DNA of 62,874 nucleotides, counting the filler, from Neolecta irregularis DAH-3 (lineage: Eukaryota): assembly GCA_001929475.1 (NCBI GenBank). It is 7 parts of 7 records of this genome, joined end to end, with 100 filler letters (N's around TTAATTAATTAA, not from the genome) between each part and the next. Parts side by side here need not be neighbours in the genome. Positions count along the whole stretch, not along the records: positions 8,741 to 28,303 come from LXFE01000595.1; 6 more parts are not named here. One strand, written 5' to 3'. How positions within the stretch are numbered: position 1 is the stretch's first letter; each line of letters starts with the position of its first letter. Shown piece by piece: positions 1 to 62,874 of the stretch. The position numbers were made by a program, and so were the translations under genes. The notes below the pieces were generated by a model. The model had not been told where the DNA came from. It did no database searches and saw only the letters and a program-made list of their open reading frames with translations.

Positions 1-1017
1 TATTACAATTCTTCTGATACCGATCTCCAAAGATCCCGAAGACCAATATCACCGTGCTCACCAATAATACCCCAATCTATTACAACAACTACAACAACTA
101 TCAAACCACTATCGACCTTAAGCTACAACCTGCGTGTGACATACGCAAGCGGATGTGGCATGAATGGCGCAATGTCCAATGTCAGCCACGTACAAGATGA
201 CAAAATGGTGGTCTATGAGACTCGATGTCATATGCAAGTCACATCAAATGCGCTTCATTTGAATTACAGTCATCAACGTTGCTTCATGACCGAATAGCCC
301 TTTTTTAAGCATGTCGCGAGAATTGTGCTTTTTTTCTTTCCTCATCTTTCAATAAATTTGAGACCGCAAAACGCCTCTGACCCCATGAACTCTTTCTGAT
401 TTGTTTCTGATTACCTACTCTGCTTTGGTTGCCCTGTCTCTCCTCAGACTGCTAGATATTTTTCTTTCGAGGCATCTTTCAGATGGTCTAGATAGGTTGA
501 TGAGGTCTATGATGAACACTGCTGTGAGCATTCACTTGTTTAGTGATATACTCGGTAGACTTTAGTTGTAATCGGGTGGCCTAGAACCATTCTGATTCTT
601 GGTAAAATCCATCCTGGTAGGCGGACTAAGCCTTCGTTTATAGTGCATTGTACAATAGCACTTACTGTTGCAGTTTTCCGCTTCTGGATTACCCGTATCC
701 CCTTTTTGGTTTCAGTCATGAAGAAAGTGTTTGTCTCTCTGGTTCTACGGACAACTGCTGGAGCCTTGATTTCCATATATTCGTAAGGTTGTCCGTCAAG
801 ATCTCAAATAATTATTAATCATTGTCTTTTCACTTGTGGCAAGATAACAACAATAATATAATAGAAACCTACCTGGGAGGGACTCCTTTTCTAGGCAAAA
901 GTGGTCTATATGGTGATCTGTGGTACAAGGTGCATGATAGCAATGTATACCCTAATAAATATTTTTAAACCCAAGCGATGCAGCTACAAATCAACCTATT
1001 AAATAACCCCCTGCTTT

Positions 1018-2564
1018 TCAATCGACTTGTTTATGATTAATTGAAATTAAACCCAATTCAACTGCTTTTAAATCCAACTCTTTCGCCAAGTGAGTCATTT
1101 TATCCAATAAGCCTTTAATTTCGGTATTAACAGGCGTAATATTTCTAGTTGGAGTTCCATATTGATATTCGTTAGGATACCCACAATCGTCATCTGGAGT
1201 CCAAGAAGATGGTTCGGCTCCATAATCCCAAGCTTCAAATCGAGCGTAAACATCATCATTAGCCAATTTAAAATCTAATAAAGAATTGTTTATCCAGAGA
1301 GGGTCCCGGGATTCATCGAAGTGCAGGAGCTGAAGGGTACATATGTGCGTGGTGGAGTTTATGCGGTAGCGGCCTATACCACCTGCGTAACCCTCTGTAA
1401 ATTGAAACCGAGTCTCGGACATTCCGTAACCGAGCCAAAATGTCTCCTTGTCCCCTGATATTAAAAATTAAATTAATTCGATTTTGGTACCGTAGAAATG
1501 TGGTGTGGTTACTTGTTCGCGTTGTCTTTTGAGGTTCATGTGACATGTCAATAATAATCCGCTCAAAGTACGCAGTTTATCAATCAAGACAACACCACTG
1601 CAAAATCAGTGGTAGACAGAATGTCGATTTCACACCTTTCCATTTCATGACCTGTTTTACGATCAAAAAACAGCGAATCTTTAATTATCTCGTTATAATA
1701 TTTAGTGTTTTTTAGCCATTTTTTGGCTAATGCGATGGCTTCGTCAGTTGTTCCTGAAAATATTCTATCGTGGAAAAATAAAGTGCCTGTATCTTTATAC
1801 TGCTTATTTTCAAAAATGACTTTTGGGTCTTGTAAGAAAACTCCGTCCGCATCGATAAGTAAAACTTGTCTGAAGGAAGAGACCAGCATTGAAAATGTCT
1901 TTATTGCAAACGAGCCAGGGAGCTCAATGAGATTGTCTGGGTCAACGAGGATCTTTTTCACGTCTACGAATCGAATGTCGTGGCCGGCATTGGCGAGTAG
2001 ATTGCGTTCTTGGACAGTAAGATCGTCGTCTCCGCCATACATTATTTCGATTGGGAGGTCAGTGTTGAGTATAGTGCGCAGTGAGTAGACTAGATGCAAG
2101 CATAAACGGAATTGTTGCCTTCCCGAAGTAATAACGATTCCTCTTTCGCGGGTAAAGGTGGACTCTAGGAAATCCATAAAGCTATTGGAGGATCCCGCGG
2201 TAAGCCATGGGTAGAGAATGCTTCCGATATTGGAGATTGTTTGTTTTAAAGAGTCGTCTGAGGAGAGGTCATTTCTCTGGAGGTGCATGTTCCACAGGGC
2301 TGTGAATTTCTGAGCATATGGTTTTATTTCGCTTAAGTCCAACGTATTTTGATCATAATGTCGGCGAACGTCGTCTTCGAGGATGTGCAGCAATTCCTGA
2401 GTGAGAAGCCTATCTGATCTTTGCACGGACGAAAATAGGTTTATATCTGCGGGCGAGGAGTGGAAGTTTCTGGAAAGAGTAAGGTTGAAAGAAACAAGGC
2501 AAAGGAATGTGAGACAAGCGATGATGGCTATCCTCCAGGGTCTTCCGAGAGCGTAGAAGCGCAT
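1018..2564 (-). CDS. Alpha-1,3-mannosyltransferase, GT71 (MNN1/MNT family), type II membrane protein, 3 exons
   Basis: N-terminal TM (MRFYALGRPWRIAIIACLTFLCLVSF), then GIVITSG, LPIEIMYGGDDDL, AIKTFSMLVSSFRQVLLIDAD, TGTLFFHDR, HEME|SGVVLIDK and YG|DKETFWL. Two GT-AG introns join ORFs 1584..2762 and 1018..1422. Confidence 0.9.
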
Positions 2565-3125
2565 TATGTGGGACGAGTCAAGGATGTATTGAAGGGAGTC
2601 TGGACTGCCGGAATGGGGCAGGCAGGATAGGCATGAGGCTGCTGCCGCCGGACAGGCACGCGACTGCCGAGGGGAGCGCCACTTGCAGCGGCCAGCATTT
2701 CTGGCAGGAGTATTTTTGCAGCCCCGAAGGCAAAGCAGCAATTCTGACCAGCCGTGCAACATTTCTGACCGGTCGCACGGGAATGCGGAGCAGTCTCAAG
2801 GTCAAGACAAATCTACAAGCACAAGAGGGAGGGAGCGTGGTGACTGGAGGTGGAGGAGATGTGGGATCAGAGCAGGCAGGGAGAAGGGCCGAGGGGATGC
2901 GCGACGGGGGAATGTTGCCGCAGGAACGCTCGGACGGCGTATGTCCCGAATCCGCAAGGGCGCTTGCGGGGACGGACTATGCGGGGGAGGTTGCGCAGGA
3001 CAAGCGCGTGCTGAAAACGTGGATGCTGCCAAACTCCGGGCGACGCAGTGCGGCTGTGCGAGTGCTATTGTCCAGTGGCTGCAATGCTAAATTGGCTGGT
3101 CGACATAGATTCAGACGTCCATGTT

Positions 3126-3439
3126 CTATTTTCGTCTCTCCAGAATCCCCTCCTCTTCCAGCTCTTTCCTCGCCTCCTCCAATGCCCACGTCTGGATTCT
3201 ACCCGTCAGCCTTGTTTTGGAAAATCATACCTCGTATCAGGACGGTACATGGCGATAACCGTCCCCAAAACGAGACCCCCCATCATCCCCCACTTCCACA
3301 TAAACTCCCATCCCTCAGGCTCGTATTTCTTTCCAGGCGCGACATTCCACAGATTCCCCGTAGGCGGCTCGTATTTCGTTGACCCGTGCCGGATAAATAT
3401 TCGAGAAAAAAAGATACCGTGTGGTAAACGAGGTGGCAT
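3126..3439 (-). CDS. NADH:ubiquinone oxidoreductase ESSS subunit (NDUFB11-like), 2 exons
   Basis: YEPPTGNLWNVAPGKKYEPEGWE, a TM segment, then YRPDTR|IQTWALEEARKEL; 32-nt GT-AG intron at 3199-3230. Confidence 0.88.
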
Positions 3440-3610
3440 GTAGAATATGGCCATCGCGATACCTATGTATATTGGATGATTATTCTATATTGAATGAACG
3501 CGGATATCATCCTTTATTTTGATAAATACAAATCTTGTATAAATACACTCACAAATCCTTTATCGATAGAAGTCTTTAATTGACAGTAGTCTTTAGTTGA
3601 TAGAAATCTT

Positions 3611-3882
3611 CTAATTGATAGTAATCTTTCGAACTCCTTTTCCTTCAGCAGTCGGAATATCCAACTGCAAAATCCCATCAACAAATTTGGCCTCAATTTT
3701 ATCGGCGTCAGTGGGGGACGATAGCGTTAGGGTTTGAGAAAAAGAGCCATATTGTCGATCACTGTACATTCGTACTTTTTGTTCTTTTTTCTCTTCTTTG
3801 AATTCACCGCTGATTGTAAGAGAATCGTTGTGGTCGATGCGGATATCTTCTTTCTTGATTCCAGGAAACTCAATGTTGTGCT
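3611..3882 (-). CDS. Small heat-shock protein (HSP20/alpha-crystallin domain), 3' exon; 5' exon not found, possibly a relic
   Basis: Manual translation, absent from the ORF track: HNIEFPGIKKEDIRIDHNDSLTISGEFKEEKKEQKVRMYSDRQYGSFSQTLTLSSPTDADKIEAKFVDGILQLDIPTAEGKGVRKITIN*. Preceded by a CTGACCTAG branch point/acceptor. Confidence 0.85.
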
Positions 3883-4308
3883 CTAGGTCAGGCAGGTGTC
3901 AGGGGCTTAGCCTAGTGTTTATTTGGGGTAGGGTTAGGCGTGACCAATCCAATCCGTTAATGAAACTGACATAAAGAATGGATAAGCTAGATTATCCACC
4001 ATCATGAACCCCGAAATTACGGATTTAAAGCTGTGGGTTGTGGTCACCTGTTTATTTGAACGACAACGAGGTCGATGTACCCTCGATTAGGAAATCTCGT
4101 TCACGTAGATTTCGACGCTGATCCGCTCATGCTTGTTTAAATAGAGAAACGCTAAACAGGAATGGGTGAGATGTAATAAGCAACCCCCCGGTTAGCAAGC
4201 GCGGCTTTCGTAACCCCTTGTTCCATTCATAAAGGCACGTCACGCACGCTGTAATACGGATCAAACCGATCCTATCCCGTCACCTTTCTTGCCTTCGAGC
4301 AGCTGATT

Positions 4309-4605
4309 GTGATGATGGTCGGTGGGTCCAGATATTCCCCTCGAACAATCGTGGCGGTCTCGATGATCATGTTCACCCTTCTCAATTTTCTCGTCTTATT
4401 AATCGTCGGACGCACCCTTGGTGATCAAAGATCATTAAGCATTTGGGTTTTTATTTCCTTTGGGTTGCTGTTTGGTGGATTCGGAACAGGTTGTTGTATT
4501 CTTGGCTATCAAAGGACAATTCACACTGATCATGATTCTGAGAGATTGGGAAGTGCAAGTGAACAGACAGAGACATCTATTGCATCGTCGACGGTATGTC
4601 CATGA
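4309..4605 (+). CDS. Possible small protein with 2 TM segments
   Basis: Two hydrophobic stretches; no recognisable family. Confidence 0.25.
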   Translation: MMMVGGSRYSPRTIVAVSMIMFTLLNFLVLLIVGRTLGDQRSLSIWVFISFGLLFGGFGTGCCILGYQRTIHTDHDSERLGSASEQTETSIASSTVCP

Positions 4606-5379
4606 GGATTACTGTCTTTTGAAAATTTAGACAGCTGTAGAGAAAGTCGAGGAGACTCTTGATTCAACTGTATATTACCCTGCCCATTTTCTTATATCAA
4701 CATTTGATCTCTTAGATGGCCACCGAGAAATTCTTTCACGGCGGGGGGCTCCCACCAATTATTGAATCCGATGTACATTCTCCTCGTGGCCTTTTTAAGG
4801 TATAGGCTGATGTAGAGGAAAGTCAAAATCTCGGCCTCCCTATACTGTACGTTTTCCCAATTTAACAAACTTGATGTATAGGCAGACATAAAGGTCGAAT
4901 GGGAGGTTTCGGCGAAAATAATCCCAGCATTGTTTCTTGGATTAGATACAGTCAGAGTAGGACTAGCATTACGGCATTACAGGAAAGGACGTTTATTTTT
5001 AACCATAAAAAGGACACTTGGGACCCGGGAGCTACAAATTGTCTATTAGAGAAATATTTTTTTCCCTCATATCCAGTCAATATTAAAGAATTCACTTTCT
5101 CCAGAAGACTATTCACCACAAGGAATAGCTCCTACGGCCTGGTTTTCCATTGCGATGTGACTCGTTCTAGCATGATTTGCGACGCAAGGTATATAATTCG
5201 TAATAACTTCCTCACGACCACCAATTTCAAGGGATTTCCACAATAATCGTTTACAAGTGATGCCGAACAACATCACTGGATGGTGACCTGTCTAGAAAAG
5301 GCAGGTTTATCACAAGAATTTTGCATGGCCCAATTCTAGAAATAGGATTTCGGTCTCTTTTAGACAGACTTGCTTGAAT

Positions 5380-6120
5380 AGGCTTGATAGTTTAAGACTT
5401 TTAATGAGACAGACCTGCCGATCGAAATAATGTATGGCGGAGACTATGATCTTACTGAACAGGAACGCGAGTTACTTGCGGATGCCGGCCCCGATATTCG
5501 ATTCGCAGATGTGAAAGAGATACTCGTTGACCCAGACAACGTCATTGATCTTCCTGGAGGGTTTGCGATAAAGCTACTTTCAGTGTTAGTCTCTTCGTTC
5601 AAGTTTTGCTCATCGATGCCGACGGAATATTTCAGCAAAACCCAGCAGTCGTTTTGAAGACCAGGGATATAAAGATACCGGAACCCTATTTTGTCATGAT
5701 AGAGTATTTTTAAACCCTTCTTACGAGGCTGTCAAACTGGCCAAGTCATGGTTAGAAAATACCAAATATTTCGACGATATAACTAAAGATTCGCACTATT
5801 TTCCAAGTAAACCGGGCCATGACATGGAAAGGCACGAATACAATCCACGGGTCCAACTGATAATTAGCAGAGGTGAAATTAGTCGTAATTGAGAAAATGC
5901 GTACGTTAAGCGGTTTACTATTGACATGTCACATGATCCTGAAAAGACAGCCTGGAGAATACGGCAGGCATATTTTTGGTCCGTGAATATAGTATGTTAA
6001 ATTTCCTAATTTCAAGGCAATAAAGAGTCATTTTGGCTTGGTTATGGTATTTCAGAGATTCAGTTTCGCTAGGTAAGAGGTTACGCAGGTGCTATCGGCC
6101 TCTTCAGCATACTCGAATCC
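5380..6120 (+). pseudogene. Degenerate GT71 mannosyltransferase paralogue of 1018-2564
   Basis: TDLPIEIMYGGDYDL...GFAIKLLSVLVSSF, frameshift, VLLIDADG, frameshift, KDTGTLFCHDR...GHDMER...GNKESFWLG...FR*VRGYAGAIG. Same intron positions as the intact copy, no N-terminus. Confidence 0.85.
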
Positions 6121-6159
6121 GGAAAATACCCCAATTATCTTCACCTTGGATACAGATAT

Positions 6160-6356
6160 TGTAAGTGTTGGAGCTCGAGTACAATAAGATCAGGTTATAT
6201 TTCCTTAATCTAAGTTTGTAGGCGTGTGAGCTTAGACTAAGACATGTGAGCGCAGCCTTTATATACATTTCTATCTAATGTCCCTTATATTTTTTATCCG
6301 CCACCTACTGTGTTGGTATGGGTATATCCCGGGTAATATCCGGGTATACCCTTACA
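6160..6356. mobile_element. Solo LTR-like element, 197 bp
   Basis: Ends TGTAAG...CTTACA; 5-bp TSD GATAT at 6155-6159 and 6357-6361; right half similar to 62425-62525. Confidence 0.8.
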
Positions 6357-6730
6357 GATATCAAAGGGCAAACTGAACAGGTCAATTGTATATGATAGCA
6401 ACTCCTCAATTATAGCAGCAACAATAAATGCAGAAAATATACCCAATGTAGGTTGTGCTCCGAACACTCGACAAACATTACTTTGTCTCCAATAATCTGA
6501 TTTCATGAACTTTGACAAGATGAATATCTCGCGATGGTTTTACCGCTCAAAAGATAGGTTGTCCACATTATCGCATATGGTATCGAAAGTTCTCCTTGCT
6601 GCATTCCTCCGCTACTATAAAGCCACACCCAATTGAACACGGCTACCGTTATTCATTCAATTACAAGAGGAATCTCTAACACTCCATAATCAAATTAGCC
6701 TATTTTAGTCTCCATTCTTTTAAGCACTTT

Positions 6731-7786
6731 ATGGATTTCGAGCGTTCGTGGATATCTCGGGGAGAAAATGTTAGCGATGAATTGAAGGATCCGGTCACAG
6801 GCAAACCATCATTAGAACCCGTTGTTCATAGACGCCAGCCCCGAAACAGACTTCGCCGATACGTATCGGCTTCATGGCCCATGTTTGTTATTCCAACAAT
6901 TATTTGGGTCTTATACAGGTATATAAGAACGTAACCTTTTTCACTGAGACGAAGATTGAGTGGCCCTTCTGCTTCGAACCGGGAGTTTGCACGAATTCCT
7001 TACAATGATTCAACCTTGGGTTTCGACAAAATCTTTGTAATCACTGCGATGCCCGAGCGAACCCGGTTTATCAATAAAATCCTCTCATATCATCATCTCG
7101 AATATACATTTTTTCCTGCCTTTTCCAAACACAGCGCCGAAGTTAACAAGACGATGGAAGTCTGGTTTCCCGGTCAGTCAGACGACCTATCGTTGCGAGG
7201 AAAAGCCGCATGCTGGCTGTCCCACCGTACTCTGTGGCATGAGGCCCTATACCTCAATCTCGATAATGTATTAATCCTCGAAGATGACATTGATATTCTT
7301 CTCGATATCAAACCCCGAGTCAAACGTGCATGGATGCAACTTCCTGGCACATGGGAATACTTCTTTCTTGGAGCTTGTTTCGAGCTATTTCAAAATCCGC
7401 ATGTGGTAGAATTTGATGGCATGAATCCATTTGTTACTAGGGTTCCGATCATTCAAAAATTGTCGTATGCGGCCTGTATGCATTCATATGGAATCAAGGC
7501 CTCTCTTTTGCCCCTAATTATAGCAATGACTCAAGCACCTCCCATTGGAGGAGTTGATCTTGATGCCATGGCTGAACCAATCAGAGAAGGGGATATAGAG
7601 GCTTATACAATTTGGCCATATGCAATGGTTCAAAGGCCGCAATCAAAACTGCATAATACTGTGATTGGCTCGGATGGACAATATAATGGGCCGGATCAAT
7701 TTGTAGAGGAAGATTGGAGAGTTGAAGATGTATTCCTACCAGGAGTCGGGACAGCAGAAAAAATTGGTGTCGCATATTGGTTGTAA
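6731..7786 (+). CDS. Glycosyltransferase family 25, type II membrane protein, 2 exons
   Basis: STLGFDKIFVI, ACWLSHRTLW and VLILEDDI motifs; TM in exon 1; GT-AG intron 6920-6955. Confidence 0.85.
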
Positions 7787-8640
7787 ATTTCCACAGCTCT
7801 GCTTCTTGTAAGCGTTGTGTATTTTTTAAAGGCTCTGTGCTGGAAGTCCGTTTCATTTGATCTAATCTGCTTTCGATACAATAATTCGCTATTCTATATG
7901 CTGTCGCTTTGTCTTAAACCGGGCCTTTGGCTCATAGGTGTTAATACCACAAAAGATCTTTTTAGGTCACAAACTACCCAACCTTCCTCCCCCTCCCTTC
8001 GTCATCCTACACCATTCTGGTGGGCCTAGAAATATACTGGTGTACCCCTTTCCTTTTCCTTTCTGTTTGTTTATCTCTGTTTCCAGGGTGGCTGGTGAAC
8101 TGCTGTGCAGCCTTCTGCCTCTCCTGGGTTTGTATCTCTGTTGTTTTCCGTTTCCGTTACCTCTCCTTCCTCTTTGTACTCTTTCTGTTTGATACCAGTC
8201 TGCTGCTGGCGGCTATTAAAAGGGCTGGTCTTCTGTATTGTTAGCTAGCCAATTGTATTAACTTATTTCCGTTTCTAAGTCTTGATGACCCAAGAGACTG
8301 AAATCCCATACAACCGCGCTCAACAATCAACAATCTATAATCCTATAAATGCTCCCAACATCTAGCTATACTCTACTTGCTTCAGGCTCAACAACTTATG
8401 CTTGCCGTCCGTCCGATACACACATCTGCCACCACCCAAATTGGTTGTCACATGTTAGGCCCGGCCCATGGGCCAGTCCATGAAAAAGCCTGTCGCGCAG
8501 ATTCCGGTTGTAGAGGTTTTCAGGGGAATTCTGATATATATCAGAACTGATTCTTAGAGGAGATGAAGGGAAATCGTTTCATCGATTCTTTGCGTGGATG
8601 GATAGAGCATTATCCAACGCCTTACAAAAAGGCAGCTACA

Positions 8641-8740
8641 NNNNNNNNNNNNNNNNNNNNNNNNNNNNNNNNNNNNNNNNNNNNTTAATTAATTAANNNN
8701 NNNNNNNNNNNNNNNNNNNNNNNNNNNNNNNNNNNNNNNN
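8641..8740. other. Artificial contig spacer
   Basis: N-run + TTAATTAATTAA (stops in all six frames) + N-run. Confidence 0.97.
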
Positions 8741-8766
8741 CAGCAGCAGCAGCAGCAGCAGCAGCA
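8741..8766 (+). repeat. (CAG)n microsatellite at contig edge
   Basis: Direct read. Confidence 0.9.
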
Positions 8767-8891
8767 CGATCCGCAGTCGCAGTAGCCGAGCGGGCAGGTA
8801 CATAATGCTTGTTGTCATCTGTATTGTATCGTTATGTCTTGATGAGATCTGCCCAGAGCACTCCCAGCCTGCCGCCTCTCCCCCGATCACC

Positions 8892-9775
8892 ATGCTGCGT
8901 GGTTTTGTCGTGCTCGCCGGTGCGCCCTCTAAACAATCGCTGCTTGAACACTGGCCAGCGCACGTTGAATCCCAAACTGCCGCCGCCGCTGCTCCGAAAT
9001 GGAGAATCCTCAGCCCCTTTGCCCAGTGGCCGCTCTTGAGTGCTCCAGAGACATCCTGCTCCGAAATCGACCTCTTTTTCGAAAAATCATATGCTGTGCA
9101 TCATTTAAATGCATCCAATGACCCGTGTCCAACCATGGATTCCACCGGACGGTACGCCTATGCCGCCCCTAATCCCCTGCTTGAATTCGACATCAGAGCA
9201 ATCACAGAGCTGGAGGACCTTCCACACATCCACGTGGTCGATAACTGGACCCACCGCAGATTATACTCGCTTATCGTCGCTATACTGGATATCACCGTAA
9301 AAGTTGTTTCCACAAAATTCAATCCTGAAACACAGCTATTGACACTACTCGTTGGTGATCCTACACAGTCTCTCTTCGAAGTTGCTTGTTGGCAATGCAA
9401 CTGGTCTGACAATCTCCGCCGGCAAGATGTGATTTTGCTCGAAAGCATGCTGTTCACCTTGCTTCTATTAACATGCTAGAATTACAACTAGGTACATTCA
9501 AAGGCAAGGTGACCGCCAGTACAAGAAGAAACATATCTACTTGCAACATTCTATATCGAACAAGGAAAATCACCCGCCAAGACGATGTATTGCGTCCTGA
9601 TCTCGAAAAGGACGATCAACAGTCCAAAAAAGTCAAAAGCGTACGCGATTGGATTTGTGAGTATATCGGGAATGGCTTATATAGAGAAACTCTACTTCCA
9701 GCAGAAACGCAGAAAAGTCTTTATGAAGAAACCCTAGCTAGTTTCCATAAAGAAAAGATAAAAGAATCTTGTTAG
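8892..9775 (+). CDS. OB-fold nucleic-acid-binding protein (fungal family, possibly SHLD2-OB-like), 2 exons
   Basis: N-terminal VVLAGAP, FFEKSYAVH, SLIVAILDI...LLVGDPTQSLFEVACW...LRRQDVILLE|KLQLGTFKGKV; GC-AG intron 9445-9479. Confidence 0.6.
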
Positions 9776-9782
9776 TCATCCG

Positions 9783-9862
9783 TTTGAGATAGGACAATCT
9801 ATCTCAATCAACCGATCCTGCTAGCCATCCTTTGAGATAGGACAATCTATCTCAATCAACCG
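9783..9862. repeat. Two 32-bp direct repeats, each containing a 9-bp hairpin
   Basis: TTTGAGATAGGACAATCTATCTCAATCAACCG at 9783-9814 and 9831-9862. Confidence 0.9.
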
Positions 9863-11712
9863 TAATCTGCGTCTCCAAAATTCCAAAATTTTCAAAAAAA
9901 CCCTTGAACAGTTTAACAGCCAATTCGATATCTCGTGAGCCTAAAAATATAAGCAAAAGAAAAGTAAAGGGTTATACCGCCAGTCTCTCGAATTGAATGC
10001 ATACTTAATTGAGGATTTCCAATATCTAATGTGCGCATGCCCATTTTGGCGGATAACATGGGTCCGATAGTACTTCCGGACGGTGAATCGTTTTTCGCGA
10101 CAAATACTAGAGTAATAAGCCCGTGATGAAGATATCAGTACGCTGGAGAGGAACTTGCACTTTTTTACACACTTGTTGCTTGAAATGTCAGCAACCGATT
10201 TGAACTAGAAATAATTACGACAAGAACTATCCCAGGTGCATTTGTAGCATATCGGGCATTTGCATTGATTTTAATTACTGGTCCTTTATTCAATTGGGGT
10301 TTATGACTTGATTCCTGAAATATCAAATAAATTATGATAACAAGACGGACATGTTTAGATGCATAATTTGGATGAACGGCGTGTGCCTGATCAGCCGAAA
10401 TCAAAAAGCTTTTTCGCAAGGTCTCTTCAAAAGCAGTTGAAGAAGGCTGATCTTGTCCGAGTTTAATAGTAGACAAACGCCTTATACTTTATATTTAGTC
10501 AGGTAAGAAATAGGGTTGTATACATTGACGGGAGAAAGTCGGAATTGGCTCCTTGAGCAGTCGTGCTTCCTATTTCTTCGTCGTCAAAGAGACATGCAAG
10601 ACGAATTGTTTCGTCGTTGGGAGAATCATCAGATTCAACTAGACCTCGCGTTGCACAAAAACTGCTGACCTTGATGTGAGAATAGTCGAGGGTGTATAAT
10701 ACAAGGTTATCCTGTCGTGCTGCAAATACGAATTCATCGTAGAGTCCTCCTAAACAAGCAGGTTGAGTATCATACAACAGTAACTCAAAATCGTGAATAT
10801 CGTGGGCTTGTCAGTTAGTATATGCCGTACAGCCCTCAACCTTTTACTCCAAGATTAGAAGCAAGCAGCTTGATAAAATCGCTATCATGGCGATCAGATA
10901 AACACGTTGATAACTGCTCCAATTTATCAGCCGTTTCTTCTTTCGGTTTCCCGTTGAGTGTTTCTTGAACAAGACCCAAGATCGGCGTAAGATGAGTTTC
11001 TGTGTTGAATTCAAATTTGGCGTTGACATCGCGATCCAAGTGGATTGCGATCGTTGGAATTCGCAAGACTAGTAAATTAGAAAACGAACAAAAAAGAAGT
11101 GTTACGAGGTTTATCAATCTTGATGAGTTCATGCTTAAAAGTATCTCCGGATTGAACCATAACTCGTCCAGCTATACTAAGATCTCTATCGAACCATGAA
11201 TGCCTAAACTTGAATAGCATCCTTGGTTTCTGCCATACCATATGCCGCCACCGTATGTTTCAACGCCTACTTGAAGGTAATTCTCAGATATCTTTTTCGA
11301 TACCGGTTTCAGTCTGCACGTCAACTCGGTCACCATGAAATAGAAACCTGAGAGCAGGAGAATCGGTATGAGCTCCAACTATACTCATTGCATTCCCAGG
11401 CTTCCAATTATTACCTGTTAGGTTAATTTGGATTTACAGGATACATGCCCACTGTGAAAGCAATTAGACTTGATCCGTTACGCTTGACATAATATTTCCC
11501 TCCCGTTTCGATTTTCCCAGCCCATGCATCCCGTTCTTTAAGCCCGGTATAGCCTTTCAACATTGCTTTAGCGTTCGCCACAGCATGATATGGAGTCGGC
11601 GAGGCATTAACATAAGCACTAATTCAATTATCAAATTTGATTTTATACTGCATAATTACAGAAAGTCGGTTGCGTATGATCGAGCGCTTTCAGATAAAAA
11701 AGTACAAGACAT
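9852..11712 (-). CDS. APE4: Aspartyl aminopeptidase (peptidase M18), about 13 exons
   Basis: [82 protein letters not shown] and QLSMHSIRE. Confidence 0.95.
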
Positions 11713-11791
11713 TCCGTGTGTGGTAGATCTAGGAGAAATTGCGGTAAGAATAAAAAATAACGACGTCAAAAGAAACAGTAAATCGATAAAT

Positions 11792-13302
11792 ATGGATAAC
11801 CCTGGAATCCCTGGATTTTTCTATGGTAACTGGGTATCTGAGAACAGGATCTTATCAAGAAGATCCCCAGAAGAAAAAGTATTTCAAGATTATGCCAAAT
11901 CATAAATGTGGGTCGAGTCATCCTTACTCCCAACAGACAATCGCCAAACGTGAAAAACTAGAAACCGCTGAAAAGGTACTGAATTCCACTACCCAGGACA
12001 CAAAACTGAACGGCTTTCTTTTTATTTAGGCGGACAAAATAAATTTGAGACAGAGGGGTTTCCAAAAATCGTACATTGAAACTCGAAGTCTTTGCAACCA
12101 GTCACAATCTGCTCAACAGGACTTTCGGTCACGGTTATCAGTACAAAAATCCCGTTTGTCGTTTGGGTATATTGATCCTTACGTCAATGTCACGGCAATA
12201 GCATACGATTTCAACACGGGTAATCTAATCTTTGGAGATCACACGGGTCTCGTAAGGCATTCTTTCCCAAATATATTTCCTCTTCTAATTCCCAAGTCTG
12301 CTACAACCTACTTGTGAAAAACCGCAACCAATGTTCAATTTCTTCTCAGAGACTACATGCATTGCAATCGGCTCAGACCGGAGATTAGTGTATGTCGTTC
12401 ACGAGTTTCACTGTTGAGGGTGATTAGAGCTACTTGTCAGGGAAACGAGCGAGGCGCGGGGATGATTCATATTAGTGCACTTACAAATCAAGAAGGGGTT
12501 TTGGATCTTCAGAATCATATTACACTTACCCCTCATCGTAATCAATCAATCTGGACATGTGCAATCTCATCCTCGAATAAAATTGCAGTTGGTAATCAAA
12601 CACTTTACAAGTGGAAATTTTAATTTGAGATCAGGTGGATCTGGGATGTTTATGTTGATTGAACAATCAGGTCATGATTGTACCCAACGAATCCTCAGAT
12701 CTAAAAGTGATGTCTTTGCCGTTCAATTTCTTGATGAGAATGTCTGTATGGCGGGAAGTCGAGACGGTTGTATACGTGCTTTTGATTCTCGAGTGAAATC
12801 CGACGACCATCAATTATTTATTCGTCATTCGTCGACAGTTGCAGGTATTAAGGTTTTGTCTGAATATCAAATTATCGTAAACGGGTTGAGAAATTCAGTG
12901 AGTATGGACAAAGTAAAGGGCTAATTGATTCTAGCTCAAGCTTTATGATGTCCGATTTCCTCATCCGCCTGCTCCATCATCCTTGTACAGTGCGCCTTCG
13001 AAGCCCGTGTTTGAGTATACAGGCCACATCAATGAACATAGCTTGACACTCGGTTTCGACGCAAACCGTAACACGGGAATCATAACTGCAGGTAAATCCC
13101 TCCATCTGTGTTATACTCATAAATAGCTGGTTCAGATAATCGTCTTCGGTTCTGGAATTCGAGGTTTTCTGAACCGTTTAGTGGAGCAGAGTCACTTGAT
13201 TCACACGACTTGTCAATTCGCGCTGTTTGTTTGGCCCACGATGCATTTTGGATCGCGTCACCCAGTGAACCATACACGATGGAACAATACAAAATTCCAT
13301 AA
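11792..13302 (+). CDS. WD40-repeat protein, DCAF4/WDR21-like, multi-exon
   Basis: N-terminal PGIPGFFY|DPQKKKYFKI; SDVFAVQF, GSRDGCIRAFDSR, LKLYDVR and GSDNRLRFWN; includes GC-AG intron 12257-12296. Confidence 0.8.
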
Positions 13303-13441
13303 CTTGGTTTATAATCTGGCGCCGTAAAAATGGGGGATATCATTGTAAATATCAAAGGTCATATAAAAACGGATATTACTCTTACTGTTTGATCAATCAA
13401 ATATCTTGATTACAAACAACACAAAGAAAAAGAAATTCTTC

Positions 13442-15347
13442 TCAGAATTTGAATTTTTCTCTCTTCTTATCCCCTGATTTCCCCGCCTGTTGTTGTTGCT
13501 GCTGCTGCTGCTGTTGAATCTTTTTGTTTTGGCGTTGACTGTGCTCAGTGACCATATCTGATAAATCTTCCTGAAATGCCTGTCTTTCTAGTTTCTGGCG
13601 GTCTATTTCGCCGTCATATGCAGCTTTTACTGCGTCTTTGGATAGACGGCCTGATTCCAGTGCTTCCGGGTCAATAGCAACGTCCACATCGCCTTTGCGT
13701 TTCTACGGCAGAATCAGTATGAGAAAAAGAAGGACAATTACGCGGGCGGGCTGGTCGGTGAGCATTGGCGGTTTGTTTACAGAGGACATATCGTATCCGT
13801 GCTGCGAACCCATGAACCCGCGAATACTTTTTTCTTTTTCGGGGAGAATGGTATAGAGTTGTGCTTGATCGTCTTCTTGAGCTCGCTGTTTGCGGAGTTC
13901 GATGAAATCTGGAGTTTCGATGCCGCTGGGAACGCTACTTGCAAACCCGCTTGGAGTTGCAATTCCACTTGGAGTAGCAAGACCATCGAGGATGGCTTCG
14001 CCATCTGGTTCTGCCATTTCCACATCTTGTTGGAGTTCTTGATCGTTGTCATCTTCTTCCTGGTCGTCTTCATCGCCATAGTCTTCGATTTCGCCCCACA
14101 TAACCTTTTGGATGGGTTCGCCTTTTTCAAGGGGCGCCGCTGTTTTCATTGTACCAAAGACGTCGCCGTATAGCGGCCGGTTGTATTCGTCGACTGGAGG
14201 TTTTCCCCATCCACCGGGATGGTAGCCCCATAAAGCACTATACATAAGGAAAAAGTATAAAGATAAAATACCCAATTCCATGAGGTAGAGGAGCGTTGAG
14301 TCCTGGTATTTTGAGTGCGGGATAACTTGGCGGCGGCCCGAATCGCTGCATATTGATGAGCCAGGGCGGAGGAGCGCCTGGAGGAATACTGAGAGCATCT
14401 TTAAGTTCGTCGCTGAGATCGCCCGGGCGGCGGTCTTTGAGGTTTGCTTCGTATTCTTTTCCTTCATAGTACACTTCACCATAGTCTGTGAGATGCGGTT
14501 TAGTCTGGAACCGAAAGAAGGCATCATGGAGTTTCTGGTAGTCGATGTCGAGTTTTCCCATCTTTGGCTGTACTTTTGCACGCATTTTCTGGCGGAGGGT
14601 TTGATTTTCTTCTCGTTCGCGGGTACTATCGCGCATTTCTGCGATTCCTGTTGCGCGAATAAAATCTGGAAGTTCAAAGGGGGGTTTTTCGACGCCTTTT
14701 TTCGAAGCGAGATAGTCTCGTTTCTGAGCCCAGTGAGCAGGAACTGGAACGGCATTTCTAGCGGATTTGAGATGGAGGAGCAGTTTTGGATCTGGGGCAG
14801 ATACGTCTGTCCACTAGAAATATTTAGCAGGTATTTATATACAGGGAGATACTTCTACGAGATCTGGGTGCTTAACTTGCTGTTTGAGTTCTGCCACGGT
14901 CATGCGATTCATGCGCTTAGCTTTTTTCTTTGAGAGTTTAGGATTCGAGTCTGTTTGGTCTTCCTCCGAAGGCACATCGCCATCGTCGCTATAGTATACT
15001 TGGCCTTTTTCTGGGGGAAGCGAGTCTGAAGAGTCTTGAAAGTAAAACTTGTCGAGGACGTGTTTGAAGACTGAGTAAGTTGGATCGTCGTGGTCGATAT
15101 CCAATAGGAGAGACTGATGAGAGTGATTCTGATATTGTTGATTAGAGTATTGTTGATTTGATTCTTGTTGATTCAATTTCTGACTTTGTGGTTGACTTGA
15201 TTCCTCGCTCTGTGGCAGGTCATCTTGGTCATTCTGAAGCGGTTTCTTCCTGAGACGGCGTTTGAGACGTTTTAGCTGTGCCCGAGAGGGATTTTGACAA
15301 GCGGATGGATCTGGATTTGAGTTTTGGAGGAGATCAAGGACGGGCAT
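13442..15347 (-). CDS. SF3B2: U2 snRNP SF3b subunit 2 (SF3B2/Sap145/Cus1), 4 exons
   Basis: MTVAELKQQVKHPDLVE, KVQPKMGKLDIDYQKLHDAFFRFQ, PPPWLINMQRFGPPPSYP, WGYHPGGWGKPP; C-terminal KFKF. Confidence 0.95.
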
Positions 15348-15449
15348 GGGAGTGAATTTGAATTTTGATCGAGATGGAGGGAGGAGAAACCCAACCTTTT
15401 TGATGATCCGTATCCACCCCTTTCGCATTCCCTCACCCACAATATTTTC

Positions 15450-16494
15450 ATGCCCGCAGTATTTAATGGCCACAGTCTGCTGTTTATTGCACTGTGTCTT
15501 TTGTGGTTTGCAGCCAGTTCCATGACAGGTGTTTCATCAAAAGCGGTGCTTACTGCGATGCCCGCTCCTGTTTCGCTGACAATTGCACAATTCGCAAGTG
15601 CTGCGCTTTGTGCTTTTGCGTTTGCGTTTGCTCCTCTTTCGCAGTCGCTGCTCCACTCGAAACCGCATTCCGCAGCTGTGATTTTACGTGCTGCTGCGCC
15701 GTTGAGCGTCTTTCAGGTCGCCGGACATGTTTTTGGTTCGCTTGCCACGGCAAAACTCAGTGTTTCGACTGTGCAAACCGTAAAAGCACTCAGCCCGCTG
15801 TTTACTGTGGCGGCGGATCGTTTCTTGTTTTGTGCGAATTACTCGAGTCTCACGTACCTTTCGCTGTTTCCGCTCACCGCCGGAGTCGTCGCTGCTTGTT
15901 CGCAAGATCTGTCTGCACATCCGCTCGGACTCGTGTGTGCACTCTTGTCCGCGCTGGTTTTTGTAGCGCAGAATTTGCTTGGCAAGAAAGTGCTTTCGCC
16001 AGATTCGCCCGCCAAGATCGACCATCTGAGTCTCATTTTCTACTCCTCTGCCATTGCATTCTGCATTACTCTGCCGGTTTGGCTCTACTGTGACGTTTTA
16101 CCGTTTCTTTTGCGGGTGTCTCCAGTGTCCATCGCTGTTTCGCCGCTCTATTTGGGTGCTGCGTTCTTCTTCAACGGTCTTTGTCATTTCGCCCAAAACG
16201 TCCTCGCATTCGCCCTCCTCAGCATCACAAGCCCAGTCTCGTATTCAATTGCAAGTCTCATCAAACGCATCTTCATCATCGTCTTTTCCATTTTGTGGTT
16301 CCGCCAGCCAACAAGACCCGTCCAAGCACTCGGAATTCTATCAACGTATATATACTCCTCTATTCTGTTCTGATCCCAGCTTTTTCGGACTCTATCTCTA
16401 CGACCGTGCAAAACTCGTCTCAAAATCACGCGATGCCCTTCTCCCCGTCTCGGAAAAATCACAGCCTCATCCTTCCAGGTCGTCGGACAATTAA
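15450..16494 (+). CDS. Triose-phosphate/nucleotide-sugar transporter family (SLC35E1/Sly41-like)
   Basis: About 9-10 TM segments; VSTVQTVKALSPLFTV and SPVSYSIASLIKRIFII; one 3' intron. Confidence 0.88.
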
Positions 16495-16613
16495 CTGCAT
16501 CTTTGTAATAGTAGAATAATTTATTGGGATACAAAACTTCATTAGACGTATCTATGGTTACACATCTTGAACGATGTACAAAGAGGATCACTTCGCCTTT
16601 TCTCACCACCACG

Positions 16614-17704
16614 ATGTCTCCTCAAAAACAACCCGTTTCCTATTCAAATATCCTTCTCGGTGCCTGCCTTAACATGTTTGAGTATGCGTCTCATCTGCTT
16701 TTCCTAATATCCAGAGTCACTACCCTCGGTCAACCCTTGGAAGTCACGAAGGTCGCACCATAACTCGTTCACACTAATTAAAGACCCACATGGCCGCCAA
16801 TCGAGGAGACGGTTTAATAAACTCATTTAGAAATATTTGGGCTCGCGGCGGTATTCTGGGCTTCTACCAAGGTCTTCTCCCATGGGTATTCTTTCAAAAC
16901 ACCCTTGACTTCTCACCTCCAGGCCTGGATCGAGGCTTCAACAAAGGGCGCAGTGCTTTTATTCACAGCTAGCGAACTCGAACACACTGCAAAAGTCGCT
17001 GGATCAAGTAATTTTGTCGCTGGTATCCTCGGTGGCATGGGAGGCGGAATCGCACAGGCATATGCTACCGTATTGAAATCATGCTCTTTTCTTTAACTCA
17101 TCCAATAGATGGGATTTTGCACTTGCATGAAAACTGTCGAAATCACACGTCTTAAAGTTGCAGCTGGAGGACAAAAACCTCCCGGCACGTTTCAAGTGTT
17201 TATGGATATTTACAGACGAGAAGGCATCAAAGGAATCAACAAGGGAGTCAACGCGGGTATCAAACCCCACTCCTTCCTATACTCATATCCCAAGTCGCTA
17301 TCCGCCAATGTACAAACTGGGGCTCACGAATCGGATTGTCACGATTAGCAGAATCATGTATCAGAGACATTCGTGGCCTGAAGCAAGATTCCTCGTTAAC
17401 CCCCCTCGACAAAATCTGCGCATCAGTCTTAGGAGGCGGTTTATCTGCTTGGAATCAACCAATCGAAGTAATCCGAGTCGAAATGCAATCCGCTAAAAAC
17501 GACCCTAATCGTCCGCAAAAATTGTCAATAGTGACTACTGCCAAATATATCTATGCGAATAATGGATTCAAGGGGCTCTATCGTGGTGTCACTCCACGGA
17601 TTTGTCTTGGTGTCTGGCAAACTGTTTGTATGGTTGGCGTTGGCGATATTGCTAAAGTTTGGGTTGCGAAAATTACAGGGGAGACGCCTGTTGGGAAACA
17701 CTAG
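16614..17704 (+). CDS. YHM2: Mitochondrial citrate/oxoglutarate carrier, 6 exons
   Basis: [73 protein letters not shown]. Confidence 0.93.
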
Positions 17705-17741
17705 ATTTTATTATAAAATGTGCTTATTCTACATAGAGGGT

Positions 17742-18415
17742 CTACTTTCTTGGATTTGATCGTCCTGCTAGAAAACCAGCTGCATCGAAATTCATCGAAT
17801 TCCCTATTTTATTCTGCCGTTCATTCATTTCTTTTACGGCTTGTGGATCTAAAACTTGAACAAGCCGCTTCTCTAATACATACCTATGTTTTCAGTCATT
17901 TTGGGTATCACGTAAATCATCAAGCTCATAAACACGGCCATCAGTAACATGGGATTCCCAACCAGCGACATCAAACTGAACCCTTCCCGAGGCTACCTAT
18001 TTAGCAGAAATTTTAGAAAGAGGGGTACAGTGAAATAGTCTGCCCTGGAAACAGCTTGAAGAAGAATGGGAAAAGGCTCAACAGGTCCGATATGATCCCA
18101 TTCGTTCCCTCGAATAGTAGTATGCACCACAACCAGGGCTTGTTGTACATCTACTCTCAATGGCCTAAACACATGTGTTGGACAATGTACAGTGAGCAAG
18201 TACGAGTCCACATCCACATTTCCAATCTCGAATTTTCCATACTGTGTTAGGGGGGCAGTATAGTGTGATCCCGGCGCGGATAACGACACGTATGAAGAGG
18301 GAGGTAATATCACTGGATCTGCGAGTAATGCCGAAGGAACAATTGAGCCTGATACAGCCATTGAAAGAACGGCGGCGTTGCTAGTCAAATAGAGGAGAGC
18401 GAATAGAGTTTGCAT
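17742..18415 (-). CDS. EMC7: ER membrane complex subunit 7, 3 exons
   Basis: Signal peptide, G.FEIGNVDVDSYLLTVHCPTHVF, REGFSLMSLVGNPMLLMAV TM, C-terminal FDAAGFLAG. Confidence 0.85.
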
Positions 18416-18463
18416 TGAATCAAAGATGACTAGACGTTGAAGTTCAATTGTTTCCCTTTCCCC

Positions 18464-18897
18464 ATGAAACAACCCGAATTCCAAGATCCAGCTCCATCGC
18501 CTTATCCATCTAAAGTGTCTCAAAATGAAATTGAACGACTCGAAAAATTCGTTTTGGAAGCACCGAGGGAGGAATATACCTTCTTTTCCGACCGCGGTAG
18601 CCAAGAAAGCGAAATCTGCCGAGAAGGAAATGGCTATCGAAGGTAGAAAATCTCCTTCTTTATAGCGATTCAAGTTTACCGTTATTAGTTGTCAGAGAAT
18701 CCGTTTATCAAGGTATCTTTTTTATTTATTCTTTAATGATTCATGTTCATTATTAAAGCACTGAAATGTTTAAAAGATTAACAGAGAACGGGTATTTCTC
18801 GATTAATTCATGTCATCAGGTTTCATTAGATAGATACTTTTGCGCTCTTTCACTCGATCCCAAAAAATCAGAAATGCATTGCAGAAAAATGGACTAG
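18464..18897 (+). CDS. Small conserved-looking hypothetical protein (~99 aa, 4 Cys), 4 exons
   Basis: Three short GT-AG introns join to give ...EICREGNGYRSCQRIRLSSTEMFKRLTENGYFCALSLDPKKSEMHCRKMD*. Confidence 0.6.
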
Positions 18898-18924
18898 ATA
18901 AATTTCTTTAATTCATTTATTCAT

Positions 18925-19305
18925 TCATTGTAACGGCGTCATAAACTCTGAAATGTCCTTAGTAAACGGATACTCTCCTGGTCCTCTAAACCCCGGAAAT
19001 CAGTAAAACTATGGATTTCGTCAGAGTATATACAGTCTAGTTTGCCAAATTTGTTCGCTCGCTCTCCCTTTTATCTTTTGCGCAATTTTTTCAATGCGGT
19101 GGTGTCGGACCATTTCCATTTGTTCTTCAGATGTGTGAAAACGTGTGCCCATGCAGAATTTCAGTTCATTCCATTTTTGCGAACAGTTTGGTGGATTTCC
19201 ATAGCGGTAGTAACTTTTACTAAAATTGGCGATGGAGTAGCACCGACTCCAGTCGTCGAACGCAGCGCGAATCGAGCAAGTTGATTCATCGTCGATTTCG
19301 GCCAT
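18925..19305 (-). CDS. Emi1/C22orf39-like (DUF3128) twin-Cys protein
   Basis: CSIRAAFDDWSRC...SYYRYG...CSQKWNELKFCM...SEQIWQTR; one 3' intron. Confidence 0.85.
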
Positions 19306-19463
19306 TCAAACAGGCAGAGTGCGTTGTTGTTAAAGAAATGTCGACGAGAGAGTAAATTGTGAGGGTATTTTTGAGTAAGGGCAACTAGCTGTAGCTTGAT
19401 TCGCAGAAATACAGGTTTCCGCATATGAAATATATATAGAAATGACCATACAAAAAACTAGCT

Positions 19464-21480
19464 TCACCGCAAAATGCATCTTGGTAGTCAAGTACTACTA
19501 TAAAATGGAAACTACCTGGGACACCTCCAATGGCTTGGATCTTGTGGAAAAGATTGACAAGATTTGTGATAATATGGGTTCTCGCATTCCTTGTAATAAA
19601 ACATCAACCTGATGCAGAGAAATTACCATGTTTTTGCAGAATATAATATCTCCGCGCTTCCAAGGAAGACTACAACATGCCATCACCCAGTGATCATTAG
19701 CGTCTCTACAAAATCAATCAACAATCTCACTAAAAATTACTTGACGACTTCTAGTGCCGTTTGATATGGCTCGAGTAGCTGACCAATCTGAAATACTGTT
19801 TCAGGGTCGATTCGTCTATGGTCGACGAGATTCATCACCATCATAAGAATATCAACGTGAAACATGTGTGATGTGATATGTTCCCTTTTCTCCTGGCAAA
19901 ACCGAATCAAACATTCTGCCAAGGCCTGATTACTTCGTGGACTGCTAGTTAGTAATTGAATCGATTTGTTTTACTTTATCAATGAAATAAAAGATGTCCA
20001 TAATTTCATAAAATCTTTCTCGGATTGAATGACATCCGAGAAATCGTCAAGTTCCTAGACATAAAAGCAAATACCAAACAGACAAATACCTCGTTTTGCT
20101 TCCGAATATACCAGTTCATATCAATCTCATCTTCGCTCTCCTCGACTTGTTCACCCGGTCTGAATTTCCTTCGCGTACGTGAATCGTAAAAGCTTCCCAC
20201 AAGAGGCACAGTTTTGATTCTTCGTTTCTTTGGAATTATCGCGTTTGATACACGATTAGACATCCGTAGAATTTTGTGTTTTTTGGTGAAGCTGAAAACA
20301 CGAGGATCTGGCGCATTTTGACTTGCCCGTTTTTCCATATATTCGCCATCGATATCAACGTGAATATCAATTATATCACGAGATTTCTGGGAAATGAGTA
20401 ATAGGTATCTTGGTCAAGTTTGCTTACAGTCCACAGTGCGCGTGCCTTGAAGTAATCGTGACATTGATTGAAGTGTTTCTCCATTATCTCGACGGTAGCA
20501 TAGTCTCGTCCTACACAAACTGGACAACGAAACCCTTGTACTTGTTGAATTTTATCTTGGCCAAAATGCCATCTGACCCACGATGTGGTCAGCGAGGAAG
20601 GAGGAGATAGGGCTTTTCGAGGTTGAGAGTGTTTAATTTCAAGTTGAAGTCTTTTAGACCAAGAGGCGGTTATTGTGACATATAATTTCGGGGACACCCA
20701 TTCCTCTCCCTCGTTAAGGAGTACAGAACATCGCTGGAATCGATTTGCTTGAAGATCTACAAGTGTAGAGTTTTGCTGATCGTCAAGTCTTGTGATGATC
20801 TGTTTTAGCTCAAAGTCTCTAGTTACTTCTTCACAAAAGAGCTCTGCAGGACGTTTCACAACGCTCAATTCAGGCGAATCAACGTTGATTATCAGCCATT
20901 CATGGCCTTCGAGCGGGAAAAAGTAAATATATGTGGCATAATCTAGAAATGGAGTAAACTGAGGAGGTTGTTGAAAGCGTGAGTACTGCAAGTCTACCAT
21001 GGAGAGTTTGAAGGGTCCTCCATGCAATTGGACATGCAATGTATTGTCATCGAGGGGAAGGAACGTTGCAATTCGTTGTTGACGTATAAGCGGTACCGTG
21101 GTTTGACCCCGCGAACAATACACGACGAGGACGCATTTGCAGCGGATGGATCTTTGTTTTTGTGTAGTCGAGATTGGTATATGAAATTCGGTGATGTTGA
21201 TGGTCAGAATTGGCGGATCGGAGATGAGAGCATTTACGAGAGCGCGTGGATATAATTCGTCGAGCCGAATCTTCCTACGCGTTTTATCGACATTGCCGAT
21301 AAAAGAGATATTTCGCTCGAGAAAGACTGGGTGGACTTGTCAATTTGCGGTTGATAAAAGGGCGAATATCTGTCTGTAGCGCTGAAGAAGCGCATAGAGA
21401 TTGATATTTCCTGGAATTTCAGGTATTTATCCAGAAAATACTATACCCGTCCACTCTCGAGCAAAATCATCGCCCTGCAT
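19464..21480 (-). CDS. SUZ12: Polycomb PRC2 subunit SUZ12-like (C2H2 finger + VEFS-box) with C-terminal PHD-like finger, about 8 exons
   Basis: N-terminal LYALLQR...PVFLERN; C2H2 FRCPVC..MEKHFNQCH; VEFS-box FYDSRT...ESEDEID...LDDFSDVIQSEKDFMKLW; C-terminal CC...FCKNMECENPYYHKSC...WRCPRC. Confidence 0.85.
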
Positions 21481-21557
21481 GTTGGTTCACCGGTGGTTTA
21501 TTGTGATGCTGCCACGCGGTGTGTGGTTGATTTTGACTCCACAAATAAATACATTCC

Positions 21558-21859
21558 ATGGCAAAAATATATCCACGTTCCACTCTCAAACGTATTGTAA
21601 AGGCACATAGGCCTAAACACAAGATTGGAAGGAATGTAGATACGCTTGTATATCTCCACTGCCACCGGTGCTTATCTTAGATGTTTCTTGACCTCACTGT
21701 TTTCATGTCCAAGTTGATTAAAGAATCTAAACTACAAATGAGAGAGAGCGGAGAAAAGTCCTTGCGGGCTATTCATGTGGAGAAGGCTACAGAGGTATGT
21801 TTCCTTGCTGCAATTAAGTGTAATTCGTCTAGAGAGCCCTTGCCGAGATGCACGGATAG
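21558..21859 (+). CDS. CENP-W/Wip1 histone-fold kinetochore protein, 3 exons
   Basis: MAKIYPRSTLKRIVKAH...NVDTL|MFLDLTVFMSKLIKES...HVEKATE|RALAEMHG*. Confidence 0.85.
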
Positions 21860-21962
21860 GCTATGCAACAAATGGTAGTGTTTAGGCGTTCACGATGTTA
21901 TAAAATGCATAATATAAATAGGTTTAATCGATGGCATTGAATCAGGAAAACAGTCGTCGTGT

Positions 21963-22586
21963 TTACCATTTCCTTATTCCCTGTATAGTTGATATTGCAT
22001 TCAACACCTTGTTTGCTTTCTCCTCACTTAGTCTTTCTGTCACGAATGATTCGAGCTGTGTAAAAAAGGGGCATTCTTCAACTTGCATCTCTTCCGATTT
22101 GACATTGGGCATTCCCATGATGTGTATCGTTGCCATACGGGAATCATCCACGATGTCACTCACAGCCTTTCCATCATTCAGGACTTTGCCCTTGATCAGG
22201 AGTTTGACGTTTTGCAAGCCAGATTTCTCGGATATTTTGGATCTGAGCGTATATATTGTCGTCGTCAAAGGCAGATCCGTGAAAGTCAAGTTGACAACGG
22301 GTGGACGTAATGACCTCACCACAATAGTTGCTTAAAGTGAGTATGGTTCATTGAAATATGTTTACCACTAGATAGTTCTTCTGGATTCCTCTTGCATTTC
22401 CTTTCCAATACAGGAAATGCATTCTATACATGATCAGCTTATCTGGTGTTGGTGAGCATTTACCCCAAGCTGGTTTGGACCTAAGTCCCGCAAGTCAGCC
22501 TTGTGGTCACTCTGCAGCTTGACAGGTTTGGAATCAAGCAGATTCAAAAAGGATTTCGCAAAGGAGACTTCGTCGATAGCAGCCAT
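21963..22586 (-). CDS. Get5/Mdy2-like ubiquitin-like protein, 3 exons
   Basis: EVSFAKSFLNLLDSKPVKLQSDH (Get4-binding N-terminus) plus a UBL domain, KLLIKGKVLND. Confidence 0.8.
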
Positions 22587-22713
22587 TGTAAGGGTGAATG
22601 CCTCTATTACAGTGTCTTGAAGAAATGCAAATGCGGTTAGTACGCACTAGAGCGACCTCGACTACCACAATTTTCCATTTCGAATATAGCCAAACGTATA
22701 TCAGCAAAGAGTA

Positions 22714-23807
22714 ATGTCCGCCCAAAAAGCTGGTCAGGACGATGCAAATAATTCAGACGTAGAAGACCGGAAGACTGCCGAAGCTGCAGTTCTGGTAAGT
22801 TCAGATCCAATCCCCGAAAACACGCCTGTCATAAAAGGCCCTGATTTCAATGTTCCTCAAGATCTCCAATCAATTCTATACAGCATGTCAAATATCGGGT
22901 TTCAGGCAACAAATCTTGGGAAAGCGATAGATATCATCAATAAAATGGTACTGCCATTCCGTCCCGAGAAAGTTAATAAACCTAGAGAGCTTCACCAAAC
23001 TGCACAATATTCCTTGGTTACACTTCAAACCTCATATCTTCTGGCCTTCGAGAAATTATCCGCTATCTAGCACAACATAAACTCATTTCTTGCATCGTGG
23101 CAACGGCTGGCGGAGTGGAAGAAGATTATATAAAATGTCTAGGGAAAACCTACCTCGGCGAATTCTCGTTATCTGGGGCTAAACTACGCGAAAGAGGTCT
23201 CAATCGAATAGGAAACTTGCTCATTCCAAACCAAAATTATTGCAAGTTTGAAGATTGGGTCGTACCGTTGCTTGAAAAAATGTTGCAAGAACAAAAATCG
23301 GAAAATAAGATCTGGACGCCGAGTACCATTATCGACCGCTTAGGAAAAGAAATCAACGACGAAGAGAGCGTCTATTATTGGTGTCATAAGAACCGGATTC
23401 CTGTGTTTTGTCCGGCTTTAACTGACGGGTCGCTGGGGGATATGATATACTTTCATTCCTTCAAATCAGAAGGTTTGATCGTTGATATCGCTGCGGACAT
23501 TCGAAAAATAAACACAATGGCGGTGCGAGCAAAGAATACAGGCATGATTATTTTGGGAGGAGGAATAGTGAAGCACCATATCTGTAATGCTAATCTGATG
23601 AGAAACGGGGCAGATTATGCTGTCTATATCAATACCGGACAAGAATTTGATGGCAGCGATGCTGGTGCTAGCCCCGATGAAGCTGTGAGCTGGGGAAAAA
23701 TACGTGTAGGAGCAGAAAGCGTTAAAGTCTTTGGCGATGCCAGCATCATCTTTCCGTTGATCGTTGGAGGGACTTGGGGAAGTGGAGAAAAAATCGAAAA
23801 GAGATAA
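22714..23807 (+). CDS. DYS1: Deoxyhypusine synthase, 2 exons
   Basis: [61 protein letters not shown]. Confidence 0.97.
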
Positions 23808-23965
23808 ATAATGTGAAATACAGATCGTAAAAGTTTCTACAAGTATTGGCAACGATAGACTACATATGTACATTAGCGAATTCAAAATGACAATGCCGAC
23901 CCCCAATAAACATACACCAACTGCCAAAAAAGCAATCTTACAGCATGTAAGGATGGTAAAAAAAA

Positions 23966-26900
23966 TTAGGATTCCGTCTTATCAGTAGACAAAGGTCTTT
24001 GAAAAATCTCATCACTTTCGACTGCTTTCAATTCAGGGATAGAGTGACGCTCATTGCTCGAAGTATAAAGTCTTGGTGATGGCTGAGTTGGGAGAGGAGA
24101 GGGTAGGATGCTACTCGTCCATTGTCCAAATGCAGGTGAATCCGGAGCACAGGGCAAGTGCGAGGGTCGAAGCGGGGGCAGGCTAATCTTACCGTCTTCT
24201 CCTTGTTCAAAAATTGATTTCGTGGGTGTAAGTCCCAAAGGGAACCAGCCGCGCTCAGGAGTGTGTTCATCAGCAGCGAAATAAGAGATTAATGGCTGGG
24301 AAGCTGGTCGTTTTTCAGTCGAGTATCGGCTACTGAGAGATAATGACGGTAAAGATTCGGCTCGCCAGGTCGGTCGATCATGACTAGTTAAAGATTCTGC
24401 CGGTGATATAAGCGAAAGTGAGTATCCCACGGTTGGAGTCATTGATATTTTCGGCAAAGATGACTCGGGACTGAATGGAACAGACGGATCTACGACAGTG
24501 GTATTGGTTTCAGATAATTTCGGAACCAAAGCTCTCAACTTTCGCTCCGCTTCATCTGCAATTGCGAGGAGCCCCGGCTCGTTCTTCAAGTAGAAGTTTT
24601 TGACCTGAAAAATCAGAACTTCGATCAATTTGTAGATAGAAAACCTGGACTTTGGTTTTTTGTGGTAATCCTTCTGCGATAGCAGTCCAATTCCGGCCAT
24701 TGATAGCTAGAAGCTTTTCAAGCTCGAATTTCTCCTCGACACTCCAATAAGAGTTTGTCATTGATCGCTTTACAGCCGGAGATGTTTGAGCAAAGCTTGT
24801 ATTAGAACGCTGAAACCCGCTTTCGGTATCTTTGTCTAGATGCAAAGGATCGGCTATCGAAACACCTTGTTGCAGAAACGTGAGAACAGTTGCAGCCTCT
24901 TCCTCGCGTGTATCTATAGGAGTTTCTTCTTTTCGAAGTTTCCCACCGCGTCCCCGTGCTCGTCCTCCAACTTTGGCGACTCGTTTTCGGGGAGCTCGGT
25001 CAACTGGCGTCAAGGAAACGTCTTGTCTCTCCTCTTCAATGGCCATGGCATCTTCCTTCTCGACTACTTTCTCGACTTCCTCCTCGACTTCCTCCTCCTC
25101 TTCATCATCAACTCTTAAATCCTTCATCAGGGCACTCTGTCGTCCCTTGGCTTTACCCTTCCCTATACCATGACGTTTCCCTTTTGGTGCAACCAGACGT
25201 CGATAATCCGAGAATTTCTTGGATCGGTAATAAAACAGAACGCAATCAGTAGCGCGTTTTCCATGCATTTCATTAGCAATCTTTCCAAATTGTTTCGGGG
25301 CTAGAGCGTAGGACTTTGCAAACATCTCTTTCTCTTCAGATGTCCATACAATTTCATCTTTACAACCATAGTGTTCAACAGGATATTGAATTAGATTGTT
25401 GTAATCTTGAATAAATGCCGATTTCTCGATCGGATCCAAAATCATTGGCGGGATAGAAGCACTGGTTAATTTTGCGCGTACATTAGGATCGCGAAGGTTT
25501 TCCTGCTCAAGCCGAAGAAGAATTTCCGAGAACTCCGCTTCAGAAAGGACAACATCCCCAACTGCAGTTCCGCGACGTGTATTTCGAGTCATCGAGTTAA
25601 CACTTGGACTGGGTTCAGAACTCTTCTTGGAATCTGCCTTTTCCAGTTTCATGCAGTAATTCTGCCATGATTCATATAATTCTTTATATTGAACCGCCAG
25701 TCTCTTCTCTTTATCCAGGGTTTTCGAACCTCTTTGTCGTAGACGAGTATAAATCGTTTTCCTAACCTCTGGACTGATTCTTTGAAAAGAATATCGGTTT
25801 AACGAACTATATGTGCGACCAGTATAGAGGTCATTGTCTTTAGTGATTGCTTGGCAATGGCTTTTAATTTGATCCAGTAATTCATTCTTGTCGTATTCAC
25901 TAGAGGAGGACGATTCAGGTTCTGTTTGCTTTGCAAGAGAAGCGATCTCTCCCTTGACTCGCTGCTGTTGCGATTGACACAATATAATTTCTTCTTGTTT
26001 AGAAATGATGTTCTGATCGAGTTGTTGCATCTCTTCAAACAGTTCTTCCTGATCGTCGACAACTGGGAAAGCGGTAGTTTTAACTGGGGAATCTGGAACA
26101 TATTCGGGCAATCGATGCGATGTTTCCAAGTCATTATCCCGTATAATTGTTATTGGTGTCAAAAATGAATCTAGGGTATCCACAGAACTCTGAGGATGGT
26201 CGACGTCCATCGCAGAAGGCGCAATTTGACCTTCTTCCATATCTTCTTCTAGCACGGGAATAATGGGAGTCGTATGATTTTTGAGAGATGTCTTCATTTC
26301 AACATCATCGGTCGGCGGGATTGGGCGAGATGGGGTCCGTGCAATGCCAATAGCTGATGAGCGAGATGAATGACTTTGCGATCTTTCGCGCGGGTAGCCA
26401 CTGGTTTTATCAAGTGGCCAGACCTTGAGGCCACTCTTTATCACTTCATCACCCTCAACAAGGGCACGCGTCGAATCCGCGCTGCTACGTTCAAACGCCT
26501 TTTTATTCTCGGGATGTTCGGACAACGAGGAGCTGTTTGTTGGGGGGCGGTGGCTGAAATTCTCCGGAACTCGGCAATCATGAAAGCACCTTGGGATCTG
26601 TGGATGGAAACTATCTGAGCGAGCGCGAGAAACAACTCTGGGGTCAGGGAGAGCAGAATCTAATTTTTGAGAAGCATTTTGTGCAGTCGACTCTGACTCG
26701 GATCGATATGATATATTGTGATTTCGTTCAGCGTTCCTGCCGGTGTCATACCGGTTCATCAGTCTTGTATCAGAGAGCCTGTAATCGATGAAATCGCCTG
26801 ACCGACGACTTGGAAAAGAATTTCTCGCAAAGATATGGTTTTCTGCACTTTCTGGTCGTATTCGTGGGGGAAGCGAATCAAGATAGGCCTTGTTACCGGG

Positions 26901-27457
26901 GAAGGAATTGGGAACGACTCCGTGATCTGTTCGAGAGTCGCGGGAATACCTAGAATCATGGCGTGGAGGATCACGTGAGGATCCCATTCGATCAGAGAAA
27001 GGTCGGTCTCGAGTTCTGAGCAACTCATCGCGCATAGTTCTGGGACCTGTTGGAATCCGAGGAGGAGATGGACTTTGAGAGTAGCTTCTATATCGTGAAA
27101 TGGAGGAGAGTTCGCGTCGAGAATCAGTATAATCGACTGGTCGATAGGAACGACTATCCAGATACCGTTGTGGACTTTAAAGATCAGCGATTGTAATAGT
27201 ATTCCGTACCGCATGGCTAAAGGCGCTATATGTGTATCTCTATCCCGCTCATTCTGCAAACATATCTGTCTTGGTCCAGTGTGGTAGCGAGGAGCGGTTG
27301 AGCTTGCCAAAGGACGATTTGAGGAATGCGACCGTCCATACGCAGCCGGTTCCCGTGAATAACTGTTCCTATCACGTCCTCGTTCTCTGTCGTACGATGA
27401 GGGATAGTATGGATCTGCTGATCGATATTCCGAACCATCACCGCGATAGTACGACAT
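23966..27457 (-). CDS. SANT-domain NCoR/Snt1-like HDAC-complex scaffold, 3 exons
   Basis: GDVVLSEAEF...IPPMI; SANT1 WTSEEKEMF...PKQFGKIA...CVLFYYRSKK; SANT2 SYWSVEEK...WTAIA..KTKVQ|VKNFY. Confidence 0.88.
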
Positions 27458-27961
27458 TGGCAATCCAGGTGGAAGGGAAACAGAACGAGTCACGTGGAAA
27501 GAAAGAAATATATACCTTTCACAATCAGGTGAACCAGATCCTCACAACCATATCATTTACCATCGATAGAATCCCCAGATACAATATAAAGGTGATTATG
27601 AAAGATTGCAGCAACTCATCTAGAAGGTATAATCAGGGACAGAGCAGCGAGCGCTCTAGATTGAGAGCTCGGACTCCAGACTCATTCAATCTCAACAGAC
27701 GCAGACAATACGATAATATTGTCGCAAAGAGTAATATTATACAATTTCGTTCCAGAGAACTCAAAGACAATCGTTTTCGAAACAAAAATAACAAAGGCCA
27801 TTCACTGAAAAAAACATGATATATTCTTTTCTCCGACAATCATGGAATTTACAATAAATCAAATATTGACATTAAGACATAATTTCTACAATGCGCCATT
27901 ATCAAGATATTACAATTAACCTTATTTACATTATGTTGTTGAATGATAGTCCAGAGTTTGC

Positions 27962-28303
27962 CTAGACAGCACGTTCACCCGCCTGTGCAAAATATGAACT
28001 GATTCCGGCCTTTACGCCCGAGACAACCGATGGCCCATATTTCGTCGCTACATTTAAAAGCGTTGACGCAACGCCACTAAGCTTGCTGCTAATGTTTTGA
28101 AATAAACCATCGAAAAAGCCACGCTTTTGTATATCGTTGCTGCGTCTTGCAACTGGTGGGGTAGGAACAGCTGAAGGTGTCGGTGCTGCTGCAGGAGCCC
28201 CTGAAGATGTCGGTGCTGCTGCAGGAACAGCTGAAGGTGTCGGTGCTGCTTCAGCAGCAAGCGCAGTAACCATGTCTCCCGCTACTTGTTGAGCCCCATC
28301 AAG
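27962..28303 (-). CDS. 3' part of a putative secreted precursor: Ala/Pro/Thr repeats, KR site, amphipathic peptide; 5' end cut by contig edge
   Basis: Frame is open to the contig edge; three 30-nt repeats (AAAPTPSAVP-like); RR and KR followed by GFFDGLFQNISSKLSGVASTLLNVATKYG... Confidence 0.65.
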   Translation of the reverse strand, partial: LDGAQQVAGDMVTALAAEAAPTPSAVPAAAPTSSGAPAAAPTPSAVPTPPVARRSNDIQKRGFFDGLFQNISSKLSGVASTLLNVATKYGPSVVSGVKAGISSYFAQAGERAV

Positions 28304-28403
28304 NNNNNNNNNNNNNNNNNNNNNNNNNNNNNNNNNNNNNNNNNNNNTTAATTAATTAANNNNNNNNNNNNNNNNNNNNNNNNNNNNNNNNNNNNNNNNN
28401 NNN
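28304..28403. other. Artificial contig spacer
   Basis: N-TTAATTAATTAA-N. Confidence 0.97.
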
Positions 28404-28500
28404 AGCAAGTAAATTAACAAGTAAGCAAGACTTGATATCCAAAATGAGCAAGTAAGCAAGTCCAAAGGCCAGACTTGGACTTACTTGATAGCAAGTCTGA
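28404..28500. mobile_element. End of an AGCAAGT/ACTTGCT-rich MITE-like repeat
   Basis: Reverse complement resembles 43415-43525 (both start TCAGACTTGCTA). Confidence 0.6.
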
Positions 28501-29270
28501 TTCTAATTAAAGAAATCCTCAAATATTTATTTTCAATCACTTCATAGAACATGTATTGTATGTCAATAAAGCTATGTAACCTCATGATTTATGGGGCTGT
28601 TGGCATTTTCTCCATCTTTGTGCGTAGTTCATTTGGTAAGCCGATTCGACCGAATTTCTTTTTGGGCCTTCACAACATACTCTAAACAAATTAAACCTTG
28701 GAAACTAGTTCCCTGAGTTTCAAGCTTTATGACAGATTCGATCTCAGCGGCAAAAGTGGTGAGATTCTTACAAAGCAGCAAAAGATTGAGCAACTTGTCT
28801 TCATCTATCTAGGACTCGGCGTGGATTCGAGCATATATTCTCTGAGCATGACTCCTACTTCGTAAAATAGAAGGAATTCAATCCAAATCAGGTGTTTCAG
28901 GCCTTTATACTGGTTGCTGAGAGTCCGGCATCTTGATTTGGCGGATGGCTGCAATAGCCACGAATAACAGGGCCTAGACTTGCAGGCCGAGGGATCATCC
29001 TGGAATTATTCACACCAGGACACTAAGAGTCGCTTCTCGCTAGTAAGAATGCCAGCAAGCATAAGATAAAAATTCTAAGAATGTCCTGCAAACAGATAAG
29101 GTGGAAAAAGACACATCCCTACTCTCAGAGAAAATTCCAGACCCAAGCAACATGCCACTTCAAACCAGGGGCAAAGACATCGGTGATGGACGAGTCCACC
29201 GCGTGACTATAGTTTCAAAAGCGTATTGGCTCAGGAGATACCATACCAAAATCACCTAGCATCTTCCTAG

Positions 29271-30272
29271 ATGAGAATATCCGATCAGACATCACCATTA
29301 ATACACGAAGAGAGCCTCTGCAATACTCTTCGTTTTATGGCCGAAGAGATCTTGAATGCTGCATTGTTGCCCTCCATTTTACCACACCTTTCACTGCCAT
29401 CGCTATTGGCTATATCATCGACGAATCGAATGTTGAGATATTATGTTTGGGAAATGTATCTTCCCGAGGAAATCGATTTCAGTAGTCTCCCACCGATTAC
29501 GCGCTCCAAGTTCAACAATTGCCAATTAATGGAAATCCTGAGTCTGCCTACTATGGGGAAGCTTCTGCAGAGAACCAAAAATATCAATTTATCATGTACT
29601 TTGATCACCGCCAATCGATTCGAAAATATTCTCATGTCCCTACGCAAACTGCAGAGTCTAACGTTATTTCGGTGCCCTTCGTTGACGGAAAAGACGTTTT
29701 TATTAGCTCTCCGGAAAATACCAAGACGGAAATTAGACATTAGGTTTGGTTGGGATTCTGGGTATTCAACAGTGACAACTTTCATCAGAACCCCGAAGGG
29801 AATCTGGGTAGATCGATATCCATGTCCATCAGGGGTTCACGGCCTCCCATACGATCCCACAGCAGAAGAGGAATGTTGTGAGTGTCGATTCTTGAGAAGT
29901 CGAGCTTGTAAAGAATGCATCAATGAACTGAGTAGTTGGAGCACCCAAGCTCCAAGTTGCGACATCTGTATTCGGCCAACATGCGATCGACATCTCTGTG
30001 AAACGAGTACTCAGTATGCTGCCAGTACAATATTTATGGATCGAGGTTTTGTCTGCGTTGAGTGTAATGTTAGTACACCCTGCACGATCTGCGTTGAAGG
30101 GAAAGTTCGGAGTGGAGCTGGATGTTTCTGGTGTCGAGCAGAAGTTTGTGAAGCTTGCTGGGAAGCAGAGATGAAACTGAAGGGGATGTATTATTTTTGT
30201 CGAAAATGTCGAGTTGTATCAAATGTCTGGAATGCAGGCTCGTTACATGGATCAGATTTCATCTTTTTTTAG
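29271..30272 (+). CDS. F-box/LRR-like protein with Cys-rich (multi-CxxC) C-terminus, intronless
   Basis: LLPSILPHLSLPSLLAISSTNRMLR (F-box-like), LRR-like LQSLTLFRCPSLT, and about 8 CxxC pairs. Confidence 0.65.
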   Translation: MRISDQTSPLIHEESLCNTLRFMAEEILNAALLPSILPHLSLPSLLAISSTNRMLRYYVWEMYLPEEIDFSSLPPITRSKFNNCQLMEILSLPTMGKLLQRTKNINLSCTLITANRFENILMSLRKLQSLTLFRCPSLTEKTFLLALRKIPRRKLDIRFGWDSGYSTVTTFIRTPKGIWVDRYPCPSGVHGLPYDPTAEEECCECRFLRSRACKECINELSSWSTQAPSCDICIRPTCDRHLCETSTQYAASTIFMDRGFVCVECNVSTPCTICVEGKVRSGAGCFWCRAEVCEACWEAEMKLKGMYYFCRKCRVVSNVWNAGSLHGSDFIFF

Positions 30273-30428
30273 GTGATATTTCTTTCAGAGATTTCTCATG
30301 TATACCGGCTGGAAATTTGGTATGGTATTAAGTCTCATCTAGTTTTGGAAGGTAGAGCATCTTAAAGCTTGCCTTCATGCCAATGACTTAAATCTTAAAA
30401 GTATAATTATAAAAAGAAACTTCAACAT

Positions 30429-31410
30429 TTAAAGAGTTTTCTGTTGAACCTTCCAGATACCCAGAGTATATGCAATACGAATGCAAATCAAATCCATTCC
30501 CATAACTGCGCTGTCCCTTGCAACATTCAGCCTCGAGCCTTGGACTTCCTTCCAGCTAATCGGGACCTCTTGAACCGGTATACCCATCATCTCAGCCAAC
30601 AGTAAAATTTCGACATCGAAAACCCAACCTTCAACATGCATGTTGGGAAATAATTGTTCGGCTGCTGCCCGCGTAAATAACTTGAAACCGCATTGCGTAT
30701 CTTTAATATTTTTAATACCGATGAGCCGCACAAACGAGTGGAATGAATACATTAAAAGATTGCGAATAAAACTTCTCTAGCGACCTTATCAAATTGTAAC
30801 CGAACGCGCATACCTTTACGACGGAATCAGTATTGACCATATGAGCTCGACTTCCAATGGCGATTCCATTCTCATTGATTCGTTCGAGTAATTTCTCCAA
30901 GTCATCGAATCTACTCGCGCCATCCGCATCTGCGAAAAGGATATACTGCCCCCTCGAGTGTTCAATCCCGTGCCTCACACATCCTCCTTTCCCGCGATTA
31001 TTCACTAGTTTAATAACACGTATATTTTCGCTCGAAAGACTTACTGCTGTGGAAAAAGTATCGTCTGTAGACCCATCGTCGACGATTAGTATTTCCCAGC
31101 TTCTAGGATACGTTGACAGGAAATTGAGAGTCTCTTTCAACATGAGAGGAAGTCTATTTCGTTCGTTATATGCTGGGATTACCACTGATAGGTGTACTTC
31201 CGCCGGCGAAGAGATTTCTGGTAATTCCATAGGTTCTTTTAAATTTATAGAATGATACTGACATTCTGAAGGGAGTAAGGCTTGTGGTCTGTAGGTGATT
31301 AATAGGAAAACAAGAAATGACTGGATGCGTAAGACAGTCAACCAAAGAAGATATACGCATAGTAGAAGAGCACAGAAAGCCAAAATGAAGAAGAGACTCC
31401 AGATAATCAT
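30429..31410 (-). CDS. ALG5: Dolichyl-phosphate beta-glucosyltransferase, 3 exons
   Basis: LSVVIPAYNE, EILIVDDGSTD, NRGKGG, LFADADGA, GSRAH, DTQCGFKLF. Confidence 0.95.
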
Positions 31411-31960
31411 TGCCCTCTGTATTGCAGCGGAGTTGGTTTATGGAGGTGTGTGGCTGCAAGAAACAAGGGGTGTGGTTGCTGGAAATCTGACATCGACAGT
31501 CGATCTCTGACTTTGCGACTTATGTAATCCGCTTGCCCATCTACTCGGGATATAAACACAATTAAACCATTTTAAACGCCATTAAGTGAAATGAATGATG
31601 ATACACAGATAGTACACTAACTGACCTTGATACGGTCTTTGTGACACTGTAGCACGAAAATGATATTATAATCTTTTGGAGGGTATTTTAAGGGGTCTCT
31701 TGTTTGGCTTTTCCTTTGGTCAAAGTCTAGGTTTCTATAACCGATGTGGCTATTCCTGTTCCTATAAGTAGACCTGTAGGTGCTTGCTTGTAGGACCGGT
31801 GAATAATGTTCTTTTCATTCAGCAAAGGAATCTAACCATCGTTTTTTTCTCATTTTATACAAGTCATCTAAGTCTGTAAAGCTCTACAATTGCAGCCTGC
31901 GTGTTACAGGCCATTCTCACCCGATAATAAGGGAGATTCTAGTCGTTCAAATGTAATATG

Positions 31961-32191
31961 TGTTCTGTCCCACCTGTGGAATCGTCCAACCTCACCACCA
32001 AATCTGTGACCGTCCTACCTGCAGAATCCCAAGCCTTTGATATTAAGTACCCATTTATAATGACCCACCTGTGGAATCGTCCAGCCTCACCACCAAACTT
32101 AATATCAAAGGGTGAGGTTGGTGGATTCTGCAGGTAGAACGGTCATAGATTTGGTGGTGAGGTTGGGCGATTCCACAGGTGGGACAGAACA
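31961..32191. mobile_element. Foldback MITE with ~70-bp terminal inverted repeats
   Basis: TGTTCTGTCCCACCTGTGGAATCG...CGATTCCACAGGTGGGACAGAACA; internal third copy of the TIR core at about 32064-32097. Confidence 0.85.
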
Positions 32192-32946
32192 TAAGGTAAT
32201 AAATACTTCCAGGTTTCCATTTAAGTCAGGACATGTAGCCCCATCTTTCTTCACAACCGATTTTTCAATTATTATTCATTATGAGGTAATATGAAATTAT
32301 CCGTAGTAATACACTAAATCCTTGATACACATAGTAATGGCAGGATCGAGAACAAAAGTCTGAGAAGATTTAAGAAAGATCTGGTAAGTAAGCACTGTCT
32401 CAACCTCCTGGACAGCAAGAAAGTGACTATTATTATTGAAAAAGACCTGAAATATTGTCAGCATTACCTCCAGAATAATAATGAGAATAAAAAGTACAAT
32501 GTATCAGATATCTCTCTATTCTCATTTAACATGTAGTTTCAACGAGCTGGGTTATAAAATTCGAGCCTAAGTGCTCTTGATCATCATGACCGAAGGGAGA
32601 TTGGAAATAACTGACGTACCTGTGGAGCTATGTGGTTGATGTAATCAAAGAATGGCTGGACATGCTCGATATGACGTCTTCCTAGGGGTCGGGTGAGTCG
32701 GTCTAAGACGATCCTCCATAAATCTTTGAGACAAAGCGGCGCTAAAACACAAGAAAAGACAATCTAGTCCAGTCAGAGAGGCGTGATGAGAGGAGCCGCT
32801 GGAAATATTATCGCGTGATTGGAGGACCAGTATTTGTAAGTGGGAAGAAAGTTTTTCTGCAACAAGACCACACATGGCCTGTTCCGATCTGTTCCGCACA
32901 GAACCTCCGGTTGTTTCCGTCTCCATATAACTCGCCTAACCTACAG

Positions 32947-33386
32947 ATGACAGATGAGTGGCAGGATGACTGGATCTTAAAGTCGGTATGAGCGCCAAGT
33001 CTTGAGTTATTAAATTACAGGAAGAAAAGTCTACCGCCGAAGAAATCTGGAAGGAAGCGTATCAACCTAGCGAAGCAGCTTTGATTAATAATAGTAATAG
33101 ATCAACCCCACAAATTACCATAAACAGCGACAAAACTACATATAGGCCAAAACTTCAGATACTTAAACGAACGACCTCAGAAGTAAAGGAGGAAATCGTC
33201 ACATGCTCGAGAGAAGTAGTAAGCAACGAAGAGCAGATAGATAAAGAGACGCGCTATCAGGAAGCGCGACAGAAGATTTTTGGTGGGGAGCCAGGTAAAG
33301 CCAAAGGTGTAGGACGACAGCCGAAGGGGCCAGGCAGAGGGGATGGGTTCTCGAGAGGGGGTGTGAAGGGAAAGTCTTCTTGCTAG
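32947..33386 (+). CDS. SUZ-domain RNA-binding protein (SZRD1-like), 3 exons
   Basis: EEIWKEAN...YRPKLQILKR...KETRYQEARQKIFG...RQPKGP..DGF. Confidence 0.8.
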
Positions 33387-33789
33387 AAAGTCCTTTTTCT
33401 GACTGTCTCTTTCGGCTTAAGGTTGGTAGTCTGGGTATGTTAACATGAGAAGTGTTGTACTGTTTTGCTACCCTTAGAATTACTGGGACCTAGAGTTCTG
33501 AGTGATAAGGCAGGGTCCTTTGTTCTTGAACAACATGATCGCAAGTAAGTATCACCGATACCGGTTGAAAACTCATATTTGATGCGCGCTTCATATGAAA
33601 TGTATCATGTTGGGTCATGCCAAATTATATCTAAATATCATACTCATACCTGGAAAGGCACACTGTACAGCCTGGGTGATACCAGAGACTAACAAGTTTC
33701 TATACGACTGCATATGTCATGCTGACTAATCTCCACATTTGTCACCTCCATCGCTACAACAATCTTCGAAGCAACACGCGGGATACAAA

Positions 33790-35016
33790 ATGACCATGGT
33801 ACAATGTCAGTTCTTCGTTGCTGTGAAGAATCGACTATGCCGGATGCAACCTAGAACTCTGGAAGAAAGATATTGTCCGACTCATGCTCCAGTATCGTGT
33901 TTTAAAGAATTTTACCAAATTTATAATCTACTTAGAGACCCGAAGAACGGATGCCATGCACATTTGACCCCTCTCATATGGTACTAAAGAAGAATTTTGA
34001 AAAACACCTTGCAAAGTGTAATCAGAAACCCATCGAGGATCACGACCAACCGGTCTACTTTAGGCGCGACCTCAATACAACTATGTCCACAGACAAACCT
34101 CGCATATCTTTAACAAACGAAGAAATTTACTTTTGGAAATCTCGAATAGAGGGAATTTTCGCATCTCTTCCAGAGATTTCTACTGAAATTCTTTCTCATC
34201 CACTAGTGTCAATGTGAGACTGAAAGCATAGCTTTATGATAATTATCCAGAACGGCAAATGTCAAGCATACATCTCAGCATTCATCCTTACTTGCCCACT
34301 TAGCTCAGAACTGCCTTGTAGATCCAAATAATCTATTTATTGAGTTTGGCGCTGGAAGGGGAGAACTTTCGCGTCAACTTAACAGAACATTACCTCTCCC
34401 ATCACAGTTCTTGGCAATCGACAAGAAGCGACCGCGACTGAGTCAAGTCAATCTGATTGTAAATGATTCGCCAAACTCACGGTCTCAAAAGATCAAAATT
34501 GACATTAAAGATCTTGACTTACGGAAAGCTATAGACCAAATATTCCCAGAAGAACGTCGCGGCATTGTGGTTTATTCGAAACATTTATGTGGTCAAGCCA
34601 CTGATTTGACAATAAATTGTCTGATTAACGCGGAGATAGCGTCGCGTTTAAAGGGAATTGTAATTGCATTCTGTTGTCACCAATGCTGTTCATTTGCTGC
34701 TTACCCCAGATTATCGAAGCAATGGCTTCAGGGATATGACATTTATGATAGAGAGTTTAATATTCTTTCTCAACTCTCTTCTTGGTGTGTTGATGGTCTG
34801 AGAATAACTGGTTCCGCGGGGTATTTAGGGGGCCATTCCTCTGGTCTGGTGCCTACCGAACGTGAAATGATCGGAAGAAAAGCCAAGAGAATACTCGATT
34901 ATGGGAGACTAGAGGCACTAAATGATTTAAATATGGAGGGCCGCCTTGTTCAGTATGTGGATAAAGAGAAAAGTCTAGAAAATGTGGTAGTGATAGCAGT
35001 GAAGAGAAAAACATGA
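33790..35016 (+). CDS. TRM13: tRNA:m4X 2'-O-methyltransferase, 3 exons
   Basis: CQFFV..KNRLC...YCPTH; CTFDPSH..HLAKC; IEFGAGRGELS; SKHLCGQATDL; FCCHQCC. Confidence 0.92.
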
Positions 35017-35210
35017 ATAAAGCCTGTTATTCAGGATCTGCAAGTGCAAATTAGATGTCTGGTATTTCATTTACATCTATAACCCTTAAAATGAACAGAA
35101 ACCCAAAGCGTATACAACTAGATAAGACCAAGACCAATGCTTGTGAATTGAGCTAAACAATTAAATATTTAGGGACAAACACGTATAAGGAACTGCAAGT
35201 GGATCATGCA

Positions 35211-36451
35211 TTAAACACGATAGATTTTCCATATATCTTGCAAAGTCTCTCCACAGCTGGGACAATCCTTAAGTAGTCCAGCACACGCGAAACAGACAAT
35301 GATATGATGACATGGTATACAAAGAGCGTTTTTCTCGTTTTTGGAACACATTTTGCACCATTTCAAATGCATCGATTCCCTCGCGATTTCGGCGGCTTTA
35401 TCACGTCGCTCTTTGATACTTACTAATGCTTGGTTTTCGTAGTGGAGACGAGTATGAGTTTCGATTATTTCTTGCAAGAGGGTTTTAACTCTCAGGTTCT
35501 GGTTATGAAAATCACCTAGTATGACCTCTTGTTCTGCAACAGATGAACCAGGAAGAGCAACACGATAGGTTGAGAAAGATTCGTAGAAAGCATTGTCAAT
35601 AATCGATTGGGCAAAGAAGGGCGACATTTCTGGGTAGACTTCTTCCAGGCATTTGTTCTTGAATCTCTGATTCCAAGATAGCTCGGCCCTTGCATGGTTA
35701 TCTGTGGTTTTGGTAGCGCGGAAACCGTGCATTCTCCAATTGCTAGGAATTTCCTTTCGAAACCGCCCAAATAACACTCTATAATTGCAACTTTGAACGC
35801 TTGGATTTCGCATATGTCCTGTCGGGCAGACAATCGTCCAAGCGTCGACCAGATCAGACCATTGATACTTGACCAATCGTCCGCATTGACACAATGGATG
35901 ATTATTGAACATACATTTCGGTATCCTATTGATCGTCTTAATGGAATACTGAGTCGCTATGGTGAACGACATCTCAGGACAGATCGTGGCTGCTTCGCGA
36001 ATCATGCTGATTAAAGCTTTTAATAGATTTCCACCCAAACATGAGATTCGCTCCCAAATTTCAGTGTGCATATGGAACCCGCAGATGAAGTTAACCGAAT
36101 GTCTAGACCTTGATGTTATAAATCTTTCTTCTCGAAGGGAAAACCCCACCTTTTCGTTGTTGGTATGAGGAGAGAACCGCAACCATACATAGAGCCTAGA
36201 GTTGACATATATTCTGTTGCATAATATCCACAAAAACATAACGGGCGCTTAGGAAGTGGCGCGAGGGGAAGTCTAAAGGGATGATTCTTGTTTCGCTCAA
36301 AAAAAGATCGATCAAATTGGTGAGAAGCCATAACCATGTATTCCAGATTTCTGGAAGATTCGATCAATGGAATACAGGGAGGTGGGCATAATGAGACGAA
36401 ATGATTATTGGTGTAGTGGTGAAAGACTTGGAATGTACAAGGAATATCCAC
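35211..36451 (-). CDS. Protein with two GRF-like Zn motifs, a coiled coil and a C-terminal C3HC4 RING (IAP/MGRN-type); 5' end uncertain
   Basis: PLCFCG...CG|...CGFHMH; PLCQCG...CP...CNY; CKMC...PCHH..CFAC...CPSC. Confidence 0.75.
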
Positions 36452-37864
36452 CCATGTTATTAATAGAACTCTCCCAAGCTGAATACTCCATATTCACGAT
36501 ATTTTTAACGATCATGTAGGTAATGGATAAGGCTTATCGCTGAATTTTTTATCATGTAGAAATAGAGTATGAACGTGTTCGAAAGTCCACAGATCAAGGC
36601 TTGCCGACTGATGGAATTGAGCAAAGGCAATTCTAAGAAAAGAGACCAGTAGTGGCAAGCTGCAATTCAGATAAGAAATTATACCTGTTATAGATTCGCT
36701 CAGTTGAAGACAGCGCAGTTGTTTGACATATAGATAACGTTGCAATCATCTGAACGTACAATTATAAATATTTTCCTGTCATTCCTTCCTCGTGCTCAAC
36801 GCCCGCGATATTGTCTCATGCGCTCGAGAGTGTCGATTCCGTAGTTATGTAGGTTACTGTATATTCTCCATTAGGATGAGGACGTCAAGATAACAGACCT
36901 TGGTAAATCGATATCTTGTTTGTATGCCTTCTCGCATTCATGAGACTGAATCAAGGCTCATCGACCCGATCATCAAAACCAATGGAAGAAATTGTACGTC
37001 CGTTTACCCACATCATCATAACGGGTAAAGCGTTCTATTGGAGAACTTCAGAATGGTCAGCCTTCGAGATTGAGGTGCTTATTACTTCTGATTTTGGGAG
37101 CTGATTTCAGCACTCGCATCACATTGTGACTAAGTACAATCTAATTGCTCTGTGGTTGAACACCCACAATACAACACCTTCGAAAGAAAAAGAATTTGGC
37201 ACGAGTTCATGCCCTTATTCTGAGAGTAAGGATATGAAACGACAGTCTGGTCTCCTCTTGCATCAGATATTTGTATCTAGGGCACCTCTGTGAAATTAAT
37301 TACTTAGGTATGTTTTCTGGACAATATAATGATGATGATCTCGATGGCTCACGATTTTCGACGTCCTTACGGTTGATTCATCTAATCAGACAGCTGAAGA
37401 AAACATGAGATTGAACCAGCACTCCGCAGTATCAACGAAAGACTGCAATCGCCAGAAGTAAAGCCTCGAATTCAAAAAGCGTCGGAACTTGGTTTGCTCG
37501 CTAAAGAACTTGTTACTTAACTGATCCACCACCGCGCTAAGTCTTGCATAGTGTCTTGTCAATAAGAACGTCAGCACAGCATTAACTCGCGCGAGTAAAA
37601 CGGAGCAAATCAAAGACAATTTTGAGACGATCAAGGCATTTCGAAGAATCAGAATAAGATGATAATATTCAGGTCTACAAAAGATTGGTGAGTAAGATAC
37701 TTGAGAACGAACCCGCGGAGAAAGAGCTATTCGGTCGATGGGCATGATAAACCTCTTCGAAGGAGGATCTTTAGGACATTGAGCTTAATAGGCAATGAAG
37801 TCAAAGGAATCAACTCATCGATATAGATATTGCATTGAACTTTGAAGTGGTCTTGCAGATGATA

Positions 37865-39415
37865 CTATATGAAGTGCAATCCAGAGCTCAAGGGCTCCCC
37901 AGTTTCATCATGCTCACCTCCCGGATAAATATAACCAATAAGTTTTGAATATCTATTATTCTGATAAAAACAAAACAAGCCTAAGGCCTTACAAGAAGAC
38001 ATCATCACCTGTAATTCTTTGGATGAAATCTGTTCCGCTCCTCCGCTGATTAAAATTAAAGCCACCACGCTGAACAAATCGTGCCTTCTCGTTCTCTCTC
38101 CAAGGGTGCTTCTCGGAAATCTTGGAGAAAGCACTTTCACCACACATCACCGTTGAAAGTGTATATTCTAAGGAGTTAGCATCCCTCATCTATCTTGACT
38201 GCATGCCATGATTTTTCCAGCTATCAAGAGATTCATTGCAATTTTCAATATCTTCTAGAAATATGAGTTCCATGAAGTAGACTTGTGAATACCATGATCT
38301 GATGTAATACTGCGAGTATATATTTCAGTAGATCTGGATACTGGAGCTTCATTCAAGGGAGTTGGAAGATATATTGATGGATTTTCATCTTCATCATCTT
38401 GTGCTTGAATAAGTTGTGGTAGGTGAGGTTCATGCTCTTGTAAGTATTCCTGAAGGCTATAAGGACTATATTCCTGTGTTTGAGCAGATGGTACAGCAAT
38501 TTGATAATCTTCATGACTATATCTAAACTTAGGTCTTCTAGCCATTTGATAATTGGCATCAGTTGTAGCTAAATATTGATTTCTGCTATATGTACTGCAG
38601 ACACCAGATGGTGAGGCTATGCATAATTCACCTGCCTTGATAGTTGGCGTATTATTAACATTCCAATTAGCAAAGCCTTGTTCAGACCTCCTCTCCTTAA
38701 CCGCTGGAGAGAATATAGATGATTCACCCGTGTGAATTTGAGGTAGTGAGTCTAGTGTTCCTCTTCCTTGTTGACATGGGCTACTTTGTATATATTCAGC
38801 CCAACTTTTTCTTGGATAATCTATTTCCTCTCTTTGGCAATTCTTGTGATTAAGAGCTTCAAGAAGAGCATAACTCATTACACTGTTTGGAGAGATAGTA
38901 TTCCATTTATTCCATTCTTCAATTCCTCTTCTCCAGTGGGTTTCAAGATGTGGTCTAGAAGGCTCTTGCCCAGGAGAAAATAGTAAATGAGATATCTTAG
39001 GCATTTTTTTGAAATGAAGTTTTGTAAGTAGCTTGCACCAGAAGCCATGTTTCTTCTTGGGAGTTTCAGACGTTGCTCCATCAGACAAGTATTCATGAGC
39101 TCTAGAAGAAGTTTGAATTTGAATATCTTTGGAGAGAGTATTTGCTCTCTTGGTAGGACTGAATGATGGAAATGACAAGTGAAAAGGACTCTTGGTTTTG
39201 GTTTGGGCTTGACTAACAGCAATGTTAAATGAGTTATGTTGGAATAGCTTTGCTGGAGAGGGTTTCAACTGAGGTACAGGCGAGAGACAAAGCTTAGCTG
39301 ACCTCACAGTAGTGTTTCTTCTGTCCATTTGAGAATTCTTTGAGATGGCTGCAGGTCCTCCGTTCATTGCAATTTGAGCAGCTTGTAATGACATTACATT
39401 TTGTGATTCAAGCAT
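37865..39415 (-). CDS. Hypothetical, largely disordered protein, 4 exons
   Basis: The 386-aa ORF continues through a GT-AG intron (38255-38292), a GC-AG intron (38168-38206) and a third intron to the stop at 37865. Confidence 0.55.
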
Positions 39416-39655
39416 TTATATCCGGATTGCCGTCAGAAATCACTCTTGAATGTAGCTCTGCCCTTGACAGTGAAAATAACAGGGGTATAAGTATAGAAGA
39501 GAGAAGAACAGGATAGTGGGATTATGGAAACCAAAAACTGTGGAGTATGAGAATGGGGAAGAAATGAATGCAACGAAATGTAGGAGCACTCAAGCACCCT
39601 TGCCAAAATTTTATTTTTGTTAATATTACTAGCATTTACCAAGAGGCTCTAAATT

Positions 39656-40916
39656 TTACTCGGGAAATTCCTTCAAGATAATTTGATCTGCCCTGGCTTG
39701 TATGCTCGTTGCGTCAACTTTTGTTTCTTTGCTCGATTTGTTTTCATATATATTGTTGGTAGCAGTGGCAACGACAATTTCGTCGAGAACTTTCTCCCGC
39801 ACAACCAAAGAGTTCCAATTGACCTCTCCATCCTTCCCATATCGTCCCCTCAACCATTCATTTGCTTTTTTGAAGTGACCACATTGAATAAAAGGGATCT
39901 TTGCACTAGCTTGAGCAAGCGGACTCGGATGGCATCCTTTCAGGATGCAATGCTTCTGCGCCTACGTATATCAGCCGAGAAAATAGCACAACCCAACATT
40001 TACTGTGGTCACTCGTCCCTCAGCATTCTTACCCCATGCAAGAAAGACTACACCGGGACGCGTCTTCTCTACAGTCTTTATTACAGCTGCAGTAAATGTT
40101 TCCCATCCTTTCTTCTGATGCGAATTCGCTTGATTTGCTCGTACGGTGAGGGCCGAGTTCAATAACAAAACTCCTTGTCTTGCCCATGAAGTCAAAAGAC
40201 TTTTTCTCGTAAGCACAAGGTTTTACAGATGTAGTAACAAACCCATTCTTAGGTGATACAAAGTCCGGGTAATCGTGTACGAGACATTTATATATATTAT
40301 GAAGGGATGGAGGAATAGCGGTTGGCGGACGAACCGAGAAAGATAAGCCATGTGCTTGATTCGGCTGATGGTAAGGGTCTTGGCCGAGAATTACGACTTT
40401 GACATTCTGAAGAGGTGTATGTCGCGACCAAGAGTAGATATCCGCATCTTGTGATTAAAGGATATGCGGGAGGGTATTGGAGTATACCCTGTGGATAAAC
40501 AGTGTTCTTTGACTGTTTTTCCGAAGAGAGAAATCTTTTCAGCTACAACGGGATCAACCGGGCGTTTCAGAAACCTATACTTGTAGGAAATAATCTTTCG
40601 TCAGGTCTCCATGCAGCTCAGCTAACCACGACTCGTGCAGCGTATCTATCTCCAATCTATTGTGCTAATTAACAACCGTGGCCTCCTGGAAACCATACTT
40701 CAATAACACTTTCTGATCTTCGGTTAGTCCTTGAACCCATTCATGTTTATTCCATCGGGAAGCTTTTGTGCTTTTCGTGGCTGCCGGAGAAGAGGAACCA
40801 CTCTTAAAAAATCCAGATAAATTACCCTGCTTGAGTTTCTTTGATGGATCTGAGATTTGTGTATTTTCGATGGGTGACCCCTTACGCTTCTTCATTATAG
40901 GAAAAGTAGACATCAT
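39656..40916 (-). CDS. UNG1: Uracil-DNA glycosylase, 6 exons
   Basis: [45 protein letters not shown]-terminal PIP-box-like QGNLSGFF. Confidence 0.96.
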
Positions 40917-41324
40917 CAATCTCGAAAACAGTAAATGTACAAGCAGATGGTGCAGTAGGTCGTGGAATGATGCTAAACGCGTAAGAACGTTGGAGGAATT
41001 AGGAGTTGGAATTGGCTTTGTAAGGACACCTGAAATGTCGCGTCCTGCTCGCGTCAAGTCGCTGGCGTGTTTCGTCGATAGTGCAGGCTATCTCATCTGA
41101 AAGCTGATAAACAATTATTCTTGATCTACCATACAAAGGCAATTATATCTAAACTAGATGCCTGTGAATGAAGGCTCCAACATTTCGAAAACTCTCTCCG
41201 TTGTGAATAGGTTCTCAAGGACGAGATTTGCTGCAAATCATATACGACTAGAATGAATATTTAGCACGTAATGGGACCAGAGCATAGGCTCTAACAGATG
41301 TGGCTCGGTGTGTGTAAAAAATAG

Positions 41325-41960
41325 TCAAAGACGGTAGAAAGACAGCAGAGCTATACATACATCCAGCAAATCAAAGAAGCCCCAATTCTGTTTCTACACA
41401 CGTGCGAAATTTCTCTCCATGTGGTTGGGGGAATCTTTCCAGCTTTTCGATACTAATTCTTCTGATCGAATCCGAGAGAGTGCTATAGTGTCAGATTTAG
41501 GACTACATACCCACCAACTTCGGGGTAGCTTTGAGAAGATAATGGTTTTCAGAAAGTCTATCTGCAAGTTCCATTTGATGATTGTCCATCAGGTTTTGGT
41601 TTGCAACGACAATCAGTTTCTTGCCCAATCTTAGCGCTTCCAATATGGACCCGGAACCTGACATTAAAAAAGGCAAACCCATAGTCAACCTGCATGAGAT
41701 ATAACAAGGTCCGCGTTCTTCATCTCCTCATCCAGCGATGATGAATAGCTGAACCCAGAAATTTGAATGTCTTTTGACGCAGTTTCCCTCTGAGCAAAGA
41801 CTCTTTCTCCACTGCCGAACTGAATTCTCAGACTTCTATAGCCGGCAGAAGAGAGGTTATTTAAAACATCGCACTGTAATATGGCTTCGATCAGATCATT
41901 AAATGAAGTTGAACCGACAGTAACAAAAACTTCTGTTGATGTCGGGTTGTTCTTACTCAT
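41325..41960 (-). CDS. ALG13: UDP-GlcNAc transferase catalytic subunit, 3 exons
   Basis: VFVTVGSTSF, ADLVISHAG|SGSILEAL, VVANQNLMDNHQMELA; 3' end approximate. Confidence 0.92.
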
Positions 41961-42035
41961 CGAAAACCCAAGCAACCCGAGCTTTCCCAACACCAACCAC
42001 CCTCCCGAAAGTTTCCTTTCCTGAACCACTAACCT

Positions 42036-43189
42036 ATGCCAACCTTTGTGCCAAGAACAAGGTTTCCACATGTCACTCTCCAATCATGGTTTCCAGGACA
42101 TATGCTTGTTGGATTCCGGAAAATGAAGGCTTTGTTGTCAGATATCGATCTTATCATAGAAGCCCGTGATGCTCGATTACCAATATCTTCTAGAAATCCT
42201 ATCTTTGAGAAAGAGTTCGGTAACAAAGAACGGATAGTGGTCTATAATAAAAGGGATCTTGCTGGAACATTTTCTGAAGATGTACCACCTGATCTTTTGA
42301 AACCAAATTGAATAGAGAGGGTGAGGATGCTCAGTCCTGAGGTCGAAGTTATTTTCAACAATACCTTTGATAGAAAGTCATTGGGATATTTCCTTGGGAC
42401 GCTCAAGAGTACGTGAGAATTCGTAAATACTGAGCTAAATTATCAGAGAGGGCTCTGCAGATGAGTAGTATGAAAGTTCTTATTGTGGGTATGCCGAATG
42501 TCGGCAAGTCTTCCATTATAAATGCCTTGAGGTCAAGCGGTTTGCAAAGAGGTAGAATCTATCCCCATAAATCTTGTTCTAATAATTAGGCAAAGCAGTA
42601 GCTACAGGAAGACAAGCAGGTATTACGAGGAAAGTCACTGGTATCATAAAAGTTTCAGAGAGACCAGATGTAAGCATTGTTGATACCCCTGGCATGTGCA
42701 ACCGATCAGGATAATGCTGACCGATATATAGGCGTATTCATTCCCTTCGTTCCCAACCCGGAGACTATGCTTAAATTTGCTCTTACTGGGTGCATCAAAG
42801 ATTCATTATACGACTACCATACCATTGCTGATTATCTTCTTTACCATCTCAATCTTTACGACCCTTCAATTTACATGTCTCTTTGTAGAATGAACGAACC
42901 TACAAATGAAATAGAGACGGTCTTGCACGAAGTCGCCCTACGAACCGGGAAATTAAACAAAGGAGGGATGGCTAACAGCGACGCAGCTGCGGAATATCTT
43001 GTACATCGTTATCGAGTGGGTGATATGGGGAAATTTGTGTTAGACGAGATTGATGAGAAGAGTGTTTCTGAACGGTTAAAGCTCGAACGGGAAGCCAAGA
43101 GCCGTAGCATGTTGCGGAAGGAAGCGAGTGCTGAACGGGATAAGAAGAGGGAAGGGAAACGATTGAGAAAGCTAGATGATGTGACATGA
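42036..43189 (+). CDS. MTG1: Mitochondrial ribosome-assembly GTPase, 5 exons
   Basis: WFPGHM, IEARDARLPISSRNP, NKRDL, VGMPNVGKSS, DTPG (split by GC-AG intron 42692-42731). Confidence 0.93.
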
Positions 43190-43414
43190 CTGAATGAAGA
43201 TGGAACCCTCAAGTCTTGTACTTCTTGTAATTCTACAATGCCGATGTGTTTGAGCAAGCAATAAAGTTAAAGATGCCTTTTATATGATACTACCTCTCCA
43301 TATATGATAGAACTCCTTAATACAGTGATTATAGATTCGGGAGAATGCCCCGTCGGGGTGTCGTCCCATGGAGAGACACAAAACACTTGTTGTCAAATAA
43401 ACTCTCGGTTGCTA

Positions 43415-43525
43415 TCAGACTTGCTAACAAGTAAGCAAGTCCAATTCTGGACTTTGGAGTTGCTTGCTTGCATATTTCAGGCCTTTGGACTTGCTTGCTT
43501 GGACTTGCTTGCTATTTTACTTGCA
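43415..43525. mobile_element. End of an ACTTGCT-rich MITE-like repeat (same family as 28404-28500)
   Basis: TCAGACTTGCTAACAAGTAAGCAAGTCC... running into the contig gap. Confidence 0.6.
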
Positions 43526-43625
43526 NNNNNNNNNNNNNNNNNNNNNNNNNNNNNNNNNNNNNNNNNNNNTTAATTAATTAANNNNNNNNNNNNNNNNNNN
43601 NNNNNNNNNNNNNNNNNNNNNNNNN
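43526..43625. other. Artificial contig spacer
   Basis: N-TTAATTAATTAA-N. Confidence 0.97.
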
Positions 43626-43841
43626 AGAATAGGCACTGGATTTAACAGGCTAGAGATGCGATTATCCCAGGTGATTCAAAAGTTGCATAGGTCATAAAAA
43701 GGTTAGTTGTAATTCAAAGGAACCGCACCATTCTTGAATATGTATATATAGCTAGATACCGAAACTAATACGTCAATTGAGATAATATCACTTGATCACA
43801 GTAAGAAAACTGTGATATTGAATTAAATATAAGTGATATAC

Positions 43842-45207
43842 CTATTTTTCACTGTCTTTCTCATGAAGAAAAGTGCGTTTCCCAGAGGTATAATCAGCCA
43901 CTACATGCCCTGCTCCCTTAAGCACATATTTATATATAGTCAATCCTTGTAGACCAACAGGTCCTCTAGCATGAATCTTGCATGTACTAATACCCACTTC
44001 ACTTCCAAAGCCATATCGAAATCCATCAGCAAATCGTGTACTTGCGTTCCAATAAACATTTGCACTATCGATTTGACTAGTGAATTGGGAAGCGACTGTT
44101 TGTGAAGAAGATATTAGACAGTCTGTGTGGTTTGACGAGTGGGCGTTTATATGCTTTATTGCTTCTGAGAGAGATGATACTGTTTTTACGGCGAGGGTAA
44201 GTGATAAGAATTCGGTATTGTAGTCTTGTTCTGTGGATGCTATAACCAAGTGTGACAAGTCTTTTAAAACGTCGAATGAGGCGGGGTCGCATTTCAAAGT
44301 AACTGAACTGGACAAGAGGGGTTTTGCAATTTGGGGGAGAGCAGAGGTTAGGAGGGAAGAGTGTATTAGTAGTGTTTCTACAGCGTTGCAAGCAGCTGGA
44401 TAATTTGTTTTTGAATCGAGGATGATGGAAGATGCCATTTCGATATCTGCGTCTTGATGGACGTATATTGAGCAAATTCCATCTGCATGGCCAAGAACGG
44501 GTATTCTACTATCAGTTTTGAAAGTGAAAAATTCAACTTTGTGTTTTGTTTTATTTGTTGGACCAGGGCGTTGCTTCCTCTTGGGATGACGAGGTCAATG
44601 TATTTATCTTGGGTTAATAATTCCGAGACTTCGTCTCTGGAGGAAATGAGCTGGAATGCATTGGACGGAATTTCGGCCAATGATAATGCAATTTTTATTG
44701 CTTTTTCGATAGCGATTAAAGTATGGAGGCTTTCCTTTCCTCCTTTTAGGATTGCAGCGTTGCCTGATTTCAGAGCGAGGGCAGTAATGTTGACGACTAC
44801 CTCTGGTCTTGCTTCGAAAATGACAAGCAAGACGCCAATGGGACAAGAGACGCGGGACAGGTGGAGGCCGTGGTCGAGGGTAGTGGCGGACTGGATCTGT
44901 CCAAGGGGATCTGCGAGATTTTGCACGTCAAGCAGGCCCTGCAGGATGTTGCGGAATTTGTCTGGACAGGAAATGTCAAGGCGGGCGACGAGGGGAGCAG
45001 CGAGGTTTGCAGCGGCGGCAGCCTGGATGCTGGTTAATATCGACAACTCGAAGCTGGGACCTGGAGATCGATGGTGTTTGCGGCGAGTATTTCCTGTTTC
45101 GCATGCAACAGCTGGTTGTGGATGTGTTGCAGGGCGGCATTGCGCCGAGAGACGGGCAGCGATTGCAGCAGGCGCCCGGCATCTCGAGCGTCTTTGGCTG
45201 TTTGCAT
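43842..45207 (-). CDS. PRO2: Gamma-glutamyl phosphate reductase, 3 exons
   Basis: CPIGVLLVIFEARP, KSGNAAILKGGKE, DLVIPRGS, YPAACNAVETLL, NASTRFADGFRYGFG, HARGPVGL. Confidence 0.96.
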
Positions 45208-45224
45208 CAGAGGACCGATCAGAT

Positions 45225-45609
45225 CAGATTGGATGAGATGAGATGGAGGTGGGATTGAAATGGAGATGGAGAGTCGAGGAGATCAGGTTGGATCAGACTG
45301 GATGAGAGTAGACAGATTCGATTAGAGATCAGTTCTCGTCTGTATCTCCTCTCCATTCCATCCCATCTCATCTCATCTCATCTCCTCTCATCTCATCTCC
45401 TCTCCTCTCCTCTCCTCTCCTCTCCTCTCCTCTCATCTCATCTCATCTCCTCTCATCTCATCTCATTTCATCTCCTCTCCTCTCCTCTCCTCTCCATCTC
45501 CTTCTCCTCTCCATTCCATCTCATTTCATCTCCGCTCAATCTCAGTCTCATCTCCATCTCATCTCCTCTTCTCTCCATCTCCTCTCCATCTCATCTCACC
45601 TCCATCTCC
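45225..45609. repeat. Pentamer-based (CTCAT/CTCCT) polypyrimidine tract, preceded by complementary GAGAT repeats
   Basis: Direct read; fills the PRO2/CSN3 divergent intergenic region. Confidence 0.9.
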
Positions 45610-46777
45610 ATGACTACACCTGCTGCTCAATTCGCAGATCAGAGCGAGTGCGCAGCGTACGTGCGCACATTCGATGTCGACGCTGCCCGTAACAATCCCG
45701 CGCCGCGTACTCGCTCGCTATATCTCGCTGACTGCAGTCCTCCGTCTCCTCGAATCCGCAGATCCGCAGATTGCACTCGCCGCAGTCCAGCGATTTGCGC
45801 CGTCGCAGCACCACCTCACGCCTGTGCACGTTGTGTTTCTCACCCGCTGTCTCGCAGATCGCAATTATTCTCTTGCCCTGCCCCTCCTCGACATTCCCCT
45901 CTGCCACTTTTCGCCGCTCTACTCGACATACCACCACCACCTGCTCTACCACTTTTACGCAGCCTCCATCTATCTCGCTCTGAGAATGCTCCCCCAGTCC
46001 CGCCAGTTTTTTGCTTTTGTATCGTCTCTGCATGCCCCTCTGATCCCAGGTCATCGCTGCTCCCGGCCAGTGCTGCTCCCAAATACAGCTAGAAGCCTAC
46101 AAAAAATGGCTGCTCATCAGCGCAATCCTCGGCTCTTGCACAGAAATGCCTAAAAACGCAAGCTTGGCCCTCCAAAGAGCCACAACCTCGGTAATATCCA
46201 GAGCATACTCGGAACTCGCAACCGCAATGCAATCAGACTGCCATGCCCGTGTCCTAAGCGTCATCGACAAGGCCGCAGACGTTTGGACAGAGGTCCGTCC
46301 CTTGTACAATCATCTAACCCCAGGACGGAAACATTGGCCTCGTCAACCTCTGTTTCAACACCATTCCAAAACGAATCATTAAAAAATTGAGAGAAATATA
46401 TGTCACCATTACCCTCCAAGAATTATCCAGACTAGTCTTTCTATCCCCCCAGGACGCAAAATCCCTTCTCCAACAAATGGTACCGCCCCCATCCATATCT
46501 CTTCTAACAACAGACATCATCAAATAATATAATTGCAGAAATCTCGTCATCAGAGATAGTCACTTTTCCAAATACCAATCCAACAGAATTAAATTCAACG
46601 CATACCCTCAACCTTTTAAATAATCTAGTCCAGTTGAATAAACAATTAGGCTCAAGTAAAGAATATCTAGCCAAGCAGAATAATAGTCCAAAAGAAGGAT
46701 TTGTTAGTGAGTTTACGGTGGAGGAAAGTATCATGGATCAAGATTTTAAAGATGATGATATCATGGATTTCGAGTAA
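45610..46777 (+). CDS. CSN3: COP9 signalosome subunit 3 (PCI domain), about 5 exons
   Basis: LTPVHVVF..CL, LLYHFYAASIY, IQLEAYKKWLLIS, DGNIGLV...IKKLREIYVTITL. Confidence 0.85.
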
Positions 46778-47145
46778 AAAGCAATAGATGTCATATATAA
46801 CTATGTGAGATTAGTCGGAAATAATTGAAAGTAGTCGATGCAACCTCAATATCCAGGCAGCAGGATCCGGCGCAGCTACCTCTTTGAATCCCAGCAAGAG
46901 ATTCCGAAGCGAATTCATTCGATAACGTCTGGTGATGTTGTAATGGAATTGGCTCTGGTATTCTTTTACTATCACGATACAACGAATCCACCCTACAACG
47001 AACTCTACACTAGTGTACGCCACATTCGTGATAAGCAGGTTGGGCTGTAGAAAGTAACAGATGTTTTAACAAGTATCATGGATCAAGATTTTAAAGCTGA
47101 TTTCATGATTTTGAGTAGAAAGTAGATTAACATCGTCTATATGCA

Positions 47146-48032
47146 TTATATCCCACCCACCCACCGAAAACTCATAAACTTGTGATTCAATTCCCGTCGT
47201 CCATGGATATAATAAGCACTCTCAATCCCTCCTTCAGCCTGCGACCGCAAATAAAACAATCGGGAAATTCGACTATGAACAAGAGCCATTGAACACATTA
47301 CACACGGTTCAAAAGTAGTGAATACATCGAGACCAGAGCATAAATAATTATTCCCAGGTTTAAATGGTTGATTATGATTCCCACCACGACGAATTCGTTC
47401 GGTTTCAGCGACGGCGGAAATCGCGTTCATTATAGAATGATGCAATGGATGTTCGTCGCGCGAATCTATCGACGATGAAATTAATTCTTGAGATTTAGGA
47501 TCGACGATAAGTGTAGTTTTGCAAGTAACAGAGAGCTTTTGAATGTAATGTTTGATATACTGTATATCTTTGATTTCAACTATTCTAGGCGGATTTTTAA
47601 GGGGCCAAAGAAGCGATGCTGCGAGGTACTGTGAATCAACGTACGCTGGATCTCGAGGGACAAATTCCTCTCGGACAGGAAAGGAAATTAATTGTTCTAG
47701 GTCGTGTTTGTTCAAGGCGTCAACGGGACATAAGAGCATGTCAAGCTCGTCATCTACTGTCGCCGTCGCTCTGAACCGCTTAAGATGAGAAAGATCGTGC
47801 GAGATTTTAATTCGGGTGACTTGACTGGACGTTAGATTGTACCTATCGAGATATTACGCAAGAAGCGCCTTTGTAGCAAGACGCGGGACGGTGGCTATAT
47901 ACACGGGGACTACCGTTAGCCAGTGGTACAAGATCGAGTACATGGTTCTACTGGCTGAGACTGGATGTGCGAAGGGATTTGGAGGAGACATGACGGTGTA
48001 TTGACTGAGGTCACCGCAAAGTCCTTGCCCAT
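47146..48032 (-). CDS. TAD3: tRNA adenosine-34 deaminase non-catalytic subunit, 3 exons
   Basis: LSHLKRF, HPLHHSIMNAI (no catalytic Glu), YLCSGLD, EPCVMCSMALVHSRI, LNHKF. Confidence 0.93.
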
Positions 48033-48239
48033 CCTCTGTTCTGATATGGTATATGTGCCGGCACTTTTGATTGCTGTAATGCGGGATTATCCGGTACTTG
48101 AACTATGGATAGTGGATCCGGCACTTGAATGGAGAGTGGAGGGTCGAATTGCGTTGGTCTACCTGAAACCACTGGTCGAATTACGTCGGCCTACTTGTAA
48201 CCACCACTCATGGCTAGCAGTCAGACCTGGACGCCATTT

Positions 48240-50847
48240 ATGATACCAGTTATATCGCAACTCGACTCTCCCAGTCTCAGTTTCCACTCCAGCTCAAACA
48301 GCTCCTGCTCGCGCTCTTCTCCCTCGTCGCCGTTTCCTCTCCATCCGCCAAATACAGAACCCTCCTCCAGGTTTTATTCCCATTTCATCCGTCTGATTAT
48401 AGATACTCTTTACATCTCTCTGGAATATCCCCACAAAATGCAAAATCAAGAGTCGAGACCCAGACCAGAGTCGTCTTGACCCTCCACGACCAGTACGGTC
48501 ATCGCGACTCCTTTTACCACACTCTTCGCATCCCACCCTTGTTGCTCGCAAAAGATGGAAAAAATAAAACCACGTTCAAGAGTAATATTCCTCTTTGTCA
48601 TATTTCTCACCCCAGAACCATCTACAGTGGCCCATGTTCCCCCAGAGCGGATATTGTACCTTCAGGCTTCAGTAACATGTTCTGCAGATCCAAACAAAGC
48701 ACTCCTCGTCTGCGATACTTGTGTTAGAAGAGAAGTATGGAAATGTGTTTTTAACCAACTAACTCTTTCTCAAGCTCTTTCGCGCAAACCGCAAAAAAGG
48801 AGGCGCACAAACCGAATCTGCTCTCCAACTTGAAAAGAAATTTCTCATCATCAACTGTTCTGAATCCCTCTTATTTGAAGATGGTCAAGTCGAATTTCCA
48901 ATGAGAATTACATGCTACAGCCGCCATCACGACGAGAAAGAAGGATTTAAGTGCGTTTTATTCATAGAATTACGGCTTATCTTAGGGTCACCTTTCAATT
49001 TACTAATCATCTGGGAGAGGTCATTGCATCACAAACTTGTCCTCCGATAATGATTACGGATGATCATAAAACAGCTAAAAGATCCCAGGCCCGTCCCTCC
49101 AAGAAACGAAAGAATACAGACGATTCAGATTCATCTGCTTCATATGCATATGGTTCCCTCAAAATGACCGCCGTCTCACAAACCCCAGCCATATCACTAA
49201 TCTCATCCCCTAATTCAGTATCGGAGTTATCACTATTCGATCTGCAACCAATGAATATTCCACCTTACCATGTACATCCATCCACGCCAGCCTTTGATAC
49301 CATGAACTTGACCCAAATTTCCCCAAGTCTACAAGAATCATACTTTCAAGAATTCGTAGATCCAAGAATCGTCAAAGTGATACCCTCAGAAGGTCCCGTA
49401 ACAGGTGGAATCGAAGTTACCGTTCTCGGAGAGAGATTCCATCCGGGTTGTCTAGTTATCTTTGGCGGTCGAATTGCCACGACAGATTTCTTCAGCGAAA
49501 CAACATTAACATGCATCCTCCCACCTTCAGCAATACCAGGCCCCGTCCTCGTTCAGCTGAAAAATTACGATTCAGTCCAGCCTGGTTCATTCATTTATCG
49601 CAAAGACTCAGATAGAGCACTGCTTGAATTGGCTCTTCAAATCATTGGACAACGCGCAACAGGGAAACTCGAAGATGTGATTAATATTGCAATGCATATA
49701 GTCTCTCAGCAACCTCTTCCCGTTCCGGAAAACTTTTACTCCAATCAAGAAGAATATCTCCTCAAAGCTCTCGCGGTTCTCGATAGCCCCTCGCCTTTTG
49801 ATGTTCAGATCGATATGCGGACAACTACAGGCCATACATTACTCCATTTTGTGTGCTATAACCGTCTGTATAAACTTTTACCTCTTCTCCTTCGCCACGG
49901 TGCCTCGCCACATGTGAAAGACCGTAATGGATTTCGCCCACTACATTATGCGGCTTGGAGAAATTCAAGCGAGTCCGTTGAAATTTTACTTTGCGTTTCG
50001 AATATCTGGGCTCGAACAAAAACTGGAGATACTGCTCTAGATCTAGCGAGATTGGCTGGAGCAACTGATGTGGAACGTCTGATTTTGAGGAAATCGCCTA
50101 GTGAAGGAAATTTTAACAGATCATCGAGCTTCCCGACTTTGCAGGTTTTGGTCAACGATGATGATAGTGATTCTTCGTCGTCAAGCAAAAGCTGTACACA
50201 ATTTCATGATCCAGCTACCTCTTTCATTTCTCATCCAGTTTCCAGACGAGCAAGCTTTGCAAATCAACCCCGTATCGCACCAATCACCAGACCACATTCT
50301 CGAACGGGCACTTCTTCATCGCCGGCAGTATCAACATGTCTCACAAACACGCAAACCGACAAGGCAGAAGCAACAGCAGCAGTAGTCGATGAACAAGTTC
50401 AACAACGCGTAAAAGATATCTTTAACACAATGTGGCTATCCCTTGCCCGCTCCTCAGACATCCTACGGAGGCCAGGTGATTATATCCCACAAGCAATACC
50501 TGCGTTTTGGTCAGAACCTCCACCACAGTACCAAGAAGTCGTCACACGCTCCAGTTTTAAAAGCCATTTCTCAAAATCATGGTTAGGCGGGAAATCAGAA
50601 AATTTAAGCACTCAAGGATCAGTTGAAGATGATGAAGAAAGCGTCGTCAGAGCGGCTTATTTAATCAGACAAAGTACCAAAGATCGAATGGTCTTCTTCT
50701 TTTGGGTTTGTGTTTTTTTATTCACATCGTACTGATTAAATCTAGCTGCCTGTATTAATCGTTTCAATCGCCCTGTTATATTATACTGGATCCTTCAGAA
50801 CTACTTTCACCATTTATTCACCCCCAACCACTTACCCCGAAACATGA
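48240..50847 (+). CDS. SPT23/MGA2-like membrane-bound transcription factor (IPT/TIG, ankyrin repeats, C-terminal TM)
   Basis: KSRVETQ, CDTCVRRE, RITCYSRHHDEKEGF, IMITDDHK, PSEGPVTGGIEVTVLG, ankyrin GHTLLH, DRMVFFFW|LP TM. Confidence 0.93.
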
Positions 50848-50992
50848 AAAGAAAATCAATACCTTAAGTTCTCACGGACCTTTCTTTTCCTCCTTCAGCG
50901 CTAGCAATACTCGGAAATTACTTGCATCTATAATATTGTCTTTTATCATTTGTTACTTGAAATGTTTTTTTGCTTTTTGTTTCTGGCTGGTC

Positions 50993-51060
50993 TTGTGCTG
51001 TTGTGCTGTTGTGCTGTTGTGCTGTTGTGCTGTTGTGCTGTTGTGCTGTTGTGCTGTTGT
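50993..51060 (+). repeat. (TTGTGCTG)n octamer tandem repeat, about 8 copies
   Basis: Direct read. Confidence 0.92.
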
Positions 51061-51381
51061 ACTTTTTCTTTTTCGTTTACGGATGAACTTTGTGTTTTGA
51101 GAATTTCTTTGTTGTTGATGGTACCTCACCTACCTTGCACGGTCTTGGATTCATGCATTTATGCTTGTTTATACATACAATTAGATAAAATTCTTTTTAA
51201 AAAATGTTCAGTTTGCGTGAATCGGACCAGCCATTATTTGAAAGGTCCACATGGTCGGATTTTGTATTTCATTTGAAAATTACATGGAAAAGTGCGTCAG
51301 CGGCGTAGTCGGGGAGTCCAATTTAGCAACCTCAATTTTGAGCCCTAACAGGGGATATTCACCATTAATACAGAGAATATC

Positions 51382-52042
51382 ATGAAGATCATCTCTAAAG
51401 CTAAAGAAGATGAACATTATCACGAAGTTCTCAAAGGTGGGGCAATAGGTGGGGCATTCGGGCATATCTCTATTTTCCTCCCTATGATAGCTTATTTAAA
51501 AAAGTCTATCTACATCACTTGGAGCCTGTCTCATCGCCCAAAAACGCTCGTCGTTTTTCAGAACACTGACTATACCCTTCAAGGCATTTTTAGTTACTAG
51601 TGCAACCATTGCCGGACTCATAATCCATGGTATACACTTCGCCGGTTGTAGTTATACTATCATTTTAGCCGATAATTATAGTCGAAGATACCAAAGTCAG
51701 AGATTTGGTTCCATGGATACTTTTAAAAAACCCGTGTCTACGAAACAATGGTTCGCAAATCACCGATATCATATCATACTAGGATCATGGGCCCTTGGTA
51801 TGGGTGGAAGTTTTGCTCTGGTAGCACGGAATAAATATTTAACGACGGGTCAGAAACTTGTACAAGCGCGAATGTACGCTCAAGCTATTACTCTTGCTGT
51901 ATTACTTGGGACGGCGGGATTAAGCCAGGTTGGAGAAGATGGGAATGAAGTTGAGCCGTCGGAAAAGAAAAGGGCAATTTGGGAGGAGGAACTCGCGGAA
52001 GGAGAGCGCGAGTTGAAAAATCATCATATCAATTCCAAGTGA
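51382..52042 (+). CDS. RCF2: Respiratory supercomplex factor 2 (HIG1 domain), 3 exons
   Basis: MKIISK...VLKGGAIG, FRTLTIPFKAFLVTS, HRYHIILGSW, QKLVQARMYAQAITL; GC-AG intron 51462-51504. Confidence 0.9.
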
Positions 52043-52109
52043 ATGGAGTATCTTGGCCGGGCGGACGCTTTTAGATTGAAAAAAGCATCGGTACTTCTTG
52101 TAATTTACA

Positions 52110-52531
52110 TCAAGTTCGCATGAGCGATATCAAACAGGCTACATATAAAATAAAACTCACAACGGATACTCCGATGACTATATCCCCACTTGTCCGAAAC
52201 ATCTCCGTAGAGTGATACTGACCAGCCCTCCTACAAGCTGTAATAATAAGCATTAAACAACCAGCTATGGCATATATCGCTCCCCATTAGCATATCCTAG
52301 AGAGAGTGTACCCCCTATTGGATAGAATTCCCTAAATGTCACGACGCTCGACAAGGAGAAAAGTTTACGGCGTGAAGAGTCTGAGAATAAACAGACTGAA
52401 TACAAGTAATCCAATACTTGTCCGCCAATACGCGCCTTCAAAAGTCCGTTGTTTGGCTTGCTATTAATTGGCACGATTACAAATGATAACAAACCTCGTA
52501 TATCGAGAAGTTCCGTTGGTGACGGGGGCAT
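52110..52531 (-). CDS. DUF202-type small 3-TM membrane protein; start uncertain
   Basis: Spliced: ELLDIR|AKQRTFEGAYWRTSIGLLVFSLFILRLFTP|EFYPIG|AIYAIAG...FRTSGDIV. Confidence 0.75.
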
Positions 52532-52738
52532 ATTGACAAGGATCGGGCCAAGTTTTATGCAAGCACAAGCCTAGCTTGGGATAAATTTGAGATACAACAG
52601 ATGATTCAAAAGGAGATGGACCGAGCTTGGTCTGAGCACTTTGGTGTCTGTGTTGTACTGTGTATTTATTAATAAACTCGACGTCTGAGCAACTGTCATC
52701 CAACACTTACTTTTTTCCAAACTCCATTAATAACTATC

Positions 52739-55700
52739 ATGGCTGCTTCGCGTAAAGACTGGGTATGGGCTTTTGTACTTTCTCCGTCTTGATATGTGAA
52801 TAGCTGCATATGGCTCCTCCTCCAAATTATGTTGCTGGTCTCGGTCGAGGAGGTATTTTACCCAACATTTCAAAATCAGATTAAAATATTAGCTACGGGA
52901 TTTACGACACGTTCAGATATCGGTCCAGCAAGAGAAGGCCCTTCAGAAGATTTGATCAAGTAAGGCCTCCTACCCAGTTCCAAGACAAACTGATTAAATA
53001 AAGAGCTGCCCTTGCCCGTCGTCTTGAAGGCGGGGCAGACAACGATGACGATGACGAACGCTTTCGGGATCCAGAGAACGATGTAGGCCTTTTCGGTTCT
53101 GCGCCTTACGATGAAGAAGACGACGAAGCAGACAAAATTTTCGATGCTGTGGATCAGAAAATGGATCTAAGGAGGAAAGCAAAACGGTACATCTCACCCC
53201 GTTAACCCCGCAAAATGATTATCCTGACATATTCTTCCAGGGAGGCTCGAGAAGCAGAGGCCGCAGCTCTTTTGGAGTCGAAAAAGCCTAAAATTCAAAG
53301 CCAATTCGCTGATTTAAAACGAGGTTTAAGCGTTGTTACTGATGAAGAGTGGGCCAATATACCTGAGGTCACCAATATTTCTGGGCGAAATAAAAGGAAG
53401 ACGGTTGATCCCTTGCGCCAGAGATATTATGCAGTCCCAGATAGTCTTCTCGCAGAAGCACGGGATATGGGTGCTATGGATACTAGTATCGAGACGAACG
53501 GGGCCGAGAGTGTTGTTGATGGGACCATGACAGATTTTGCGAGTATTGGAAAGGCAAGAGATACCGTTCTGGGAATGAAATTGGATCAGGTTTTCCTTTT
53601 TCCGTTGGAAGCACTGTTGATGAATCAAGGCTGGGGGAGATTCAGTAAGTGGAAGTACAACAATTGATCCCAAAGGATATCTCACCTCTTTATCAAGTGT
53701 GGTCACCAAATCTTCTGCGGAAATCGGAGATCTCAAACGGGCGAGGTTGCTCTATCAATCTGTCACTCAAACCAATCCAAAACATGCACCTGGGTGGATT
53801 GCAGCTGCACGAGTCGAAGAAATGGCAGGGAAAACGGTACCAGCGCGAAATATTATTGCAAAAGGTTGCGAGGAATGCCCGACAAATGAAGATGTCTGGA
53901 TTGAGAGAGTGAGATTGAATGTAAGTGTTTTCAGTTCATTATCATACTGACAACAGACTGAAGAAAACGGGAAGGTTATCATCGCAGAAGCAGTTCGAGC
54001 GATTCCAAAGAGTGTCAAATTATGGCTAACTGCAATGCGACTGGAAACAGAGGACCATGCTAAAAGAAGAGTTCTTCGAAAAGGTATGTCCTTATCAAGC
54101 TTCATTCCTCATGATAGCCCTCGAATTTATACCCCAATCTGTGAAATTATGGAAAGAAGCTGTTGATCTTGAAGAAAACCCAAATAATGCGAGAATCCTT
54201 CTTGCCCGGGCAACAGAATTGATTCCACTCTCAGTTGATCTTTGGCTTGCACTGGCCCGTCTTGAGACTCCCGAAAACGCACGCAAAGTACTGAATAAAG
54301 CCCGTCAGGCTGTTCCTACTTCTCATGAGATCTGGATTGCAGCAGCTCGACTAGAAGAAGAAAGCGGTCGGTACGAACGTCTTGGGACTATTATTCAACG
54401 GGCAATCAGCGAATTGCAGAAATTCGGAGGAATGCTGAGTCGCGAAAACTGGATCACCGAGGCTGAACGTTGCGAGCAAGAGGGTGGACAAATCACTTGT
54501 CAGGAAATTATCGCAGCAACTTTGGGGCAAGGCGTTGAGGATGAAGATCGGAAGACGACATGGTTGGCTGATGCCGAGGCCAGTATTAATCGTGGATGCT
54601 ATATGACTGCCCGAGCGATTTACGCCTATGCTCTGAGAGTCTTTCCAGAAAAGAAAGGGATCTGGAGGAGAGCAGTTGAGCTGGAAAAGAATCATGGAAC
54701 TACGTATCTTTCTTACTACAAGAAGAAATTTTAATCATTCAGACAAGCATTATCAGATCTCCTCGAACATGCCGTCCAAAGATGTCCAAAGGCAGAAATC
54801 TTATGGTTAATACATGCAAAAGAAAAGTATCAAGTCGGAGATATAGATGCAACTCGTTCGATCCTTGCTCGTGCGTTTGAGGAAAACTCAAATAGCGAAG
54901 AAATTTGGCTAGCAGCCGTTAAAGTCGAATTTGAAAACCACAAACATGAAGATGCACGAATTTTACTACGACAAGCCAGAACAGAAGCTGGAACCGAACG
55001 AGTTTGGAGGAAGAGCGTGATGTTGGAAAGGCATTTGAATGAACCTCTCAAGGCTTTAGAACTTGTTGATGAGGGATTGAGACTTTTTGAGCGCGCCGAA
55101 AAATTGCATATGATGAAAAGTCAGATATTCGAGGAACTTGGAAAGATCCAGAATGCAAGGGAAGCATTTACTACCGGAACACGGAAATGTTCAAGTTGTG
55201 TAACGCTATGGATTTTGGCTAGTCGCTTGGAAGAGAAAGCGGGCTTGGTTATCAAAGCTAGAGCTCTACTTGATCGCGCGCGGTTGATTAACCAGAATAA
55301 TGAGGAGCTTTGGTGTGAGACGATTCAGGTAGAGTTACGAGCGAAGAATGACAAACAGGCAAAGATTTGGATGGCAAAAGGTATCTAAATTGGTCTATTT
55401 GGTCTTTGATTTTTTAGCATTGCAGGAATGCCCAAAGAGTGGAAATTTATGGTCTGCCGCAATATTCATGGAACCTCGTCCTCAACGGAAAACTCGTTCT
55501 GTTGATGCTCTCAGGGCTTGTGACAGTGACTCTGTCTTAATCACGACAGTCTCAAGGTTATTTTGGGCCGAACGTATCTACCCCTAATAATCATTTCTAA
55601 CTTACCAGGTAAAATTGATAAAGCTAAAACATGGTTTGAGCGAGCGGTTACTGTTAACCCGGACAACGGAGATTCTTGGGCATGGTATTATAATTTCCTT

Positions 55701-55868
55701 AAAGCTCACGGAAGCGAAGAAGAGCAATCAAACCTGGTGAATCGAGCTGTTGCTGCAGATCCACATCATGGAAAAGTATGGCAAGTTGTTGCAAAGGATA
55801 TCAACCACCCCTTGAGGAAGGCAGAAGACATATTAACAGAGGCAGCAAAACTTGTTGCTGATCAATGA
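52739..55868 (+). CDS. PRP6: U5 snRNP/tri-snRNP splicing factor Prp6 (S. pombe Prp1), about 11 exons
   Basis: [60 protein letters not shown], many HAT repeats. Confidence 0.97.
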
Positions 55869-56033
55869 TAATACCAGTACTTTGTATAGTAGTGTATAGA
55901 GATCCAAGTCATTTTGGAAGTAATTCATCATAGTGATTAAGGCTGCGTTCGCCAGCCACACAAAAAGAATATCTCCATTTTCTAAAACAGGGAATATCGT
56001 ACTTGTTGGTGGAAATTAACATTTTGAGAACTT

Positions 56034-56133
56034 NNNNNNNNNNNNNNNNNNNNNNNNNNNNNNNNNNNNNNNNNNNNTTAATTAATTAANNNNNNNNNNN
56101 NNNNNNNNNNNNNNNNNNNNNNNNNNNNNNNNN
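56034..56133. other. Artificial contig spacer
   Basis: N-TTAATTAATTAA-N. Confidence 0.97.
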
Positions 56134-56299
56134 CTACGAATATAATTTTATACCTGTGTGTCAGTTCCGTCATATGTCAATACAAACAGTCCCAATCGAT
56201 TCCCCTTTGTTCAAGTCACAGCATACCGTCAATCGTGCATAGCAAACACAAACTTGAATCAAATCCCGACATTCAAGTTACCCAAATCCACTTTTCCCA

Positions 56300-59200
56300 A
56301 TGGACCAAGCCGATATTCCAGAACATGATTGTGAAGAAAGCAACGATGACGAAGAACAAGTTATTTGTGCCATGGACTATGGTAAAAATTACATTGGAAC
56401 GAGTTTTTTTAAAGGTGCGTGTGTATGTAATGGTAGCCATTTGACTTGAAGATAACCGGTTATATTTGATGGAAGATATGCTTGAAAACCCGCCGTTTGA
56501 TATACNNNNNNNNNNTGACTTGAAGATAACCGGTTATATTTGATGGAAGATATGCTTGAAAACCCGCCGTTTGATATACTCCATCAACGTATGAGGGAAA
56601 ATATATCAAGTTGACTAACCACGCCTAGTAAAATTTTATATTTCTCCCAATGTTGTTTTGGTTCCGACTCGAATTGATGAGATGTTTCAGGAGAAATTGG
56701 AGTCGTTTGGTTTAGGTATTTGTCATTGTTTTGTTTTTTAATGAAAAAGATGATTCTACGAGGGGATATCGAATTGATAATCGGCCGTCGAATGAATTTT
56801 CGTATACGCAGGGGTATAATAAACTTGTTGGACTTGATCTTGAAGAACATACCGGTCCAGCTATTTTTCTTCAGTGCGGTGATGAACACGATGTTACGAG
56901 GAACAGGAAAGATGCATTGTTGCGATTAGCAGGATGGATCAACACTGAGAGTCGACTTGCGGTATATACCTCCACAGCGCAAGAGTTGAAGCACAGGTCG
57001 GATGTGCTGGTGCTGTTCTCTCGTTTATCCAACGAAGAAGATTGACTAGTCAATTTAATACCGACGGCACAGGTTTGAGAATTGCTGCAGTAGAAATGTT
57101 TTCGATGAAAGATGTAATGTACGTCAACGGTGATACACTTTGGTAAATTCCGTTTATAATTACGGATTATGCTTATTTTCCTCTTGTGCATTGCAGATAT
57201 TCGAGGATGAATCACACCCGAATTTCCATATGCAGGGTCGGAGTAAAGAAGGGTTATCATTATTTGGTATATCCTGATTCTGCACATAGTGATTATCAGG
57301 AATAATGAATTCGACAAAAACGACGCAGGGATGTTTTATGTTGAAGCAATGGTTCACGAGACCTTCGCTTTCACTTGACATTCTGTCGAAACGGTATGAT
57401 AGTATATCGTGCTTTCTTCGGCCAGACAATGCCCATGTACGTTTTACATTATTAGCTGACTCTGACTGGAAAAGGTTTCAGCTTCATTGAGCACCTTTTT
57501 GAAAAAAGTAAAGAACATACCCAAACTCTTAACTGCACTTCAACGGGGCAAAGGAGGAGCTAATCGAAGTGGAGAATGGCAGGGCTTATTGCAGGTACCC
57601 TTTCCTATTTTTTCTGCACAGCTGATGCCAGTTTTCTTTTAATGCTCTCAAAATCCGCTCTGAAGTAGCAGACCTCGTTGATTCTGGGCATCTCTCCATT
57701 GTCAACAAAATCATTACCGCCTTTGATACTCTGCAGTTTGAAGATATCTCGACATTAATCGGTGATGTCGTTGATTTTGAAGAATCCGCCCAACAAAAGA
57801 GAGTTGTCGTGAAGCGAGGGATTGATGGGGAATTGGATGAAATGAAGAGGACGTACGACGGTTTAGAAAGCATGCTCTCGGAAGCAGTTCGTAATCTGGC
57901 GGTTACAATCCCTTCAACAGTTGCGTCTAGTCTAAACGGTATGAACTAGAAGATACCGATTGACCAGTGTCGCAGTCATATATTTCCCACAAATGGGGTA
58001 TCTCATTGTGATGCCCTCGCGAGACGGTAAAGTAGTTTACCAGGCGGACGATTGGGAGCTTCAGTTTAGCACTGCAATGTGCTCTTATTTCAAGAGTCCC
58101 GAAATGAGAGGTATTCTTTAATCGATATTTGGGGCTCAGAAAAGATTTGGATGACTATCTTGGCGATATTTACGGAATGATTGTGGATCGAGAGATTGAG
58201 GTGATACATCAGCTTCAACTCCGGGTTTTAGAATACACTGCGTTTCTTACTTTATGTTCCGAGATTTGTGCAGAGTTGGATTGGTAGGGTGGATAACGTG
58301 TTGGCTAATTGCAGTCTCCTCAGCTTGACGGATGCAGCTCGTCGGGGGAAGTATTCTCGGCCAACGATGACTGAGAAGAATATCTTGCGAATCACAAAAG
58401 GGCGTCATCCACTTCAAGAGCTGTGTGTTGCGACTTTTGTAGAGAATGATACAGCGATAGATGGAGGAAGAGGGATTGATGGAGGGATTGATGGAGGGAT
58501 TGATGGAGGGATTGATGGAGGGATTGATGGAGGACGAGAGATTGATGGAGGGATTGAAGAGACCGAGGACGATATTTACGGCAGCATTCTCTTACTCACC
58601 GGCGCAAACAATAGCGGAAAAAGCGTCTATCTGAAACAAGTAGCTCTAATCGTGTACATGGCGCACATTGGCAGGTATCCTCTTACGCTACACCACTTAC
58701 AAAGTTATGTACCAGCATCGAACGCAATAATCGGAGTAACCGATAAAATATTCACAAGAATCCAAACAAGAGAATCAGTTTCAAAAGTAGTTATTTTTTC
58801 TAATCTGGCTAATTAGAGTAGCAAGTCAGTGCATTTATGATTGACTTGGAACAAATATCGATCGCCTTGCGAAATGCGACTAGAAGGAGTCTTTTAATAG
58901 TTGATGAATTTGCAAAAGGGACGAATGGATTTGATGGAGCTGGATTATTTTGTGGGTTGATTGATCATTTTATATGGTTGCAAGAGGATCGGCCTAAAGT
59001 TGTTGCGTGCACTCATTTTCACGGTACGCTATCAAGGGAGAGATTGCTGATATATTAGAGGTATTTGAACATGGGTATTTGAAAGAGGTGTATCCGTTAA
59101 TGTTTGGGTATATGGAGATTATGATTGATTCAGATGTGGATATTGCGAGTCAGGTTACGTATCTTTATCGGTATGTCACTCAATAGAGTTGTTGGAAGCT

Positions 59201-59483
59201 GGGGTTGAAGGGTAGGCTTGTTGCTGGACGGTCGTTATCTTCGTTTGGGATAAATTGTGCGGCGGTGGCAGGAGTCTGTCGGGAGATTCTGGAGCGGGCG
59301 GAAGAATTGGTGCGGTTGAGTGTGAAGGGCGATATTATGCAAGTATGTGAGCGGGTGAGTGGGGAGGAAAGGGACGAGTTGGTGATTGCGGAGAGTGTTG
59401 CGAGGAGATTTTTAGAGTGGGAGATTGGGGAAGGGGGGAGTGCGGGGGTGCGCAAGAGGTTGGCCGAGGTGTTGCAGCAATAG
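56300..59483 (+). CDS. MSH5: MutS homologue 5 (meiotic crossover), about 15 exons
   Basis: ALQIFEDESHP, KEGLSLFG, YFPQMGYL, LDDYLGDI, GRHPLQE, Walker A TGANNSGKS, SAFMIDL, DEFAKGT, CTHFHE, SSFGINCA. Confidence 0.93.
58460..58555 (+). repeat. In-frame 12-bp tandem repeat (GATGGAGGGATT; DGGI) inside MSH5
   Basis: IDGGRGIDGGIDGGIDGGIDGGIDGGREIDGGIE. Confidence 0.9.
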
Positions 59484-59630
59484 CAAACAATGGAGCGAGT
59501 TGCAGCGATAGCAAACATTGGATCGTGCAGCGTGGAATGTGCAGCGATAGCAACATTTGGAATGTGAGTGAGATGCGAGATGTGAGAATGTGAATGAGAT
59601 GCGTCTGAGTTGCGTCTGAGTTGCGTCTGA

Positions 59631-59730
59631 NNNNNNNNNNNNNNNNNNNNNNNNNNNNNNNNNNNNNNNNNNNNTTAATTAATTAANNNNNNNNNNNNNN
59701 NNNNNNNNNNNNNNNNNNNNNNNNNNNNNN
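59631..59730. other. Artificial contig spacer
   Basis: N-TTAATTAATTAA-N. Confidence 0.97.
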
Positions 59731-60593
59731 TTCACTTTTTGATTTCATGGAATCGATGGGGTTGGAAGAGACCGTTTGACCCGTTGCGATGACTCGTTCA
59801 CCCGGTTTGGCATTAGACGGTGGTCGAAGTAATTCAACCGCAGCACCTGCATCACCAATTTTCTTTGAGCCACAAAGCAACATTCCCTCACTCCACACAC
59901 CTCGTAATTTGCGTTTGGGCATATTTGCAACGACTATACATTTTTGACCGATGAGGGATTCGGGGGTGGGAAAGAAGGGACGAAGACCGCTTACTATCGT
60001 CCGATCATTCAAGGTTACACAAGAAAGTTTGACTTTTTGAATGTATAATCGTTCGGCGGTTGGATGCAGCTCGCATGAAGTGATTTCGCCTACCTATACG
60101 TTCAAACTTGTATTCCAAGATACGATTCCTACCAATAAATGGAATCTTGTAAACGGATGGTCAAGCGGGAGTTCACCGGTACCGGTACCGGGTGGCGAAG
60201 ATGAAAATGCCGGCGCAAAAATATCGTCATTAATCATAATTTTGATATTCTGCAAAACTTGGTCTAAGATGTCAGTCTGGAAAAGGAGAGAGGGTATATG
60301 CCTGCCGAAGGACGGGTGTGACTGCTAAATGTGCTCAAGAGCATTTGTTGGACGTAACCGCCATTTGGATTCTGCGAAGCATATGATGAAGCGTCGTAAT
60401 TGTTTCCAAAGGAAGCAGCTGTGATTCGAGAAAGAGGCAAAGGGGTGGTATTATTTGCCGTCAAACTTTTCTCGGGAGGAGAAAAAGTTAATGGTCGCTG
60501 TAATTGGGCGTCTTGGATACGCAGAGACGAGAGACGACGATGGATTGCACGACTAGCCGAGCGGGCTTGCCTGGCCACTGGTGGGTTCACCAT
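59731..60593 (-). CDS. tRNA-binding (EMAP-II/Arc1-like OB) domain protein, 3' end truncated
   Basis: VGEITSCELHPTAERLY...RTIVSGL...VVANMPKRKLRGVWSEGMLLC...VELLRPP; GC-AG intron 60264-60301. Confidence 0.8.
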
Positions 60594-60712
60594 TAATGGA
60601 ATTGAGGTAGTGTGACTTTTTTTGGGTGGAGTCTGCAAGTAGGGGCGCTTCCCAATCAGGGAAATGACGAAATAATTCACATTATACAACTATGTAGCCT
60701 ATGCATATACAA

Positions 60713-61178
60713 CTACCCACGGTTCATTGTATTTCTATGGTCAGAAGAGCCGAAATAATAGCGTGCCCTGCTCCACGGGGATTTTCTTCTGTAAATACAT
60801 CCCACTGGCGGGCTTTATAAGTGTCTGCATCGGCCTGTGCATGATCGTCTTCATCGGCGACAGGCTGGGGTGTTCTGGGGATATGAGCAGCGAATGGACG
60901 CGGAGATACGTGGTGGCGTCGAGGATATTGCCTCTTGCGGCCTCGCTGGCGAGGTAATCGTCAATCGACATTGTTGGGAGGCGGTAGCTGGGGCGGAAGA
61001 TTGATTTTTGCACATCTAGTCTGGCGCTTGTGATCACGAATGGCTGAGTGGGCTTTGGTCAGCAGAGGGGCGGGCGAGCCAGGCAAAACCTTTCCATCGG
61101 CGTCGAGCAGCGAGGCGGGCAGGGGCGGGTCGAGCCTGTCCGAGTACGCCGGCTCGGAGTGGCGGTCCTGTTGGCGCG
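60713..61178 (-). CDS. TAP42: TAP42/alpha4 (IGBP1) PP2A regulator, 3' part
   Basis: GK|PTQPFVI, IFRPSYRLPTMSIDDYL, KARQWDVFTEENPRGAG|NTMNRG*; last intron is GC-AG, 60735-60766. Confidence 0.9.
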
Positions 61179-61255
61179 NNNNNNNNNNCAGCGGGAGTTC
61201 ACCGGTACCGGTACCGGGTGGCGAAGATGAAAATGCCGGCGCAAAAATATCGTCA

Positions 61256-61354
61256 NNNNNNNNNNNNNNNNNNNNNNNNNNNNNNNNNNNNNNNNNNNNT
61301 TAATTAATTAANNNNNNNNNNNNNNNNNNNNNNNNNNNNNNNNNNNNNNNNNNN
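61256..61354. other. Artificial contig spacer
   Basis: N-TTAATTAATTAA-N. Confidence 0.97.
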
Positions 61355-61448
61355 NTGCTAACATAAAATGATTTCTATCTGGCCATTTCTTTCATTGGTG
61401 AAGTATGCTGCACATACAAAGTTCATGTCGTATCATCCTGATCTTGTG

Positions 61449-61949
61449 TCACATGATACGACAAATCTTACGAGTGTAACTTTGAGCAAATGGCAATCAA
61501 TTCACAGTTGAACAACCAACCAACGTATTTAAACGAAACGAGCACTATCGGAATCAGAATTTAAAGGCAAAACTAATGGCCTGCAAACAAACTCAATACA
61601 AGAAAATCAAAAGGGCACCTTTGAAGAAGCATCACACGGAGGAAACTACCAAACCCCCATACAACCTAACAGCCTGCCAGAGCATTCTCCAGGTGGGTGG
61701 TTGGATCTCATGGTGAAGGCGGGAGGCATAAAAATCCGGCCTGAGAGTCCCCACCCACCAGAGAGGCTCCGGCGGGCGCACAGTTCAGATATTTCCGGCA
61801 GGCGGCAGGTATACTAATCCTCCCACAGTGTTGTGGATGGACCATGGACTTAATCCAGTCCATTAATAGTCCATGGATAAAGTCCATGGACTGGACTATG
61901 AATAAAGCCCGGCCCATGGTCCATGGGCCTAATGGGTCGTATCATGTGA
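61449..61949. mobile_element. Candidate non-autonomous TIR element with 14-bp perfect TIRs, containing a TCCATGG-rich repeat (61826-61931)
   Basis: TCACATGATACGAC (61449-61462) and GTCGTATCATGTGA (61936-61949). Confidence 0.5.
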
Positions 61950-62166
61950 TATTATATTATAGCGATTTATCCCGTTTATCAGTGACATGGAAAAGGCTCT
62001 GCTAGCTTCCTCGTACTCCCCTACTCGCTTCCTCTCACTCTCCTACCCATTACTGCCCCGCCCCGCCCACCTCACCCATTACTGCCCTGCCCGCCGGTCG
62101 CCCGCCAGGCAGGCAGGTGGACACACTGGAATTTTAGTGTTGATGCAGCTGGGTGTCTCATCATAT

Positions 62167-62525
62167 TGTAAGCATTGCAGCGTATAAGCTAAATATAAAT
62201 GAAAAGATATATTAATATACATATTAAATTACCAATCCACAAAGTCATTCAGACCCCAGCTTCACTGGCACTGGGCTGCTGCAATGATATCTGGCTGAAG
62301 TTTAGATCGACGAGGCTCGAGCATATCACCTGCCTCACTAAATGCTCTTTCACAATTAGCACTTGATGCTGGTATTGTCAAGATATCAAGAGCTAGGCGA
62401 CTTAGAAATTCTGCATGTAGCCCTAATATACATTTCTATCTAATGTCTTATTTCTTTCTCCACCACTTGCTATATTGGTATGGGTATATCCGGGTAATAG
62501 CCGGGATTTACCATTTACCCTTACA
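62167..62525. mobile_element. TGTAAG...CTTACA LTR-like element carrying a hAT transposase dimerisation-domain fragment
   Basis: Right ~100 bp similar to 6260-6356. Minus strand 62230-62420 reads LSRLALDILTIPASSANCERAFSEAGDMLEPRRSKLQPDII..Q*SW. Confidence 0.7.
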
Positions 62526-62874
62526 GTGTGTTGATTGTTAAATGGGTGGGTGGTAGCAGCTAGGCTTCTTAAGGTTGTGCTTTTGATCTTTGATATTTTG
62601 TTATGTAGAAAGGGGAGCGGGGACTATGCTATATACTTGCAGAACACAACAAACTTCCAGTACACGCTGTAGGTGAAAGGAAAAGCTAGGCTAAGCCCCG
62701 TTTACATACGGTGACTCGTCAGCGCGACTCATACTCACGGTACGAAGATACTCTCGAGAAGAGAGAGAACCGACATTGGAACCAAAACCGTGCCAAAATA
62801 GATAGAACAGTGAGTTGTAAGTGAGCTTGGTGATAATAAAAATCGCGGAGGGTGAGGGGAGGCGGGAGCTTGAG

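Follow-up and report, generated by a model that had tools for sequence, protein, structure and literature searches.

A probable AT-AC intron in the SUZ12 gene of the ascomycete Neolecta irregularis

How can a SUZ12 protein be read from a gene whose coding frame is broken by an in-frame stop, when the sequence ahead of that stop offers no GT at which an intron could begin? We consider this question for the SUZ12 locus of Neolecta irregularis DAH-3, which lies on the minus strand of a window of 62,874 nt (the whole stretch of DNA that was analysed, filler included, and to which all positions refer). The initial annotation had proposed that the gene needs an intron with a non-GT donor; we likewise find a stop lodged between two coding pieces, best resolved by a short intron that opens with ATATTC and does not look like a U12 donor. 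Our proposal, made from the DNA sequence and held with about even confidence, is that positions 21369-21331 are a probable AT-AC intron of SUZ12 that would be removed by the U2-type spliceosome.

A SUZ12 gene with an interrupted frame

The identification of this gene as a SUZ12 homologue stands on firm ground: its product contains a VEFS box (PF09733, E 9.7e-17, 61.6 bits against a Pfam cut-off of 23), and its PDB matches include Chaetomium and human SUZ12 chains (14 distinct sequences at E <=0.01). The zinc domain Zn_SUZ12 (PF23320) is matched weakly, with an E-value of 5.7e-4 and 20 bits that fall under the Pfam cut-off of 28, and an Atlas search places the protein piece closest to SUZ12/EMF2 clusters (0.94). 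A minus-strand open frame of 322 residues (21339-20374) is furthermore 99% identical to one public protein, the single match among 530 candidates, which is deposited as 'Polycomb protein Su(z)12 [Neolecta irregularis DAH-3]' (384 aa; P0001 hereafter). This public model starts at an internal Met (MVDLQ...) and accounts for no more than the final 60% of the open frame.

On the minus strand the gene can be modelled as follows. Exon 1 (21447-21480) begins with the ATG at 21480, three codons upstream of which lies an in-frame stop, and ends in ACGG at phase 1, as set by frame continuity. Intron 1 (21411-21446; 36 nt) has GT-AG ends (GTATAG...CTGAAATTCCAG) and is called both from a reading of the sequence and from its internal-signal score, which is 12.4 in the 66-set model described below, where intron 1 is itself a seed, and 7.4 when it is held out. 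Exon 2 (21370-21410; 41 nt) encodes (G)NINLYALLQRYRQ in an open frame in phase with exon 1 and ends in CAG; the proposed AT-AC intron 2 (21331-21369; 39 nt) follows with its ATATTC donor, holds the in-frame TGA and ends in GTCCAC. Exon 3 (20428-21330), which includes the weak Zn_SUZ12 match, would under the AT-AC model open with the Pro codon of PVFLERNISF, and from model residue 136 onward it is identical to P0001. Eight residues separate the exon-2 Tyr from this Pro in the AT-AC product.

Further downstream, the GT-AG introns 3 (20387-20427; 41 nt), 4 (20055-20089; 35 nt) and 5 (19942-19974; 33 nt, with TACTAAC) match the public protein exactly. Between and after them, exon 4 (20090-20386) is identical to P0001, exon 5 (19975-20054) carries part of the VEFS box by its Pfam match, and exon 6 (19737-19941) closes with the stop TAA at 19739-19737, as read from the sequence. 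Once 21369-21331 is removed, the whole model becomes an open frame of 519 codons whose residues 136-519 are identical to P0001; P0001 therefore lacks 135 N-terminal residues.

What separates exon 2 from the long exon is short and can be described completely. Minus-strand translation confirms that both lie in one frame, interrupted by the TGA at 21342-21340: from 21408 this frame reads NINLYALLQRYRQ, then IFALLSTAN, the stop, and then QVHPVFLERNISF. The reported lack of a GT downstream of the intron 1 acceptor and ahead of the stop also holds: GT does not occur once in 21410-21340 (71 bases); the same interval contains GC at 21393, 21391, 21382, 21380, 21363 and 21348, and GA at 21410, 21374, 21370 and 21341. 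The spacer reads on the minus strand, just as first reported, CAG/ATATTC...AAATTGACAAGTCCAC/CCA (slashes mark the intron ends), and the frame is indeed reopened by removal of either 39 nt (21369-21331, AT-AC) or 33 nt (21369-21337, AT-AA). The description of GTATTC as a locally used donor is only weakly borne out, as GTATTC starts one of the 66 candidate introns of the local set and GTATT four of them. Were base 21369 in truth a G, use of the AG acceptors ending at 21336 and 21327 would remove 34 and 43 nt, and neither removal would keep the frame, so that a single base-call error at this position rescues no canonical intron. Selenocysteine, the use of TGA as a sense codon and translational bypass were also considered for 21342-21340, and dropped.

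Candidate introns across the stop

We enumerated all 24-66-nt removals that overlap the stop and yield an open frame, 617 in all, among which are no GT-AG pairs, four GC-AG pairs and one AT-AC pair. The removals were ranked by a score that ignores the terminal dinucleotides and draws on donor and acceptor context, on the best YTRAY branch motif together with its distance from the 3' end, and on length. Training used 66 ORF-junction candidates from the Pfam-supported genes of the window, which are inferred rather than RNA-verified introns, and the set is contaminated: candidates 22767-22730, 22656-22616 and 22463-22424, for example, lie on the strand opposite a Pfam-supported deoxyhypusine synthase gene. 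These local candidates are mostly 33-41 nt long, start with GTA in 40 of 66 cases and, in 45 of 66, place the branch A at a distance of 6-12 nt from the 3' end; their median score is 8.4. A second model was built from 14 seeds with a fixed branch motif, the SUZ12 introns being held out.

In the 66-set model the AT-AC removal, with AT at 21369-21368 and AC at 21332-21331, ranks first of the 617 with a score of 13.6, a value reached by two of the 66 training introns and by about 2.5e-5 of roughly 200,000 random pairs spaced 30-45 nt; the other four SUZ12 introns score 9.6-12.4 there, all four being seeds of that model. The 14-seed model ranks it seventh with a score of 9.7, above the four held-out SUZ12 GT-AG introns (5.3-9.5), a score that 447 of 98,530 random pairs reach; the six options placed higher (TA-CC, AC-CA, AC-CC, AG-CC, TT-CC and AC-GT) have ends of no known class. 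A putative branch motif, TTGAC, puts the branch A at 21340, 9 nt before the AT-AC 3' end and inside the local 6-12 range, and a length of 39 nt is among the two most frequent in the local set. Apart from position +1, the donor, branch site and length of the candidate thus fit the inferred local U2-type introns, as its scores in both models reflect.

We consider this signal evidence good, not overwhelming, given the move from rank 1 to rank 7 between the models and the high scores that chance can produce. Two further AT..AC pairs, each examined as a possible second intron of this type and rejected, illustrate how high internal scores also arise by chance: the pair at 11291-11253 (score 12.7) is plainly coding sequence of an M18 aminopeptidase, and the pair at 61789-61826 (score 13.6) lies in no recognisable gene. 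Folding of 21369-21331 gave no RNA structure joining its ends (MFE -3.2 kcal/mol, z +1.37).

The initial annotation had leaned towards the shorter, 33-nt AT-AA version of the intron, and here our results depart from it: a non-GT intron survives as the best reading, with the 39-nt AT-AC form favoured. Removal of 21369-21337 restores the frame from the same good donor context and would keep VH before the Pro, for a Tyr-Pro spacing of 10 residues. The initial annotation gave Y-x10-P as the spacing in the SUZ12/EMF2 N-terminal motif, and 10 residues between these positions are probably typical of animal and plant SUZ12 proteins, which would favour the 33-nt AT-AA form over the 39-nt AT-AC form. 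The splice signals, however, point the other way, with the AT-AA removal at rank 11 (score 9.0) in the 66-set model and rank 15 (8.0) in the 14-seed model, both of 617, against ranks 1 and 7 for AT-AC. It scores lower because TTGAC would then be placed 3 nt before the 3' end; the other branch candidates have poor scores. The extra Q, V and H, moreover, do not improve the agreement with the human peptide discussed below. Table 2 of PMC1557818 lists AT-AA ends for U12-type introns alone, where they make up 8 of the 66 non-canonical U12 cases, and the Dikarya are reported in PMC10639083 to be without the minor system. On balance we think it quite unlikely that the 33-nt form is the one removed.

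A different donor, slightly upstream at 21374, would give a GA-AG intron, 21374-21336, which is also 39 nt long, restores the frame and would join ...QRY through a split Ile codon to HPVFLERN, in a product of the same length as that of the AT-AC intron. Its acceptor, TTGACAAG/, is similar to the end of the local intron 10840-10807 (CTGACAAG/). The remaining signals speak against it, with rank 33 (score 6.9) in the 66-set model and rank 124 (2.9) in the 14-seed model, a donor, GACAGA, that fits poorly, and a branch A just 4 nt from the end, a distance of 3-4 nt being found in four of the 66 local candidates. Under a strict filter, furthermore, every GA-AG candidate in this window (three of three) overlaps a GT-AG alternative, and we regard use of this GA donor as unlikely. 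A TA-AG removal from 21368 to 21336 (33 nt) stands at rank 54 with a score of 5.5 in the 66-set model.

GC-AG introns are a further alternative. All four options restore the frame, and GCAAAT at 21348 resembles the GC form of a GTAAAT donor; in the 66-set model, however, 21380-21336 (45 nt) ranks 130, 21380-21327 (54 nt) 83, 21348-21316 (33 nt) 492 and 21363-21316 (48 nt) 617 of 617, and the first, second and third of these stand at 117, 118 and 403 in the 14-seed model. The introns from 21348 and 21363 have no branch motif and would cost the protein PVFLE, the best-conserved part of the human-peptide match, and the donor at 21380 reads GCTACA. We therefore hold use of a GC-AG intron here to be very unlikely. 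Across the six GC-AG and GA-AG frame-restoring pairs that were checked, ranks run from 33 to 617 of 617, and every pair has either a poor donor or no well-placed branch motif.

Exon 2 might also be left out of the mRNA, with the GT donor of exon 1 (21446) joined to the AAG ending at 21336 (an intron of 111 nt) or to the CAG ending at 21327 (120 nt). Such splicing would use ordinary GT-AG ends and stay in frame, with both frames open and MQGDDFAREWT followed by (HP)VFLERN. Yet introns of 111 or 120 nt are far beyond the local range, in which the largest candidate measures 62 nt (introns of up to 65 nt were searched for), and the donor would have to bypass a strong branch site and acceptor only 36 nt away (score 12.4) so as to discard an exon 2 that is itself open and in phase. 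Skipping of exon 2 consequently seems to us distinctly improbable. The AT-AC intron 21369-21331 remains our preferred reading, and the weight that is left over after all the alternatives named in this report is spread among solutions that we do not list.

Coding evidence upstream of the public model

Indications of where coding resumes also come from the protein itself. The human SUZ12 peptide 105-121 is described as a ligand of the RBBP4 side pocket (bioRxiv 10.1101/303537), and an overlapping tryptic SUZ12 peptide, NLIAPIFLHR, is printed in 10.1101/2023.04.30.538846. The best ungapped alignment of the 105-121 peptide to the Neolecta open frame falls on residues 1-17, the first after the TGA, with a BLOSUM62 score of 29 that is reached by 38 of 20,000 shuffles, and at the sequence level the exon 3 opening PVFLERNISF resembles this RBBP4-binding epitope. 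As the alignment begins right after the TGA, we take this stretch to be coding and place the resumption of coding at the Pro codon 21330 or shortly upstream of it; the AT-AC intron ends precisely ahead of this codon. Adding up the BLOSUM62 values by hand shows that the Q, V and H that may precede this Pro leave the score unchanged, and the human peptide therefore does not decide between removal of 33 and of 39 nt.

This alignment also bears on whether the transcript is spliced across the stop at all. Without splicing, the TGA would reflect low-level read-through, an error of the assembly, or a decayed N-terminus with translation starting at the internal Met. The public model does begin at that Met, and UGA followed by C-A-A is a leaky context, which counts in favour of read-through. 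Several features speak against these accounts: the frame stays open through the 135 codons ahead of the P0001 start Met, at its very beginning it matches the RBBP4-binding peptide significantly, exons 1 and 2 with their good 36-nt intron lie in phase directly upstream, and an intron-like element with matching A...C ends covers the stop exactly. To the absence of splicing, in these three forms taken together, we assign a small probability.

Searches for further relatives returned little besides the species' own protein. Homologous-protein searches for SUZ12 relatives gave one match among 530 candidates, none among 1559 and one among 80, each match being the species' own model; a full HMMER search gave three, namely the same model and two proteins that are unrelated by Pfam (mucin WxxW, Calx-beta). 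A metagenome protein scan for SUZ12 relatives produced 151 pattern matches with none confirmed, and an exact 26-mer scan returned no matches and thus no transcript contig of SUZ12. For the N-terminal part, a PDB search with the read-through protein yielded one irrelevant match (E 1.2) and one with the 40 N-terminal residues yielded none, two N-terminal pieces matched no Pfam family at E up to 10, and the first 135 residues of the model had no usable match in the Atlas. A single-sequence AlphaFold2 model of the N-terminus reached a mean pLDDT of 33 and is unusable.

If the AT-AC model is correct, the public Neolecta SUZ12 model is without 135 N-terminal residues that include the RBBP4-binding epitope, a point of relevance to PRC2 in early-diverging Ascomycota.

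Splicing of the candidate and known AT-AC introns

Under our preferred reading, the donor would be recognised by its context, exon CAG followed by intron A-T-A-T-T-C, that is, a local GTAT-type donor with A in place of G at +1. Branch formation would take place at the A of TTGAC (21340), and the second splicing step would use the C nine bases downstream of the branch A; C may be usable as the last base because an intron that starts with A tolerates it there, through the first-last interaction described in PMC1557818. Exon 2 (...RYRQ) would thereby be joined to the Pro codon that opens PVFLERNISF, producing the 519-residue SUZ12. Such an intron would probably represent a new case within the known U2-type AT-AC class.

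It is also possible to read the same 39 nt as a degenerate, miniaturised U12-type AT-AC intron, which would make Neolecta, alone among known Dikarya, a species that retains a working minor spliceosome. The AT-AC ends, the ATAT start and a branch motif 9 nt from the 3' end all agree with such an intron. U12 introns are, on the other hand, typically well above 39 nt in length, and short branch-to-end distances are found in all the local introns. As the initial annotation had noted, the donor is unlike the U12 consensus: by hand count, ATATTCGC matches ATATCCTT, the consensus given in PMC5029451, at five of eight positions. An Rfam search of the window gave no match to any family, U11, U12, U4atac and U6atac included; the window is the extent of that search. 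Surveys of Ascomycota describe no convincing minor introns or snRNAs (PMC10639083, PMC2396436), and the Dikarya as a whole are reported to be without minor introns (PMC10639083). Our assignment of 21369-21331 to the U2 type follows from the poor donor match and from the lack of minor introns in these surveys, and we consider a U12-type intron at this site highly improbable.

Our literature search found no description of Neolecta introns, and the genome paper (PMC5309816) contains none of the terms 'intron', 'splice', 'RNA-seq' and 'transcriptome'. AT-AC introns of the U2 type have been documented elsewhere, albeit sparsely: they number 24 among 608,562 U2-type introns, with human SCN4A/SCN5A and TAF2 as examples, and hypothesised cases in fungal xylanase genes are mentioned in the same source (Sheth et al. 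2006, PMC1557818). Among annotated fungal introns, AT-AC ends account for 0.019% (PMC7072748, Table 1). The pairing of first and last base has an experimental background, in that, in yeast as in human, a G-to-C change at the final intron base rescues a G-to-A change at +1 (PMC1557818), a first-last nucleotide suppression that is traced in yeast to Parker and Siliciano 1993 (as cited in PMC1557818 and PMC5029451). An engineered AT-AC intron is likewise spliced in yeast, and a natural one is described in S. cerevisiae RPL30 (Gould et al. 2016, PMC5029451).

Confirmation by RNA would make the SUZ12 intron a natural case in which the major spliceosome of an ascomycete removes an AT-AC intron as an obligatory step. 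What is known of the first-last nucleotide rule comes largely from introns engineered in yeast and from a few animal genes. If true, it would also bear on the extent to which the tiny introns of Neolecta are defined by branch site and length, as opposed to terminal dinucleotides.

How, then, does the candidate compare with the AT-AC introns already known? With U12-type AT-AC introns it shares the terminal dinucleotides and a branch site near the 3' end, and it differs from them in a donor that departs from the consensus (5/8) and in belonging to a lineage reported to be without the machinery (PMC10639083). With the human U2-type AT-AC introns it has in common the AT-AC ends and a donor that is otherwise of the host's U2 type; it is, however, just 39 nt long, comes from an ascomycete with minimal splice signals and is predicted from DNA. 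Its donor, ATATTC, also differs from the strong ATAAGT of the metazoan U2-type AT-AC introns (PMC5029451). Yeast RPL30 likewise comes from an ascomycete, one that splices AT-AC without a minor spliceosome and in which A at +1 needs C as the last base, according to the sources cited above. There, however, the AT-AC intron is described as a nested minor isoform (~1-2%) of unclear mechanism, whereas the intron of Neolecta SUZ12 would be obligatory for the full-length protein.

Other high-scoring AT..AC pairs

Within the M18 aminopeptidase gene stretch (11204-11470, minus strand), which carries two short GT-AG introns of 34 nt (11347-11314) and 35 nt (11238-11204), an AT..AC pair at 11291-11253 (minus strand) received a high intron-like score. 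This pair was rejected as an intron, as it is M18 aminopeptidase coding sequence; that it is coding despite its score urges caution in calling introns from signals alone. On the plus strand, a further pair at 61789-61826 (CAG|ATATTT...TACTAAT...CCCAC|) equals the candidate SUZ12 AT-AC intron in internal score, as given by the local intron model without the terminal dinucleotides, and no recognisable gene was found around it in that stretch.

Repeats and N runs

The AT..AC scan also returned a 33-base stretch in two identical minus-strand copies about 1 kb apart (61218-61250 and 60192-60224), whose sequence identity suggests a local repeat. The N runs of the window follow a regular layout and represent masked sequence or gaps: paired 44-N runs with 12 bases between them occupy six places, at the filler joins between parts (8641-8740, 28304-28403, 43526-43625, 56034-56133, 59631-59730 and 61256-61355), and two more runs hold 10 N each (56506-56515 and 61179-61188).

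The two ends of SUZ12

A 35-nt minus-strand element at 19706-19740 has good GT-AG intron signals (GTAATT...TTGATTGATTTTGTAG), and its first base is the last base ahead of the SUZ12 stop codon, TAA at 19739-19737. Splicing here, if real, would remove the stop and lengthen the frame by 68 codons through an ORF at 19498-19713 (minus strand), for which a Pfam search gave no match. The element possibly provides an alternative SUZ12 C-terminus, or is possibly a chance match.

At the other end (region 20935-21480, minus strand), an internal Met serves as the start of the public Su(z)12 model P0001 (384 aa), which lacks 135 N-terminal residues of the proposed SUZ12 model, among them the RBBP4-binding epitope, which resembles the human SUZ12 105-121 peptide.
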